Part shown: positions 1 to 64,000 of the stretch, in pieces
How the letters are laid out: the number at the start of each line of letters is the position of its first letter
How positions within the stretch are numbered: position 1 is the first letter of the stretch
Source of the DNA: an uncultured Phycisphaerales bacterium
Lineage (GTDB): Bacteria; Planctomycetota; Phycisphaerae; Tepidisphaerales; Tepidisphaeraceae
Assembly (NCBI GenBank): GCA_963755915.1
Contig: CAVWLP010000002.1
Coordinates: 2,880,001-2,944,000 of the forward strand
DNA length: 64,000 nt
Direction of reading: 5' to 3'
Notes under the pieces: model-generated
The model's input: the letters and a program-made list of their open reading frames with translations, nothing else
Databases searched by the model: none
Told to the model about the DNA's origin: nothing
Position numbers and translations under genes: made by a program

Positions 1-2811
1 TCTCGAAAACGCCGCGCGCGCCCGCCTCCACCGGCCCAAGCCAGTCGACAACGCGCTTCACACCCTGCACGACATCCGCTGGCAGCGGTCCCGCGCGGTT
101 TTTCCACTGCGTCTCCCATTTCTGCCGGTCCTCCTCGCTGCACGCGCCGATCAAAACCAGGTGCTCCCGCGCCCGCGTCATGGCCACATAAAGCAGCCGC
201 AGTTCCTCCGACATCGTCTGCCGCGTGAGACTCTGCCGCACCAGCGTGGAAGCAAGCGATGGATAGCGGATCAGCCGCCGCTCATCGACGACATCCATCC
301 CCAGCCCCATCTCCCGGTCCACCAGGATCGACCCGCGCACATCGGACACATTGAATTGCTTCCCCAGGTCCGGCAAAAAAACCACCGGAAATTCCAGCCC
401 CTTCGACCGGTGAATGCTCATGATCCGCACCGCCCCGCGGCTCTGCGGCGCGGCCGAGGGCCGGCGGATGTCCGTCTCTTCCGCCAGGCTTTGCATGAAT
501 CTCAGAAACCGATGCAGACCCTGCCGCAGAAACGTCCCAAACTGCGCCGCCCGATCGTGCAGCTCCAGAAGGTTCGCCACCCGCTGCGAACCATCCTCCA
601 ACGCAGCGCAAAAACCAAGATACCCCGTCTCCTGGTAAATCCGCCAAAGCGTCTCGGCAACCGGGCGCTTGTTGGCGGCATCGCGCGATTCCCCAAGCCG
701 GTTCTGAAAATCACGCAGAAACGCCCCCAGCTCGTCGTCTATTTCGGAATATCTGCTCACCGCCTCATGAAACGGCACCGTTTCACCAGGAAACGCCAGC
801 CGAATCCGCGCCAGACAATCATCCGCATCCGGCAAACCGCAGATCGGCGAGCGCAGCAGGGCGGCCAGGGGAATGTCCTGCTTCTGGTTATCCAGGATTT
901 GCAGCAGCGAAAGGATGTCGCGCACTTCCGTCGCCTCGAAAAGTCCGCCCCCCGCTTCATTGTGAACTTCGATCCCATGCGCAGGATGACATCCGCAAAG
1001 CGATCCGCCTTTTTCCGCATCGTGCGCAGGAGAATGACAATGTCCCCCAGCTCGATCGGATGCATGGCCTCCTCGCGGAAAACGTGCATCTGTGGCGAAC
1101 CCTCCAACCCCATCATCTCGCGAATCCGCCGGGCGATGAGCATCGCCTCGTAATCGACCCGCTCAAGCTGCTGCGCCGAAACCTCGTCGCCGTCGGGAGT
1201 GCCCGGATCATCCGGCAAAAAATGCAGCTCAATCGGCGAACCCTTGAACGCGGGAAGCCCCCCGGCGTCCGGGAAGCTCAGCCCCGGCATGAGCCGATGC
1301 GACTGGTCATACTCGATCTCCGCCGCGTCGCGCGTCATCAGCTTTTCAAACACCGAGTTGATCGCCCCCAGAAGCGGCGCCCGGCTCCGGAAATTCTCGC
1401 GCAGATCGATTACCTGCCCCGCGCCCTCCTTTTCCCGAAACCGCCGATGCCGATCCAGAAACCTCAGCGGCTCCGCCAGCCGAAACCGGAAAATGCTCTG
1501 CTTCACGTCCCCCACGCAAAACAGATTCGCCCTGCGCTCGTCGAGACATTCCGTGCTCACCAGCCGAAGGATCGCGTCCTGGATCGGATTGATGTCCTGA
1601 TACTCATCGACCAGCACATGCCGAAACTGCACGTGCAGCGCCTTCGCCAGCGCCGACGGGCGATCGCTCTCCCCCTCGCGCAGAATTTTCAGCGCCAGTT
1701 GCTCCAGGTCGGAGAAATCCAGCGCCCGGTCGGCCGACTTGGCGGCCGAGTATTCTGTCCCAAAATCCACCACCAGAGACAAAAACGCCTGCGCGTGCGG
1801 CGCGATCCGCTCCATCCCATTTCGCCACTGTGCGCTGTCACAAGCCAGCAGCGCCTCCAGCGGCGATCTGTCGACCGCGCGCTTGATCTCCTCAATCAGC
1901 GACTTGGCCAGCTCTTTTCCGTCCACCTCTCCCTTGATCGCCGGCAGCCTGGGCCGATTCGCCCGGAAATCACGCACCTCGCTGACCAGGCTGTCGAGAC
2001 CATCCTCGTGAAGCACTTTCTGAAAATGCTCGAAAAACGGCCGAAGCTCCTCCACATGCTCCCCATAACGACCAAGCCCCGGCCCCAACCCCGCGATCGT
2101 CCCCGCGACGTCATCGCATTTCCGGATCAGGTTCGCCAGCGCGTCGTCGATTTGTGCCAGCAGATCGCGCCCCAACTCCGATTCCTCCAGCGGCGCCTCC
2201 GCGGCCTGTCGCATCGCGGCGGCGCTCTCCGCGATCCATCGTTTCGGATCGGTAAGGCTTGCGAGAAGTTCATGCGTCGAGATCACCCGCTCGATCAGCC
2301 GCTGGTCCTCCCCGTCGCCATACGCGTCGATCAGCCGATGAAAATCGCCCGAAGCGTCCGATTCATACCGCCGATGAAAAAGATCGGTCGCGATTTCGGC
2401 GCACAGCAGCGCCGCCTCATCCGCATCCAGAATAGCAAACGCCGGATCAACCCCCGCCAGCGTGAAATTCTGTTTCAGCAGCCGGTGGCAAAATCCGTGA
2501 AGCGTGCTGACGTGCGCGTGCTGCGCCAGCTTCACCTGCCGGGCCAGCCGCGGCGAAGGCTGATCCAAAAGCTTCTGACGCAGCGCCTTCTGGATGCGCG
2601 CTTTCATCTCCGCCGCCGCCGACTCCGTAAAAGTAACCACCAGAAGTTGATCGATGTCGCACGGATTCCCCGCATCGCACACCAGATGCGCACATCGCTG
2701 CGCCAAAACAGCCGTCTTCCCCGAACCAGCCGCGGCGCTGACGAGGATGCTCTGCCCCACGCGCTCGATCCCCTCGCGCTGCCGCGGCGTCCATTGAATC
2801 GCCCCGCTCAT
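1..2811 (-). CDS. addA: AddA helicase/nuclease subunit (UvrD-like); frameshift near 977; runs off the window start
   Basis: SAAAGSGKT Walker A, VDEYQD, VGDVKQSIFRFR, ENFRS. After the shift, the other frame gives EVRDILSLLQILDN, IMSIHRSKGLEFPVV and EELRLLYVAMTRAR. Confidence 0.92.
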
Positions 2812-5800
2812 CGCTCCCCTCCCTGCTCCTCCATCACCCGCGCCAGCATTTCCGTGCGCGATCGGCTTAAGATCGTCATAACAACCCGGCGCCGGTTCCA
2901 GCCGGCATCAGCGCCCGGAACTCGCAGCGCGGGCACGGGGTCTCCGTTCCGATACGATAGGGCCGAATGTCAATCCGTCCGCCGATGATCTCATCCGCGA
3001 TCTGTCCTATCCGCGCCTCAACATGCCGGAGCAGCGCCGCAAATTCCCCGCTGCTGGCGGCATCCGATTTATCCGGATGCCCAACTCCGCCGTCGCGCTT
3101 CAAATAAAGTTGCACGACCTGCGAGTAACCTTCCGTCAGCTCGCGATCCAACTCCCGCGCAATCCGCAAGTCGAAAATCCCCCGCGGCTTCACCTGCAGA
3201 TGAAATTCCGGCTCCTCTGGAGAAAGCGCCTCCCCAGGATCACCCGCGCGAACCGGTCGCAAAAGCTGAACGCAAAACGCCGCGCTGGGCGAGAGCTTCG
3301 CATCTTTGATCACCCCCGGCCCCAGCTTTTCCAGCACCAGCAGATTCACCAGCAACCGCAGGCAAAGCCCGTGATACACCTCGGCCGCGCTCGGCGCACT
3401 GCCCCGCATCCGGTAGTCAATCGCGCACGCCGATCCGTCTTTCAGCAGATCGACCCGATCGATTTTCCCCGCAAGCTCCACGCGATTTCCCCCCGGCGTG
3501 GCGATCTCGACCGCCGGGTTCGCATCCCCATCTCTTCCAAAACGCAAGTTCACCAGCCGCGGCCGAAACTCGCCGCGCCCGGCCGCCGCTTTCTGCGCCT
3601 CGGCCACCAGTTTCACCGTCCGCTGGACGAAATCCACCAGATACCGATTCCGCGCCTCCGAAAGCATCAGCTCTTCCCCAAGCTGATCGCGAATTTGCCC
3701 CGTCAGTCGCTCCACGGATGCCGCATCGAGGTCATTCCACGATTTCTGCGCATCGATCAGCTCCCGCACCAGCCGCTGCAAAATCTCCCGGAAAACCCGC
3801 GTTAGATCCCCACGGCCAAATTCCCGCGTCTTGCGCTCCGATAGCTTCAATCCATACCGCGCAAAGTGCTGATAAGGGCACATCCGAAACGATTCCAACT
3901 GATACGCATCCGCGCGAAGCGGCGAAGGAAACAATTCCCCCGCCCGCTTCCCATCGATCTTCGCCTCATTCCGATAGCTTAGCGCCTTCCACGCCGACCT
4001 CCGCGCAAAGTCGATCGCATCATCGCACGGCGGATGCTCCGCCAGCCATTGATACACCGGCCCCCACTCCCCATCCGCCGCCCCCGATTTCACCCAGTTG
4101 ATCAGCGACCCCACCAGTTGCCGCGGCGTCGCGATCAGTTGCAGCGGAAGACCATCCTCGCGCGGAACCGGCTTCGCCTTCCCTCCCGCTTCGAGCCAAA
4201 GCGACGATCCCTCCACTTCTCTCCCCGCTTCATCCGTAAGACTGCGCGTCAGCAGCAGCTTCTCCTTCGCGCGTCATCGCGACATACCCCAAAAAATTCT
4301 CATCGAGCAGCCGTCGCGACGAATCCGGATTCAGCTCGATCCGGTGCCTGCCCAGATTCCGCCGATCCGCATCCGTAAAAATCGAATCCTCCCCCGCCGA
4401 CCGCGGAAATTGCCCTTCCGACAACCCCAGCACAACGCACGCCTTCACCCGCGGCGTACGCGTCCGATCCACCGCCCCCACCAGCACCTGATCCACGGTA
4501 GGGGGGGTGAGCGCAAGATCGAACCCCTCCAGCGCCGAATCCAGCATCGCGGAAAAATCCTTGAGAGAAATGACCTCCGACCCAAACAAATCCACCAGCT
4601 CATCAAAAAGCGTCACCGTCTCATCCCAAACCCGCTCATGCTCGCCGGCTTCTTCCAGCCGCCCGGCCGCGGTAGCGTCATCGATCCACCGGACGATTTT
4701 GCCCCGACATTCAAATCCTTCCAGCAACCGGAACACTGCCGCCGCAAGATCGCGCACCGTTGCGTCTTTCTTTCTCACCCCCGCAACAAACGGCCCCAGC
4801 CGCTCCACCAGCCGCCGCCGAATTGCATCCATCTTCGCCGCTTCATCGATCGCGATCGGGTCGTCCTCATCCCGCCGCCGCCCCGTCCAATTTTTTTCGG
4901 TCGACCAGACGTTGTGATCGATCCCGCGCCAAAGCACATAATTCTCCAGCCCATCCGCGTCAGCCGGACTGAGGCCAACCAGCGCAGTCTTGATCACCCC
5001 CATCATCGCATCATGCGACCAGTTGGTGATCGCCACCGCCAGCGCCGCCCGAATCAGCCGCACCAGCGGATAATGAGACGCCGTGCGCCGCTCGTCCATG
5101 AAGAGTGGAATCTGATGCTCGGCAAACGAGGCCTGAAGAATGTGGTGATATTCCTCCGGGCTCCGCATCAGTACGACAATGTCCCGAAACCGCATCCCGT
5201 CGGACACAAGCTTGCGAATCCACCGCGCCGCCCCATCCACTTCCGCCTGCCGGTCGGGCGCCTCCACAAGCAGCGTGTCGACTTTTGCATCCACGCCAGA
5301 CTTGCCCAGCAGAACCGCCTCCGAGATTTTCACCCCGCCCTCGCTCAGCGCAAACCACAACTGCCGATAACCCATTTCACTTCGATAAAACAGGCTCATT
5401 TCATCCGGCAGATGATCCGGCTTCTTCAAAATCTCGCTCTCAGGGTCCATCGTGAACGTAACCGCCAATGACTTACACACCTTCCCCAGCGCCGCCACAA
5501 CCTTCCGCTCCGACCCGGTAAAATCGTAAAACGAATCCAGAAAAATTTCCGACTCCCTCACCGACTCGCAATCCCCGATCGCTTCCAGCGCCTCATCCAA
5601 TCGCCGCTTCGGATCGAGCCGATCCTGCCCCAGAAATTTCCGGTATTCCGAATAGATCAGCGCCAAATCGTGAATCTTCGCCCGCAGCGCCGTAGTCGCA
5701 GCCGACGACTCGATTTGATTTTGAATAGCATCCGCATCCTGCCCCGCCCGCTCCAATTCCCCAAGCGTCGCGTCGAGTTGAGCAGCGACCCCCGGCTTAT

Positions 5801-6143
5801 TCGCCACCGACCCAAAGAATTTCAACTTCCCCCCTAACTCGCGCAGCAGATGCCCCAGAATCATCCGCCTTCCGCGATCGGTTATCTCCGGCCGCGCGAT
5901 CCCTCCGCACTCCGCCAAAATCTCATCCCCCAACTCCTCCAGCGAAATCACCCGCGCACGAAAATATCCGCCCAGCCCCGTCGCCGCCGCCAGCTGCCGC
6001 TGGGCGATGAACGTCGCCTGCCGTGGCAAAATCCAATAGACCGGCGGCCCCAGCGGATCCTTCCGAATCGCCTCGACAATCCGATCCAGGCACCATTTTG
6101 TCTTGCCCGCTCCAGCGCGACCGATGACAAATGTTACCGCCAT
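2808..6143 (-). CDS. addB: AddB subunit; frameshifts near 4270 and 2910
   Basis: N-terminal FVIGRAGAGKT, YVAMTR, CPYQHFARYGLKL, GKIDRVD...IDY nuclease motif, C-terminal Fe-S cysteines PCPRC. Stop overlaps the addA start (ATGA). Confidence 0.9.
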
Positions 6144-6191
6144 GAGGGCAAACAATAACCTAACATCGCAGAAAAGTCGATTTCGATTTGA

Positions 6192-6693
6192 TCACGGAAA
6201 CCCCGCAACCAAAATAATCCCCAGCATCACCACCCCAATTGCCATCTTCAGCACAACGCCCACGAGCCTTCCCTTCGCCGCTCCCACTCCCACGCGAAAC
6301 GCCAGGTTCGGATTGGCCGATCCCAAAAGTTCAAAGCTCGCCGCCCCCACAAAACTCCCGATGCAGATCCCAACAATCGTCAGCACGACCGGCAAAACAA
6401 AACTCCCCACAATTCCCCCCACGATCCCCCCAAGAATCGCCCCCACCGCGCTATTCGTCCCTCCCCCCGCGCTTCGCCATCGCCCCGCCCGCCGTGTAGT
6501 CCAAAACTTCCCCGCCCAGGCTCAGCACAAACAGCGCGATCAAACTATCGCGCCCCACAAAATGCGTATGCGTAAGCAGCGCATACACCGCGCAAGCCGC
6601 CGTCATCACCCACAGCCCCGGCAACGTCACAGCCACCAGCCCCAGCGACCCGAAGCAAATCAGGATGAGCAGAATGTAATAAACCCAGGCCAA
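6192..6693 (-). CDS. DUF456-like membrane protein, frameshift near 6465
   Basis: Two hydrophobic ORF halves (LPGLWVM...GEVLDY and GAILGGIVGGIVG...GSFVGA) that join into one membrane protein. Confidence 0.7.
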
Positions 6694-6834
6694 TCTGGCC
6701 GCACTATCCCCGAAAAATGCCCCCGCTGCCACCCGCGCCGCATGCTCATCCCGATTCCCCCGCCCCCGGTATTCCGGCCTTCGGCTCTGAGGCTCAGGCT
6801 CGAAGAGGGGAGGGTTGGGGGGGGTCATGTTGGT

Positions 6835-8748
6835 TTACCTCGTGAGAACAATTAGCGTATACGGCCCAATCCCCACATTCCCCTGTTGCGCCAGCCCATC
6901 CATCCCCGGCCCGCCCGCCGTCGTGTTGTAGCTGTTCACCGACCCAAAATCGTTCAAATCGCTGTAATCATTCGAGTCGCTGTTCAGCCGCACGTTCCAC
7001 GCCCCCGAATACGGAAACCCGATCGTATAGCTCGGAAAGCTCGTATCGGAAAAATTCGCCACCACCACCACGTCGTCGATCCCCGCCCCCTGGTCCCACC
7101 GCTGCCAGGCCAGCACTTTCGAATCCGTATCGACGTGAAAAACATTCAGCCCCGACCCGCACAATCCCGGCGTCGTCTGCCGCAGTTGAATCATGTCGTG
7201 ATAAAACTGAAAAAGCTTCGGCCACTGCTTCAGCAGATCGAAATTCATCATCGTCCCAGGAACCACCGGCGTCCCCGCGCTCCCCGGGCTCCACAACCGC
7301 GTATCCAAAAGTTCCGCCCCCTGAAAAAACATCGGAATCCCCGGCGTCGCCAGCACCACCGCGAATCCCAGCATCGATTTCTTCCTCGCATACCAGCTCG
7401 TCGGATTCCCCGGATCGATCAGCGCCGGCACCCGCCCCGCGTCCGCCTGGTCGTGCGATTCCAGATAAATCACCCGCTTCCAGACGTCCCCTTCAAATGG
7501 GTTTTGCATTGCACTGGCGATCGCCCCCACATCAACATTGCTATCCTGCGCCTGCGTCAGTCCATTCCGCAGCGCCCACATCAGATCCGTATCCCATTGC
7601 GCATCAAACCCCGCGCCGCCTCCGGAAGTCGCCGACGTGATCGCCGCATCACCATTCAGATCCTCCGCGATCGTCAGCTTCCACGGCGTGGCCGCATTCA
7701 CCTGGTTGTTTACCGCCTGCATCAGTTCCCATCCGAAATTCTCTTGAACCCCAATATCTGTCCCCACACAGGTGTCATTGCAGTTCCCCTGCCGCTTACG
7801 AATGCAGATCGTCGAATCAAACCGCACCCCGTCAAACTGATATTCATTCAGCCACATCATCGCATTATCGACCAGGAACTGCGTCACCGCCGGACGCCCA
7901 TAGTTCGGCCGCGGCCCCCAAGGCGTCCGCATCTCATCCATATCCGAATAAAAGAAAATCCCGCACAGCCCGTCGTTCCACCCATCCCATTGATAAAGCG
8001 AATACGGAAACGGTGTGCCGCCGCCGATCGACACATCCAGATGGTTAAAAACCACGTCCACAAAAACGCTGATCCCCGCATCGTGCAGCGCCTGCACCAA
8101 CCGCTTGAAATCCTCCGGCGACCCATAATCCCGCTCCAGCGCAAACGGAAGCACCGGGTCATACCCCAGCGAAAGCGCCGACGCGAATTCCACGAACGGC
8201 AAAAGCTGCACACAGTTGATCCCCAGCTTTTTCAGATAAGAAATCTGCCGGATCAGATCATCAATTTTGTTCGCCGCCCCGATCGTCGGGTTATAAAACG
8301 TCCCGATGTGAATCTGATAAATCACCAGTTGCCGCCACCCCGGCGCCTGAAACGCTTTGCCCCACGTAAAATCCCGGCTCGTCACCACCGATCGCGCATC
8401 GCTGTCGTCCTGCGACGCGTCCGTCCAATTCGGATAGACAATCGACCGCGCCTGCGGATCGACGCGATCGTAAACCGTTCCCCCCGGACCGGTGACTTCA
8501 TACCGGTAGTTGGTCCCCTCGCTAATCCCCGGGATATAAACCGACCAGACATTACTGCCATACCCCCCGGCCGCGCTGTCCGCAGCCATTGCGGTCAAAG
8601 TCGTCGTGGCGTCCGCATTCCAGGTCTTGACCGAGATGGCGCTTGCGAACAGCGCCCAGGCCCGAAACGTGCATCCCCCCGAATCCGGAAAGCACCCCAT
8701 TACGTTGGCAACCGGGCTGGGCGCGGTAACTGAAGTGATCGCGCTCAT
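6835..8748 (-). CDS. GH13 alpha-amylase family enzyme (branching enzyme/TreZ-like) with N-terminal CBM48-like domain
   Basis: TFRAWA, VIYQIHIGTF, LGYDP, DVVFNH, GVRFD (nucleophile), AED, SHD motifs. Confidence 0.85.
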   Translation of the reverse strand: MSAITSVTAPSPVANVMGCFPDSGGCTFRAWALFASAISVKTWNADATTTLTAMAADSAAGGYGSNVWSVYIPGISEGTNYRYEVTGPGGTVYDRVDPQARSIVYPNWTDASQDDSDARSVVTSRDFTWGKAFQAPGWRQLVIYQIHIGTFYNPTIGAANKIDDLIRQISYLKKLGINCVQLLPFVEFASALSLGYDPVLPFALERDYGSPEDFKRLVQALHDAGISVFVDVVFNHLDVSIGGGTPFPYSLYQWDGWNDGLCGIFFYSDMDEMRTPWGPRPNYGRPAVTQFLVDNAMMWLNEYQFDGVRFDSTICIRKRQGNCNDTCVGTDIGVQENFGWELMQAVNNQVNAATPWKLTIAEDLNGDAAITSATSGGGAGFDAQWDTDLMWALRNGLTQAQDSNVDVGAIASAMQNPFEGDVWKRVIYLESHDQADAGRVPALIDPGNPTSWYARKKSMLGFAVVLATPGIPMFFQGAELLDTRLWSPGSAGTPVVPGTMMNFDLLKQWPKLFQFYHDMIQLRQTTPGLCGSGLNVFHVDTDSKVLAWQRWDQGAGIDDVVVVANFSDTSFPSYTIGFPYSGAWNVRLNSDSNDYSDLNDFGSVNSYNTTAGGPGMDGLAQQGNVGIGPYTLIVLTR

Positions 8749-8856
8749 AAAATTAGCAAGCGACTACATTAGCGGCCGATTCCGCCCCAAGTGTGACCGC
8801 CCCTGCAATAGATTGCAAAAATATCGTCCTTCAGCGACAGGACCGATCGGACATTT

Positions 8857-11412
8857 TCATTCCAACGTTCCGCGCGTCACCCCAAACTGGTTGAGCACCC
8901 TCAACTGCCGCCACGCCGTCCGCGGAGCCTCGATCCCCGCCAGCACCCGCGCATACCGGTCTAGCACCGGGCTAACCTCTCCCTCATCGTGTCGCAACAA
9001 TTCCACCCGAAAATGGCGCAAACCGCTCTCCAGCATCCGCGGCACAAACTCCGCCGCCGATTGCGCCGACCCGTTGTAAACCGTATTCCTGCACCCCACA
9101 TCCGCCACCAGCGGATGCGGCGTCCCCGCCCGGTCCTTCAATTCCACCTTGTGCGACTCGCAAGGCCTCCCGCAGTCGCGGTAATCCTTCCCATTCGAAA
9201 GCGTGTGCGCAAACACACAATGCTCCATGTGAAACATCGGCATATGCTGATGAATCACCACTTCAAACATCTCCACCGCGAACCGCCCCAGCATCGCCGA
9301 AAGCTGCGCCCAGTTCAGGTCATAGCTCGGCGTCATTCGCCTCACCCCATGCCGCATCAAAATCGCCGCCGTCAATTCATTCGAAACATTCAGCGAATAA
9401 TCCGCGACGAGAGGAATCTCCGGACACAGCTCCCGATAAAGACAAAGCCCCGCCAGATTGCGAATCAGAATCAGATCCGGCCCCGCCGCCGCGACGAGCT
9501 TCAGCAGCCCCTGCTCCGGCGGCTTCACGATCCGAATCGTTGCCAGCCCAATCTTCACCCCCGCATCCCGCGCCATCCGTACCGCCTCCGGATATTTGCG
9601 AATGTCCTCCAATTCGCAGTAAACCGCCGCCAGCTCAACAAGATCGGTAGGGGGCCTCCACTTCACCGCCGTCCGAAGCTGCTCCATCGTCCGCGCCAAT
9701 ACATACAACTGCGGCTTTTCCCCCATTTCCCCCTCTCCCGGTACTCTGGGAGAGGGCAGGGGTGAGGGCCTGCAATCATTTTCGAAACAAGTTGCAGTTG
9801 CCCGTCGCATTTCCTCCAGCCCATCCGCATTGATGATTCGCGCGTTCCCTTCCCTCATCCGCAAAATCTCCCCACTTGCCCGCCTCCGCAAATCGTTCAG
9901 CACACTCTTAGGAATCATCACCGCCGGAAACTCCGCCCCCGCGTCCCCATTCACAAAAACCTCCCCCAACTCCAGCGGCGTATCCCCCAGCCGCCCAAAC
10001 TGCTCCCGAAAAATCTCCCGCGTCATCGGGAATTTGATCGCACACTCAAGCTCGCGCTCCCATCCCACTTCCACCCGATTCCCCGATTCATCTCTTACCG
10101 AAATTCCCAGCGGCTTCCCCTCAATCGCAGTCACGTTCACGCAAATCGCCACCCGCCGTGCCACCCGGTCCCGGCTGAACGAATGCTCCAGCCGCTTGCG
10201 GATTTCCGGATCATCCGTCTTCCACACGATCGACCCCATCGACACCGCAGGCAGGCTTACGTCCCCGCGGTAAAACCCAATCGCAATCCGTCCGCCGCCG
10301 CCCGGCTCCGCGCTGACGATCCGCCCTCCCTGTTCATCCTGTTCCGGATGCCCCTCATCAAAGACAACCCCGTCCCCGATTTTCAGATTCGCCCCGCGCT
10401 CCAGTTGCACGAATATTCCCCGCTCCGATTTACCCACCACGCTCCCCGCCCTCACCCCCCGGCTCTTGGGAAACCGCGCGTGTACCAGCCGCTGATGATT
10501 CACCCCATCCAGAAACCCATGCGTAAACCCGCGCGAAAAGCTCTGCGCCAAATCCATCCGCTGCTGCGCGGATGGATCAAACTGCCGCGCCTCCCTCACC
10601 GCATCCACCGCCGCGCGGTACACCTGCGTCGTCGCCGCCACGTAATGCGCGCTTTTCAGCCTCCCCTCGATTTTCAAACATTTCACCCCGATCTCCGCAA
10701 GTTCCTTCACCAGGTCAAACGCCGCCAGGTCCTGCGGGCTGAGCAGATACGCCTTGTCCCCCATCTCCCGCCGATTCCCATCCACGATCAGATCGTAAGG
10801 CAGCCGGCAAGCCTGCGCACACTGCCCACGATTCGCACTCCTTTGCCCAATCGATTCGCTGGTCAAACACTGCCCGCTATACGAAACGCACAATGCCCCA
10901 TGCACGAACACTTCCACCGGAACCGCGCTTTCGGCCGCGATCTTCGCGATATCCCCGGTCGAAAGCTCCCGCGCCAGAATCACCCGCCCCACGCCCAGCG
11001 ACCGCACAAATTCCACCCCCAGCGGCTCCGTCAGCGTCATCTGCGTCGACCCATGCACCGCCAACTCCGGGCAAATCCGCTGCGCCAGCTCCGCCAACCC
11101 CAAATCCTGCACGATAATCGCATCCGCCCCGGCCGCCGCAATCGCCTCAACAAACCGCGCCGCTTCCTCCAACTCATCCGAAAAGATCAGCGTATTCATC
11201 GCAACATATCCGCGCACGTTGAGATGATGCAGAAACGTCATAATCTCCGGCAATTCCTCAACCGAAAAATTCGCCGCCCGATGCCGCGCATTAAACGCCG
11301 AAAGCCCAAAGTAAACCGCATCCGCCCCATTCGCCACCGCCGCGCGCATCGCCTCCCAGTCCCCGGCGGGGGAGAGCAACTCAGGACCGTTCATCTCTTC
11401 GGTCTTCGACAT
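8857..11412 (-). CDS. U32 family protein with DUF3656 region (RlhA-like RNA hydroxylase family)
   Basis: PELLSPAG, GADAVYFG, EVFVHGALCVSYSGQC, NRGQCAQACRLPY, KIEGRLK. Confidence 0.88.
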   Translation of the reverse strand: MSKTEEMNGPELLSPAGDWEAMRAAVANGADAVYFGLSAFNARHRAANFSVEELPEIMTFLHHLNVRGYVAMNTLIFSDELEEAARFVEAIAAAGADAIIVQDLGLAELAQRICPELAVHGSTQMTLTEPLGVEFVRSLGVGRVILARELSTGDIAKIAAESAVPVEVFVHGALCVSYSGQCLTSESIGQRSANRGQCAQACRLPYDLIVDGNRREMGDKAYLLSPQDLAAFDLVKELAEIGVKCLKIEGRLKSAHYVAATTQVYRAAVDAVREARQFDPSAQQRMDLAQSFSRGFTHGFLDGVNHQRLVHARFPKSRGVRAGSVVGKSERGIFVQLERGANLKIGDGVVFDEGHPEQDEQGGRIVSAEPGGGGRIAIGFYRGDVSLPAVSMGSIVWKTDDPEIRKRLEHSFSRDRVARRVAICVNVTAIEGKPLGISVRDESGNRVEVGWERELECAIKFPMTREIFREQFGRLGDTPLELGEVFVNGDAGAEFPAVMIPKSVLNDLRRRASGEILRMREGNARIINADGLEEMRRATATCFENDCRPSPLPSPRVPGEGEMGEKPQLYVLARTMEQLRTAVKWRPPTDLVELAAVYCELEDIRKYPEAVRMARDAGVKIGLATIRIVKPPEQGLLKLVAAAGPDLILIRNLAGLCLYRELCPEIPLVADYSLNVSNELTAAILMRHGVRRMTPSYDLNWAQLSAMLGRFAVEMFEVVIHQHMPMFHMEHCVFAHTLSNGKDYRDCGRPCESHKVELKDRAGTPHPLVADVGCRNTVYNGSAQSAAEFVPRMLESGLRHFRVELLRHDEGEVSPVLDRYARVLAGIEAPRTAWRQLRVLNQFGVTRGTLE
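9729..9770. repeat. Dispersed palindromic box repeat (CCCCTCTCCC-GGTACTCC-GGGAGAGGG...GGGTGAGGG), in-frame copy; relatives at 6757-6826, 33307-33345, 37633-37672, 55329-55371, 61160-61200, 62231-62272
   Basis: Same hairpin plus G-rich tail seen by eye at each position. Confidence 0.8.
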
Positions 11413-11635
11413 CTATTTGGCGAATGATACACCGTCACCCGCCGCCGTTCACTTTCGATCCTCACTAAATAGCAATCTGATTTTCTTGGCGTCTTGGCGG
11501 TTAAAAATCTTATAACCGCCAAGAAACTATGAAGCCGAGCCTTTCTCGGGACGTGAACGGGGTCAAAATGCCCCAAGTATGAACGAGCGTACCGCGTAGG
11601 TCGCTCAAACGTCTTTTTTGAGAAAGGACTCGGCA

Positions 11636-12679
11636 ATGCGAATTCTCGCTTTGGACCTGGGAAAGAACAAGAGCGTTTTTGTGGATTATGTCACCGGCGG
11701 TGGAGAAAGAACGTTCGGCAAGATCGGCACCAATGCCCACGAGGTGCAAAAACTACTCGAGCGGGTGCGTCCGGATCGACTGGTCATCGAGGCCGGTCCG
11801 GCGGCAGGATGGGTTTGTGATCTGGCGGAGCGGAACAATGTTCCCGTCCAGGTGGCCAATGGCAACGATGAACGCTGGCGCTGGAAGACGGTGAAGGAGA
11901 AGAGTGATCGTAAAGACGCGCTGAAGATGGCGGCGATGTCGGAGATGGATTCGCTGCCGACGGTGCACGTGCCCAAGGCATCGGTTCGGCAGTGGCGTTC
12001 ATTGATTGAATACAGACACGGCCTGGTGGATCGCCGCACGGCGCTCAAGAACTCGATCCGATCAATCTACGAGCGGCAGGGTTTGTATTTGCCCTCGGCG
12101 ACCAAGGCGTGGACGAAAGCGCGACTGGAGGAAATGAGGAAGGAAGCAGCGGCCGCATCGGTGGAAGATCTGTGGCTGTTTCAGATCGGTTGTGAGGTGG
12201 CGCAACTGGAGCACCTGGAGAAGCAGATCGAAACTGTCGAAAGCAAGCTTCAGGAGTTGGGCCAGGCCAACAAAGCGGTGAAACGATTGCAGGAGGTGCC
12301 CGGCGTTGGTCCGCGGCTGAGCGAGGCGGTGGCGGTGATCATTGATGATCCCAGGCGATTCAAGAATGCACGTCAGGTGGGATGTTACGTGGGTCTGACG
12401 CCGCGGCGCTGGCAGAGCGGCGACAGCGATCGCCAGGGGCGGATCAGCAAGGCAGGCAACGCGCTGCTGCGGGAGTTGCTGGTGGAGGTGGCGTGGCTGG
12501 GGGTTCATCGCAATACGTGGATGAAGGACGTGTACGAGAGGGTTCTACGTGACAGCGAGAAGCGCAAGAAGATCGCGATTGTTGCGGTAGCCAGGAGATT
12601 ACTGGTGAAGCTGTGGGCGATGCTGCGGGACGGAACCCGATGGAGAGAACCCCAGCGATCGCTGACGGCGGCCACTTGA
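11636..12679 (+). CDS. IS110 DEDD recombinase/transposase
   Basis: ILALDLGK, VIEAG, KSDRKDA (RuvC-like DEDD), VPGVGP, YVGLTP..QSG...GRISKAGN, AIVAVARRL. Confidence 0.93.
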   Translation: MRILALDLGKNKSVFVDYVTGGGERTFGKIGTNAHEVQKLLERVRPDRLVIEAGPAAGWVCDLAERNNVPVQVANGNDERWRWKTVKEKSDRKDALKMAAMSEMDSLPTVHVPKASVRQWRSLIEYRHGLVDRRTALKNSIRSIYERQGLYLPSATKAWTKARLEEMRKEAAAASVEDLWLFQIGCEVAQLEHLEKQIETVESKLQELGQANKAVKRLQEVPGVGPRLSEAVAVIIDDPRRFKNARQVGCYVGLTPRRWQSGDSDRQGRISKAGNALLRELLVEVAWLGVHRNTWMKDVYERVLRDSEKRKKIAIVAVARRLLVKLWAMLRDGTRWREPQRSLTAAT

Positions 12680-12985
12680 AAATCGAAAAGGCGATGACTG
12701 TCCCGACAAGTCGGTACAGGCGATGGAGTATCTCCCCTCCGGAAGACACCGTGTCAGAAAGCCGTTGTCTTCTGTGCAGGGGATTGAGTAGAGTTGAAGT
12801 GAAGTGGAATTGACGCGTTCGTGCAGGTTGAATGAGCAAGGCCAGACCCCGGTTGGCGTCTTAAGCTTCAAAGCTTGCCGCTAAGAATAGGGCTGGCCAT
12901 TTGTACAGTTGAATAGGCCCGCCGCCAGGCGAGAGCACTGAATAGAAGGCTCACCCAATCGACCGCATGAGCGATCAACGCCCCT
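12680..12985 (+). ncRNA. Putative bridge/seek RNA in the IS110 3' non-coding end (boundaries approximate)
   Basis: Stem GGCCAG/CTGGCC (12840-12898) encloses TTGGCGTCTT and GCCGCTAAGA, which match the two sides of the insertion site, separated by an AAGCT-TCAA-AGCTT hairpin. Confidence 0.7.
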
Positions 12986-13083
12986 TGACAAGGCTCGGCT
13001 CATAGAAGACGCCAAGAGCGCCAAGAAAATGCAACGGGGCGAATTCAAATCGCTCTCGCGAGGAACCACCGAACTGATTTTCC

Positions 13084-14747
13084 TTAAGTTGTCCTGGAAA
13101 TCTTCAAACCACACGCAAATTCATTGGGCGTTCGATCCGGCATCGTGACCACAAGCGCATTCTCATCCCGCGAAAACCCAACCGCCCCAACGCCCAGCAA
13201 TTCCACTCCCCCAACCTGCCACGGATAAACCCGCGACCCCGCCGCCAGCGTCTTGATCCTGATCTTCCCATCCGCCGGCCACCCCAGCGCAAACGCGTAT
13301 AGCGTCTCCCCGTTTGTGGTAAAACGAATGTCCTCGGCGGTATAAGCCCGCATCGACTTCTCGTTGAAATTCCCCGACCCTTTCACATCCGGCGGCCCCT
13401 CCCCAAAAACCGAAAATGGCCGCGACCCGAAAATCCCCTCGCTATTGGCCGGCATCCACGAAGCCAGTTCCGCCAGAACTTTCCGCTCATCCTCGTCAAT
13501 CGTCCCGTCCCCGCGCACCGGAATGTTCAGTAGCAAATTCCCATTCTTGCTCACAATATCGATAAGCATCGCGATGACGGTCTTCGCCGTCTTATATCGA
13601 TGCTGCTCAAACAGCGACCGCTGATAATGCCAGCTTCCAATGCACGTATCCGTCTGCCACGCATTCGGCAGAATGTGATCCGCACGCCCGCGCTCGATAT
13701 CCAGCACCATCGTCCCGATATGATCCGGCACCAGCCGCTTGGAAGTGAGCACCGCCTGGAGCGATCCATGCCGCGCAATATTTGAATTGTAATAGTGTGC
13801 CGCGATATCCAGCCCCGCCTGGAGCAGCGGTAGCTCCGAGTCGTCAAAATAAAGCAGATCCGGCTCATACCCATCCACCAGATCCTGGCACCGCAAAAAC
13901 CATTTGTTCGCGAAATCCGGATACCTCGCCGGCGGTTGCTCGCTCCACAACTGATCGTGGCTCTGATGCCACGCCCTCATCTCCGCGATCGAGGTGATCC
14001 CATCCGGCAGCACAAACGACGGCCCGACATACAGCTCCTGCGGGTCCATCCCCTCCCACCATTTCCCCTTCCCATCTTCCTTTCTTAGCGTATACGCGTC
14101 ATACCGAACCCCCGCCATGTCGCCCACCGGATCGTACCCATACGCCGTCTGGAACCAGTGCCACGCGTGCGCGCTGTGATTGGTCACCCCGAATTTCAAT
14201 CCCCGCTGCCGCGCCGTCGTCGCCCAAATCCCCACGATGTCGCACCGCGGTCCCACGTTCACCGAGTTCCACGCGTGAAATCTCGAGTCATAGCAATCGA
14301 AGTTGTCGTGATGGTTCGCCAGCGCCACGAAATATTTCGCCCCCGCCTTCACGTACAGATCCATCAGCGCATTGGGGTCCCAGTTCCCCGCCGACCACAG
14401 CCGGTCGATTTCCATGAACCCCACTTTCGATGGATGCCCATAGTGCGCCACGTGGTACTTGTTATGCGGATGCCCCTGGATATACATCTGCCGCGCATAC
14501 CAGTCCCCCTGTTCCGGCACGCACTGCGCCGTCCAGTGCGCCCAGATCCCAAACTTCGCATCGCGAAACCACTCCGGCATCTATATTGATGCAGCGAATC
14601 CCAGTTCGCCTCAAACGGCCCCGGCGCGATCAAGCGCGCCGCTTGCGAGGTTGCCGTCTGGCCGCGAAGTGGCTTCACGCTCGATAGATAAATCGCCGGA
14701 ACCACCCCTCCCAGCATCTTGATCATTTTCCTCCGCGAGATCTTCAT
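13084..14747 (-). CDS. GH29 alpha-L-fucosidase with Tat-like signal, frameshift near 14583
   Basis: MKISRRK N-terminus, PEWFRDAKFGIWAHW, HHDNF, LLYFD, DIVSKNGNLLLN. Confidence 0.88.
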
Positions 14748-14831
14748 AGGCCCAATAGAATAGTTGCCGCTGCGATTTGCACAATATTTCCTGCGCCCAC
14801 GCTATAATCCCGCCGCAACCCGGGATCGCCG

Positions 14832-15640
14832 ATGACCGAACAGGAAATTCAACAATTCTTACAAGACACCTACAACCGCCAGCGCAAATTCGAGCAGCGC
14901 CTTATCGGAATCCAGCAATCGATCGCCGCACTCGAGGCCGACTCAATCCTCAGGGCCGCCGGCCGGTCGCCTCGAATGCCGATCGAATTCACCGCGCAGT
15001 TCGGCGAAGACATGTTCGCCTGGAAATTGCTCGGCCGAAGCCCCAGCGGTTTTTTCATCGAAGCCGGCGCATTCGACGGCTACCATTTCTCAACAACCTA
15101 TGCCCTCGAGGCGATGGGTTGGAACGGCCTGCTTGTCGAGGCCATTCCCGATCGCTGCCGCGAGTGCGCCGCCCGCCGGCCCCACAGCCGCGTTGTCAAC
15201 GCCGCACTCTCTTCTTCAAGCGCCACCGGCGACGCCGATTTCTGGATCGTCGACGATCAATACGGCGGGATGCTCTCCTATAGCACCCTCACCCCCCAGC
15301 ACGACGCCGATGTCGGCACAAGGACACGCACCAAAGTCAGCGTCCCCCGCGCCACGCTCGACCAGCTCCTCGCCGATCACGAGGGCTCGATCGACCTTGT
15401 GGTTCTCGATCTTGAAGGCGACGAGCTTTCAGCCCTCCACGGCTTCGATATCCAGCGCTGGCGCCGCGCATTTTGATGATCGAGGACAACTCCCGTGGCC
15501 AGAACCAGGCGCTGAAGGATTTCATGCAAAACTGCGGCTACCAGTTAAGCATCCGGCTTGCCGTTAACGAAATCTATATACGCCGCGACCAGGCCGCGCT
15601 ATTCGAGCAGCTAAAGTGGATCATCTTAAAAGAGGGCTAA
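14832..15640 (+). CDS. FkbM family methyltransferase, frameshift near 15465
   Basis: QFGED, FFIEAGAFDG, GWNGLLVEA, IDLVVLDLEGDE. The other frame continues ILMIED to TAA at 15640. Confidence 0.8.
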
Positions 15641-15802
15641 AGCCGCGCAGTCCTTAAAACTTACCCCGCCCAGCAAATACGCCATTCTGCCGCCCCATTT
15701 TATCGGCACGCTGCCCCATAAAATTGCCGCCCCACATCCCTCGCCCATCTGTTATAATTGCCCTGAATTCCATTCGGCACCGAATTGTGGAGAGGGAAAT
15801 AA

Positions 15803-18800
15803 ATGCAACGACCCGGTCCAAACTATCAACGCGCCAAACGCCTGTCCCACGCCGTCCTCGAAGCCCTCGAGCCACGCCGGCTCCTCTCCACCGACATCGT
15901 CACCAATCTCGCTGACAGCGGCGCAGGCTCCCTCCGCCAGACCCTCGCCAGCGCCGCCCCCGGCGACACCGTTCAATTCGCCTCCGGCCTCACCGGCACC
16001 CTCACCCTCACCAGCGGCGAACTCAACCTCAATCAAAACGTCACCATCACCGGCCCCGGCACGTCCAGCCTCAGCATCAGCGGTGGAAACAACTCCACCG
16101 TCTTCAACGTCTCCGCCGGCGTATCCGCCTCCATCTCCGGCCTCACCATCACCGAAGGCTTCGCCGGCCCCCGCGGCGACGGGGGCGACATCGACAACAC
16201 CGGAACCCTCTCCCTCTCCTCCGTCAACGTAAACCTCGGATCCGCCGAGCTCGGCGGTGGCCTCTACAACGCCGGCTCCGTCATCATCACCAACTCCGTC
16301 TTCTCCTCCAACACCGCCGGCCAACTCGGCGGCGCCATCCTCAATGCCGCCAATGGAATCATCACCGCCACCGGCGCTACCTTCACCTCAAACTCCACCG
16401 TCCAGGAAGCCGGTGGCGCGATCTGCAACGAAAACGCCACCCTCTCCCTTACCAACTCCACCCTCACCGCCAACACCTCCGGAACCTATGGCGGCGCCAT
16501 CTCCAACTTCGCCCTCGGCACTCTCATCATCAACAACAGCACCCTCTCCAACAACACCGCCGACCTCTGGGGTGGCGCTATTTTCAATTTCACCGCCGCC
16601 TCCCTCACCATCACCAACGCCACCATCTCCAATAACAAGGCCGACGACATCTTCGGCGGCGGTATCTACAACTATCAGGGCACCGCCGACATCACCGGCG
16701 CTGTCCTCTCCAACAACACCAGCGACTACGGCGGCGGCGCTATCGCCAGCTTCCTCGGCACACTCGCCGTCTCCGGTTGCACCATCTCCAATAACGGCAA
16801 CTCCACCACCCAAACCATCGGCGGTGGCATCTACACCCTCGACTACGCCGCCTCCATCACCAACTCCACCATCTCCGGAAACAAGTCCCAGTACGGCGCC
16901 GGCGTCTTCGAAGACGGCAGCGGAAGCCTCGTCATCTCCGGAACAACCCTCTCCAGCAATATCGCCAGCCAATCCGGCGGCGCCGGATACATCGACGGCA
17001 CCCTCTACATCGACAACTCCACCATCGCCTCCAACCAGGCCACCTACGGCGCCGGTCTCATGGCCATCGGAACCATCACCGCCGCCAACGTCACCATCGC
17101 CAGCAATCTCGCCGGACTCAGCGCCGGCGGCATCTACATCAACTCCGGCGACACCACCATCTACAACTCCATCGTCGCCAACAACACCCTCAGCAACGGC
17201 AAAACCGCCAGCAACATCGTCAACACCCTCGACGCCAGCCTCGCCAGCGGCGAGACCGCCAGCTCCTACAACCTCGTCGGCTCCGGTGGCACAGGTGGCC
17301 TCACCAACGGCACCCGCGGAAACATCGTCGGCGCTAACCCCTTGCTCGGTGCGCTCCAAAACAACGGCGGCCCCACGAATACCATGGCCATCCCCAGCAA
17401 CAGCCCCGCCATCAACACCGGCAGCGTCACCTTCGCCAAGTCTTACACGGGCGCCGCCCTCACCACCGACCAGCGCGGCTCCGGATTTCCGCGCACCATA
17501 GGCAGCACTGTCGACATCGGCGCTTACGAATACGAAGGCTCCTCCCCCAGCGTCAGCGGCCCAATCGTCGGCCAGAATTCACCCGCCGTCTCCGGCGCAA
17601 AAATCCCCGGCCCTCCCGCTCCCCCCGGCAGCGGTTCCGCCACCCCCTCCTTCGAAATCGATCCAGACGTTTCCCCCGCGACGGGCGCCTACACGCCCAC
17701 CGAAGTCCGCGACGCCTACGGCGTCAACGACATCCTCTTCAACGGCGTCACCGGCAACGGCAGCGGCGAAACCATCGCCATCGTCGACGCCTATAACGAC
17801 CCGGATATCATGTCGGATGCCAACACCTTCAGCTCCGACTTCGGCCTCCCCACCTTCAACTCCGGCGGCCCCACCTTGCAGGTCCTGAACCAAACCGGCG
17901 GCGCCACGCTCCCCACGAATTCCGTCCCCGGCCAGTGGGACGTCGAAGAATCTCTCGACGTCGAATGGGCCCACGCCATCGCCCCCGACGCCAACATCAT
18001 CCTTTTCGAGGCCAACAGCGCCAGCGACACCGATCTTTTTACCGCCATCGCCACGGCCGCCGACTGGACCGGCGTCTCCGTCGTCTCCATGAGCTTCAAC
18101 TCCTACGAACTCTACAACGTCTACGGCGGTGTCGAAGAAACCAGCACCGACTCCACCTTCACCACACCCACCGGCCACCAGGGAGTCACCTTCCTCGGCG
18201 CCGCCGGCGACCAGGGCGCGCCCGCCGTCGGCTATCCATCCCTTTCTCCCAACGTCATCAGCGTCGGTGGAACCTCTCTCCTCGTCGGCACCGACGACAG
18301 CTACCTCGGAGAGTCCGCCTGGTCCGGCGGTGGCGGCGGAATCAGCCTCCAGGAATCCCTTCCTTCCTACCAGATCCCCGACGCACTCAACTGGAGCTTC
18401 GTCGCCCGCACCGGCCCCGATGTCTCTATGGACGCCGACCCCGAAACCGGTGTCCTCGTCGTCGACTCCTTCGACGGTGGCTCCTTCCAGATCGGTGGCA
18501 CGAGCTTGGCCACCCCCATGTGGGCCGCTCTCATCGCCATCGTCAATCAGGGCCGCGCCCTCAAAGGCGAAACCTCCCTCGACGGCGCCAGCCAAACGCT
18601 CCCCATGCTCTACGGCCTCCCCAGCACCGACTTCCACGACATCACCACCGGCAACAACGGCTACCCCGCCGTCACCGGCTACGACCTCGCCACCGGCCTC
18701 GGCTCTCCCATCGCCAATCTCCTCGTCCCCAACCTCGCCGGCTACGACGGCACCGCCGTCTGGACCGGCCTCGTCTCCAACAACTGGTTCGTCGCCGACA

Positions 18801-19594
18801 ACTGGAACACCTTCTCCGTCCCCAACAGCACCACGGATGTGATCATCAATTTCGGCAACCCCACCGCCGCCACCCCCATCGACGTCGCCGCCCTCACCAT
18901 CAACGGCGGCACCCTCCAACTCGCCACCGGCGGTGGCTCCTCCACCGTCGCCTCCGTGACAATAGACGGCAACGGCATTCTCGACCTCACCAACAACAAG
19001 CTCTTCATCGACTACGGCTCCACGTCCGACCCCATCGCCAGCATCTACACCTGGCTGACCACCGGCTATAACAACGGCGCCTGGAACGGCCCCGGCATCG
19101 ACTCCTCCGCCGCCGCCCAAAATCCCTCCTACGCCCTGGGCTTCGCCGACGGCGCCGACAACGTCGTCTCCGGACTCGCCGCCGGCGAGATCGAAATCGC
19201 CTTTACGCTCTACGGCGACGCCAACCTCGACGGCACCGTCAACGGCTCCGATTTCTCCATCCTCGCCGCCAATTTCGGCATGGGTACCACCGACTGGGAC
19301 GAAGGAAATTTCCGCTATAACGGCGTCGTCAACGGCTCCGACTTCTCCGCCCTCGCCGTCAACTTCGGCCTCGCTGCCTCCCAGGCCGCCGTCTCCCTTC
19401 CGGTCTTCGCCGCGGCCGCGTCCACTACGTCGACCGACGATTCGACAACGCTTAAGCTTCTCACGCCATCAAAGAATATCTCCGGCGGCGTGATGGCCCG
19501 GCTCGCCGCCGATCCGCCCGTCAAGACAACGCCTCCGCCGAAATCCCCAAAACAAAATCGCCCGGCCTTTTTCACTCTTGCTGTCCGCCGATGA
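15803..19594 (+). CDS. Large exported protein: LEPRxLL motif, GGAI beta-helix/choice-of-anchor Q region, S53 (sedolisin/kumamolisin) peptidase domain, C-terminal dockerin-like module
   Basis: EALEPRRLLS; repeated GGAIxN; NGGPTNT and DQRG...DIGAYE; EESLDVEW, AAGDQG, GGTSLATP; GDANLDGTVNGSDF. Confidence 0.85.
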   Translation: MQRPGPNYQRAKRLSHAVLEALEPRRLLSTDIVTNLADSGAGSLRQTLASAAPGDTVQFASGLTGTLTLTSGELNLNQNVTITGPGTSSLSISGGNNSTVFNVSAGVSASISGLTITEGFAGPRGDGGDIDNTGTLSLSSVNVNLGSAELGGGLYNAGSVIITNSVFSSNTAGQLGGAILNAANGIITATGATFTSNSTVQEAGGAICNENATLSLTNSTLTANTSGTYGGAISNFALGTLIINNSTLSNNTADLWGGAIFNFTAASLTITNATISNNKADDIFGGGIYNYQGTADITGAVLSNNTSDYGGGAIASFLGTLAVSGCTISNNGNSTTQTIGGGIYTLDYAASITNSTISGNKSQYGAGVFEDGSGSLVISGTTLSSNIASQSGGAGYIDGTLYIDNSTIASNQATYGAGLMAIGTITAANVTIASNLAGLSAGGIYINSGDTTIYNSIVANNTLSNGKTASNIVNTLDASLASGETASSYNLVGSGGTGGLTNGTRGNIVGANPLLGALQNNGGPTNTMAIPSNSPAINTGSVTFAKSYTGAALTTDQRGSGFPRTIGSTVDIGAYEYEGSSPSVSGPIVGQNSPAVSGAKIPGPPAPPGSGSATPSFEIDPDVSPATGAYTPTEVRDAYGVNDILFNGVTGNGSGETIAIVDAYNDPDIMSDANTFSSDFGLPTFNSGGPTLQVLNQTGGATLPTNSVPGQWDVEESLDVEWAHAIAPDANIILFEANSASDTDLFTAIATAADWTGVSVVSMSFNSYELYNVYGGVEETSTDSTFTTPTGHQGVTFLGAAGDQGAPAVGYPSLSPNVISVGGTSLLVGTDDSYLGESAWSGGGGGISLQESLPSYQIPDALNWSFVARTGPDVSMDADPETGVLVVDSFDGGSFQIGGTSLATPMWAALIAIVNQGRALKGETSLDGASQTLPMLYGLPSTDFHDITTGNNGYPAVTGYDLATGLGSPIANLLVPNLAGYDGTAVWTGLVSNNWFVADNWNTFSVPNSTTDVIINFGNPTAATPIDVAALTINGGTLQLATGGGSSTVASVTIDGNGILDLTNNKLFIDYGSTSDPIASIYTWLTTGYNNGAWNGPGIDSSAAAQNPSYALGFADGADNVVSGLAAGEIEIAFTLYGDANLDGTVNGSDFSILAANFGMGTTDWDEGNFRYNGVVNGSDFSALAVNFGLAASQAAVSLPVFAAAASTTSTDDSTTLKLLTPSKNISGGVMARLAADPPVKTTPPPKSPKQNRPAFFTLAVRR

Positions 19595-20755
19595 TTTTTT
19601 GTACGCAGCCCCTTCGGTACAAAAGGTTAATCCCGTTCGGCACGCAGGCTTCATCGGAGCATTCCAAAGCTGTGGAGGACGCGAAACAATTGAAGCTTAG
19701 ATACTTTTACTTTCCCCTGCTGCACGCCGGCGTCCGCAAGAGCGCAGCATCAACCGCGAGGTCTCCGCGGCGACGGATTCCCCTTCAGTTTACTCCCAGT
19801 TTTTTCAAGGCCTCCGCTCTTGCCCTCAGCTTAATCCCGGTGTTATCCGGCTTGTTCAGGAATCGAAGCACGTCCTGTTCCTCGGCCAGCCCCAGCAGAT
19901 ACCAGCCGATCATGTTCCGCATCGCCTTGTTCGGCTTCCTGCCGCTGATCAGCTGAATCAGCACGCAGACGATCAGCGCGCAGTGGATTTGGATGTCGAT
20001 CCCCTCCTGGCGTTGGCTCAGCAGGTGACGCATGCCCAGCAGTTGCTTGAAGATCCGGAAGAACAACTCAACGGTGTAGCGGTACAGATAAATCAGGGCG
20101 ATCAATTCCGCCGGCAGGTCCAGCAGGTTCGTGTACAGGATGATCAGGTCCGTCGGCTTGTTGCCGCTGCGCGTGCGGCGCGGATGGGGTTTCACCTGCA
20201 CTTCCACCCGTCGCACCACCCTATCCGCCGCCGTCTCCAGGCCGTCGAGTTTCACCAGCGCGTCTCGCACCACGCCGCCGTCCAATGCTTCCTGTGAAAG
20301 CAATCGTTCTTCAAACAGCTCAAACACCGAGTTTTCCGCGGCCCGCATCACAAAGGAGCTTTGCGCCGCGGCGATGTCCGCAAAGAGGCTCCGGTCGGCG
20401 TAGCCGCCGTCTCCTACATAGCACCGTCCTGCTTCCAGGCTGCGCCGCAGGACGTTGTTTTCACGGTTGGCCCCCGCGTTGCGAGCGCCAGTGCGGTCGA
20501 GGCGATGGACTTTGAACGTCTCCAGATCGAATTGAACGTGCAAACGCCAGCCATAGACCGCTTTCCCGTCCCGGGAGGTGTTGTAGTGCGCATCGATGCC
20601 GCAAGCGGATTTGGCCAGCCGACTCAGCGCCGTCAGCACCGTCCCGTCGACCAGCGTGATCGCCTGCCCAAAGTCCGCAAGACGCGGATCGGCGCCTGGG
20701 GCAGTTCCCCCGCCAATTCCTCAATCAGCGGCGTCAAACGCCCCGGCTCGAACAC

Positions 20756-22277
20756 CAATATTGTCCGGGACTTCCGCGTCTTAGAGCTGGGATTTTTCGG
20801 GTTTTCACTCGAAAGGCTGTGTTGCCTCGATGGGCAACGGCGTGGAAGGTTCAGCGCTGCTCCTGCAGCGCATGCCGCGGCGTTCACCGGCGGCCGGACA
20901 ACAAAAACCCCCGGTGACTTACTTGACGATTTTTTCAGCCTTCTTCCGTGCCACACGCTGACGCTGCAGCTCGCATTCCCGTTCTCGGCGCTGCAGGATG
21001 GGAATAATCTCTTGCAACGTGGCCCCTCCCGCGGCGACCAGGCTCAGCATCGCGTAGGCATATTTGCTCACCGGACGCTGCGTGTGCAGATAGATCAACA
21101 GCACCCCGATGACCGCGATGTAGAACCCGGTGGTGACGCCGTTTTTGCTGTGGCTGGTGAGATGGCGGAAGTGGGCGTGCACTTTCAGCCAGCGGAAAAA
21201 CAGCTCGATCTTCCATCGCCAGCGGTAGAGCAGACCGATGACATGGGCGGGAATGTTAAGAAGATTGGTCAGCAGCCGCAGGGGCCTGTCGGGTTTGTCC
21301 GGGTCGAAGATCGTCACTTCCCGAAGCCATTTTCCCGCCGGAGGAGCAAAGCGTGGCCCTTCTGAGCCCAGGTATCCGATCCGGTCGCTGAGAATGCCGG
21401 CAGCGCGGTCTTCATCGCTCAGCGGCAGGGACTTGGGGGTCAAGTCATTGTTTTCGATGGGAATGAAATAGTTGTTTGACTTGAGCCGGAGCACAAAATC
21501 GCTGCAGGCATGTACGATCCGCTCCAGCAGCTCGAAACAGACGTAGCCGCGGTCCATGACGTAAATCTGTCCCGGCTCCAGGGACTGCATCAGCGCCTGC
21601 GCCTCGGAGCATCCCGCGCCGCTGATCGTCACTCCCTCGGGAACCCCCACGCCCGCCGCCCATTGAAGATTCAGGCGAATCGTGTCCATGGGCTTTCCGT
21701 TGGGTCGACTTTGATGCAGCGCCCAGGCCACGTCGGCGGCAACGGTGAACAGCGACCCATCCACCACCCGTACCCGCTCGGTCAACTCCGCCAGCTTCGG
21801 ATCGCCGTGACGCAGGTGCGGCAGCCGCGCCCGCAACTCCTCGATGATCGGCTCCAGCAGCGTCGGATCGAACAGGGCGTTGGCATCGGAAAGCGTGGAA
21901 CGCGGCAGGCGATCGACCGAAAGCTGCTCCTGCATCTGCTCGGTCTGGCTGAAATCCTCCATCGTCCGCAGGCTGCGAATCGCCGGCGTGAAAAACGCCA
22001 GCAGATAGGCAAGGGTCACATCGTCATAAAAAAGCGTGCGATTGGGGTGGGGATGCGCCGCCCGCAGGCGGGCCAGATGATCCTGCAAAATACCGACGTA
22101 CTTGCCGCCGAACAAATCCTCCCCCCGCACCGCCGGCCGCGGCTTTCGTCCCGGCTTGGCGGGCAATCCAGAAGCTGGGCAAAGGTCCGCGTGCACGTGG
22201 CGGCAGTGAACCACAAAACGCTGCTTCGCGAGGCGCAAGATCGTGTTATTTGTGAGCCTGCGTTCCGGACACTATTG
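20756..22277 (-). mobile_element. IS4 family element (inner)
   Basis: IRs CAATATTGTCCGGGA / CAATAGTGTCCGGAA. 9-bp direct repeat CTCGAACAC at 20747-20755 and 22278-22286. Confidence 0.92.
20919..22238 (-). CDS. IS4 family DDE transposase (start codon uncertain)
   Basis: VVDGS, YVMDRGY, LYRWRWKIELFFRWLK. Confidence 0.9.
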   Translation of the reverse strand: MRLAKQRFVVHCRHVHADLCPASGLPAKPGRKPRPAVRGEDLFGGKYVGILQDHLARLRAAHPHPNRTLFYDDVTLAYLLAFFTPAIRSLRTMEDFSQTEQMQEQLSVDRLPRSTLSDANALFDPTLLEPIIEELRARLPHLRHGDPKLAELTERVRVVDGSLFTVAADVAWALHQSRPNGKPMDTIRLNLQWAAGVGVPEGVTISGAGCSEAQALMQSLEPGQIYVMDRGYVCFELLERIVHACSDFVLRLKSNNYFIPIENNDLTPKSLPLSDEDRAAGILSDRIGYLGSEGPRFAPPAGKWLREVTIFDPDKPDRPLRLLTNLLNIPAHVIGLLYRWRWKIELFFRWLKVHAHFRHLTSHSKNGVTTGFYIAVIGVLLIYLHTQRPVSKYAYAMLSLVAAGGATLQEIIPILQRRERECELQRQRVARKKAEKIVK

Positions 22278-23131
22278 CTCGAACACCCGAACCGATTCAG
22301 AGAAACTGCCCACGGAAAAACGCTTAATTCCCAGCGCCTTGGCCACCTTGGGCAGTTCAGCAACCTCCTGAAGATCCCGCAGGGATTGGATCAGCGGATT
22401 CCAGGTGTAAAGCAAAACCAGCTTGCAATAATCGTCGAAGTGAAGCTGGCGGTTCCCGGCTCGATCCCGCTCACAGCCCACATCCCGCAGCGTGGGCAGC
22501 AGCGCGAAGACGCGCCGCAGATGTCCGAGGCACAGGATCTCTTTTTCCTTCAGTCTTGCCTGCACGTCCGGCAGCATGCCATAAAAAGATCAAAGGCGCA
22601 ATCTCAATATCTTGCTGCTTGCGCGAACCCCGTGCCGAACGGGATTAACAAAAGGTAACAGTCCGCAACAAACTGGGTAAGATGGGTAAAAGGGGGTACG
22701 CATTTCAGGGGCGTTGACATTAAATATACTCTTTTGTGCGTTTTTAATGACATAGCAAAATTGCTTGGCCGCAGCGGCGATCGCCGCGCTTGATGCTTTT
22801 GCGGTTGCCAACGATTTATCCCTCCCCACGACCGCCGCTCCGCCGGAGTCGGCCCGCCTGTGCGTCGCATTTGCTGTGGGAAGTGCGACAATTCTGCGGC
22901 GGCAAAGAAGAGCCGCTTCTTACGATACAAATAAAATGTAAATCGCCCCGGAATCTTTTTGCATATCCATGCGGCGAAGGTAAGATGCTCGCCAAATCTC
23001 GGCGTCGAATGGACAGACATAGTTCATCCCATGCACTTGAATGCCTGATATCTGGTTTGGGTTAGAAGTAGCACCGGCATCAGGCAATCGCGTTGCCATT
23101 TCCGTATCCTTTGGGGGCGAGAGGAGCAAAA

Positions 23132-26100
23132 ATGCATTGCACCTATTTCCAGTTGAAATCCCAATCCCCGCGCCGGCGGAAGCTGTTGGGCATGGCCGTC
23201 CTTGCGGCCACTACGGGAATTTCCTTTTCGAGCGCCTTCGCGGCGACGACCAGCGTAACCTGGACGGGGGGAACCGGGTCCTGGAGCAACCCCGCCGATT
23301 GGACTCCCAATACGGTCCCGCAAGACAGTGGCCCCAATCTCTACGCCGCTACGATAAGCAGCGGGCAAGTGACGCTTGATATCAGTCCAACCATCCAGCA
23401 ATTCAACCTTACCAATGGATCACTGACTGGAACCACGACCACTCTGACCACCGCCGGGCTGTTCACCTGGAGCGGTGGCCAGTTGGGAAGCAACGGCAGC
23501 AGCGAGACGCTCAACGCCAACGGGGGCATCAGCATCTCTAACGGCGTCACCTTCGCCGGCGGCACCATCAACGACAATGGCTCGGCCACCTGGATCAGCG
23601 GAAGTATCGGCGGCTACGGCAACGAGACGGCCGGCGGAAAGACCACCTTCATTAACGCGCTGGGCGAGACCTTCACGGTCGAGTGCGATCAGACCTACTC
23701 AGGCTACGGCGTGGAATATACCTCCACCAACAATGATGTGTTCAGCAACCTGGGAACGTTCACCAAGTCCACGACCACCGGGACCACGGACTTCGGCCTG
23801 GTGTTTAACAGCAGCGGCACGGTGAACGTGCAAACCGGCACGCTGTCGCTGGACGGGGGCGGGACCGAGACTGGCAGCTTCGCCGTCAGCAGCGGGGCCA
23901 TCCTGAAGCTTACCAATTCGACGTCCTTCTCCAGCGCCAGCACTATCGCGGGGGCAGGCAGCGTGACCTTCGCAGGCGGCGCCTCCACCGTCAGCGGAAC
24001 CTACAACCCCTCGGGAGCCACCAACGTCAGCAACGGTTCCATCACCTTCAACTCCTCCAACGTCACGATCTCCAATCTGCTGAACGTCACCGGCGGAACC
24101 GCCACCTTCACCACCGGGGACGCCAACATCAAACCTACGTCCATCACCCTCAGTGGCGGTGACCTCACCGGCTCGGATACCATCACCACCGCCGGGCTGT
24201 TCACCTGGAGCGGTGGCCAGTTGGGAAGCAACGGCAGCAGCGAGACGCTCAACGCCAACGGGGGCATCAGCATCTCTAACGGCGTCACCTTCGCCGGCGG
24301 CACCATCAACGACAATGGCTCGGCCACCTGGATCAGCGGAAGTATCGGCGGCTACGGCAACGAGACGGCCGGCGGAAAGACCACCTTCATTAACGCGCTG
24401 GGCGAGACCTTCACGGTCGAGTGCGATCAGACCTACTCAGGCTACGGCGTGGAATATACCTCCACCAACAATGATGTGTTCAGCAACCTGGGAACGTTCA
24501 CCAAGTCCACGACCACCGGGACCACGGACTTCGGCCTGGTGTTTAACAGCAGCGGCACGGTGAACGTGCAAACCGGCACGCTGTCGCTGGACGGGGGCGG
24601 GACCGAGACTGGCAGCTTCGCCGTCAGCAGCGGGGCCATCCTGAAGCTTACCAATTCGACGTCCTTCTCCAGCGCCAGCACTATCGCGGGGGCAGGCAGC
24701 GTGACCTTCGCAGGCGGCGCCTCCACCGTCAGCGGAACCTACAACCCCTCGGGAGCCACCAACGTCAGCAACGGTTCCATCACCTTCAACTCCTCCAACG
24801 TCACGATCTCCAATCTGCTGAACGTCACCGGCGGAACCGCCACCTTCACCACCGGGGACGCCAACATCAAACCTACGTCCATCACCCTCAGTGGCGGTGA
24901 CCTCACCGGCTCGGATACCATCACCACCGCCGGGCTGTTCACCTGGAGCGGTGGCCAGTTGGGAAGCAACGGCAGCAGCGAGACGCTCAACGCCAACGGG
25001 GGCATCAGCATCTCTAACGGCGTCACCTTCGCCGGCGGCACCATCAACGACAATGGCTCGGCCACCTGGATCAGCGGAAGTATCGGCGGCTACGGCAACG
25101 AGACGGCCGGCGGAAAGACCACCTTCATTAACGCGCTGGGCGAGACCTTCACGGTCGAGTGCGATCAGACCTACTCAGGCTACGGCGTGGAATATACCTC
25201 CACCAACAATGATGTGTTCAGCAACCTGGGAACGTTCACCAAGTCCACGACCACCGGGACCACGGACTTCGGCCTGGTGTTTAACAGCAGCGGCACGGTG
25301 AACGTGCAAACCGGCACGCTGTCGCTGGACGGGGGCGGGACCGAGACTGGCAGCTTCGCCGTCAGCAGCGGGGCCATCCTGAAGCTTACCAATTCGACGT
25401 CCTTCTCCAGCGCCAGCACTATCGCGGGGGCAGGCAGCGTGACCTTCGCAGGCGGCGCCTCCACCGTCAGCGGAACCTACAACCCCTCGGGAGCCACCAA
25501 CGTCAGCAACGGTTCCATCACCTTCAACTCCTCCAACGTCACGATCTCCAATCTGCTGAACGTCACCGGCGGAACCGCCACCTTCACCACCGGGGACGCC
25601 AACATCAAACCTACGTCCATCACCCTCAGTGGCGGTGACCTCACCGGCTCGGATACCATCACCACCGCCGGGCTGTTCACCTGGAGCGGTGGCCAGTTGG
25701 GAAGCAACGGCAGCAGCGAGACGCTCAACGCCAACGGGGGCATCAGCATCTCTAACGGCGTCACCTTCGCCGGCGGCACCATCAACGACAATGGCTCGGC
25801 CACCTGGATCAGCGGAAGTATCGGCGGCTACGGCAACGAGACGGCCGGCGGAAAGACCACCTTCATTAACGCGCTGGGCGAGACCTTCACGGTCGAGTGC
25901 GATCAGACCTACTCAGGCTACGGCGTGGAATATACCTCCACCAACAATGATGTGTTCAGCAACCTGGGAACGTTCACCAAGTCCACGACCACCGGGACCA
26001 CGGACTTCGGCCTGGTGTTTAACAGCAGCGGCACGGTGAACGTGCAAACCGGCACGCTGTCGCTGGACGGGGGCGGGACCGAGACTGGCAGCTTCGCCGT

Positions 26101-26950
26101 CAGCAGCGGGGCCATCCTGAAGCTTACCAATTCGACGTCCTTCTCCAGCGCCAGCACTATCGCGGGGGCAGGCAGCGTGACCTTCGCAGGCGGCGCCTCC
26201 ACCGTCAGCGGAACCTACAACCCCTCGGGAGCCACCAACGTCAGCAACGGTTCCATCACCTTTAACTCATCCCATGTCTCGATCTCGACCCTGGCAATCT
26301 CGGGTGGGGAAGCGATCCTGGCTCAGAACACCGGACCGCAAACTTTGCAATCGCTTACCATCACCGGTGGATCGCTCGACATCACCAACAATCACATTTT
26401 CATCAACTACGGCAGCGGCTCCGACCCGATTGCCACAATCGCCCAATACCTCGCTTCCGGTTATGCCGGCGGCGGATGGGACGGCCAAGGAATCATCTCC
26501 TCCACGGCGCGAAACACGACCAATGGCCTCGCCTACGGCATCGGCTGGGCCGATGGGAAAGATCATATCGTCTCGGGTCTATCCTCGGGCGAAATCGAGC
26601 TTAAATACACCCTACTTGGCGATGCCAATCTCGACGGCACGGTCAACGGCAGCGATTTCAGCATCCTCGCCGCCAATTTTGGACTTGGGCATACCAACTG
26701 GGATCAGGGAAATTTTCTCTACACTAGTAGCGTAAACGGCTCCGACTTCAGCGCGTTAGCCGCCAACTTCGGCCAGGGCGATAGTGGCGCGGATACTGCC
26801 GTCTCCCAAGCCGACATCCAGGCCCTAGACTCATTCGCCATCGCCAATGGCTTACCCCTCCCCACATTCGCCTCCGTCCCCGAACCCGCCACCGGCGGCT
26901 TGCTTCTCGCGGCTACAACCGGAGCATTATTGCGTCGTCGCAGAAATTAA
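23132..26950 (+). CDS. PEP-CTERM surface protein with Thr/Gly/Ser-rich beta-strand repeats and dockerin-like module
   Basis: Signal-like RRRKLLGMAVLAA...AFAA, WTGGTGSWSNPADW, 246-aa repeats, GDANLDGTVNGSDF, terminal VPEP-hydrophobic-RRRRN. Confidence 0.88.
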   Translation: MHCTYFQLKSQSPRRRKLLGMAVLAATTGISFSSAFAATTSVTWTGGTGSWSNPADWTPNTVPQDSGPNLYAATISSGQVTLDISPTIQQFNLTNGSLTGTTTTLTTAGLFTWSGGQLGSNGSSETLNANGGISISNGVTFAGGTINDNGSATWISGSIGGYGNETAGGKTTFINALGETFTVECDQTYSGYGVEYTSTNNDVFSNLGTFTKSTTTGTTDFGLVFNSSGTVNVQTGTLSLDGGGTETGSFAVSSGAILKLTNSTSFSSASTIAGAGSVTFAGGASTVSGTYNPSGATNVSNGSITFNSSNVTISNLLNVTGGTATFTTGDANIKPTSITLSGGDLTGSDTITTAGLFTWSGGQLGSNGSSETLNANGGISISNGVTFAGGTINDNGSATWISGSIGGYGNETAGGKTTFINALGETFTVECDQTYSGYGVEYTSTNNDVFSNLGTFTKSTTTGTTDFGLVFNSSGTVNVQTGTLSLDGGGTETGSFAVSSGAILKLTNSTSFSSASTIAGAGSVTFAGGASTVSGTYNPSGATNVSNGSITFNSSNVTISNLLNVTGGTATFTTGDANIKPTSITLSGGDLTGSDTITTAGLFTWSGGQLGSNGSSETLNANGGISISNGVTFAGGTINDNGSATWISGSIGGYGNETAGGKTTFINALGETFTVECDQTYSGYGVEYTSTNNDVFSNLGTFTKSTTTGTTDFGLVFNSSGTVNVQTGTLSLDGGGTETGSFAVSSGAILKLTNSTSFSSASTIAGAGSVTFAGGASTVSGTYNPSGATNVSNGSITFNSSNVTISNLLNVTGGTATFTTGDANIKPTSITLSGGDLTGSDTITTAGLFTWSGGQLGSNGSSETLNANGGISISNGVTFAGGTINDNGSATWISGSIGGYGNETAGGKTTFINALGETFTVECDQTYSGYGVEYTSTNNDVFSNLGTFTKSTTTGTTDFGLVFNSSGTVNVQTGTLSLDGGGTETGSFAVSSGAILKLTNSTSFSSASTIAGAGSVTFAGGASTVSGTYNPSGATNVSNGSITFNSSHVSISTLAISGGEAILAQNTGPQTLQSLTITGGSLDITNNHIFINYGSGSDPIATIAQYLASGYAGGGWDGQGIISSTARNTTNGLAYGIGWADGKDHIVSGLSSGEIELKYTLLGDANLDGTVNGSDFSILAANFGLGHTNWDQGNFLYTSSVNGSDFSALAANFGQGDSGADTAVSQADIQALDSFAIANGLPLPTFASVPEPATGGLLLAATTGALLRRRRN
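23447..26262 (+). repeat. Intragenic tandem repeat, 738-bp unit, about 3.8 copies
   Basis: Units start at 23447, 24185, 24923 and 25661. Translations in alternative frames also repeat identically every 738 bp. Confidence 0.97.
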
Positions 26951-27269
26951 TTCGAAACTCGCAGCTAAATTAGGGCGTCCCGCCCAACGGCTTCCAGCCA
27001 TTCTCAATCGCCGATGGGCTTCCACAAGGCGTCGCCTCCGGCTGCGGTTCGGCATTTGGCAATCGGCATTCGGCATTCTCTTCCCACTCGCAGCCCTGTT
27101 GGGCGGGCGTACCAGCCCACCGTTTTGCTTACTCACCCGCCGCTTGTGTCACGGGGCTGCGCCAAAACCAGCCAGGGCGGGGCGCTTCAAAACCGGCCAA
27201 TGTGCTGACGTATTCTATACCGCATCCGTTCTATCCGACGCAACTGTTCCTTGAGTTATTGGTCCCCGT

Positions 27270-28160
27270 TCACGCCGTCTGGCCGGCGGATACCCCCACA
27301 TCAGAAGACAACGGCGGCTCTGTCACGGTGTCTTCCGGGGGGGAGCACCCTTCATCGCCGGCGGTACTCCGCCGTCCTTTTGGATTTGTCTTTTCCGGTG
27401 TCCCGGATTGGCCTGCCGTGAGCGAAGTCGAATGGCCCCCATGCCGAAGGCGGTAGCTCTTGCCGGTGATGTTGATGATCGTGGCGTGCTGCAGGAACCG
27501 ATCCAGAATGGCCGTGGCCGCCGGCACGTCGCCGATCAGCTTGGCCCAGTCCTCCAGTGGACGGTTGCTGGTCATCATCGTCGAGCGGTTCTCGTGCCGG
27601 CGCATGACGATCTCCAGCAGGCATTCGCCGCTGCGCCGCGGAAGCTGCTTCATTCCCATGTCGTCGATGATAAGCAGATCAGGCTTGAGATACCGGGCCA
27701 GCGTCTTGTCCTGGGCTCCCAGATCCTCGTCGCCTAAAAAGTCGCGGGCCAGGTCGAAGATGGATCGGTACAGGACCACCAAGCCGCTCTTGATCGCCTG
27801 GTGTCCGATGGCCTGGGCCAAAAACGATTTGCCCACGCCGGGCGGACCCAGCAAGAGCACGTCACGTTTGTCACGAATGAACTGGCCGGCGGCCAGATCG
27901 TGAATCTGTTTGCGTTTGATGGAGGTGTTGAAGGAGAAGTCGAACTCGTCGAGGTTTTTGGTGTCGCGGAACATCGCCGCCTTGACGCGCCGGCCGATCT
28001 GCCGGCTGGATCGGACGTTCAGTTCATCCTGAAGGATCAGTTCCAAAAACTCACTGTGGTCGAGCCGATTGCCGGCCGCCTCGCTCAGGCGAACTTCAAG
28101 GCTGCTCGCCAGACCTGAAAGCCGAAGTTGCTTGAGCGTCTGCATCAACGAAGGTCTCAT
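27270..28160 (-). CDS. istB: IstB AAA+ helper ATPase
   Basis: LKQLRLSG, LDEFDFSFN, GPPGVGKS, LLIIDDMG, TSNRP...W, AILDRF. Confidence 0.93.
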   Translation of the reverse strand: MRPSLMQTLKQLRLSGLASSLEVRLSEAAGNRLDHSEFLELILQDELNVRSSRQIGRRVKAAMFRDTKNLDEFDFSFNTSIKRKQIHDLAAGQFIRDKRDVLLLGPPGVGKSFLAQAIGHQAIKSGLVVLYRSIFDLARDFLGDEDLGAQDKTLARYLKPDLLIIDDMGMKQLPRRSGECLLEIVMRRHENRSTMMTSNRPLEDWAKLIGDVPAATAILDRFLQHATIINITGKSYRLRHGGHSTSLTAGQSGTPEKTNPKGRRSTAGDEGCSPPEDTVTEPPLSSDVGVSAGQTA

Positions 28161-29862
28161 GGGGTGGACTCCCTTCGGCTCTGCTCAGGGCAGGCCTGTA
28201 AAGGTTGTGCGGCAGGCAAAGCCTCCGCTTGGGTGATTGCGTCGCGTACGAACTGTCCGTAATCGGCCAGTCCGCGGATGATTGGATGTTCCTGAACAAA
28301 CTCGAAGTGTTGTTGAACCGGTGCGCCGTTTTGGTGTTCGATGAGCTGCCGCAGGGAGCGCAGGTGATACGCGCCATGCCCCAGAGCAATCTCGCAGGCT
28401 CGTTCCACGGCCGGTCGCGGCTGCTGATTGGCCAGCGACAGCAGCCCCATCAACACGCGCACGCCTTCGATGCCGCGATGCTGAAGCATTGACTGCGCCC
28501 ACTGCGTGGCGTGCGGCCCGATGCATTCGATCCGCTGGAGAAGCCAGGTCGTTCCACGCTCGATGCCGCTGATCTTCTCCGGCAGGATATGGGCGTCTTG
28601 CGTCGAGAACCTGCCCGGCGGACGCTGCGCGTGCAGAGCGATCGCACGCATCTTCTGATCGAACAGCCGGACCGTGCGCCCGTCCCACCGCGCCCAGACC
28701 CGCTGGCCCAAAAACTCCGGCGGGACCGAATAGTACGCCCCCTTGATCTCCACGTGCCCGTCGCGGTGAACACTGCGCAACGCCTCGGTGAAAAGATCGA
28801 ATCGCACCGGCGGCAGAGCCAACAGTGCCGGCTTCTCTACCTGCTCGAAGACTTCCTTCACCTGCCGCCGCGTCGTGCCGTGGATGCGCGTGTCGGCCAC
28901 GCTCTTCTCCCACGTCAGCAGATGCGCGTTCTGATCCGAGAGCGAGGCGAATTGCCGGCCTTTGAGAGCATTGCTCTTCACATAGCCGATGCCCCGCTCG
29001 ATCTTCCCCTTGTGCCGCGGCGTGTACGGCTTGGTGGGCAGAATGGCGATTCCATAATGTTCGGCGAACGACCGGACCTTGGGACACAACTCCGCCTCGA
29101 ACCAGTCCGCCCGCGTCACCGCCGCGCGAAGATTGTCGATCACCAGCGCTGACGGCATCCCGCCGAAGTGCGTAAAGGCATTTTCCAGACAACGCAGAAA
29201 ATCATCGGTCGTCTGCCGCTCCACCGCCTCGGCGTACCCCTTGCGGCTGTGGCTCAGCACAATGCGGAAGACCCAGGTTGCTTTGCGTTTGCCGTCAGGA
29301 CCGACCAGGGCGCACCCCGGCCGAAGTCCACCTGCGCCTCGGCTCCCGGCTCGCATTCCATCCGGCGAAAGGGCGCCGGCGCGGCAGCCGAGAGCTTCTT
29401 GATGAACCGGCGCACGCTGTAATAGCTGCCGGCATAGCCGTGATCGCTGGAGATGTCTTGATAAATCCGCTGGGCCGTCAGCCCGGCTTCCAACTTCTGA
29501 ACAATGACCTCACGCCAGGGCGATGCCGTACTGACCGACCCGATGGGCGCGCCGGATAACCCGGTGGCGCGCTCTCCGAGCCGCCTGCGGCGAGCACCGT
29601 CGAGCCGCCTGCGGCGAGCACCGTCGAGCCGCCTGCGGCGAGCACCGTCGAGCCGCCTGCGGCGAGCACCGTCGAGCCGAGGGGCGCGCTGGCCGGTTTT
29701 GAATCCGATCCGGGCGCCGCAGGATCGCCGCCCGACAACCGGATGTGGCGTCCAACGGTCTCCCGGTGAACGCCGAGTTGGCGGGCGATGTTCCGATTGG
29801 ACCAGCCGCTGCGCAAGTGCCAAAATTGCTTGTACTTCCGCCATCTTGAGTTGATTGGCCAT
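28157..29862 (-). CDS. istA: IstA DDE transposase; frameshifts near 29810 and 29315
   Basis: MANQLKM, GWSNRNIARQLGVHRETV (HTH), PGAEAQVDFG, VLSHSRK, IDNLRAAV, KGKIERGIGYVK, YYSVP. Confidence 0.88.
29577..29679. repeat. 24-bp tandem repeat, about 4.3 copies, inside istA (GSTVLAAG)
   Basis: CGAGCCGCCTGCGGCGAGCACCGT repeated exactly. Confidence 0.95.
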
Positions 29863-30471
29863 CCCACCATTGGCTTGCGGCAACCGCCGAAAGCCAAGGT
29901 CGATAACCCAATCTCCTGTGCCTCAAAATGGCCGGTTTTGGCGCGCCCTCAATTGGCCGGTTTTGTGCGCCCCATGACACCGATTTCCCCGAACCGCATT
30001 TCGGCCACAACTCGGCCTTCGCCTTTGCTGCCTTACCAGGAGACGTATACAGTAAGCTCATCCGGATGCGCTTCCGTCAAAGTTAAACTTTCGCCAACCA
30101 AATTCCTCGAAATCGGCCCCGCCCCCACGCTAAAATTGCGACGCCCAGCTTAATTTTCCTTCATCCACGGATTTGCATTGACATTCGCATTTTTAGTGGC
30201 ATTTTTGCTTCCTTCCCGGGGAATAAGCGGGCGGCTTTTTGGGACGGCTTAAATAGCCCGGAGGACGGTGATGTTGCCAGAATCGAAAAGGAGCCGGTTA
30301 GAGCGATTTGCATCTGACTGCAGCGTCTGCGCCGCCTCCGGCGGCCCTTCGGGTTGCGTTCCAAAGGGTCGTCTGCCGCGTCATCACTCCTCAACGGGTC
30401 CATTTAGAACCCGCTTCGTCGCTCTTCCTTGCATCCGACCCTTTGGAACGCAACGCAGGCGCTGCACTCAG

Positions 30472-32320
30472 ATGCAAAACGCTCTAGTGTCGTTTCTTCG
30501 CCGCAAGCGATCTCGACAAGCACGTCTCATCTTCCTCGCTTGCGCTCCCTCCTTCGTCGCAGCGGCAACGAGCGCGGCCGCCTGGGGACAAATCACAGAA
30601 AGTTCCTCCAACTGGTCCGGCTACTCCACCGTGACCTCCGGGGGAAACGCCTTCACGGACGTCTCGGCAACGTTCGTCGTCCCCACCGTCAAAGCCCCTT
30701 CGTCCGGCACCGCTTATTCTTCGTATTGGGTCGGACTCGACGGCGCGACGGGCGAATCCGATCCCACGGTCGAGCAATGCGGAATCGCCGCCAACATCAG
30801 CGCCGGCCAATCTTCCGGGACCTATTTTGGCTGGATCGAATTCGCCCCCGCCGGCGAGGAGGAGATCGAAGGGCTTACCATCAGCCCCGGCAACACGATC
30901 CACACCGATGTTACCTACGAGCCTGCCGACAGCTCCTCCGGACATTACGGCTATTTGTTCGACGTCGACGACGAAACCACCGGCGTCGCCTTCGACGAGG
31001 TCGAGTACACCGCCACCAGCGATCAGCGCTCAACCGCCGAATGGATCGCCGAGGCCACATCCCTCGAGGTGCGTGGCGTCATCGAGGTGCAGCCCATGGC
31101 CAACTTCGGCAGCGTCACGCTGACCAACTGCGTCGCAGCCCTCAACGGCGGCAGCGACCAATCCGCCGAGTCCCTCGACCCAACCGGCATCGAAATGAAC
31201 CAGGGAAGCGGTGTGGTCGCCATCCCCAGCAACGTCGATTCCGACGGCGAGACATTCACGGATTACTACGCTTCCAGTTTGCCCGATCTCGTCTGGAAGG
31301 ACTCAACCGGAAATAAGCTCTGGGATTTCACCAGCACCAACTGGAACGACGGCGCTGCCGCGACCGCCTACGGAGACGCCTGCCCGGTAACCTTCAACGA
31401 CAGCAACGGGGGCAATTACTCGGTCACGCTCAACACCACGGTGAATCCCGCCTCCGTCACCGTCAGCAACAGTTCAGGAAACTACGTCATCAGCGGCGCC
31501 GGCAGCATTTCCGGCGGTGGATCCCTTAGCAAAAGCGGCAGCGATACCCTCACCCTCGATACTGCCAACAACTATAGCGGCGGCACGACCGTCTCCGCCG
31601 GAAAGTTGCTCGTCGGCGCTGCCGGAGCGCTGCCAGACGGCTCCGTCAACATCACCGGCGGAACGGTGCAGCTTGGGGCAGGCACCGGGCTGGCGACGAT
31701 CAGATCCCTTTCCGTCTCCGGCAGCGGCACCTTCGACCTGAACAACAATCACGTCATCATCAACTTCAGCGGCCAGTCCGATCCGATCGCCTCGATCACC
31801 GCCTATCTCAAATCCGGCTATAACGGCGGCGCCTGGAATGGCCCGGGCATCATCTCCTCCGCGGCACAAAATCCCACCAACGGCTTCCGCTACGGAATCG
31901 GCTGGGCCGACGGCAGCGACGGCGTAGTTGCCAACCTCTCGCCGGGACAGATTGAACTAAAATACACGCTGCTGGGTGATGCCAATCTTGACGGGTTCGT
32001 AAGCGGCACCGATTTCTCCATCCTCGCCGCCAACTTCGGTACAGCCGCTACCAATTGGGACCAGGGCAACTTCCTCTACAGCAGCTCCGTCAACGGCTCC
32101 GACTTCAGCGCCCTTGCCGCCAACTTCGGCCAGGGCGACAGCGGCGCGGACGTTCAGATTGCGCAAGCCGACATCGCTGCTCTCGATTCATTCGCGATTG
32201 CCAACGGCTTACCCCTGTCGACGATCGACGCGGTCCCCGAACCCGTCGCCGGCGCGCTACTGCTTTCCGCGGCCGCCGCCACCCTGGTGACCAGACACAG
32301 GAAGAAAACGAAATTTAACT
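30472..32320 (+). CDS. PEP-CTERM protein with G1 (glutamic/eqolisin) peptidase domain, autotransporter-associated beta-strand repeat and dockerin-like module; true stop probably near 32320
   Basis: SSNWSGY, YWVGLDG, VEQCG, TAEWIAE, FGSVTLTNC; LSKSGSDTLTL..ANNYSGGTTV; GDANLDG; VPEPVAGALLL...RHRKK. Confidence 0.82.
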
Positions 32321-32367
32321 ACCCTTCACCAATTCGAAAATTCGAATTTCGAATTTACGTCCTGAGG

Positions 32368-33081
32368 TCAATACCCCGCCGTATTCCACGAGATAATCGC
32401 CCCCTTCAAAAACCCATCCGCTCCCGCCATCTGCGCCTGCGCCGATTCCATCTGCTGCCGCGCCGCGACCACATCCGCATTCCGATAAAGCTGCGACTCA
32501 AAAACCTTCTCCTTCAGCGATAGAACCTGGTGGGTCGCCACCAGCCGAACGCGCGCGTCTGTGACCGTCGGATCATCCGCCAGCGCCTTCGCTTCCATCA
32601 CCGTGATCAACGATCCATCGTGCATCGCCTGCACCGCCGTCACGTTTCGCGTGCCTGTGCCGACGGCCGTCGAATTCACAATCGCCTGCTCTTCGGTCCG
32701 TCTCTCCGCCAGCTTTTTGTACTCCGGATCCTCATGCACCCGGCTCAGCACCGCCTCCACGGCCGCTTCGTAGTTGGCCTGTGCCGACTCGTAATCATCC
32801 TTGGCCGCCAGATAATCCCCGGAGATTTTGAAATCATCGCGTGCCCGCGAGATCAGCACCTGCAGGTCGCCCCAGCGGTTGTCATACTGGGCCTGCGCAA
32901 AGGCCGCCTGTCCCATGGCCGGCGCAAGGTTGTAAACCGCAATCGGCTGGCTGGGTTGCGCGCCCATAAACGGTGCAAATCCCGCTCCCTGCCAGGGGAC
33001 ATATCCCCCCATATTCTGGGCGAAGGCCCCGGCTGCAAAAGTCGTCAGAGCAAGGGCCGCTACGAAGGTTCGACCGAGCAT
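32368..33081 (-). CDS. Hypothetical exported, helical protein
   Basis: Signal peptide (MLGRTFVAALALTTFAAGAFAQ), GGAGG RBS upstream, Ala/Gln-rich helices. Confidence 0.7.
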   Translation of the reverse strand: MLGRTFVAALALTTFAAGAFAQNMGGYVPWQGAGFAPFMGAQPSQPIAVYNLAPAMGQAAFAQAQYDNRWGDLQVLISRARDDFKISGDYLAAKDDYESAQANYEAAVEAVLSRVHEDPEYKKLAERRTEEQAIVNSTAVGTGTRNVTAVQAMHDGSLITVMEAKALADDPTVTDARVRLVATHQVLSLKEKVFESQLYRNADVVAARQQMESAQAQMAGADGFLKGAIISWNTAGY

Positions 33082-33399
33082 AAAGACCTCCCTGCGAGAA
33101 GCTTATCCATAAGCATAAGCGTCAAAGACCGACAGCTACCGCATTATAGCGACAAGAAACGGATTCTGAACCGCCGATAACCTGTTTTCCCTCCGGCTGA
33201 TTCTTGCTCCGCTTGACGCTATGATAGCGGTGACCGATATTGAGTCGGCTCAGCGGCCTCCGCGCTGCGCGAGAGAGTGGAGCAGTAGAGAGTAGAACAG
33301 TAGATGCCCCCGCCCTGACCCTCCCCCGGAGTACCAGGGGAGGGGAGAAGAGGGAGTTACCAGGGGAGGGGATTAGAGTTGGCCGGAAACGTGCGAATA

Positions 33400-33696
33400 A
33401 TGCGAAACGCCCGACACGTCATTGCTGTAACCCTGATGGCGACGGCCATTTGCGCCGATCGCTCTCTGGCCGCCGCGCCATCCGAACCCCTGGCTTCGCA
33501 TCTCGCGGGCCGGATCATCACCAGGCTTTCAATAAAGCTCCGCAGCGTCGTGCCCGCCGTCTGCATCTACAAGCCCCGGCAATTTGGCCTCGCCTGTGCC
33601 CGGGCGGCCAAGCCGCGATTCAACCTTTTCCGCGCCGATTTTGTCTCGCCTCAGCTTTCCCCCTTCCAGTTCCGCCTCCCTCCGCCCAGCGCCTGA
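33400..33696 (+). CDS. Small leader ORF upstream of secA; candidate secretion-monitoring arrest peptide
   Basis: MRNARHVIAVTLMATAICADRSLAAA signal-like N-terminus; C-terminus SPFQFRLPPPSA; 60 nt to the secA ATG. Confidence 0.65.
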   Translation: MRNARHVIAVTLMATAICADRSLAAAPSEPLASHLAGRIITRLSIKLRSVVPAVCIYKPRQFGLACARAAKPRFNLFRADFVSPQLSPFQFRLPPPSA

Positions 33697-33755
33697 TTTT
33701 CCATTCCCGTCCGTTTTTCTGAGCTTACGCCGTAATTCTTTGATTAGAGGCGCTG
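33687..33755 (+). promoter_or_regulatory. Putative stem occluding the secA RBS
   Basis: CAGCGCCT (33687-33694) is the exact reverse complement of AGGCGCTG (33748-33755), which overlaps the AGAGG SD just before ATG 33757. Confidence 0.5.
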
Positions 33756-33756
33756 T

Positions 33757-36700
33757 ATGGCACTCAATACATCTAAAATCCTGACCTCCGTTTTCGGAAG
33801 CCGCAACGAACGGCTCCTCAAGCGCTACCACAAAGCCGTCGATCAGATCAATGCGCTGGAACCCAAAATCCGCGCCATGACCGACGTCCAGCTTCGCGAA
33901 CGCACCAAGGACCTGCGCACCGGCCTGACCCGCGGAAAAATCCGCTCCGAGGACATCCTCCTCGAGGCGATGGCCATCATCCGCGAATCGATGGACCGCA
34001 ACATCGGCATCCGCTCGATCTTCGACCCCGACAACAATTTCGATCCCGACCAGTTCGACGACGAAATGCTCGAAGCCTACGACAGCGTGCAGCGCGAGCT
34101 GATCAGCACCGGCGTCTCCTGGCGGCAGGCGCCGATCCCGCCCAAAATTTATGACGGTGTGCGCAAGCTCTTTCCCGAAAGCCGTCCGCCGTTCCGCGCC
34201 CGCTGTTTCGACGTGCAGATCATCGGCGGGCTCGTCCTTTACGAAGGTAAGATCGCTGAGATGGCGACCGGGGAAGGCAAAACGTTCGTCGCGCCGCTCG
34301 CCTGCTTCGTGCGCTGTTTGGAAGGGTATCACTGCCATGTCGTCACGGTGAACGACTATCTCGTCCGCCGCGACGCCAACTGGATTCGCCCCGCCTTCGA
34401 GAACCTCGGCCTCACCGTCGGCTTCATTCAGTCCGACATGGAGCCCGGCGGCGACACCCGGCGGGCCGCCTATAACTGCGACGTCACCTACGGCACCAAC
34501 AGCGAATTCGGCTTCGATTTCCTTCGCGACAACATGAAAGACCAGCGCCGCCCAGCAGGTGCAGGGGCCGCTTCGAGTTTGTGATCGTCGACGAGGTCGA
34601 TTCCATCCTGATCGACGAAGCCCGCACGCCGCTGATCATCAGCGGTGCCGCCCACGACGACGCGGCGAAATACCGGGCGGCCGACATCGTCGCACGTAAA
34701 GTCATGGAGATCCACAAGCCCTATGCCGCCGCCGAGGCAGCCGAGGATGCCGCCAAGCGCGCCATCAAGACCGCCGAGGGCGACGAAGACAAGGCCAAGA
34801 ACGCCGGCGAAAAAGAGGCCGCCCGCAAGCGCCAGGAGCTGTCGAAGAAGCAGCTTGAAGAGGCCGACCAGACGCAAGGAAGCGGAGACGCAGTATTACG
34901 AGGTGGAGCTGGACCGAAAAAGCGTTCACCTCACGCACGAAGGAATTGCCGCCGCACAGGAAGCCGCGGGCGTCGGGTCAGTTCTACGTCGGCAACAACA
35001 TGGAATGGCCGCATCTGATGGAGCAGTCCATGCGCGCCCACGTCGTTTACGAGCGCGACAAGGATTACGTCGTGGAGCGCGGGCAAAGGGGGACGATGGA
35101 AGTCGTCATCGTCGACGAATACACCGGCCGCAAAATGGTCGGCCGGCAATGGTCGGACGGCCTCCACCAGGCCGTCGAGGCCAAGGAGAAGGTGCCGATC
35201 AAGGAAGAAACCCAGACCCTGGCGACCATCACCCTCCAGAATTTCTTCAAGATGTACAAGATCCTGCGCCGGCATGACCGGAACCGCCCAGACCGAAGCC
35301 GAGGAATTCGGCAAGATCTACCGCCTCGACGTCGTGACCATTCCCACCAACCGCCCGGTCGTCCGCGACGACAACGAAGACCGCGTCTATCGCACCGAGC
35401 GCGAAAAATGGGATTCGATCATCGAAGAGATCAAGGATATTTCCGACAAGGGCCGCCCCGTTCTTGTCGGCACCACCAGCGTCGAAAAGAGCGAAATGCT
35501 TTCCAACATGCTGAAGCGGAAGTACGGCATCGACCATGAAGTGCTCAACGCCAAGTACCACGAGCGCGAGGCACAGATCGTCGCCGTCGCCGGGCAAAAC
35601 CATAAGAACCCGCGCGGTGAAACCGTCGGCAACGTGACCATCGCCACCAACATGGCCGGCCGCGGCACCGACATCAAGCTGACGACAGAAACAACCCAGG
35701 CAGGGGGGCTGCACGTCATCGGCACCGAGCGCCACACCGCCCGGCGAATCGACAACCAGCTCCGCGGACGCTCCGGCCGCCAGGGCGATCCCGGCTCCAG
35801 CCGGTTCTACGTGAGCCTTCAGGACGAGCTGATGAAGATGTTCGCCGGCGAATGGACCATCAAAGTCCTCGGCTGGCTCGGCATGGAAGAGGGGATGGCC
35901 ATCGAAGACAAGCGCATCAGCAAGGGAATTCTCCGCGCCAGAAAGAAAGTCGAAGAGCGCAACTTCCTCGCCCGCAAAAATCTTCTCGAATACGACGAAG
36001 TGATGGACCACCAGCGCACGACCTTCTACGGCATGCGCCAGCAAGTTCTGCGCGGGCAGGACGTCGAATCGATCATCTGGGAAATGATCGGCGAGGCGAT
36101 CGCCGATGCCGTCGATAAATACATCACGCAGGATTACGTCGCCGCCACCGTTGCCGAATGGGCTCGCATCAATTTCGAGGTCAATATCGATCCCGAAGAC
36201 CTCATCGGCAAGCGCAACATCGACGAGCTCGATCAGTACATCAAGGCCCAGGCCCGCGCCGAAGCCGAAACCAACATCACCGCCACCATCGGTGAATTCA
36301 TGGGCGAAAGCGAAAACGAAGAGGAGACCACGAAAAACTGGGACACCAAGGGCCTGCAGAGCTGGGCCATGAGCCGGTTCCACGTGAACCTCTCCCAAAA
36401 CCAAATCCGCCAGATGCACCCCGACGACGTGGAGAGCCAGTTGCGCACCGCCGCCGTCGAGCAGATCGATCACCGCGACTGCACCGGGCTAATGAAATAC
36501 CTCGCCCCCAATTTCGCCGAGCAGGAGCTGGTGAACTGGGCGAAGGAAAAGTTTAATGTCGAGATCAAGATCGAGGAGTTCGTTCTCGACCCCAAGGGCC
36601 ACAGCCTTCTGCCCGCCGAGCAGATTGTCGAGCTGATCGACAAGCGCGCCCGCTCGGCGTACGCCCGCCGGGAAATCGACTACCCCGTCGAGCACGCCCT

Positions 36701-37597
36701 CACCTACGCCTACGGCGGACCCGAAGGCTTCACCGACCATCCCTACTCCGCCGAGTACATCCAGAAATGGACCGCCAGGAAATACGGCGAGAGCGTCACC
36801 ATCGACCAGATTCGCGCCGGCACCCTCCAGCAGCTTCACGCCCGCCTCATCGCCCTCCAGGAAAAATTCGTGAAGGGGGGCGAAATGGAAAAAACCGTCG
36901 ATGCCCTCATTGCCGCCCACCCGGAGACCGAGCCCCTGCGCCTCGCCTTCAACGAACGCTTCGGCGCCAAGCTCACGCCACGCGATTTCGAGATTCAGAT
37001 CAAAACCGACGAAAAAGACACGCGGATGCTCTGGCAGTCGGCAACTCCCGAGCAGGTGCACCAGATTCTCATGGAACGCGCCCGGCTCGTGATGCGCGAA
37101 GAGCTGACCGATCTCGAGCAGTTCGTCCTCATCCAGATTTTCGACCAGAGTTGGAAAGACCATCTTTACGCGATGGACATCCTCAAAAACGGCATCGGCC
37201 TCCTCGCCTTTGCCGAGCAGGACCCGCGCGTGCAGTTCAAGAAAGAAGGTTACCGCTACTTCCAGGAGATGATGTCATCCGTGCGCGACAAGGTGACCGA
37301 CCTGATCTTCCGCGCCGCGTGGTCGGCGCCGCCCAGGCCCGCAACGCCTACAAGGAAACCGCCGCGGTTCACGAAGCCCAGGGCGGGTATGGCGTCGCCG
37401 AAAACGTCGCCGCCACTGCCTCCGCCGCGCAAGGCCAGCCCACAGGCGAAATGGACGAAGCCTCCGGCCAAACTCAGGGTGAGGCCGCCAAGGTCAAAAC
37501 CATCGTCCGCGAAGCCCCCAAGGTCGGACGCAACGACCCCTGCCCCTGCGGCAGCGGAAAGAAATATAAAAAATGTCACGGCATCGGCGTGGCGTGA
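33757..37597 (+). CDS. secA: Preprotein translocase SecA (about 1280 aa), several frameshifts (near 34540-34575, 34870-34985, 35265, 37320)
   Basis: [85 protein letters not shown]-terminal [18 protein letters not shown]. Confidence 0.97.
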
Positions 37598-37712
37598 GGC
37601 TCCAGGCACAGGCGAATCGCATTTCCTTTTTTCCCCCGCCCCCGGTACTCCGGGGGAGGGATGGGGAGGGGGTTTTTCGCGGAACTATGCGCCGCATGTC
37701 ATCGCTCCGCGC

Positions 37713-39351
37713 TCAGCGGCCGCAGTACTCACGCCACATGACGCGATACGCGGATTCAAGATTCCGCACAAATCGCTGCGCATCCATCAACGCTGACGAT
37801 TGCATTCGCGCCCGGAGATCCTGCCGAACTCTCGTGCGATCTCCCGCAAGCCGCACCGCGATCTGCTCGTATTCCGCGGCTGTTTTTGCGATCAAATCTG
37901 TCAGCCCCGCATTCATTAGAATACTTACCCCCGCCCGCGACATCCCCGACGACCCGGCCAGCGTCACCACCGGCACTCCCATGAACAATGCATCCAGCGT
38001 CGTCGTCCCCCCGTTGTACGGAAACGGATCCAGCGCGATATCAACCTGGTTGTACATCGGAAAATAATCCGCGTAATTGACCTTCTCGAAAAGCTCGATC
38101 CGATCCGGATCAACACCGTGCGCAGCGAACCCGCGCGTAAGGTATTCGTTCCCCCGCTTCCCCCCCGCGACGATCAATCGCAGCCGCGAACCGCCGACCT
38201 GAAGTAAAATCCGCGACCACACCGCGATCACCTCCGGATCGATCTTCGCGCACGTGTTGAACGACGCGAAAACCACCGGCCCGTCGCCCCCGCCCGCCGC
38301 CACCGCCGGCACGTCGATCTGCGGCTGATAACACCAATACGTCTCCGCCAACCGAACCACCCGCTCCGGCCCCAGCGTCTCCGCGCCCGCCGGATCCAGA
38401 TGCGGATCGCTCAACCGATAATCCATCGCCGGCAATCCCGTCGTCCCCGCATACGCCAGATAGCTCACCTGCACCGGCGCCGGCTTGCGCAAACACCAGC
38501 ATCCGATTCCGCGGCATGTGCGCCGTCAAATCCACAAGAATATCGATCCCATCCTCCCGAATCCGCTGCGCCAGCGCGGCATCCGACATGCCATTGGTAG
38601 CCACCCACCCATCGCAATCCGCTTTCACCCGATCGGTCATGAAATCAGCCTTGGAGACGTCGGCATAACAGATCGATTCAAATCCCACCCGATCCCGATG
38701 ATGCAAAATCGGCTGCATAAAGAGCGCGATCACATGCTGCCGAAAATCCGGCGAAACATACCCGACTCTCAATCGCCGCTCCGGATCGCGCAAATTCCCA
38801 TGCGCATGAATCTCCCCCTCCAGCGGCTTGGCCCACTTCTCTGCCCAGCGCCGGTGCTCTTCCTCAATATTTCCCGCCGACGCCTCCGCATCAAACCACA
38901 TCGTGTACAGCAAATGGCTATGCGTGATCGCATTCGGCCGAAGCGCCAGCGACCTCCGCAGCCACTGCGCCGCCTCGGAAACTCTCCCCTGAGATCGCAG
39001 GCACGCGGCGAGATAATCCAGCGGTCGCGGATCATTCGGGCTCAGCTCAAACGTCCGCCCAAACGCCTCGACTGCCTCGGAAGGGCGATTGAGTTGTTGA
39101 ATCGCCCCCCCAAGATTCCCCCAGTACGCCGCTGACGATCCATTGATCGCGATCGCCCGGCGAAAAAGATCCTCCGCCTCCGCAAATTTTCCCTGCTGAA
39201 GACAAAGCAGCCCGGTTTGATTCAAAAGGTCCGCATGCCGCGGCGCATGCTCGATCAGCTTCCGGAGAATCCCCTCCGCTTCCGCCAGCCGGCCGGAATC
39301 GACCAGCCCTGCAACCTGCGCGAGCATTTGCTGCGGATTAACGCGACTCAT
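37713..39351 (-). CDS. TPR-containing O-GlcNAc transferase-like protein (GT41/SPINDLY type), frameshift near 38490
   Basis: TPRs, [60 protein letters not shown]. Confidence 0.88.
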
Positions 39352-40457
39352 GTTCCCCCGCAGCTTTCGAAAGCCCCTCCAGGAAACCTGCAACATTTCC
39401 CGCATCAAGCCGCACCCCGAAATCCGAAATATCCTCGCCCGCCGACGGCGGAAAACCCGTCAATCGATCGATCACCAGGTCCCCCAGCTCTTTCTTGAAA
39501 TGCCCGGGATCCCAATACCATCGCATGTGCGTCGCAGTTTCCTCGCCCGTGGGGTATTTCTCCGTCGTATATTTCGTATCCGAGCAAAAATCCCACAGCG
39601 TCACCGGATTGCCAGGAAACTTCTGATTCTGCCGCTCCACCATCGCACTCAGATCGCCGATCCAATCCAGATACATCTGCCACTTCCCCGACACAATCAG
39701 CCGCTGAAAAAAAATCACATGCGTCGGCAACACAACCATATCCACCTTGATCCCCAGCCCCGTCGCGTCGTCGAGCAACTTCTCCAGCCTCCGCATTCTC
39801 TCCTGATCGACATACAGCCCCGCCGTCGCCCCTTCCGCTCCGGAAAAGTCGTAATAATTCACCATCACCCAGTCGGCCGCGCCGTGATTGGCGAAATTCT
39901 CATCCATCTGTCCCAGCCGCCAGTCCATCGCCCGCCGGTCGTTCATCCGATTCTTCACCGTCGTAACCGATCGCTGCAATGCACTGACGCTCAGGAGCGA
40001 CCCAAGATAATAGTCCACGGGATTGATGGATGGATTGAGCAGCGTCATCGAATCCTCATCCGGCGCTGCGCCGGGCATCAAAATCGCTCAGATCGACACA
40101 CAGCACGATCCTGCGCGGCGGATGCCCCGCAATCGCCAGCCGGGCCGCGCGATCGAACTCATCAAACACCGCCCCCGGCAATCCCGCATTGAAAACCCGC
40201 GCCCCGCGCCATCCCGGATGCTCCGGATCGAGCCCCACTTCCACCCGTGAATTCCCCAGCAGAATCACGTCCCATCTCTGCGCCGCAAGCCGCTGCGCCT
40301 TCCCCAACCGGCCCCCGATCCCGTCCCGAAATGGCGACCCATTCGATCGGTAAATCCCAAACGGATCGATCATCGCATTCGCCCCGGCCACAAAAACCAG
40401 CGCAATCAGAATGCCGCCCATCATCCCGCGAAGATATTTCAAATAGGCCGCGCTCAT
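39338..40457 (-). CDS. Membrane-anchored MBOAT partner protein (SGNH-like), frameshift near 40075
   Basis: N-terminal TM...IDPFG, ILLGNSRV, FNAG, VVLPTH, WDF, YWDPGH. Abuts the MBOAT gene. Confidence 0.65.
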
Positions 40458-41916
40458 TCAGAACTGGTAGTAAATAAATTCGCTCGCTCTCGACAAGTAT
40501 AAAATGCTCACGATGGCGACGACCGCAACCGCCCCGCACCAGAACCAATCCGGCCGCCACAGCAGCCGCCGGCCCTGGTCCTCCGGCGCCGGCGGCACAA
40601 CTCCCAATGCCGGCCGCGCCAGCGACATCACATGCTGCGAATTCGGCGCGACAAACACAAACGCCAAAAGCGCAAGCACCGAGATCCATCGCCCTCGATC
40701 CGTCCATGCCTTCCCCAAATCAAATCCATCATATCCCGACATCGCGGTCAGCATCCGCCGCGCCGTCGAAAAATCCGGCGCGAAACAGCACCCACGCAAC
40801 CGCCACCGACACAAACGTCACGCCTCTGGCCCAAATGCCTCTCTTGCGATTCCCGCTCACCGCCCGAAACCCATGATTGACCACCAGGTAAACCCCATGC
40901 AGCCCGCCCCAGGCGACGAATGTCCAGTTCGCCCCGTGCCACAGCCCGCCGAGCAGCATCGTGATCATGAGGTTCACATATCTCCTCGCTTTCCCGAGCC
41001 GGTTTCCTCCCAGCGGGATATACAGATAATCGCGCAGAAATCGCGACAGCGTGATGTGCCACCGATGCCAGAAATCGATCACGCTGCTCGCCTGATACGG
41101 CGAATTAAAATTCACCGGCAGCCGAAACCCGAAGATCCGCGCCAACCCCAGCGCCATGTCCGTATACCCCGAAAAATCGAAATAAATCTGCAGCGTATAC
41201 GCCAGCGTCCCCAGCCATGCCGTCGCCACGTCCGGCGTCGCTCCCGCCGCCGCGGCGCCGAATATCCGGTTGGCGGTGGGGGAGATGGAGTCAGCGATCA
41301 AAACCTTCTTGCACAACCCGAAGAAAAAAAGCGTCAAGCCCACCACCAGATTCTTGGCGCTGATACCCATCACGGTTCGCCGCGCAAACTGCGGCAAAAC
41401 CTCGCGCGGATGCACGATCGGCCCCGCGATCAACTGCGGGAAAAAGAGCACCATCAAACAGTAATACAGAAAATTCCTTGAATACCCTCGGCCCTTATAC
41501 GTATCCACGAGATACGCGATCTTCTGAAACGTAAAAAACGAAATCCCCAGCGGCAGAATAATCGGCCCCAGCGACCACGATTTCCCCATCGCCGCGTCCA
41601 ACGTGCCGACGAGGAACCCTGCATATTTGAAATAAGCCAGAACGATGAGATTAAAAACCAGGCCGGCGATCAGTCCCGCCTTTCGAACCGCAGGCGCCCC
41701 CGCGGCGAGCCAGACGGTGCCGATCAAATAGTTGATCGTCAGCGAAACCACCAGCAGCGCAAGAAATTTCGGGCTCCACCAGGCGTAAAAAAACATCGAG
41801 CAGGCGACCAGCCACACCAAAGCGGCGGTGCGCCAGGCGAAGTGACTGAGAACCGCAAAGCCGAAGATCGTGACGGGCAGGAAGGCAAAGATGAAGCAGT
41901 AGGAATTGAAAAGCAT
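40458..41916 (-). CDS. MBOAT O-acyltransferase (AlgI/DltB-like), frameshift near 40785
   Basis: LPLGISFFTFQ, FFPQLIAGPI, QIYFDFSGYTDMA, FWHRWHITLS, GLWHGA, C-terminal EFIYYQF. Confidence 0.92.
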
Positions 41917-41978
41917 CCTCGGCTGCAAGGGCAGCCGTGCAACATCTTAATCCGATTGAAGCGGCGCGTGTAGCGGGC

Positions 41979-42515
41979 TTAGCGCACGCAATAGCGCATC
42001 GCCATGCGGTCGAGTTGGCGGGCCGCGTCCTGAAGGTTCATCACGTCGCTCTGCATCTGCTCGGACGCGAAACTCCCATACGACTCCGGCGACTGCCGTC
42101 CGTAAACCCGCATCAAAACCGCCATCGCGTTGCTCGCCTGGCCCCCCTCGTTCATCCGGGCGTCAAGGCTGATCGTATTCTCCGCCGCGATGTAGCGGGC
42201 GACGGCATACCGGAAATCAGGCGGGCACTTGGAAACGTCGATCTGCGCCTGCTTAGCGATGCAATCATCCACCGCGGCCATCGGCGCCATCCGCCCGGAA
42301 TTCTGAGCCATCAGCGCGCTGCGCTGAAGATAGGAGAGGCGATTCATGACGTTCTGGCACGGCGCCGTCGCGCTGCTTTGCCAGGACCGGTTCGCGAGCG
42401 AATAAGATGCCGCGCTGGCGGACTCGGGCGCGGGCTGCCCGCCCTTAAGCACCGCGATCGCGACAGAGAAAGTGCAGGCCACAACAGCCGCCCAGCCAAC
42501 AATCCGGATATTCAT
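41979..42515 (-). CDS. Hypothetical exported protein
   Basis: Hydrophobic N-terminus, GGAGGAG RBS, IDVSKCPPDFR. Confidence 0.65.
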   Translation of the reverse strand: MNIRIVGWAAVVACTFSVAIAVLKGGQPAPESASAASYSLANRSWQSSATAPCQNVMNRLSYLQRSALMAQNSGRMAPMAAVDDCIAKQAQIDVSKCPPDFRYAVARYIAAENTISLDARMNEGGQASNAMAVLMRVYGRQSPESYGSFASEQMQSDVMNLQDAARQLDRMAMRYCVR

Positions 42516-42872
42516 ATAAGTGCGCTCCTCCGCGAGTTATTCGACATGCGAAGGGAGGAACTGAAGGCGTGGCGTGGTCCGATTAATTTTTGAAGCGGGG
42601 AGAGAATATTTTTCGGCAGGGACATCAACACAAAACTGGACAGTCCACAACAAAATGGGGGGATTGGGCGGTTTGGGTAGGTGCATTTCGCGATATCAGC
42701 GATATCGTTGACATCAATGATATCTCTAATATCAGACTGGCGTTGTTGAGGTTTCGTGCGGCGAGGGCGCCCCGCACCGCAAGACTCTATCGCTTCCTGG
42801 GCTTCATCACGTGAACAAACGAAGTCATGATCTTGAGGCGATGGAGATCGCTATAGAATTCGTCCTTCAACC

Positions 42873-43451
42873 ATGAAAGCGCGGTCTTATCTTCTCTTTC
42901 TCATCGCCGCCAGTTCGAGCGTGATTTTGGTAGTCGCCTTACGCCCTTCGTTGAATCAGTGGATCGGGTACCATGCCCAAAGACCTTTTGTTGCCGAAAT
43001 AACGTATTGTTCCGGCGATCTACAGATCGAATGGTTCGGCCGCAGTGAATACCAATCGCGCTTAATATGGTTTGATGACGGTCATGGCCAGCAAGTGCAG
43101 GCCCGCTGGCAGTTCAATCCATTCCGGCCCATAGGGGAGGGGTTTTTGTGTCACAGTTGGCGTTTTGGCATTACACCGCGGGCACGCGACGGCGCTGTCG
43201 CCGCTCCCGCTTGGGCGTTCGTGGGATGCCTTTTTTTCGTTCTGATATCTATATCTGAGGCGATTCGCTTTGCGCAACGAAGAACCAAGCTCACGAACCA
43301 TAACGGTTTTGAGGTGATCACGGAGGGGCAAGAAGAATCGGCTTGTTTGAACGCGGAAATCGCGGCAGCCGCGTCCTGTCAGCAATCGAACTCCATGCGT
43401 CGCGCCTTTTATTTGGCGAAGAAACGCAAAGTACTACAGCGAAAGACGTGA
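42873..43451 (+). CDS. Hypothetical membrane protein, lower GC
   Basis: Two hydrophobic segments; TATAGAAT upstream. Confidence 0.45.
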   Translation: MKARSYLLFLIAASSSVILVVALRPSLNQWIGYHAQRPFVAEITYCSGDLQIEWFGRSEYQSRLIWFDDGHGQQVQARWQFNPFRPIGEGFLCHSWRFGITPRARDGAVAAPAWAFVGCLFFVLISISEAIRFAQRRTKLTNHNGFEVITEGQEESACLNAEIAAAASCQQSNSMRRAFYLAKKRKVLQRKT

Positions 43452-43617
43452 ATCCGTAAGCAAACTTGCGCCAAATCTCTCCATTCAAAGCCCCGAATGC
43501 GGAAAACGATTGCAACCTTCACCCCCGCAAAAACTTACACCCCCGCACGAAGCTAGCATCTACAAACAAAAGTCTCGAAAGTGTTCAAAACTGTTCAATT
43601 CTGTTCAATCCCCGAAT

Positions 43618-44364
43618 TCACGCCATCCCCGCATCCCTCCCCACCATCATCTCATACGCCCCATCCACCATCTCCAGAATCCTCTTGAGCAACCTTGGCT
43701 CATCCTTCATCAACGTCGAGTCCACCGCCGAGTCGAACATCACCCGCGGCAACCCCGCGCGACCCAAATGATATTGCAACAGCAGCCGATTCAGAATCCC
43801 GTTGAAGCTCGGCACCAGCGGCTCGGCGTTGAGCTGCGCATGCACATGCGCGATCTCCGTAATCGCCGGCTGAAGCCGGAAGCGCGGTGAGTTGATCCGC
43901 CTCACCACGTTTTCCAGCCGAAGCAGGTTGCTCTCATCGAGAGCCGCCAGCGACAGGCCGCAACTGATCGACGTATACCACCGCAGCACGGTTTGCGAAG
44001 TTAGGGTCGCCCCCGCGCGCAGGGAGGATTCGATCCGGCGAAGGATTGCCACATGGTTTCGAATCCTCTGCGCCGTGCGCGATCGAAACCCCCTCGCCGA
44101 CCATCCGTGCGAGATCGCCGCCGTGATTTCGTCCTGATCGAGGCTGATCCCTTCAAGCTGAAAGCTGCTGAGCGTATTAACGGCGAAATATTCCGCCGGC
44201 AGGTTCGCCGGCTTGGGCGAATTCGCCCGCGCGGCCATCCGGCGTTTGCGCTGGATCACCCGCAGCCAGCGCGGCCAGTCAATTCGAATTCCCACCTTCC
44301 CGATCCGCAAAGACCGGGAGTGACCATTCCCATGATTGGGATGCAAATGCTCGGAACCGCTCAC
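43618..44364 (-). CDS. Fic-fold-like protein with degenerate motif
   Basis: SSFQLEGISL, RNHVAI, and AHVHAQL...PLVPSFNGILNRLL...L.RAG resemble the Fic core. Confidence 0.55.
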   Translation of the reverse strand: MSGSEHLHPNHGNGHSRSLRIGKVGIRIDWPRWLRVIQRKRRMAARANSPKPANLPAEYFAVNTLSSFQLEGISLDQDEITAAISHGWSARGFRSRTAQRIRNHVAILRRIESSLRAGATLTSQTVLRWYTSISCGLSLAALDESNLLRLENVVRRINSPRFRLQPAITEIAHVHAQLNAEPLVPSFNGILNRLLLQYHLGRAGLPRVMFDSAVDSTLMKDEPRLLKRILEMVDGAYEMMVGRDAGMA

Positions 44365-44421
44365 GAATGACCCCGGTTCTTTCCCGCCCCTGAAACTGCC
44401 CCCAAATCCAAGAATGCCCGT

Positions 44422-44760
44422 TCACAACGCCTGTTCGTTGGTCTCACCCGTTCGGATGCGAACCACCTGTGCGACCGGATAGACGAATATCTTTCCATCA
44501 CCAACTTCCCCGGACCTGGCCGCCTCGACGATGGCATTGACGGCCTTTTCGCTTTCATCTTCTTTGACGCAAACCTTGATGAGCACCTTGGGGACAAATC
44601 CGACGTCCATCCTCGCGCCGCGATAGCGCTCGGTGTGTCCCATCTGCCGGCCGAAGCCTTTGCATTCGATGGCGGTGACGCCCAGAATTCCGATTTTCGC
44701 CAGGCCCTGCTTAACCGCGTCGATCTTGTGCGGCTTAATAACGGCTTCGATCATTTGCAT
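44422..44760 (-). CDS. glnB: P-II nitrogen regulatory protein (GlnB/GlnK family)
   Basis: AVIKP, KGFGRQ.GHTE.YRGA, PK, GEVGDGKIFV, VRIRTGE. Confidence 0.93.
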   Translation of the reverse strand: MQMIEAVIKPHKIDAVKQGLAKIGILGVTAIECKGFGRQMGHTERYRGARMDVGFVPKVLIKVCVKEDESEKAVNAIVEAARSGEVGDGKIFVYPVAQVVRIRTGETNEQAL

Positions 44761-45082
44761 AGGGGTTCCTTGCAGCAAACTTCCAGCAGGCAGTCACGCG
44801 AAAAAGCGCGCACTGCCGACTCGGCCGGAAGTTTACCCGGAACGCCGATGCGCAACCACTAAATGGGGCGTCACGATTCGAAAACAGGGTGCGAAAGCGC
44901 TCCCCTTCGGGTCGCGGCTAAACGGCAGCCCTTGTGTGGCTGAATCGGGATTTCCCAGTTGACGTTCTTGGATACAATATTGATGCCAATTCGGATTTTA
45001 CGTAATAGGTGGGGATGCCCCGCCTAAAAACGATGCACCGCGCGCCACGCCCCCTGAAAATGCTTCCCATTTTGGCAGGATG

Positions 45083-45841
45083 CTACAGCTTCCCAAGCTG
45101 CATCACCGCCGCCCGGAAATCCTTGGGTGGGGGGGATTCGATGGTCATTTCGTTGCCGTTGGGATGCTGGAATCGTAGCCGATGCGCGTGCAGCGTCAGC
45201 CGCCCGATCAGCGGTCGCTCCGGATCCCGGCCGGAAGGGCGGTAGTCCGACTTAAACTGGCTCAAAAATAATCCCGGCGCATCGCCGGGTTTTGACGGGT
45301 TGTAGAGGGTATCGATCGCCAGTGGCAGGCCGATCGATTTTAAATGTACGCGGATCTGATGCGTCCGGCCGGTCCTGGGAAAGCATCTCAACAGCGTGAA
45401 TCGCCGCATCCGCTGCTCGACCTTCCAGTTCGTCCGCGCCGGCCGGCCATGCTTGGAGACCGCCATTCGATCCCGGCTGGAGGAATGCAGCGCCAGCGCG
45501 GCGTCGATCTGCCCTTCGTCCGCCGGTGGTTTGCCCCAGACCAGGGCCAGATACTCTTTCTCGACCCGGTTGTTCTGGAACTGCTCAGAGATTCGCCGCT
45601 GGGCGTCGATGTCCTTCGCGAAAAGCAGGACGCCGCTGGTCTCCTTGTCGAGCCGATGGACGACCCGCAGCCGGGGATCGGCCGTTCCGGTGCAGGGAAT
45701 GCCGATCTGCCGCGAGAGCATCTGAAGCACGCTGTCGATTTCACCGCGGCCGGGGATGGTGGCAAGATAGGGCGGCTTCGCAACCGCGATAATCCGCTCA
45801 TCTTCCGCCAGAACAACAAGTTCGCTCGATTTGATACTCAA
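45083..45841 (-). CDS. RluA family pseudouridine synthase
   Basis: AKPP, VHRLDKETSGVLLFAK, KEYLALV, TGRTHQIRVHL, LHAHRL. Confidence 0.92.
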   Translation of the reverse strand: MSIKSSELVVLAEDERIIAVAKPPYLATIPGRGEIDSVLQMLSRQIGIPCTGTADPRLRVVHRLDKETSGVLLFAKDIDAQRRISEQFQNNRVEKEYLALVWGKPPADEGQIDAALALHSSSRDRMAVSKHGRPARTNWKVEQRMRRFTLLRCFPRTGRTHQIRVHLKSIGLPLAIDTLYNPSKPGDAPGLFLSQFKSDYRPSGRDPERPLIGRLTLHAHRLRFQHPNGNEMTIESPPPKDFRAAVMQLGKL

Positions 45842-45849
45842 AACTCCGG

Positions 45850-45878
45850 TTGACGCTCTATTCCAGGGGTTCTACTAT
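45850..45878 (+). promoter_or_regulatory. Sigma70-like promoter for the GT2 gene
   Basis: TTGACG-17 nt-TACTAT, followed by AAGGAG RBS. Confidence 0.65.
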
Positions 45879-45915
45879 GACGGCAGCATCGGGTGAACAT
45901 CAAGGAGTATAGCGA

Positions 45916-46674
45916 TTGCGATTACTGATAGCCGTCCCGGTCTTCAATGAGCTGAAGTACGTCGGCCGGGTGCTGGACAAAATACACACCTTCTGGCCCG
46001 ATGTCCTCGTCGTCGACGACGGCAGCACCGACGGCACCGGAGAACTCCTGGCCGCCCGAACCGATATCCGCCTCATCCGCAGGTCCGATAACCGCGGATA
46101 TGGCCAAAGCCTCATCGACGCCTTCGATTTCGCCGACGGGGCCGGCTATGACTGGGTCATCACCATGGACTGCGACGAGCAGCATGAGCCGGAGACCATC
46201 CCCGATTTCATCCGCGAGATCGAGACCGACCGCTGGGACCTGATCAGCGGCTCGCGCTACCTCCGCCCGCGGGGGGATGACGATCTCCCGCCAACCGAAC
46301 GCCGCGCGGTGAACACGACCATCACGACCATTGTCAACGATCTGTTCCATCTCGGCCTCACCGACGCGTTCTGTGGGTTTAAAGCCCACCGAGTTTCGGC
46401 CATGCGGCGGCTTCGCCTCGATGAGCCGGGCTATGCGTTTCCCCTTCAGCTTTGGCCGCAGGTGGCGGCCGCAAAGCTGCGGGTGACAGAAATCCCCGTC
46501 CGCCTCATCTACAACGACCCTAGCCGGCACTTTGGCGGCAACCTCGACGACGTCGGCCATCGCCTGCGGCATTATCTTGATGTCCTCACGCGCGAAGTGG
46601 ATCGTCTGGCGATCAATCCTCTGCCCCCGCCGGTCCAGCGCGAGGCCGAGCAGTCCTGCTGTTGTTGCGAATAA
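45916..46674 (+). CDS. GT2 glycosyltransferase (Dpm1/ArnC-like)
   Basis: VPVFNE, VVDDGSTDGT, NRGYG, TMDCDEQH, SGSRY, TDAFCGFKA. Confidence 0.9.
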   Translation: MRLLIAVPVFNELKYVGRVLDKIHTFWPDVLVVDDGSTDGTGELLAARTDIRLIRRSDNRGYGQSLIDAFDFADGAGYDWVITMDCDEQHEPETIPDFIREIETDRWDLISGSRYLRPRGDDDLPPTERRAVNTTITTIVNDLFHLGLTDAFCGFKAHRVSAMRRLRLDEPGYAFPLQLWPQVAAAKLRVTEIPVRLIYNDPSRHFGGNLDDVGHRLRHYLDVLTREVDRLAINPLPPPVQREAEQSCCCCE

Positions 46675-46686
46675 TCATCGATCCAC

Positions 46687-48171
46687 ATGATCCAGGAATT
46701 CTCCGCGTATCCCGACTGGAAAGCGCCGGCCGAGGACTCGGCCATGGTCATCTGGCCCGAGCCGTCGAGAATTCTTTCCGAGACCCTTGAAAATCATCAG
46801 CGATTGTCCGCCTGGGATTCGCCGCTGGGAGAGCTTCGCCGCCGCCAGCGGGAAATGCTTCGGCTCAGCGAAGACCGCCCGGTGATTGCCAGCGGGCATC
46901 AGACCGAATTATTTCACCCCGGTGTCTGGGCCAAGCTGGCGATGCTGGACGCCGCGGCCCGGCCGCTCGATGCGGATTGCCTCTTCGCGGCCGTCGATAC
47001 GGATGCCCCGAAGCACCTGCAATTTCGCTGGCCGGGGCAATCGATGCCGATCACCGATGATCCGCGATTGGCCGGCGCCCAGTGGTGCGGCCTGCTGGAA
47101 GGGCCATCGACGGGGCACATCGAGCGAATCCGCAATGCCTTTCGCGCCACCGCCGAGCGCTGGTCGTTCGCCTCAATGGCGGGCGATTTTCTGGACGATC
47201 TCGCCGAACAATCCTCGCGAAAATCGACGTTATCCGCGGACCTGACGGCGGCGATGTACCGCCTCGACTGGAACCTGGGGCTGAGGCATCAATCGATCGT
47301 CGTTTTGGGGCTTTGGAGCAATGAGCCCTATCTGGCCTTCGTCTGTCACCTCCTCGGAAATGCCGATTCTTTTGCCGAGGCCTACAACCGGGCACTGGAT
47401 GAATATCGCCTGGCGCATGGAATCGACAACCCCGGCCGGCCGATGCCCGACCTCTGCTGGAAAGAGGGCAAATGCGAAGTGCCGTTCTGGCTGGACGATC
47501 TTTCCGGACAGAAGCGCTCCCGGGCGTGCGTGCAGGAAGATGGGCATGATTGGCGGTTGAATGCCGCCGGCGATTCGATTGCCTTCAGCTCCGATTTTGA
47601 TTCCGCCGCTGCGGGGCGGCTTCACGAATTTCTCCAAAGGCACAACCTTCGCCTTTCCCCCCGCGCGCTGACGCTGACGATGTTCCTCCGCCTGATGGTT
47701 GTCGATCAGTTCGTCCACGGAATCGGCGGCGGAAGATACGAACAGGTGAACGATCGCGTGATCCACGCATTTTTCGGTATCGATCCGCCCGCGTTCTCTG
47801 TAACAACCGCCACCCTCTATTTCCCCGCAGCAGTAGGGCGGCAGCGCGTCTGTTTACCCTGCCTGGCCCACGAGGGGCATCGCCTTCGCCATGCCGTCAT
47901 GGGGGACGACAAGATGCAGCTCGTTCGGCAGATTGCCCAGGCTCCGCGGCGCTCCCTGCAGCGGCAGCAGATCTTCAGCCAGATGCATTCCCGCCGGGCC
48001 ACGGCCGTTCAGATCGACCCCAGCGTCCACAAATGGCAGCAGCGATTGGCCGAAGCCGTGCGAAGGAATGCCGACGAGCAGGGGATGTTCGATCGCGAGC
48101 TTTTCTACGGAATCCAGCCCAAAAACCGCCTTGAAGGCCTGATTCAGCGCTACCAGCAGCAATTCATTTGA
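46687..48171 (+). CDS. Conserved hypothetical protein, possibly distantly BshC-like
   Basis: VIASGHQTELFHPGVWAK, AAVDTD, PRAL, FVHGIGGGRYE. Confidence 0.6.
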   Translation: MIQEFSAYPDWKAPAEDSAMVIWPEPSRILSETLENHQRLSAWDSPLGELRRRQREMLRLSEDRPVIASGHQTELFHPGVWAKLAMLDAAARPLDADCLFAAVDTDAPKHLQFRWPGQSMPITDDPRLAGAQWCGLLEGPSTGHIERIRNAFRATAERWSFASMAGDFLDDLAEQSSRKSTLSADLTAAMYRLDWNLGLRHQSIVVLGLWSNEPYLAFVCHLLGNADSFAEAYNRALDEYRLAHGIDNPGRPMPDLCWKEGKCEVPFWLDDLSGQKRSRACVQEDGHDWRLNAAGDSIAFSSDFDSAAAGRLHEFLQRHNLRLSPRALTLTMFLRLMVVDQFVHGIGGGRYEQVNDRVIHAFFGIDPPAFSVTTATLYFPAAVGRQRVCLPCLAHEGHRLRHAVMGDDKMQLVRQIAQAPRRSLQRQQIFSQMHSRRATAVQIDPSVHKWQQRLAEAVRRNADEQGMFDRELFYGIQPKNRLEGLIQRYQQQFI

Positions 48172-48223
48172 TTTTCCGAACCGCCCCTTGCCTGAAAAAT
48201 CCGTTCCGCTAGTCTACCGGAAG

Positions 48224-48311
48224 GTCTCACGCAGAGGCGCAAAGGCGCAGAGATTTAAAAGGTCAATGCATTGCCCTTGTCTTCTCTGCGCCTTCCGCCT
48301 CTGCGTGAGAC
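48224..48311. repeat. REP-like inverted repeat pair upstream of sat
   Basis: GTCTCACGCAGAGGCGCAAAGGCGCAGAGA ... TCTCTGCGCCTTCCGCCTCTGCGTGAGAC. Confidence 0.8.
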
Positions 48312-48343
48312 ATTTATTTCTTCAGCAAAAAGGAGCAGATTGA

Positions 48344-49503
48344 ATGTCGCTGGTCGCGCCGCATGGGGGAAGCTTGTAAATCGAATCGTCGAGGGGTCCG
48401 CCGCCGCAGCGCTGTCGAAAGAGGCGGCCGCGCTGCCATCGCTGGTGCTTTCGCCGCGCGAGCAGTTCGACCTGGAAATGATCTCCATTGGCGCGTTTTC
48501 GCCGCTGACGGGCTTTCAGGGCAAGGCGGATTTCGAATCCGTGTGCAAGAACCTGCGGCTCGCCAACGGCACCGTCTGGCCGATTCCAGTCGTCCTCTGC
48601 CCCGCAAACGACCAGGCGGAAAAAATCCAGGTCGGACAGCGAATCGCCCTCAAGGATTCCCAGGGCCGACTCCTGGCCGTGATGAAGGTCGACGAAAAAT
48701 ACCGGCACGATAAAGAGCTGGAGATTCCCAACGTCTATAAAACCCAGGAAGACGCCCATCCCGGCGTGGCCCTGGTCCGCAAGCAGGGGGATTTCTGCCT
48801 CGGTGGGGCGGTCGACATTATCCAGGCGAATTACGAGCCGGAGTTCCCCGAATACCGCCTCCCCCCCGCAAAGACGCGCGAAGCCTTCGCATCGCGCGGC
48901 TGGAGCACGGTCGCTGCTTTCCAGACCCGCAATCCCATCCACCGCTCCCACGAATATCTCACCAAGTGCGCCCTGGAAATGACCGATGGCCTGCTCATTC
49001 ATCCCCTCGTCGGCGAAACCAAGTCGGACGACATCCCCGCTAACGTCAGAATGGAGTGCTACAAAACTCTCATTGATGGGTATTACAACAAAGAGCGGAC
49101 GATGCTGACGGTCATGCCCCTGGCCATGCGTTATGCCGGGCCCCGGGAAGCCATTTTGCACGCGATTATCCGCAAGAATTACGGCTGCACCCATTTCATC
49201 GTCGGCCGCGATCACGCCGGCGTGGGGAATTATTACGGCACCTACGACGCCCAGAAGATCTTCGACCAGTTCGACATTCCCCGCGATATCGGCGTAACGA
49301 TCCTGAAGTTCGAGCACACCGCCTGGTGCAAAGCCTGTGCGGCCGTGGTCTCGGTGAAAACCTGCCCGCACGGTCCGGACCAGAAGGTGGCTCCCAGCGG
49401 AACCAAGGTAAGGGAACTGCTCCGTGCCGGGCAGCGGCCGCCCAATGAGTTCAGCCGGCCGGAAGTCGCCGACATTCTCATCAAGTGGGCGCAGTCCGTC
49501 TGA
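48344..49503 (+). CDS. sat: Sulfate adenylyltransferase; frameshift in a G-run near 48367
   Basis: AAGGAG RBS then MSLVAPHG(G)KLV, GAFSPLTGF, AFQTRNPIHRSH, MRYAGPREA, VGRDHAGVG, SGTKVR. Confidence 0.95.
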
Positions 49504-49607
49504 GCGGAATGATTCGGCGGAAATTTTTGGAGGAGGGGCGGGACGCGCCATTGCATCGCGTGGTTGAACTCGCTAGGCTCTGGCTTTCGTAGCTCACATT
49601 TAAAAAT

Positions 49608-50009
49608 ATGAATCGACTCCCCGACCCAGAAGTCCCGGGCGGCAACGGCCCGTCCGTACCTCAGCCGTCCGTGCCTCAGCCATCCGCGCCGCAAGCGCAT
49701 GCCGGATGCGCCCGTCCCGTTGTCAGCGTCGAGCGCGACCGCCGCCGCGAAAACCGCAAGCCCGTGCAGGGCAAAGCGACCCTCACCGTTCTCGACGGCG
49801 CCAACGCCGGCGCAGCCTTTGAAATCATGACCCGCGACCTCTCCTTCAGCGGCATCTCCTTTCTCCTCCGCGAATCGCTCGCCGTCGGGCAAACCTGCAA
49901 GATCGAAATCACCGGCAACGGCCCGACACAGAGAAAAATCTGCGAGGTCGTCCGCTCCCGCCCCCTCAGCAACGGCAAGTTTGAAATGGCCGTAAAAATC
50001 AGGGATTAA
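49608..50009 (+). CDS. PilZ-domain protein
   Basis: DRRRENR (RxxxR) and DLSFSG (DxSxxG), EVVR. Confidence 0.8.
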
Positions 50010-50101
50010 TTGATCGTCCGCCGCCGGGGGAGCTTTAATCCCCTATTCCCTTCCGATACAATAGCGCCGCGCTCACACAGTCCCTTTGGGAGATAAATTT
50101 C

Positions 50102-50551
50102 GTGGCCCAGGCCGACATTGACATTGCCGATGAAAAAATGCTCCCCCGCGCGGTCGAGCTTTACAACGCCATTTTCCGCCCCAAGCGCGAGGTCGATTTC
50201 TTCAAACGCCGCTTCATGGGCCGGTACAACACCCTGACCCTGATCGCCCGCATGGACAACAAGCCGGTCGGCTTCTGGATCGGCTTTGAGCTTAAGCCGG
50301 GGATGTTTTACCAGTGGCTCGGGGCAGTATTGCCGGATGTTCGCCGGCAGGGGGTCGGCCGGCAGCTTCAGGAAGCCCAGCAGGCCTGGTCGAAGGATCA
50401 CGGATACGAGTACATCCGCTGCGAATGCATGAACCATCAGCGCGAGTTCATCCATTTCGCGATTGCGATGGGGTATGACATCGTCGGAATTCGCTGGGAT
50501 TCAACCCACGCCGACAATCTAATTGTCTTTGAGAAGAACCTGCTGGAGTGA
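50102..50551 (+). CDS. GNAT acetyltransferase
   Basis: VLPDVRRQGVGRQL acetyl-CoA motif. Confidence 0.85.
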   Translation: MAQADIDIADEKMLPRAVELYNAIFRPKREVDFFKRRFMGRYNTLTLIARMDNKPVGFWIGFELKPGMFYQWLGAVLPDVRRQGVGRQLQEAQQAWSKDHGYEYIRCECMNHQREFIHFAIAMGYDIVGIRWDSTHADNLIVFEKNLLE

Positions 50552-50914
50552 GCCGTTGACCGGGGTGGCTTTGACGGTATGGCTTGGCACTTCCAACGCC
50601 GGCCAATATTTCCGGTCGGCCTGGGCCTGCAAATCGCTGCTCCATCCGACGACCCAAACCGTACCAATGACCAGACTGGTTACTATTGGAAACAGCAAAC
50701 GATGAAATGCGTCGTACAACATTACCAAACTTCTACCTATCACTAATACGTTCTTAGCGCTTCGTTATTGTGATATTAATAAAAAATATCGGCAAAAACC
50801 TTATCCGCTGCGAAAAAATCGCGATTTTTTTTGTCCCGGACGTGATATTCGAGCACCTCCCCACGCTCCGGAGCTAAGTATCCTGATAGATCGTCGGTTA
50901 AATCAGGGCTCCAC

Positions 50915-51772
50915 ATGACCTCGGACGCGTTCAATCAATGGCTCATGACGCTGGTGCGACCTCCGCTGGTCATGGGGATCATTAACCTCACCCCCGACAG
51001 CTTCAGCGACGGTGGCCGCGTCGCCGGTCCCGAAGCAGCCGCCGCCTATGCCCAGAAGCTTGTACAGGCAGGAGCCGATTGGCTCGATGTTGGCGGCGAA
51101 TCCACCCGCCCCGGCGCCCTCCCCGTCACGCCCGCAGAGCAGATTCGCCGCACCATCACAGCCATTGCTGAAATCCGCCGTCAGACCGCCACCCTGATCT
51201 CCATTGATACCACCCGCTCCGAAGTCGCCCGCGCGGCCCTCGACGCCGGGGCCAACGTAGTCAACGACATTTCCGCCGGCCGCGACGACCCGGCAATGTT
51301 CCCCCTCGTCGCCGAGCGCCGGGTCCCCATCATCCTCATGCACATGCAGGGAACACCCCAGACCATGCATCTTTCCCCGGTTTATGCGGACGTAACCGCC
51401 GAGGTCAGCGCCTTCCTCACCGATCGTCGCGATCAGGCCGCCGCGGCGGGGGTGAGCCCGGACAAAATCCTCTTCGACCCCGGCATCGGCTTCGGAAAAA
51501 ACGCCCCGTACGATCTTCAGCTTATCCGCGACACGTCGGCCCTGGCCGCCCTCGGCCGCCCGCTGGTTGTCGGACCAAGCCGAAAGCGCTTCATCGGCCA
51601 TATCACCGGTGAAGAACGTCCCGACCAGCGCGTCTTCGGCACCGCTGCCGTCGTCGCCTGGTGCGCCGCTAACGGCGCGGCCGTTGTCCGTGTCCATGAT
51701 GTGGGTCCGATTTCGCAGGTCGTGCGGGTCATTCAGGCCATCATCTCTCAAAAAAAGGAGAGAATTTCTTAA
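50915..51772 (+). CDS. folP: Dihydropteroate synthase
   Basis: MGIINLTPDSFSDGG, DVGGESTRPGA, SIDT, DPGIGFGK, SRKRF, RVHDV. Confidence 0.96.
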   Translation: MTSDAFNQWLMTLVRPPLVMGIINLTPDSFSDGGRVAGPEAAAAYAQKLVQAGADWLDVGGESTRPGALPVTPAEQIRRTITAIAEIRRQTATLISIDTTRSEVARAALDAGANVVNDISAGRDDPAMFPLVAERRVPIILMHMQGTPQTMHLSPVYADVTAEVSAFLTDRRDQAAAAGVSPDKILFDPGIGFGKNAPYDLQLIRDTSALAALGRPLVVGPSRKRFIGHITGEERPDQRVFGTAAVVAWCAANGAAVVRVHDVGPISQVVRVIQAIISQKKERIS

Positions 51773-51907
51773 GGATGTTTGCCCCGCCGCCCGTTTCTTT
51801 AATATAGTCCTCAGAGGCCGTTGGAATCCGGCCCAGCCGGGGGGTGCAGGCGAGCTTCACCTGGCCCCTGAACTCCTGGCCCCTGAACTCGGCGCTGAAA
51901 GCATTTC

Positions 51908-52744
51908 ATGTTCGACTGGCTCCTCGTCAACCTCGCAAACTTCTACCACGCCGTCCTGGCAATGGGGTGGTGGCGGGTCATCATCGAGCTTTTGCTGATC
52001 GGCATCGTCGTCTTCTGGGTCATCCGTTTCCTTCAGGGAACGCGCGGCGCCCGAATGCTCAAGGGGATCGCCGTCGTCCTCATCACCCTGCACCTGCTGG
52101 TGACCTTCGTCGGCGAGGCCGCCCGGCTCGACCGCCTCGTCTTCCTCTACGAGAAATTCCTGCTTTTTGCTTCGTTCGCCCTCGCCGTCGTCTTCCAGCC
52201 CGAGCTTCGCCGCGGGCTGATGCGGCTGGGCGAAACGCGCCTCTTCCGCGGCTTCAGCGACGTCATCACCCAGGACATCGAGCAACTCGTCGAATCCGCC
52301 GTCTTTCTGTCGCGGCGAAAAATCGGCGGTCTCGTGGCCATCGAGCGCGAAGTCGGCCTCGGCGGAATCGCCGAAACCGGCACCCGCATCAATGCCGATC
52401 TCTCGGCCGATCTTCTGGACACGATCTTCTGGCCCAATTCCCCCCTGCACGATCTCGGCGTCGTCGTCAGCGGCGGCCGGATCGCCTATGCCGGCGTCCA
52501 GTTTCCCCTCGCTGAGAGCGGCGAGCTGGAGCGCGAGCTCGGCAGCCGCCATCGCGCCGCTGTCGGGCTCAGCCAGGAGAGCGATGCCGTCGTTATGGTC
52601 ATTTCGGAGGAGACCGGAGACATCAGCATTGCCGAAAGCGGCAAATTGATTCGAAAGCTTACTCCCGAAGCGTTGCATGGACTGTTGAACGATTTACTCG
52701 GGGCCGGCGGAGGCGAGCGATGGCGCCGCCATCTGTCGACTTAA
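51908..52744 (+). CDS. cdaA: Diadenylate cyclase CdaA/DacA
   Basis: Three TM helices, VFQPELRRGL, IFWPNSPLHD, GSRHRAAVGLS, ISEETG. Confidence 0.92.
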   Translation: MFDWLLVNLANFYHAVLAMGWWRVIIELLLIGIVVFWVIRFLQGTRGARMLKGIAVVLITLHLLVTFVGEAARLDRLVFLYEKFLLFASFALAVVFQPELRRGLMRLGETRLFRGFSDVITQDIEQLVESAVFLSRRKIGGLVAIEREVGLGGIAETGTRINADLSADLLDTIFWPNSPLHDLGVVVSGGRIAYAGVQFPLAESGELERELGSRHRAAVGLSQESDAVVMVISEETGDISIAESGKLIRKLTPEALHGLLNDLLGAGGGERWRRHLST

Positions 52745-53862
52745 GCGCAATGGACCTGAAGGTGGAAAACAAACCGGAAGAGGCGACCGAGGGCAACCAG
52801 CCCGCCAACCCGCGCCGCGCTGGTCCGATTTCGATCTGGATTCGGGGAATGATCTCCGAATTCCGCCGGTTCTATTATTCCATCACCAAAGATGCCGTCA
52901 TCAGTTATCTCAAGACCTTCGCCTGGGCGGCCCCGCTGACGGTGCTCATCTGGGTCTATGCCGAAAGCGAAGAACAGGTTCTCGATGAGGGCCAGCCGAT
53001 CAATATTGAAATCGTCACCCACGATCCGAACAAAATTGCCATCGTCGATCGCGACGAAAACGTGATCATCTGCGACCTGGAAGGCCCGCAGGCGAATATC
53101 GATCGCTTCAAGGCCACTCTCTCCACCGGCGCGCCAATTCCCATCGAAATCGACGCCGATCAGAAAAACGGCCAGGAGCGAATTCCAATTCTAGATAGCC
53201 TTCAGAAGAGCCCGCGATTCAAGGAAGCCGGCATCACCGTCGTGAAGTGCAACCCGGTCGTTCTGACGGCGACGGTCGACGATCTCGTCCGCGACCACCA
53301 GGTTCCGGTCCGGCCGCCCGGCAATATTCCCAACCTTCAAACCGTCAGCTTCGATCCGCCCACCGTCAAGGTCAGCGGCCCAAAGAGCGTCGTCGATCAT
53401 CTCGGCCAGGTGTTCGCCGACATGGCGTCGATGAAGGAACTCTATCAGCCCGGCATCCACACGATCGACGACATCGCCCTGGTTTCCGACCCATCCCAGC
53501 ACCTGACCTACGACGTCAACCAGGTGAAGGTAACGATCACCGTCGCCGAGACCGACGTGCGCGCCACGATTTCCGTTCCCGTCTGGTGGGTCCTTGCCCC
53601 CAACATCTATCAGCAATATTCGATTTCGCTGAACGGCCGCTCGTTTACGCCAAAGTTTGACGTGATTGGCCCGCCGGACCAGATTGAGAAGCTGAAGAAT
53701 GGCGAAGTAACCCCCCAGCCGCACGCGCTGCTGGAAATCAGCTCGGAGAACGTAAACGACACAAATCCGGTGCCGGTGGAAATCGAAAAGCTTCCCGACG
53801 GCGTCCGCCTTGCCGGCCCGCCGCCTGAGGTGAGTTTCACGGCGACGAGGATCGGGCAGTAA
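52720..53862 (+). CDS. CdaR/YbbR-like regulator
   Basis: LIWVYA TM segment, PPTVKVSGP, directly downstream of cdaA. Confidence 0.65.
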   Translation: MAPPSVDLSAMDLKVENKPEEATEGNQPANPRRAGPISIWIRGMISEFRRFYYSITKDAVISYLKTFAWAAPLTVLIWVYAESEEQVLDEGQPINIEIVTHDPNKIAIVDRDENVIICDLEGPQANIDRFKATLSTGAPIPIEIDADQKNGQERIPILDSLQKSPRFKEAGITVVKCNPVVLTATVDDLVRDHQVPVRPPGNIPNLQTVSFDPPTVKVSGPKSVVDHLGQVFADMASMKELYQPGIHTIDDIALVSDPSQHLTYDVNQVKVTITVAETDVRATISVPVWWVLAPNIYQQYSISLNGRSFTPKFDVIGPPDQIEKLKNGEVTPQPHALLEISSENVNDTNPVPVEIEKLPDGVRLAGPPPEVSFTATRIGQ

Positions 53863-53926
53863 GTCGGCGTCTGATTCCTGAAATTATCTTTGGTGTGGTG
53901 CGACTGGGGTCGGTAAAATTTCCCGG

Positions 53927-55305
53927 ATGTGGATATCTTTCGGCCGGCGAAGACCAAAAGGCACGCTGATTTCCGATCTTCTGGAGAAGCACTTCGGCAA
54001 GTCCAAGCCGGAAGATTTGAACATTTCCGAGCGGAAGTTTCCTCATCGCGTGCGGGCCGACCTGCAGCGGGGCGTCGAAGAAATTATTGTGGGCGAGCGC
54101 GATTTGAAGCGGTTTTGCGGATTCACGCAATTTTTCTCGCACGAAGGTCCGAACCTGGCGATTTTGATTGCCCGAAACGAGCCGCAGCCATCGGTCGCGG
54201 TGCCGCCCGAATACGAGGAGATCGATATCGGCGAGGACCAGCCGGTGCGCTGCCTGAAGGTTGGACTGTGGCTGCTGGGGGAAGGGAATCGGGCGTTTGC
54301 GATTCTGCTCGCTTCCTATCGCGATATGCACGGACGACAGTCGATCCGGGTGCAGGTCGCGGCGTTCAACAACGAAACGGCGCCGAATCGAGGGAGCGGA
54401 TTTTCCGAGCGCTGGAAAAGGCGATTAACAATTGCCGCTGCTACCGCGGGAAAATCCTCTCACTGGAAGACGAAAACGATTATTTCGGCAGATCCATCGG
54501 CATCAAGGTGCACAAGCTGCGCACGGTCGCCCGCGACCAGGTCATTCTGCCGAAGAAGACGCTGGGATTGCTCGAGCGAAACATCATTCAATTTGTTGGG
54601 CAGCGCGAAAAATTGTCACAATTTGGCCAGGCCACCAAGAAGGGAATCCTGTTTTACGGTCCGCCGGGCACGGGGAAATCTCATACCGTCCATTATCTGG
54701 CCGGGGAATTGAAGGGGCACACAATGCTGCTGATCACCGCCGAGCAAACCCGGCTGCTGGGCCAGTACATGGCCCTGGCCCGGCTGCTTCAGCCCAGCGT
54801 GGTGGTGATCGAAGACGTTGACCTGATCGCGCGCGATCGCGTCACCATGAACAACTCGTGCGATCAGGCCCTGCTCAACAAGCTGCTCAACGAAATGGAC
54901 GGGCTGAAGGAAAACGCCGATATCCTGTTTATTCTAACGACGAACCGGCCGGAGGAATTGGAGTCCGCGCTGGCGTCCCGACCGGGACGGGTGGATCAGG
55001 CGATTGAATTTCCGCTTCCCGATGAGGCGGGCCGCGAAAAGTTGGTGCGACTCTACAGCGCCGGCGCGGCCGTCTCCGACGAGTTGATGAAATTCCTGGT
55101 CGCTAAAACCGAGAACGTCAGCGCCGCATTCATCAAAGAACTAATGCGCCGCTCGGTGCAATTCCAACTGGAGCGAGGCGATGGGAAGGCCTTGGATCAC
55201 AACGACATTCAGAGCGCGCTTGAGGAAATGCTGTTCACCGGCGGAACTCTCAACGCCAAACTGCTCGGGGCAGCAAAAAGCGTTGGATTTCATTCGCAGC
55301 AATGA
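53927..55305 (+). CDS. AAA+ ATPase, frameshift near 54390
   Basis: GILFYGPPGTGKS, VIEDVD, LLNEMDG, TTNRPE..AL.SRPGRVD. Confidence 0.85.
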
Positions 55306-55385
55306 CCGTCGCTCTACATTTGCATTTTCCCCTCTCCCGGAGGACGGCGTCCCGCGTAGCGGGCGAGGGGGCAAGCGGAGGAGCG

Positions 55386-57173
<1,788 letters not shown>

Positions 57174-57280
57174 TGGCTTGGTGCGATTCTATGGGGGGTG
57201 ACAGGAGGCGTAACAAATGCCCAATTGACAATCGGCCCGAAAAGTGAACCCTACACGCCAACAACAAGGAGAACCAGCCC

Positions 57281-57772
57281 ATGCCCGGTAAGCAGTATCC
57301 GCAACCCCCGAAGACGACGATCGACCCGAACAAGAAATATACCGCCTCGTTCGACACCACGAAGGGCAAGATCGTCTGCGACCTTTTCGCCAAGGACGCG
57401 CCAAACACTGTCAACAATTTCGTCTTCCTCGCCCGAGAGAACTTTTACGACGGCACCAAATTTCACCGCGTCATCCCCGACTTCATGGTCCAGGGCGGCG
57501 ACCCCACCGGCACCGGCAGCGGGGGACCCGGATATAAATTTGCCGACGAAGTGAAGAACAATCCCCGCAAGCACCAGATCGGTTCCCTCTCCATGGCCAA
57601 CGCCGGCCCCAACACCAACGGCAGCCAGTTCTTCATCACCCACGTGGTCACCAACTGGCTCGACGGAAAGCACACCGTCTTCGGCCAGGTGAAAGACGCC
57701 GCCAGCCAGGAGATCGTCAACGCCATTAAGCAGGGCGACGTCCTCAACAGCGTGACCATCGCCGAAGGATAA
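57281..57772 (+). CDS. Cyclophilin-type peptidyl-prolyl isomerase
   Basis: [41 protein letters not shown]. Confidence 0.95.
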
Positions 57773-57795
57773 TCCATCCCCGAAGTGAGGGCCCT

Positions 57796-59181
57796 GTGCG
57801 TTTCCGCGCGAGCATGTTCGTTCTATTGCTTGCGCCGCTCTTCTACGCGCTCCCGGCGCCGGCCGCCGATATTTCCCCAGCGATGTATCAGGCCGAACTC
57901 GGCAACCAGTTCCAGCCCTCCCTACTCCCCAAACTCCAGGATGCCCACGCCCTGATCGAGCAATATTTCGGCGCCCCGACGCAATCGCAGCGCCAGCGCC
58001 TTATCGACGAATTCCAAGCCTCCGGCTTCTCCCCCTCCGTCATCGGCCGCATCGTCCGCCTCCGCTCCGGCTGGGCCGACCTTACCCCCGGCGTCTACTA
58101 CATAAACAAAAAAGTCGGCACCTTCAGCGTCCGCTATTTCCTCGGAATTCCTCCGCAGTATGACCGCACCCATTCCTGGCCCCTGGTGATAAAGCTTCCC
58201 GTTCCCAACGCGTTCCTCACCGACCCTCCACCGGATGCGCAGACGGTGAGCCAGATTTACACCGGCTGGATGCAGGATGAATTAAAGCATCATCCCGATG
58301 CCGTGGTCGTCATGCCTCTCCTGAATCTCGACGAGCTTTACGGCCCCGGGCCCGTCGGCATGAACCTCGTGATGCAGCCCATCCTCGACGCCGCCGACCA
58401 GGCCAACATCGACGCCGCCCGCGTCTATCTCATCGGCCACTCCATGGCCGCCACCGCCGTCTGGAACCTCGCCATCCATTACCCCACCTTCTTCGCCGCC
58501 ATCAACCCCATGGCCGGCCAGGCCCACGACAGTTGGCAGCGCGTCCGCCTCGGCAATCTCGCCAACGTCCTCTGCATCGTCTGGCACGACGCCTCCGACG
58601 ACGTCATCAACGTCGACGAATCCCGCTCCCTCGTGCGCTATCTCCGCAACATGAAATTCGACGTCGATTACGACGAAACCCAGGGCCTCGGCCACGCCCC
58701 CCCCGCACAAATCGTCGAGGACGAATACAACAAAACCCGCTCGCGAACCCGCGATCTATATCCGGCCGCCGTCTTCATCCAGTCCAACAGTCTCGAAACC
58801 ATTTTCAACCGGGCCGACTGGATTCAAATCTACCAGCCGTTGGATCCGGGAGAGCAGGCCAAAGTCCAGTTCTCCCACGGCAGCCAGGGCATGTACATCT
58901 ATCAGAACACGTTCCGCGTAATCGGCGAAATCACCGACCGGCACACCATCACCCTTACCACCCGCAACGTCCGCCTCGTGCGCGTCTATCTCAACGACCA
59001 GATGGTAGACCTGACCACCCCCATAAAAATCATCGCCAACAACCTCACGCGCTATAACGCGATTCCAACGCAGAGCATCGCGGAAATGCTCAAAGACCAG
59101 ACATTTCTCGGCCGCGGCTGGCGCTACTACACCGCGGTCATCGACCTCGACCTCACCGAATCCCCCACGACGCGAAACTAA
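57796..59181 (+). CDS. Exported alpha/beta-hydrolase-fold protein
   Basis: Signal peptide, WPLVI, RVYLIGHSMA, HDASDDVI, GLGH. Confidence 0.7.
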   Translation: MRFRASMFVLLLAPLFYALPAPAADISPAMYQAELGNQFQPSLLPKLQDAHALIEQYFGAPTQSQRQRLIDEFQASGFSPSVIGRIVRLRSGWADLTPGVYYINKKVGTFSVRYFLGIPPQYDRTHSWPLVIKLPVPNAFLTDPPPDAQTVSQIYTGWMQDELKHHPDAVVVMPLLNLDELYGPGPVGMNLVMQPILDAADQANIDAARVYLIGHSMAATAVWNLAIHYPTFFAAINPMAGQAHDSWQRVRLGNLANVLCIVWHDASDDVINVDESRSLVRYLRNMKFDVDYDETQGLGHAPPAQIVEDEYNKTRSRTRDLYPAAVFIQSNSLETIFNRADWIQIYQPLDPGEQAKVQFSHGSQGMYIYQNTFRVIGEITDRHTITLTTRNVRLVRVYLNDQMVDLTTPIKIIANNLTRYNAIPTQSIAEMLKDQTFLGRGWRYYTAVIDLDLTESPTTRN

Positions 59182-59198
59182 CAAAAGCCGCAGGATCG

Positions 59199-59819
59199 CT
59201 ATCCTGCGGGCATCGCTTTTAACTCCCCAATCATCTCCTGCAAGCGCATCTCCAGCGTCTGAATAATTTCCTCCCCCTTCTTCCCCGCAAAATCAATCGC
59301 CTTCCCATATTTCACCCGAATCGGATGGCCATGGAAAACTTTCGAATCCTTCGGCCAGGCCGCAAACGACCCCTCGATCGCCACCGGCACCACCGGAACC
59401 CGCGCCCTGCGAATCACCAGCGCCACTCCCTTTTCCAGCCGGCCCATTTCCCCTGTCTCCGTTCGTGATCCTTCCGGATAAATATTCAGCACGTGCCCCT
59501 CTTCCAGCCGGCGGATGACTTCCTTCACCGCCCCGATATCCCCCTCCCCCTGCCGAACCGGAAACGCGTGAAGCGTGCGAATAAACCACCCGAAATAGGG
59601 ATTCTCAAACAATTCGCTCTTGGCCAGGAAACTGACCGGCCGGCGAAGATGCACCGCCACCAGCACCGGGTCGAGATAGCTCTGATGATTCGCAACCAGC
59701 AGCACGCCCCCCGTCGCCGGCACGTTTTCTCGCCCATACGTTTTCAGATCAAACAGCAATGTAGTCCCAACCCGCGCGATGATCTGAAGCGATTTCCACG
59801 TCAGCGAGCGCTCGGTCAT
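59199..59819 (-). CDS. plsC: 1-acyl-sn-glycerol-3-phosphate acyltransferase
   Basis: NHQSYLD, YPEGSR, VPVAI. Confidence 0.88.
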   Translation of the reverse strand: MTERSLTWKSLQIIARVGTTLLFDLKTYGRENVPATGGVLLVANHQSYLDPVLVAVHLRRPVSFLAKSELFENPYFGWFIRTLHAFPVRQGEGDIGAVKEVIRRLEEGHVLNIYPEGSRTETGEMGRLEKGVALVIRRARVPVVPVAIEGSFAAWPKDSKVFHGHPIRVKYGKAIDFAGKKGEEIIQTLEMRLQEMIGELKAMPAG

Positions 59820-60496
59820 GTTTCGACCGACCTCTTCTGTATCGCCCGCGCTTTGGCGACGATCTGCTGCACTACCTCCGGAATCGAAAGATTCGTCGTG
59901 TCGATGATTTCCGCGCCTTGGGGCACCATCAGCGGGCTCGCCGCCCGCCGGCTGTCCCGCAAATCCCGGTCGGCGATCTGCTTCTGCAAAACCTCGACAT
60001 TCACGACTTCCCCCCGCGCCCGAAGCTGCTCCGCCCGCCGCCGCGTCCGCTCGACCGGATTGGCGTCCAGATAAATCTTCAAATCCGCATGCGGAAAAAC
60101 CACGCTCCCCTGGTCCCTCCCCTCGGTGACGATATTCGGCCGCGACGCCCCGATCTCCTGCTGCTGCTTCACCAGCAATTCCCGCACGCCCGGCACCACC
60201 GCCACATAAGACGCCGCCTGCGTCGCCTCGCCCGACCTCAGCAGCCGCCCCACGGATTCCCCGTTGAGCATGACGGCGGGGGGCTGCTGCGAAAAATCAA
60301 ACACGATCCGCGTCATCCGCGCAATGTAAACCAGCTCGCGCTCATCGTGCATGTCGGCTTTTCGCCGCAGCGCCGCCAATCCCACCGCCCGATACATCGC
60401 CCCCGTGTCCAGAAAATCGAACCCCAGCTCCCGCGCCACCTCGTGCGCCACCGTCGATTTGCCCGTACCGGCCGGTCCGTCGATCGTGATGATCAT
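59816..60496 (-). CDS. cmk: Cytidylate kinase
   Basis: IITIDGPAGTGKST, LDTGAMYR, EGRDQGSVVFP, RDLRDSRR. Confidence 0.95.
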   Translation of the reverse strand: MIITIDGPAGTGKSTVAHEVARELGFDFLDTGAMYRAVGLAALRRKADMHDERELVYIARMTRIVFDFSQQPPAVMLNGESVGRLLRSGEATQAASYVAVVPGVRELLVKQQQEIGASRPNIVTEGRDQGSVVFPHADLKIYLDANPVERTRRRAEQLRARGEVVNVEVLQKQIADRDLRDSRRAASPLMVPQGAEIIDTTNLSIPEVVQQIVAKARAIQKRSVET

Positions 60497-60557
60497 GCCC
60501 CTCGAAACATATCCGCAATCCACGCGCGCGGGCAAGGACGCCAACCGCGCCGTCCCC

Positions 60558-61109
60558 TCAATCATAATTCCAAAACCCCACCCGCTTTTTATGTGCTGTA
60601 CTCTGCGCACGCGTGATATCCGCATAAAACGTGCAATGCTCCGTCCAATCCCCCCGCACCAACCCCTCCGCCGCCAATTCCGCCGCCAGGAGCTGGTTCG
60701 AATCGGTAAAAACATCCGCCAGCAGCCGCCCATTTTCATCCCGCGTCTGCGTCGCCTCCAGATGAATCGAAAGCGTCTGCCCCGCCAAAAGCGCATCCAT
60801 CCGGCTCATCGCCCGCTCATCCCAATCCGCATTGGCCGACCTGATCCCAAGAATCCGGACAACCGTCATCTCATCCCCCCTGTCCAAGACCGCGATAGAC
60901 ACCCCATCCACCGCCCGAACGAACTGAACCCGTCGCCCGTCAAACCGCATCCAGTCATCGCCACCCCGGTTCTGGGCGCGCAGATGATCCGCAACGCTGC
61001 TCAGCAAAAGGGCGGAAATCAGCACTATCCCCGCAATCCGCCACTTTCGCCGCCGCCTCAACGCTGTGGCGGCAGTCCCTTCATCCCATTTCGTAACCGA
61101 CCGCGGCAT
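60558..61109 (-). CDS. Thermonuclease (SNase)-like membrane-anchored protein, degenerate
   Basis: VDG, VRILGI, RDENGRLLADV, AEGL, KKRVGFW. Confidence 0.6.
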   Translation of the reverse strand: MPRSVTKWDEGTAATALRRRRKWRIAGIVLISALLLSSVADHLRAQNRGGDDWMRFDGRRVQFVRAVDGVSIAVLDRGDEMTVVRILGIRSANADWDERAMSRMDALLAGQTLSIHLEATQTRDENGRLLADVFTDSNQLLAAELAAEGLVRGDWTEHCTFYADITRAQSTAHKKRVGFWNYD

Positions 61110-61256
61110 GCCGCAACGGTATTCGCGCGGCACCGGCAGCAAGATTGCCTCCGCCTTTTCCCCCTCCCCTGGTACTCCGGGGGAGAGTTGGGGTGGGGGT
61201 CGTTGCGGACACAATTACGATTGACGCCTGCTCTTTATTGGCGAGTATGAACCCCC

Positions 61257-62180
61257 ATGCTCTCGATCGTCGTAAATTTCTTCAACAACCCGCGCGAAGC
61301 CCAAAACACCCTCTGGTCCCTCACCCGCGCATATCAAATCGGCGCAGCTAATTTAAAATTCGAAGTCATCGTCCTCGACAACGGCTCAACTCAACCCCTT
61401 TCCGAACCAGACGTCCAAAAATTCGGCCCCGAGTTCAAATATCATTTCATCCAGACCAATTCCCTCTCCCCCGCAAAAGCCATCAACGCCGCCTGCCGCG
61501 ACGCCGCCGGCGACGAGCTGCTCATAATCATCGACGGCGCCCACATCCTCTCCCCCGGAATCTTCACCCTCACAGATTCCGCCTTCGCCCTCTTCGATTC
61601 CGCATTCATCGTCACCATCCCCTTCCACCTCGGCCCCAAACGCCAGAACATCTCCATTCAGGAAGGCTACACCCAGCAGGTCGAGGATCGCCTCCTCGAA
61701 ACCAGCAACTGGAAGAAAAACGGCTACGCCCTCTATCGCATCGCCGGCGATTTCTCCGATGGCAACCTCGGCTGGTTCGGCCGCCCGTCCGAATCCGGCT
61801 GCTTCGCAATCCGCAAAGCCGATTTCCTGGCACTCGGCGGCTTCGACGAACGCTTCGATTCCCCCGGCGGTGGCCTCGTCAATCTCGATTTCTTCCTCCG
61901 AGCCGCTTCCCGCCCGCAATCCCAATACGTCATGCTCCTCGGCGAAGGCACCTTCCACCAACTCCACGGCGGCGTAGCCAGCAACGCCCCCCTCGCCCAG
62001 CACCCCGGCGCAAAATTCCACGACGAATACGTCCGCCTCCGCGGAACCCCTTTCAAGCGCACCACCCGCCGCCCATTCTTCCTCGGCACCATCCCACCCG
62101 AAGCCGCCCAAACCGCCGCCTTCTCCGCCCAGCACGGCCTCGAAGCCTGGCGAAAACTCCCCGAAGCCGAAAAGCCATAG
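61257..62180 (+). CDS. GT2 family glycosyltransferase
   Basis: LSIVV, VLDNGS, IIDG, GGFDERF. Confidence 0.82.
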   Translation: MLSIVVNFFNNPREAQNTLWSLTRAYQIGAANLKFEVIVLDNGSTQPLSEPDVQKFGPEFKYHFIQTNSLSPAKAINAACRDAAGDELLIIIDGAHILSPGIFTLTDSAFALFDSAFIVTIPFHLGPKRQNISIQEGYTQQVEDRLLETSNWKKNGYALYRIAGDFSDGNLGWFGRPSESGCFAIRKADFLALGGFDERFDSPGGGLVNLDFFLRAASRPQSQYVMLLGEGTFHQLHGGVASNAPLAQHPGAKFHDEYVRLRGTPFKRTTRRPFFLGTIPPEAAQTAAFSAQHGLEAWRKLPEAEKP

Positions 62181-62408
62181 CGGCCGGAAAATACATCCTC
62201 ACCGCGGAACACACGGAGCTATCGCTCTTACCCCCTCTCCCTGTACTCAAGGAGAGGGTTGGGGTGAGGGCCTAAAGGTAATTTTCGAGCAACACGCGGC
62301 GACCTCACTTCAAACTTTCACCCCGCAGTTTCTCATCGCTCTCCGCGTTCTCCGCGGTGAAATCCGCCCTTACTTTGCAGAGTCGTTTTCCGTGACTACG
62401 ATTCCCTC

Positions 62409-64000
62409 ATGACGCAACGAAATCAGACACTGAAAGCGGGCGAGAAGGTGGACGGTTTTACGGTTCGGCGGGTCGTGCCGCTCGAGAAGATGAAATCGAC
62501 CGCCATCGAACTCTCGCACGAAAAAACCGGCGCCAGAATCCTCCATATCCACAACGCCGACGCCGAAAATCTCTTCTCCGTCACCTTTCCCACCCCGCCA
62601 CCCGACGACACCGGCGTCCCCCACATCCTCGAGCACAGCGTCCTCGCCGGCTCCCGCAAATATCTCGTCAAAGACCCTTTCTTCGAAATGGTCAAGTGCT
62701 CCATGGCCACCTTCATCAACGCCATGACCGGCAGCGACTACACCGTCTACCCCGTCGCCAGCAACGTCCGCCAGGATTTCTTCAACCTCGCCGAGGTTTA
62801 CTGGGACGCCGTCTTTCATCCCCTCCTCACCGAAAAAACCTTCGAGCGCGAAGGCCACCACCTCGAATTCGCCAAGCGCGGCGACACCACCAGCGACCTG
62901 ATCGTCAAGGGAATCGTCTATAACGAAATGAAAGGCGCTCGCTCCAGCCCCGATTCGAAGGTCTACGACCTGATCGAAAAAAACCTCTGGCCCGACACGC
63001 CCTACGGCAAAGACTCCGGCGGCGATCCCGACATCATCCCCCAGCTCACCTGGCGCGGCCTCACCGATTTCCACCGCCGCTTCTACCACCCCAGCAACGC
63101 GTTCATCTTCCTCTACGGCGACATCCCCACCGCCGATCAACTCGAATTCCTAAGCGGACGCCTAGCGGAATTTCAGAAAACCGACGTCCGCGCCGACTTT
63201 CCCCCCCAGCCGCGCTGGAGCAGCCCGCGAATTCTAGAATCCGTCTACCCCGTCGCCCCCACGGATGCCGTCGACGGGAAAACCTTCATCGTCCTCAACT
63301 GGCTCATCGGATCTGGAGTCGACGTCGAAGAGCTGTTCGCCTTCAGCGCCCTCGATCGGATTTTGCTCGGCAACCAATCCGCCCCCCTCCGCAAAGCCCT
63401 CATCGATTCAAAGCTCGGCGAAGACGTCACCCACAGCGGCTTCTGGGCCAACGGCGTCGACACCTCTTTCCACGTCGGCCTCAAAGGCAGCGAACCAGGC
63501 CGCGGCGAAAAAGTTCTGCACGTCGTCGAAACCACCCTCCGCGACATCGCCCAGCGCGGCGTCTCCCGCGAGCAGTTCGACGCCGCCATCCAGCAGCTCA
63601 AATACCGCTACCTCGAAATCGGCGCCATGTATCCCCTCCAAATCATGGGCTACGTCCTGGGCATGTGGCAGCATGGCGGCGACCCCCTCACCCTCCTCGA
63701 AGCCGAGCGCCACATCCACGCCCTCCAGCAAAAATTCGCCGCAAATCCCGCATTTTTTGGCGATCTGATCCGCCGCAAGCTGCTCGATAATTCCCACCGC
63801 CTCATGCTCGTCGTCCGCCCGGATGGAAACGTCCAGCAGAAAAAAGACGCCGAATTCACCGCGAAAATGAGCGAGCTGAAAGGCTCGCTTTCAACGAAGG
63901 AACTCGAAGCCATTCGCGACAACCAGGAAGAGCTCGAAAAATTGCTCAACCAGCCCAACGCCCCCGAGGCAATCGCCTCTCTCCCCCAGCTTCGCGTCAT
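62409..64000 (+). CDS. M16C (insulinase/PreP-like) metallopeptidase, runs off the window end; absent from the ORF track
   Basis: Translated by eye from ATG 62409: TGVPHILEHSVLAGSRKY..KDPFF, FINAMT, KGIVYNEMKG, SGGDP, YHPSN. Confidence 0.9.
   Translation, partial: MTQRNQTLKAGEKVDGFTVRRVVPLEKMKSTAIELSHEKTGARILHIHNADAENLFSVTFPTPPPDDTGVPHILEHSVLAGSRKYLVKDPFFEMVKCSMATFINAMTGSDYTVYPVASNVRQDFFNLAEVYWDAVFHPLLTEKTFEREGHHLEFAKRGDTTSDLIVKGIVYNEMKGARSSPDSKVYDLIEKNLWPDTPYGKDSGGDPDIIPQLTWRGLTDFHRRFYHPSNAFIFLYGDIPTADQLEFLSGRLAEFQKTDVRADFPPQPRWSSPRILESVYPVAPTDAVDGKTFIVLNWLIGSGVDVEELFAFSALDRILLGNQSAPLRKALIDSKLGEDVTHSGFWANGVDTSFHVGLKGSEPGRGEKVLHVVETTLRDIAQRGVSREQFDAAIQQLKYRYLEIGAMYPLQIMGYVLGMWQHGGDPLTLLEAERHIHALQQKFAANPAFFGDLIRRKLLDNSHRLMLVVRPDGNVQQKKDAEFTAKMSELKGSLSTKELEAIRDNQEELEKLLNQPNAPEAIASLPQLRV

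Follow-up and report, generated by a model that had tools for sequence, protein, structure and literature searches.

Among the IS1111-family elements, seekRNAs have been experimentally shown for ISEc11 (with its retargeted relative ISXne4), ISPa11, ISKpn4 and ISPst6, and natural re-direction between IS1111 relatives was already reported in the same account by Siddiquee et al. in 2024 (PMC11187229). The hallmarks that it gives for the group are a transposase of 330-350 aa, the motif GL-P----S(t)G, subterminal inverted repeats and, downstream of the gene, a long stretch of non-coding DNA. For IS621 and ISCro4, the descriptions in PMC11208160 and in the PDB entries 8wt6 and 9t56 are of a bispecific RNA that combines a target loop with a donor module and in which left and right target guides (LTG/RTG) and a left donor guide (LDG) read one core dinucleotide in both loops. 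The IS621 RNA is described upstream of the gene, in the left end of the element, and donor bases placed in a multi-loop are reported for many IS1111 orthologues by Durrant et al. 2024 (PMC11208160). In Pseudomonas putida, ISPpu9 and ISPpu10 are presented as multi-copy IS110-family elements residing in REPs (PMC12288879; 10.64898/2026.03.19.712850), and a small-RNA gene is described downstream of the transposase gene of ISPpu9 (PMC12288879).

We analyzed a complete insertion sequence of 1485 bp located at 11525-13009 on the + strand of the window (the whole stretch of DNA analyzed, 64,000 nucleotides). This element is very probably a recently active member of the IS1111 group whose downstream RNA guides the recombinase to a REP site and to the element's own ends; rather than a new system, it is a new, well-supported example of the mechanism described in 2024. 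It resembles the IS1111 seekRNA elements in the size and motif of its DEDD transposase, in its subterminal inverted repeats and in its long downstream non-coding region. As described for IS1111 seekRNAs (PMC11187229), the two guides overlap in the target and the top-strand match lies 5′ of the bottom-strand match, and, as with ISEc11 and ISXne4, close relatives with different guides are found in different targets. Unlike the IS1111 elements tested for seekRNAs, the window element is known from sequence alone and belongs to another host phylum, with relatives in Phycisphaerae and Pirellulales genomes; its target is a CGCCAAGA-repeat palindrome with the core AG, its retargeting is a one-unit shift within the same REP that involves three changes in one guide only, and an extra segment of ~150 nt with a host-sRNA-like hairpin separates the gene from the guide RNA.

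The comparison with IS621 and ISCro4 extends from the two-part RNA, with its target loop and donor module, to the guide logic, the reading of one core dinucleotide in both loops and the homologous C-terminal domain of the recombinase (E 1e-16 to 3e-18). In contrast to the arrangement described for IS621 (PMC11208160), the RNA of the window element lies downstream of the gene, the guide order is reversed, the donor bases flank a hairpin (a multi-loop) instead of forming a simple internal loop, and the candidate right donor guide (RDG) does not cover the core. The likeness to ISPpu9 and ISPpu10 as these are described in the sources cited above concerns multi-copy insertion into REPs; both the host and the REP are unrelated.

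The element, its family and its insertion site

The features of the element body and its surroundings are as follows.

11484-11524, no strand: left part of the REP-like palindrome that the element interrupts, with the arm TCTTGGCGTCTTGGCGGTT at 11484-11502 and, beyond a loop, AACCGCCAAGA at 11514-11524
11522-11523 and, as a second copy, 13007-13008, + strand: core dinucleotide AG, at a fixed position in relatives
11527-11543, + strand: left subterminal inverted repeat CTATGAAGCCGAGCCTT, pairing with 12990-13005 with one indel and conserved in relatives
11636-12679, + strand: transposase/recombinase gene of 347 aa, with Pfam, NCBIfam and PDB matches
12990-13005, + strand: right subterminal inverted repeat AAGGCTCGGCTCATAG, counterpart of 11527-11543
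13010-13029, no strand: continuation of the palindrome in its right arm, from reading the sequence

Taking the window copy as the reference, we found nine full-length copies in the source genome, which differ at no more than 2 positions and whose likeness ends exactly at 11525 and 13009. The borders may nevertheless slide by up to 4 nt, because AAGA is present at both junctions (11521-11524 and 13006-13009). The 347-aa product matched PF02371 (E 2e-24) and PF01548 (E 2.9e-10), and it scored 217.9 bits against a cut-off of 140 for the NCBIfam model NF033542, 'IS110 family RNA-guided transposase'. In a sequence search against the PDB, only the C-terminal domain aligned well with the transposase chains of ISCro4 and IS621, and the match of the N-terminal domain to the ISCro4 chain was weak (5.8 bits over query residues 86-171). 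The sequence GLTPRRWQSG at residue 253 corresponds to the GL-P----SG motif, and its SG aligns with ISCro4. This segment and the segments LALDLG, VIEAG and SDRKDA all lie within the open 347-aa frame; the acidic residues of the latter three may represent the catalytic DEDD tetrad, and the Ser of SG would be the catalytic serine.

The non-coding DNA amounts to 330 nt downstream of the gene versus 111 nt upstream, and the subterminal inverted repeats are separated from the ends of the element by 2 nt and 4 nt. The insertions are of the IS110 type, in that all nine copies are found at one sequence and AAGA is the only stretch common to both junctions. Thus, the family features were present (an N-terminal DEDD/RuvC-like PF01548 domain together with a C-terminal PF02371 domain, and insertion at a specific site with neither terminal inverted repeats nor a long duplication of the target), as were those of the IS1111 group (subterminal inverted repeats of 7-17 bp, the longer downstream non-coding region, and a product of 330-350 aa with GL-P----S(t)G). 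Judged by its sequence, the element is an IS1111-group member of the IS110 family, with every group feature that could be tested. An earlier note had interpreted the locus as an intact IS110/IS1111 element that encodes its guide RNA in the 3′ end; this interpretation is supported, and the guide order is that of IS1111 seekRNAs.

Protein-guided searches yielded relatives in a Phycisphaerales MAG, in a Pirellulales MAG, and in further genomes belonging to the class and phylum of the source genome. Matches at E <= 1e-40 were obtained in 30 of 401 genomes of the class sample (the source genome included), and matches at E <= 1e-30 in 16 of 401 genomes of the phylum sample. Among 8000 candidates scored from metagenomes, 3044 proteins were related at E <= 1e-20, a number at odds, as far as proteins are concerned, with the suggestion that the element comes from a poorly sampled lineage. 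The 120 protein relatives listed were 60-90% identical, and none among the matches listed carried a name beyond 'transposase' or 'IS110 family transposase'.

All nine copies occupy TAACCGCCAAGA^CGCCAAGA, one point of a REP-like palindrome, and most are flanked by the REP-like repeat seen in the window. When the flanks were joined, a palindrome arm was restored (TCTTGGCGTCTTGGCGGTT-loop-AACCGCCAAGACGCCAAGA) that is repeated in the source genome, in which we counted 21 uninterrupted sites with CCGCCAAGACGCCAAG. In the register used by the element, nine sites were occupied by the IS and 22 were empty; in the neighboring register, none was occupied and 19 were empty.

The non-coding tail and its predicted RNA scaffold

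Within the tail, we distinguished the following features, all on the + strand.

12719-12774: hairpin module resembling a host small RNA, homologous to the 3′ part of a conserved single-copy host gene
12834-12966: bridge/seek RNA scaffold with target loop and donor module (covariance model R1, 120.5 bits)
12840-12898: target-binding loop module (fold; covariation of the P1 pairs)
12840-12845 with 12893-12898: stem P1, with double changes in all 6 pairs among 35 sequences
12847-12849 with 12890-12892: stem P2 (fold)
12853-12862: right target guide UUGGCGUCUU (top-strand match), complementary to A-AG-ACGCCAA and covarying with the right flank in relatives
12863-12876: hairpin P3, AAGCTTCAAAGCTT, between the target guides (fold and alignment)
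12877-12886: left target guide GCCGCUAAGA (bottom-strand match), read against ACCGCCA-AG-A and covarying with the left flanks
12904-12910: UACAGUU, candidate for the right donor guide, with imperfect complementarity to AACTATG in the left end
12914-12940: hairpin P4 of the donor module (covariation of helices 4 and 5)
12942-12948: left donor guide AUAGAAG, identical to 13002-13008 (right end plus core) and covarying
12985-12990: TTGACA, putative -35 box, which in the circle would be followed after a 17-nt spacer by the junction-spanning GAAACT

The strings that the earlier note had reported in the 3′ end were all found at the positions that it gave. The closing stem of the target loop is formed by GGCCAG-A-CCC (12840-12849) and GGGCTGGCC (12890-12898) with a one-base bulge, and the target guides occupy the two sides of an internal loop that P1 and P2 close and P3 interrupts. 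Guides for opposite strands are located in one stem-closed loop around P3, overlapping at the core. On the right, TTGGCGTCTT (12853-12862) is the exact reverse complement, over 10 nt, of AAGACGCCAA (13006-13015), which consists of the last four bases of the element and the first six of the right flank. On the left, GCCGCTAAGA (12877-12886) is identical to the flank ACCGCCAAGA (11515-11524) at 8 of 10 positions, and at 10 of 10 if wobbles are allowed, as both mismatches would be wobbles with the bottom strand (rG:dT and rU:dG). The claim that the loop matches the element's own insertion site thus holds for both guides, and the covariation described below adds to it. As the target consists of CGCCAAGA repeated in tandem, its two guides are also complementary to each other, and the minimum-energy fold of the free RNA is therefore predicted to pair guide with guide; U at 12882 turns one of these guide-guide pairs into a wobble.

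We built covariance model R1 from the relatives, entering its structure by hand. A search of the source genome with this model returned the nine IS copies and nothing else, and a search of 11300-13300 against Rfam (release 15) at E <= 10 gave nothing relevant and no bridge-RNA family match. In an alignment of 35 sequences that was itself fitted to R1, the five helices were paired in 86.0% of cells, versus 60.1% in shuffles and 30-43% when the partners were slid, and the number of double-change cells was 170 versus 56. In helices 4 and 5, 93-96% of cells were paired and double changes occurred in 8 of 9 pairs. A shift of one column in a plain MAFFT alignment caused RNAalifold to miss the outer stem.

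The hairpin at 12719-12774 lies outside the conserved bridge-RNA scaffold and is absent from the 71% relative and from more distant ones. Only the 91% relative shares the initial 150 nt of the downstream region, which include this hairpin. The same hairpin occurs at the 3′ end of two types of IS21-family elements in the source genome (about 30 and about 10 copies), with 84-86% identity; one example is found at 27302-27359 of the window, on the minus strand. Of 71 genomes belonging to the same family, 51 (a count that includes the unpublished G660) contained its core, mostly once in each; in the source genome, the single-copy locus is at about 786150-786300 of C3. In these single copies, a 5′ hairpin and an invariant C-rich stretch are accompanied by a promoter and an intrinsic terminator, so that they resemble a small RNA gene, and the last 55 nt of the host loci were identical in ten genomes. 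No Rfam family matched the host locus.

A scan of 11400-13100 for promoters and terminators found 0 sigma-70-like promoters and 0 intrinsic terminators. In 11 of 11 aligned relatives, CATAG was preceded at a constant distance by a TTGAC-like hexamer, and TTGACA of the window element is probably the -35 box of a promoter that would be completed only in the excised circle. Junction promoters are described for these IS families (PMC13604230). In public RNA data, two metatranscriptomic runs contained contigs overlapping the region, with shares of 0.13 and 0.05. Contig X1 is identical to 12639-12843, and contig X2, which covers 11484-11931 and 12811-13009 plus flank, has the variant found in the 91% relative; neither the strand nor the ends of an RNA can be read from such contigs, and their source may be DNA.

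Covariation of the guides with targets, element ends and core

We compared cognate with non-cognate pairings of guides and junctions in 15 elements with usable junctions, leaving out duplicates of the same element and one truncated copy (L081). A subgroup with the ends CCCATGCAAGCC / CATAGT(C/T)G (L039, L074, L077, L082, L083, L103 and L104), whose left boundary seems to lie ~30 nt further out, was also left out of the target tests. For the top strand, the longest Watson-Crick run between the 88 nt before the second guide and the right junction averaged 7.13 in cognate versus 4.69 in non-cognate pairs; for the bottom strand, the identity between the second guide and the left junction, compared at an anchored position, averaged 5.20 versus 3.08. 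On each side, none of 20000 permutations reached the observed sum, although these counts, like the donor and core counts below, overstate independence because the relatives are kin. Some cognate pairs were weak, namely L067, L073 and L094 (5) and L071, L084 and L068 (6) on the top-strand side, and L097 and L079 (4), L073 and L069 (3) and L094 and L071 (1) on the bottom-strand side, the value for L071 being due to a register problem in the extraction. Covariation of the guides with the flanks, which the earlier note had proposed to look for with a covariance model of homologous ends, was accordingly observed on both sides of the target.

The relatives also allowed us to follow changes of target. 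In the closest relative (L031-L034; 91% protein identity and 90% DNA identity), whose four copies are the only full ones in its genome, UUGGCGCUCU replaces UUGGCGUCUU, with three bases changed in the first guide, at the positions corresponding to 12859-12861. All four copies are inserted at GACGCCA-AG-AGCGCCAAGA, which in the same REP lies one repeat unit beyond the site of the window element; the second guide is unchanged, and the eight adjoining flank bases are identical at both sites. In contig X2, which comes from an unrelated metatranscriptomic run, the guide variant of this relative is again accompanied by its cognate flank. Similarly, L035 combines the guide AAUUGAAC with the flank GTTCAATT and L070 combines AGUUGAAC with GTTCAACT, so that guide and target differ in a compensatory manner (A-to-G / T-to-C). 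A relative with five copies has the guides CUGACCCCUU and AAUUAAGA and the consensus site AATTA-AG-GGGTCAG, from which single copies depart at one or two positions. In L075, which is inserted in a tRNA-Met gene, and in L071, which is inserted in the integrase-core gene of another IS, the loop likewise matches the site. According to the earlier note, guidance would have been refuted if homologues with other targets kept the same loop; the opposite was observed, as their loops change with their targets.

For the donor module, the guide and the right end of the element were compared in 24 distinct pairs, and the mean was 6.4 for cognates versus 3.4, with none of 20000 permutations reaching the observed value; a run of at least 7 nt was found in 15 of the 24. 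Variants that track the right ends include ATAGGAG, ATGGAAG, ATAGTGA, ATGGATG, ATAGATG and ATAGCAG, among others. The window element falls outside the 24-pair set because the pattern was stricter, and its own run is 7 nt. ATAGAAG had been suggested as a possible donor guide, and both its 7-nt identity with the right end plus core and its covariation across relatives bear this out. As this guide comes after hairpin P4, the donor bases are placed in a multi-loop, in agreement with the layout that Durrant et al. describe for many IS1111 orthologues (PMC11208160).

The partner donor guide, which had been reported as not found, now has a candidate in UACAGUU (12904-12910), which may correspond to the left end of the element, although core pairing and clean covariation are absent. 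Its pairing with AACTATG contains one C:A mismatch and one U:G wobble and leaves the core unpaired. In the strand before P4, AGUU ahead of GAAUGGG is kept in most relatives; L073, with the left end GACGATG, has the compensatory donor strand CAUCUGUC, whereas L069, L094 and L068 show no compensation to their left ends.

The earlier note had read the core as AAGA. This stretch is indeed present at both junctions, but the core itself is read as AG within it, because the relatives have just two bases in common there: their junctions share 2 nt, the right ends reading CATAG-N-core and the left ends core-AAACTATG, and the dinucleotides GA, CG and TG take this place elsewhere among them. These junction sequences favor the dinucleotide AG as the core, with AAGA as the junction ambiguity of one element, a reading that fits the dinucleotide core described for IS621 (PMC11208160). 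Comparing the core columns of the 35-sequence alignment fitted to R1, we found the same dinucleotide in the target loop and the donor loop of all 31 evaluable sequences, which are kin (AG 19, CG 5, TG 5 and GA 2).

Alternative readings, proposed mechanism and implications

Could the loop strings resemble the target by descent, as a piece of the REP palindrome that was captured or has decayed, or as another feature at the level of DNA? TTGGCGTCTT does occur in the left arm of the REP as well (11487-11496), the loop region resembles a miniature REP, and the tail has gained foreign sequence elsewhere, at 12719-12774. This reading is nevertheless very improbable and largely refuted: relatives in unrelated targets, such as L075 in its tRNA-Met gene and L071, keep the scaffold while their loops match those targets, the stems covary as in a folded strand, and the target and donor cores agree throughout. 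Still less credible, to the point of being negligible, is that the matches arose by chance in a repetitive, GC-biased context. When the 330-nt non-coding region was compared with the 28-bp reconstructed empty site, antisense matches of at least 10 nt occurred in 20 of 5000 dinucleotide shuffles (0.4%), and matches on either strand in 75 of 5000 (1.5%), so that the 10-nt match on its own is only modestly significant, because the target is a tandem octamer repeat. It counts as more than chance because of the comparative evidence from relatives; three separate strings match in the expected order and on the expected strand inside a conserved structure, and the fact that cognates beat all 20000 permutations, for both target guides and the donor guide, refutes chance.

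A further reading accepts RNA pairing as necessary but takes it to be insufficient, with the REP hairpin, as a cruciform or single-stranded, acting as a second recognition layer comparable to that of ISPpu10, for which a sequence-structure dual-match logic is put forward in a preprint (10.64898/2026.03.19.712850). The REP is present at least in part on both sides of 8 of the element's own 9 insertions, and all 4 insertions of the 91% relative are in the same REP family. At three of the 9 own sites (C3:759409, C2:2523682 and C2:684589), however, no left arm of the palindrome is recognizable within 70 nt, a tRNA gene and a coding sequence are among the insertion sites of relatives, and the choice between two registers of one REP goes with the guide; we therefore consider a hairpin requirement unlikely.

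Guidance of the recombinase by the tail RNA is supported by the anatomy of the element, the identical sites of all copies, the covariation of three of four guides with DNA and the covariation of the stems. According to this mechanism, the DEDD/serine recombinase (11636-12679) would be guided by a non-coding RNA encoded at ~12834-12966, which we infer to be made and bound by the recombinase. A stem-closed internal loop would read the insertion site on both strands, UUGGCGUCUU pairing with the top strand A-AG-ACGCCAA and GCCGCUAAGA with the bottom strand on the left, and the two pairings would overlap at the core AG. Such pairing with both strands would account for insertion at CCGCCA-AG-ACGCCAAGA within the repeated host palindrome. 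The second module would read the joined ends of the element, AUAGAAG corresponding to the right end plus core, and UACAGUU perhaps to the left end. The element presumably moves via a circle with the junction CATAGA-AG-AAACTATG, which would complete a promoter composed of TTGACA, 17 nt and GAAACT.

It is also conceivable, though doubtful, that the guide RNA is made within a chimeric 3′ transcript and that unrelated mobile elements captured an invariant seed-plus-terminator module (12719-12774) from a conserved, single-copy host sRNA. If this were true, the elements could borrow the RNA-binding or processing machinery of the host for the stability or maturation of their transcripts, or could titrate that machinery, and the supply of guide RNA would be coupled to host sRNA biology.

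These results add a cleanly decoded guide RNA of the IS1111 type from Planctomycetota-type genomes and present natural retargeting at unusual resolution, with three base changes in one guide accompanying a shift of one 8-9-bp repeat unit. They may be of use in annotating REP-associated insertion sequences and in deriving rules for the share of each guide in the choice of register. The element also provides another compact recombinase and guide pair for testing, while the picture of how such elements work is unchanged.

Target sites and pairing of the target guides

The insertion sequence of the IS1111 group (IS110 family) interrupts a palindrome of a REP-like family that is composed of CGCCAAGA octamer repeats, and lies at the following positions:

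Window 11484-11524 plus 13010-13029: REP-like palindrome interrupted by the insertion sequence

Matches of at least 10 nt to the empty site, that is, the target with its flanks rejoined, were observed in the 330-nt segments starting at 5281, 5446, 55606, 55771, 59401 and 59566, and these segments are probably further copies of the palindrome, as judged from the matches. The direct-repeat character of the target makes its two guides mutually complementary: positions 12853-12858 of the right guide could pair with positions 12879-12884 of the left guide (UUGGCG with CGCUAA, including one G:U pair). The free RNA is accordingly predicted, from this pairing, to close its own target loop.

Related elements in other genomes occupied other targets. 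The element at locus L075 (45% protein identity) is inserted in a tRNA-Met (CAT) gene, which was detected only with the flanks joined, and the junction corresponds to position 44 of this 72-nt gene. Those at L071 and L100 (49% protein identity) share an identical insertion point, which lies within a different insertion sequence, in its integrase-core (rve) gene, and their core is GA, whereas that of the present element is AG.

A hairpin module shared with a small-RNA-like gene

The non-coding tail of the insertion sequence contains a hairpin module that was also found elsewhere in the genome:

Window 12719-12774: hairpin module of approximately 55 nt, in the tail
Window 27302-27359, minus strand: second example of the module in the window, at the 3' end of an IS21-family element
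Window 27200-29360, minus strand: this IS21-family element, with two overlapping ORFs
Contig C3 of the same genome, about 786150-786300: single-copy small-RNA-like gene

The tail hairpin shows homology to the 3' portion of the small-RNA-like gene, which is invariant and comprises a C-rich stretch and the terminator stem. This gene has a promoter and a terminator, and is present in 51 of the 71 genomes of the family (a count that includes the unpublished genome G660); Rfam yielded no match for either the module or the gene. The module also occurs at the 3' end of approximately 40 IS21-family copies in the same genome. The IS21-family element in the window encodes 399 aa and 296 aa in its two ORFs, the second of which contains a GPPGVGKS motif, and is one of approximately 30 near-identical genome copies, as judged from identical flanks around the shared hairpin.

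Element ends and a putative junction promoter

In a subgroup of relatives (L039, L074, L077, L082, L083, L103 and L104), the left ends have approximately 30 conserved bases in common outside the subterminal repeat. Throughout this subgroup the donor guide is ATAGTCG, except in L082, where it is deleted, whereas the right end is ATAGTTG in L082, L083 and L103 (and also in L095), a consistent C/T mismatch; the right end of L039, ATAGTCG, matches the guide.

The ends of the present element would supply two putative promoter hexamers:

Window 12985-12990: conserved hexamer TTGACA, located 17 nt upstream of the element end
Window 13008-13009 plus 11525-11528: GAAACT, split across the two element ends

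A TTGAC-like hexamer occupies the same position in all aligned relatives (11/11). Together, TTGACA and GAAACT would form a promoter only once the element has circularised.

Follow-up and report, generated by a model that had tools for sequence, protein, structure and literature searches.

What does a short ORF placed directly before secA do in a planctomycete, and by which route might it act on secA? This question is raised by the window, a 64,000-nt stretch of DNA from an uncultured Phycisphaerales bacterium, in which an ORF of 98 codons plus TGA occupies positions 33400 to 33696 of the + strand. Its ATG lies at 33400 and its stop codon at 33694–33696, and a gap of 60 nt (33697–33756) separates it from the secA ATG at 33757. 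An earlier note read the ORF as an arrest-type leader with a signal-like N-terminus; these coordinates were confirmed by direct reading of the sequence, and the architecture recurs in 44/44 homologues. Nascent chains that act as force sensors have their textbook example in secretion monitors. As judged from its sequence and gene context, the ORF is probably an orthologue of the uA_LPPP arrest peptides, i.e., a small secreted leader that would arrest its own translation at LPPP and probably serve as a secretion monitor. The step that couples arrest to secA is the weakest link of the mechanism proposed below.

The leader gene and its conservation

Short-read contigs of runs X1–X3 agree with the window with 0 differences and 0 gaps over 33200–33745 and 33547–33804, no listed piece spanning 33746–33747. 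Hence the leader, its stop codon, and both arms of the stem described below are not assembly artefacts, although the best short-read holder may be the sample behind the window's assembly and the comparison is not fully independent. The secA gene itself (33757..37597, + strand) is split into several frames. A SecA_DEAD domain is present downstream of the leader (E = 1.3e-64), and tblastn with the 1277-aa SecA of a relative as query places frame shifts near 34540, 34860, 34985, 35265, and 37300–37500. At 34541, 34575, 34864, 34980, and 35265, the short-read contigs are each time one base shorter than the window, the region 37300–37500 lying beyond the stretch compared. Since the extra bases are absent from these contigs, the shifts are single-base assembly errors, and secA as a pseudogene was ruled out.

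Homologues of the leader were found at 48 loci in 47 genomes, all of one family, 54–224 nt upstream of secA. In the first sample, 23 of the 24 other genomes of this family have a homologue at E < 1e-4; the wider sample yielded homologues in 30/43 genomes of the family versus 0/257 genomes from 23 other families of the class. The closest relative in a search of genome contigs with a single-protein query is L059, an uncultured Phycisphaerales bacterium (95% identity). The leader ORF is thus a genuine gene, conserved in front of secA. It matches no Pfam family (E up to 0.1), and the Rfam search of leader and spacer returned no family. The sole Rfam match, Pab91 on a repeat element (E = 0.26, far under the gathering score), was taken as chance.

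The N-terminus (33400..33456, + strand) consists of the n-region MRNARH (+2) followed by VIAVTLMATAICA, with a 13-residue uncharged hydrophobic stretch at residues 7–19. The Kyte-Doolittle maximum over a 12-residue window is 2.47 (residues 7–18), and the assignment of a signal in this and the other leaders is a hydropathy heuristic. This signal architecture is common to 19/19 aligned homologues and 25/25 further loci. In alignment A1, V10, A16, C18, A19, and D20 are invariant or almost so. A lipobox has a small residue before its Cys. As Ile or Leu precedes the Cys here, a lipoprotein reading of the conserved AL/I-C-A-D was not adopted.

Farther along, residues 33–53 (HLAGRIITRLSIKLRSVVPAV; 33496..33558, + strand) form a conserved basic middle segment, in which A36 and L43 are invariant in A1 and R42 is kept in at least 90% of the sequences (consensus AGRLIxRLSxNLRRVxPA). 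Residues 55–85 are variable, whereas conservation holds for the N-terminal hydrophobic signal, for the middle segment, and over the final 5–10 residues, a profile typical of a monitoring substrate. The distance from the hydrophobic stretch to the predicted P-site Pro is 74–85 residues in 44/44 loci (76 in the window's leader); signal-to-arrest distance is thus held within this range though the sequence between varies.

A site resembling a promoter (TTGACG, 17 nt, GATATT; 33213..33241, + strand) precedes the leader and is a weak candidate for the start of a leader–secA transcript. It has 9/12 consensus matches, and the scan gave two sites versus 0.3 expected. Similar sites are located directly upstream of the leader in two relatives (L038 and L040), and the scan listed none between leader and secA in the window or in these two.

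The arrest motif and its published family

The leader ends in SPFQFRLPPPSA, with RLPPPSA as its last residues. Its C-terminal motif, S87–P96 (SPFQFRLPPP; 33658..33687, + strand), is defined by conservation in A1, where L93, P94, P95, and P96 are invariant and R92 is retained in at least 90% of sequences. All loci with a readable C-terminus (48/48) have [L/M]PPP, then 2–5 residues, and then the stop. The relatives' secA upstream regions thus bear out the proposed ending, with the ORF at 48 loci and RLPPP at 44 of them; PLPPP occurs at three and PMPPP at one, which makes LPPP 47/48 and MPPP 1.

LPPP leaders have been described before, together with their motif, gene context, and stalling activity, as the uA_LPPP family, of which 52 sequences are published (Fujiwara, Tsuji, Yoshida, Takada, Chiba 2024, Nat Commun 15:2711, PMC10987492). 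According to that paper, its hosts belong to three orders, Phycisphaerales, UBA1161, and WQYP01 (GTDB r202), of Planctomycetota, and the authors class the motif as apparently unrelated to known ones. Arrest was demonstrated for a single member, with ribosomes of B. subtilis and E. coli. In the PURE systems of these two species its fAP is 1.0 and 0.51, and its TAI in vivo is 22.4 and 1.59, respectively. In the toeprint, LPPP is stalled with its third codon in the P site, and the arrest was weakened by the mutations L110A, P111A, and P111A/P113A (PMC10987492). Ribosome stalling at LPPP, as the earlier note had supposed, therefore agrees with a published member of the family. The novelty it saw in a planctomycete LPPP leader of secA is unsupported: secA leaders of the LPPP type had been described from Phycisphaerales, with experiments, in 2024, just as its own caveat had allowed.

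Nothing essential sets the window's leader apart from this family. It is a short upstream ORF of unannotated function directly before secA (98 codons, 60 nt), it has a conserved LPPP/XPPP within the last 15 residues (L93–P96 of 98), its N-terminal signal or TM segment is recognized by hydropathy (+2 n-region, KD 2.47), and its signal-to-arrest spacer exceeds 30 residues (76). Membership was assigned by these shared defining features, not by alignment with the tested homologue, which is longer and has LPPP at residues 110–113, compared with 98 residues in total here (PMC10987492). By homology with the toeprinted member, Pro95 (33682–33684) is predicted to occupy the P site and Pro96 (33685–33687) the A site, with the stop three codons further on. 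In 48/48 loci the stall site comes 3–6 codons before the stop, taking the P-site Pro as the starting point of the count.

The leader can be compared with other arrest peptides. RAPP-type peptides (ApdA, ApdP, and the RQH family with RAPP, RGPP, HAPP, and QAPP) have in common with it a C-terminal Arg and Pro-Pro at the peptidyl-transferase center, a sec-gene context, and an N-terminal localization signal. The register differs: the toeprint in PMC10987492 corresponds to a P-site chain ending in L-P-P and an A-site Pro, which places Arg one residue further back than in R-A-P/P. Moreover, Arg is replaced by Pro in 4/48 homologous loci. The RAPP-like/RQH motif (R/Q/H-A/G-P-P, RAGP, RAPG) is not matched by the leader, in which Leu replaces Ala/Gly and an additional Pro is present. 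SecM–secA of Enterobacterales has a like gene order and logic, with a signal-bearing leader, a C-terminal arrest, and Pro-tRNA in the A site. Between SecM and the window's leader there is no sequence similarity, R-L-P-P-P standing here against FxxxxWIxxxxGIRAGP in SecM (motif as given in PMC10987492). With the SecM motif absent and no Pfam match up to E = 0.1, the leader was not counted as a SecM.

The same features could belong to an ordinary small secreted protein, or to a generic EF-P- or proline-dependent pause that happens to precede secA and exerts no feedback on it. PPP pauses any ribosome that lacks EF-P, and the authors suspect that the E. coli stall in vitro is such an artefact; the member scarcely stalls E. 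coli ribosomes in vivo, possibly since EF-P relieves PPP (PMC10987492). The window's genome encodes EF-P, which may affect the strength of the native arrest. The conserved middle segment could mean a function of the mature peptide, and the accessible part of PMC10987492 does not report regulation of secA by uA_LPPP. However, the synteny with secA is strict at 48/48 loci, which span dozens of genera and whose leaders vary freely in their middle third, and conservation is strongest in the last residues before the stop. A generic PPP pause needs neither the Leu (47/48) nor the preceding Arg (44/48), yet both are kept. In the B. subtilis system, L110A made the arrest weaker; the same species, which has EF-P, also showed arrest in vivo (PMC10987492). 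A spacer fixed at 74–85 residues is also hard to square with a mere secreted peptide. We regard this explanation as very improbable and keep to that of an arrest peptide.

Possible coupling of arrest to secA

The earlier note had coupled the leader to secA through a stem that occludes the ribosome-binding site. In the window, the 5′ arm CAGCGCCT (33687..33694, + strand), composed of the last base of the Pro96 codon, Ser97, Ala98, and the first stop base, is the exact reverse complement of AGGCGCTG (33748–33755), giving a perfect 8-bp pairing. This 3′ arm overlaps the secA Shine-Dalgarno (SD) sequence AGAGG (33746–33750), the two together covering 33746..33755 of the + strand. The alternative pairing is present as well, CGCCTC (33673–33678) complementing GAGGCG (33747–33752). 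Both pairings were verified by direct reading.

The MFE fold of 33650–33790 includes the stall-site-to-SD helix, and the fold energy of this whole region is unremarkable (−21 kcal/mol, z = −0.44, 60/200 shuffles at least as stable). Pairing the 28-nt footprint at the stall site with the 26-nt SD/start segment gives a duplex of −20.4 kcal/mol, a value matched by 3% of other 28-nt leader windows and by 1% of 200 shuffled footprints; the complementarity is therefore above chance in the window's genome. With the footprint masked, the SD of the window becomes more accessible in the model (0.36, up from 0.23), and a rise is seen in 18/22 loci. By standard toeprint geometry, the 5′ arm should fall within the downstream edge (about +16 nt) of a ribosome whose P site is at 33682.

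The stem does not extend to the relatives. AGAGGCG at the secA SD is invariant in 12/12 genomes of the genus, and the stem pairs in 79% of the cells of the 12-genome alignment, but 125/500 shuffles equal that. RNAalifold leaves only a 5-bp core of −3.6 kcal/mol with no compensatory pair, so the compensatory changes once expected are missing from the genus alignment. This core joins the Ala codon plus stop on its 5′ side to the SD itself on its 3′ side, two elements that are constrained for other reasons. Across 47 loci the footprint–SD duplex averages −12.1 kcal/mol versus −12.8 for other leader windows; it is in the top 10% in 4/47 and beats 95% of shuffles in 5/47. SD accessibility is below that of dinucleotide shuffles (0.05 level) in only 1/22 loci. 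The stall-site-to-SD stem is lineage-specific and not conserved even within the genus. Accordingly, the earlier claim stands for the window's genome (−20.4 kcal/mol, 3%/1%), where a helix links the leader 3′ end to the secA SD as in SecM, and finds no support in genus and family (47 loci), whose alignments show no conservation of this helix over the secA SD. For uA_LPPP as a whole, release by Sec and induction of secA are putative.

A second, candidate local anti-SD arm (CGCC..CUCU with AGAG..GCG), examined as an alternative hairpin, is located about 15–35 nt upstream of the SD and pairs in 84.5% of genus cells. As its 3′ side is without variation, no covariation is possible. Stalling at PPP would not open up the CGCC..CUCU arm. 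At the stall site, CCU is the first Pro codon in 17/48 loci, the second in 13/48, and the third in 5/48, compared with 10% of Pro codons genome-wide, and CCUCC occurs within the R-L-P-P-P codons in 30/48 loci. This enrichment would fit pairing to a GGAGG-type SD, the loci not being independent.

The same arrest peptide might instead act on transcription: a C-rich, G-poor untranslated spacer would admit Rho or form a terminator hairpin before secA, and a ribosome at LPPP would delay that. In the window, the spacer from leader stop to secA SD (33697..33745, + strand) is pyrimidine-rich, with a C/G of 2.08. Over the 47 loci, the spacer ratio exceeds 1 in 43/47 (median 1.49) and the overall spacer composition is 33% C, 23% G, and 29% T, compared with a C/G of 1.08 in the leader and secA coding regions. 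A stalled ribosome near the TnaC leader stop delays Rho termination in the tna operon. TnaC and MgtL stall a few codons from the leader stop, ahead of a pyrimidine-rich, C-over-G spacer as found here. For MgtL, the precedent of Rho-linked control of mgtA is reviewed in PMC12856214. This likeness is a mechanistic analogy with a modest skew, no sensing of a ligand or ion being implied for the window's leader. Besides the nonconserved stall-site-to-SD pairing, the stall 3–6 codons from the stop in 48/48 loci is as expected if RNA just past the stop needs shielding, and the MFE fold of the spacer in one relative (G023) has a GC hairpin with a U run after it (seen by eye; the terminator scan did not list it). 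On the other side, half of the loci have a skew below 1.5, the terminator scan listed nothing in the spacers of the window, L038, and L040, and a ribosome at LPPP would shield only about 5 nt past the stop. Transcriptional coupling thus seems unlikely.

In the window's genome, coupling through the stem is still the most likely route, albeit a tentative one. Since the helix is not conserved in relatives, it cannot be the general mechanism of the uA_LPPP family, and we consider such a role improbable at best.

Proposed mechanism and implications

The leader and secA would lie on one transcript. As the leader is translated, its signal peptide (residues 1–19) would emerge, and at the predicted stall about 55–60 residues should have passed beyond the tunnel, so that the signal peptide would be able to engage SecA/SecYEG. 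Pulling by SecA/SecYEG would then free the arrest, as in SecM and VemP. When export is slow, the ribosome would linger on 33670–33698 and secA expression would go up; in the window's genome, the stalled ribosome would keep the 5′ arm (33687–33694) off the SD-overlapping 3′ arm (33748–33755).

A doubtful variant dispenses with SecM-style SD occlusion. With Pro95 in the P site, residues 33–53 would be 42–62 residues from the peptidyl-transferase center, just outside the exit tunnel. The ruler of about 76 residues could thus set this basic segment at the tunnel exit or translocon when the ribosome is at R-L-P-P/P, and secA would be controlled via the pyrimidine-rich spacer, be it by attenuation (Rho-dependent or at a terminator) or through an RNA switch that varies between lineages. 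If true, this would make the leader a secretion monitor with length-gauged release and a transcription-level output.

For the clade, our analysis makes small additions to the published family: the motif extended to (S-P-F-x-F)-R-L-P-P-P, the 74–85-residue spacer, the basic middle segment, the CCU enrichment, and the nonconservation of the stall-site-to-SD helix. Supplementary Figs 7 and 33 of PMC10987492 may already show the extended motif and spacer length. As no conserved SD-masking helix was detected over 47 loci, the route from arrest to secA becomes a testable question. The locus itself gives the LPPP class another representative in Planctomycetota and speaks for a conservation of the class that is wide but restricted to a clade.

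Leader, secA and quality of the assembly

The leader ORF comprises 98 codons on the forward strand, from the ATG at 33400 to the TGA at 33694-33696. Its product starts with MRNARH followed by VIAVTLMATAICA, and ends with SPFQFRLPPPSA. A gap of 60 nt separates it from secA (ATG at 33757), and the frame downstream encodes a SecA_DEAD domain (Pfam, E = 1.3e-64). The leader matched no Pfam family, and neither it nor the leader-secA spacer had a match in Rfam. The stem has CAGCGCCT (33687-33694) as its 5′ arm and the exact reverse complement, AGGCGCTG (33748-33755), as its 3′ arm, which overlaps the secA Shine-Dalgarno (SD) sequence AGAGG at 33746-33750. A second complementarity is found between CGCCTC (33673-33678) and GAGGCG (33747-33752). 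The coordinates that an earlier, sequence-only note had assigned to these elements all agree with the window sequence. In three loci scanned, a promoter-like site is located upstream of the leader and none is listed between leader and secA, a placement that weakly supports co-transcription.

As secA is spread across several reading frames in the window, we compared contigs from three short-read runs with 33200-35400; the sample with the best match may be the one from which the window assembly was made. The short-read contigs have no differences and no gaps relative to 33200-33745 and 33547-33804, with positions 33746-33747 not covered by any listed piece. Hence, neither the leader with its stop nor either stem arm is an artefact. 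The same contigs are one base shorter at each of 34541, 34575, 34864, 34980 and 35265, which are the sites of secA frame change. The assembly therefore has a single-base insertion error at each of these five breaks, and secA is intact in the organism rather than a pseudogene, a reading that the comparison rules out; the final frame change, near 37300-37500, is outside the compared stretch. The window genome (6.6 Mb) has an estimated completeness of 81% despite consisting of only 3 contigs, which is consistent with widespread indel errors, and other ORF calls in the window are to be read accordingly. In the closest relative (G001, locus L053, 2222-2318), one extra C in a GCC run just ahead of the TGA shifts the leader stop and adds 17 codons to the ORF. 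Given a completeness of 66% in 5 contigs for that genome, an assembly error of the same type is the probable cause.

Several other elements surround the leader. The stretch from the promoter-like site to the leader contains a G/C-rich repeat (roughly CCCTCCCCCGG...CCAGGGGAGGGG) at 33306-33354, within 33290-33370. The genome holds at least 40 copies with 84-95% identity on both strands, which makes the repeat a REP-like dispersed element; a weak Rfam match to Pab91 at the repeat (E = 0.26) is probably due to chance. Upstream of the leader region is a divergent 237-aa ORF (32368-33081, reverse strand); its N-terminus is signal-like, and it matches no Pfam family. A C-terminal VPEP motif, together with a hydrophobic stretch and basic residues, marks a 751-aa open frame (30268-32523, forward strand), which continues for about 70 residues beyond the VPEP region, possibly via an assembly indel. 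We take this C-terminus to resemble a PEP-CTERM sorting signal.

Conservation and anatomy of the leader peptide

A six-frame search of 40 relatives matched the peptide at E < 1e-4 in 23 of the 24 that belong to the family of the window genome; the remaining 16, from 12 other families, gave no significant match (best E = 0.008, with internal stops). With an alignment of 19 homologues (A1) as search profile, 30 of 43 family genomes had the leader, compared with 0 of the 257 genomes from 23 other families of the class. Pooling both samples gives 48 of 61 family genomes, with genome G000 counted. After extraction of every locus, 48 loci from 47 genomes gave a readable C-terminus; one of these genomes (G014) is unpublished and has no bearing on the conclusions. 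The G005 leader, cut after residue 59 and thus without a readable C-terminus, is outside this set, and a weak extra match (G194b) with neither motif nor secA was removed. All 48 leaders end in [L/M]PPP followed by 2-5 residues and the stop, and all sit 54-224 nt 5′ of the secA start. The earlier note had proposed conservation of the ORF and its RLPPP end in relatives as a check, and both are kept at secA, with RLPPP at 44 loci, PLPPP at 3 and PMPPP at 1. Judged by this conservation, the leader ORF is a real gene tied to secA.

Genome G215 contributes two leader-secA copies on two contigs (L072 and L078). Their leaders differ slightly, with the tails ...RLPPPALI and ...RLPPPALIIA, and the double copy could reflect duplication, strain mixture or contamination. 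G000 (G000:C2:1434183-1434512) and most family members have a second, shorter SecA-like open frame of about 644-660 aa. It is 44-51% identical across the motor region, and may be a SecA paralogue or a SecA2-like gene.

The peptide has three conserved blocks in A1. M1, A16, A36, L43, L93, P94, P95 and P96 are invariant, and V10, C18, A19, D20, A25, R42 and R92 are kept at 90% or more. The N-terminal block is signal-like, with 2-3 positive charges followed by an uncharged hydrophobic stretch of 13-16 residues (best 12-residue Kyte-Doolittle mean 2.2-3.2). The basic middle segment, residues 33-53, has the consensus AGRLIxRLSxNLRRVxPA. The C-terminal block is (S-P-F-x-F)-R-L-P-P-P, in which the residues preceding Arg are strong in nearer genera and looser across the wider set. 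Residues 55-85 are essentially unconstrained. The second Pro lies 75-80 residues from the end of the hydrophobic stretch in all 19 aligned homologues and 74-85 residues from it in all 25 further loci, a strikingly narrow range given the variable sequence between.

Possible coupling of arrest to secA

The earlier note had proposed a SecM-like secretion monitor, in which the stem occludes the ribosome-binding site. Positions 33687-33694 would be covered by a ribosome that has Pro95 (33682) in its P site and reaches to about +16 downstream. The stem is present in the MFE fold of 33650-33790. Pairing of the 28-nt stall footprint with the 26-nt SD/start segment has an energy of -20.4 kcal/mol; 3% of the other leader windows of 28 nt and 1% of shuffles reach this value, so the stem is better than chance in the window genome. 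Comparisons with relatives lend it no further support. In a genus alignment of 12 genomes (A2), the eight stem pairs form in 79% of cells versus 26-53% when slid, but 125 of 500 column shuffles match this pairing. G006 and G009 carry the only G-C to U-A double change, against which stand six cells at that position that do not pair. RNAalifold keeps only a CGCCU/AGGCG core (-3.6 kcal/mol) with no compensatory pair in the genus. The two sides of this core, the Ala codon plus stop and the SD itself, are constrained regardless of pairing. Full partition-function models place SD accessibility below that of dinucleotide-shuffled upstream sequence (0.05 level) in 1 of 22 loci; masking the stalled footprint, the sole region masked, raises it in 18 of 22 (mean about 0.1). 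The footprint-SD duplex has a mean of -12.1 kcal/mol across 47 loci (other leader windows, -12.8; median rank 0.64), falls in the top tenth at only 4 of them and beats 95% of shuffles at 5. The SD can also pair with a second arm, a local one, in most of the genus (84.5% of cells); this arm is out of range of a ribosome stalled at PPP. Codon use, by contrast, speaks for pairing. CCU encodes the first, second and third Pro at 17, 13 and 5 of 48 loci, respectively (10% of Pro codons genome-wide), and its use at the first two gives CCUCC in 30 of 48 leaders; this is suggestive of pairing to GGAGG-type SDs, although these loci share ancestry and the background is that of a single genome. Across the loci, the helix does not appear to be a conserved mechanism of the leader family. 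With more doubt than confidence, it could be a plausible local solution in the window lineage.

Attenuation, by analogy with TnaC or MgtL, may instead couple arrest to secA. The spacer is pyrimidine-rich (C/G >1 in 43 of 47 loci, median 1.49 vs 1.08 in flanking coding sequence) and the predicted stall is consistently a few codons ahead of the leader stop, so the data allow such a model, although the skew is modest and a terminator scan listed none in three loci. In locus L040 (genome G023), the spacer MFE fold contains a GC hairpin followed by a U run at ~1430-1460, which resembles an intrinsic terminator and is not listed by the consensus terminator scan of that locus.

Relation to the published uA_LPPP family

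Fujiwara et al. (2024; PMC10987492) screened about 30,000 GTDB genomes for uORFs of secA, secDF and yidC with an N-terminal signal and a conserved C-terminus. Their uA_LPPP family comprises 52 sequences, 45 with LPPP and 50 with a predicted signal. One homologue was assayed for stalling. With B. subtilis it gave an fAP of 1.0 in the PURE system and a TAI of 22.4 in vivo. On E. coli ribosomes it stalled modestly in vitro (fAP 0.51), for which the authors suspect the absence of EF-P, and almost not at all in vivo (TAI 1.59). Its toeprint places the third codon of L110-P-P-P in the P site, and arrest in a B. subtilis system was lowered by L110A, P111A and P111A/P113A. In the available portions of the article, downstream regulation is described for a secDF leader only, not for uA_LPPP. 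A full-text literature search for the family name returned this article plus one unrelated hit. Among the searched genome contigs, the closest relative of the window peptide is titled uncultured Phycisphaerales bacterium.

The window ORF has every sequence-level feature given for uA_LPPP, in a comparison by criteria. The caveat in the earlier note, that LPPP leaders might be among published survey candidates, was therefore correct, and the window leader is, by its sequence features, an already known kind of secA leader rather than a novel one. The arrest-peptide reading holds as to kind; the step that would couple arrest to secA is a proposal. The additions to the published family are modest. 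They include the finding that no conserved SD helix is detectable and the demonstration that assembly errors account for the secA frameshifts, together with wider conservation counts, an extended motif, a fixed spacer and a conserved middle segment.
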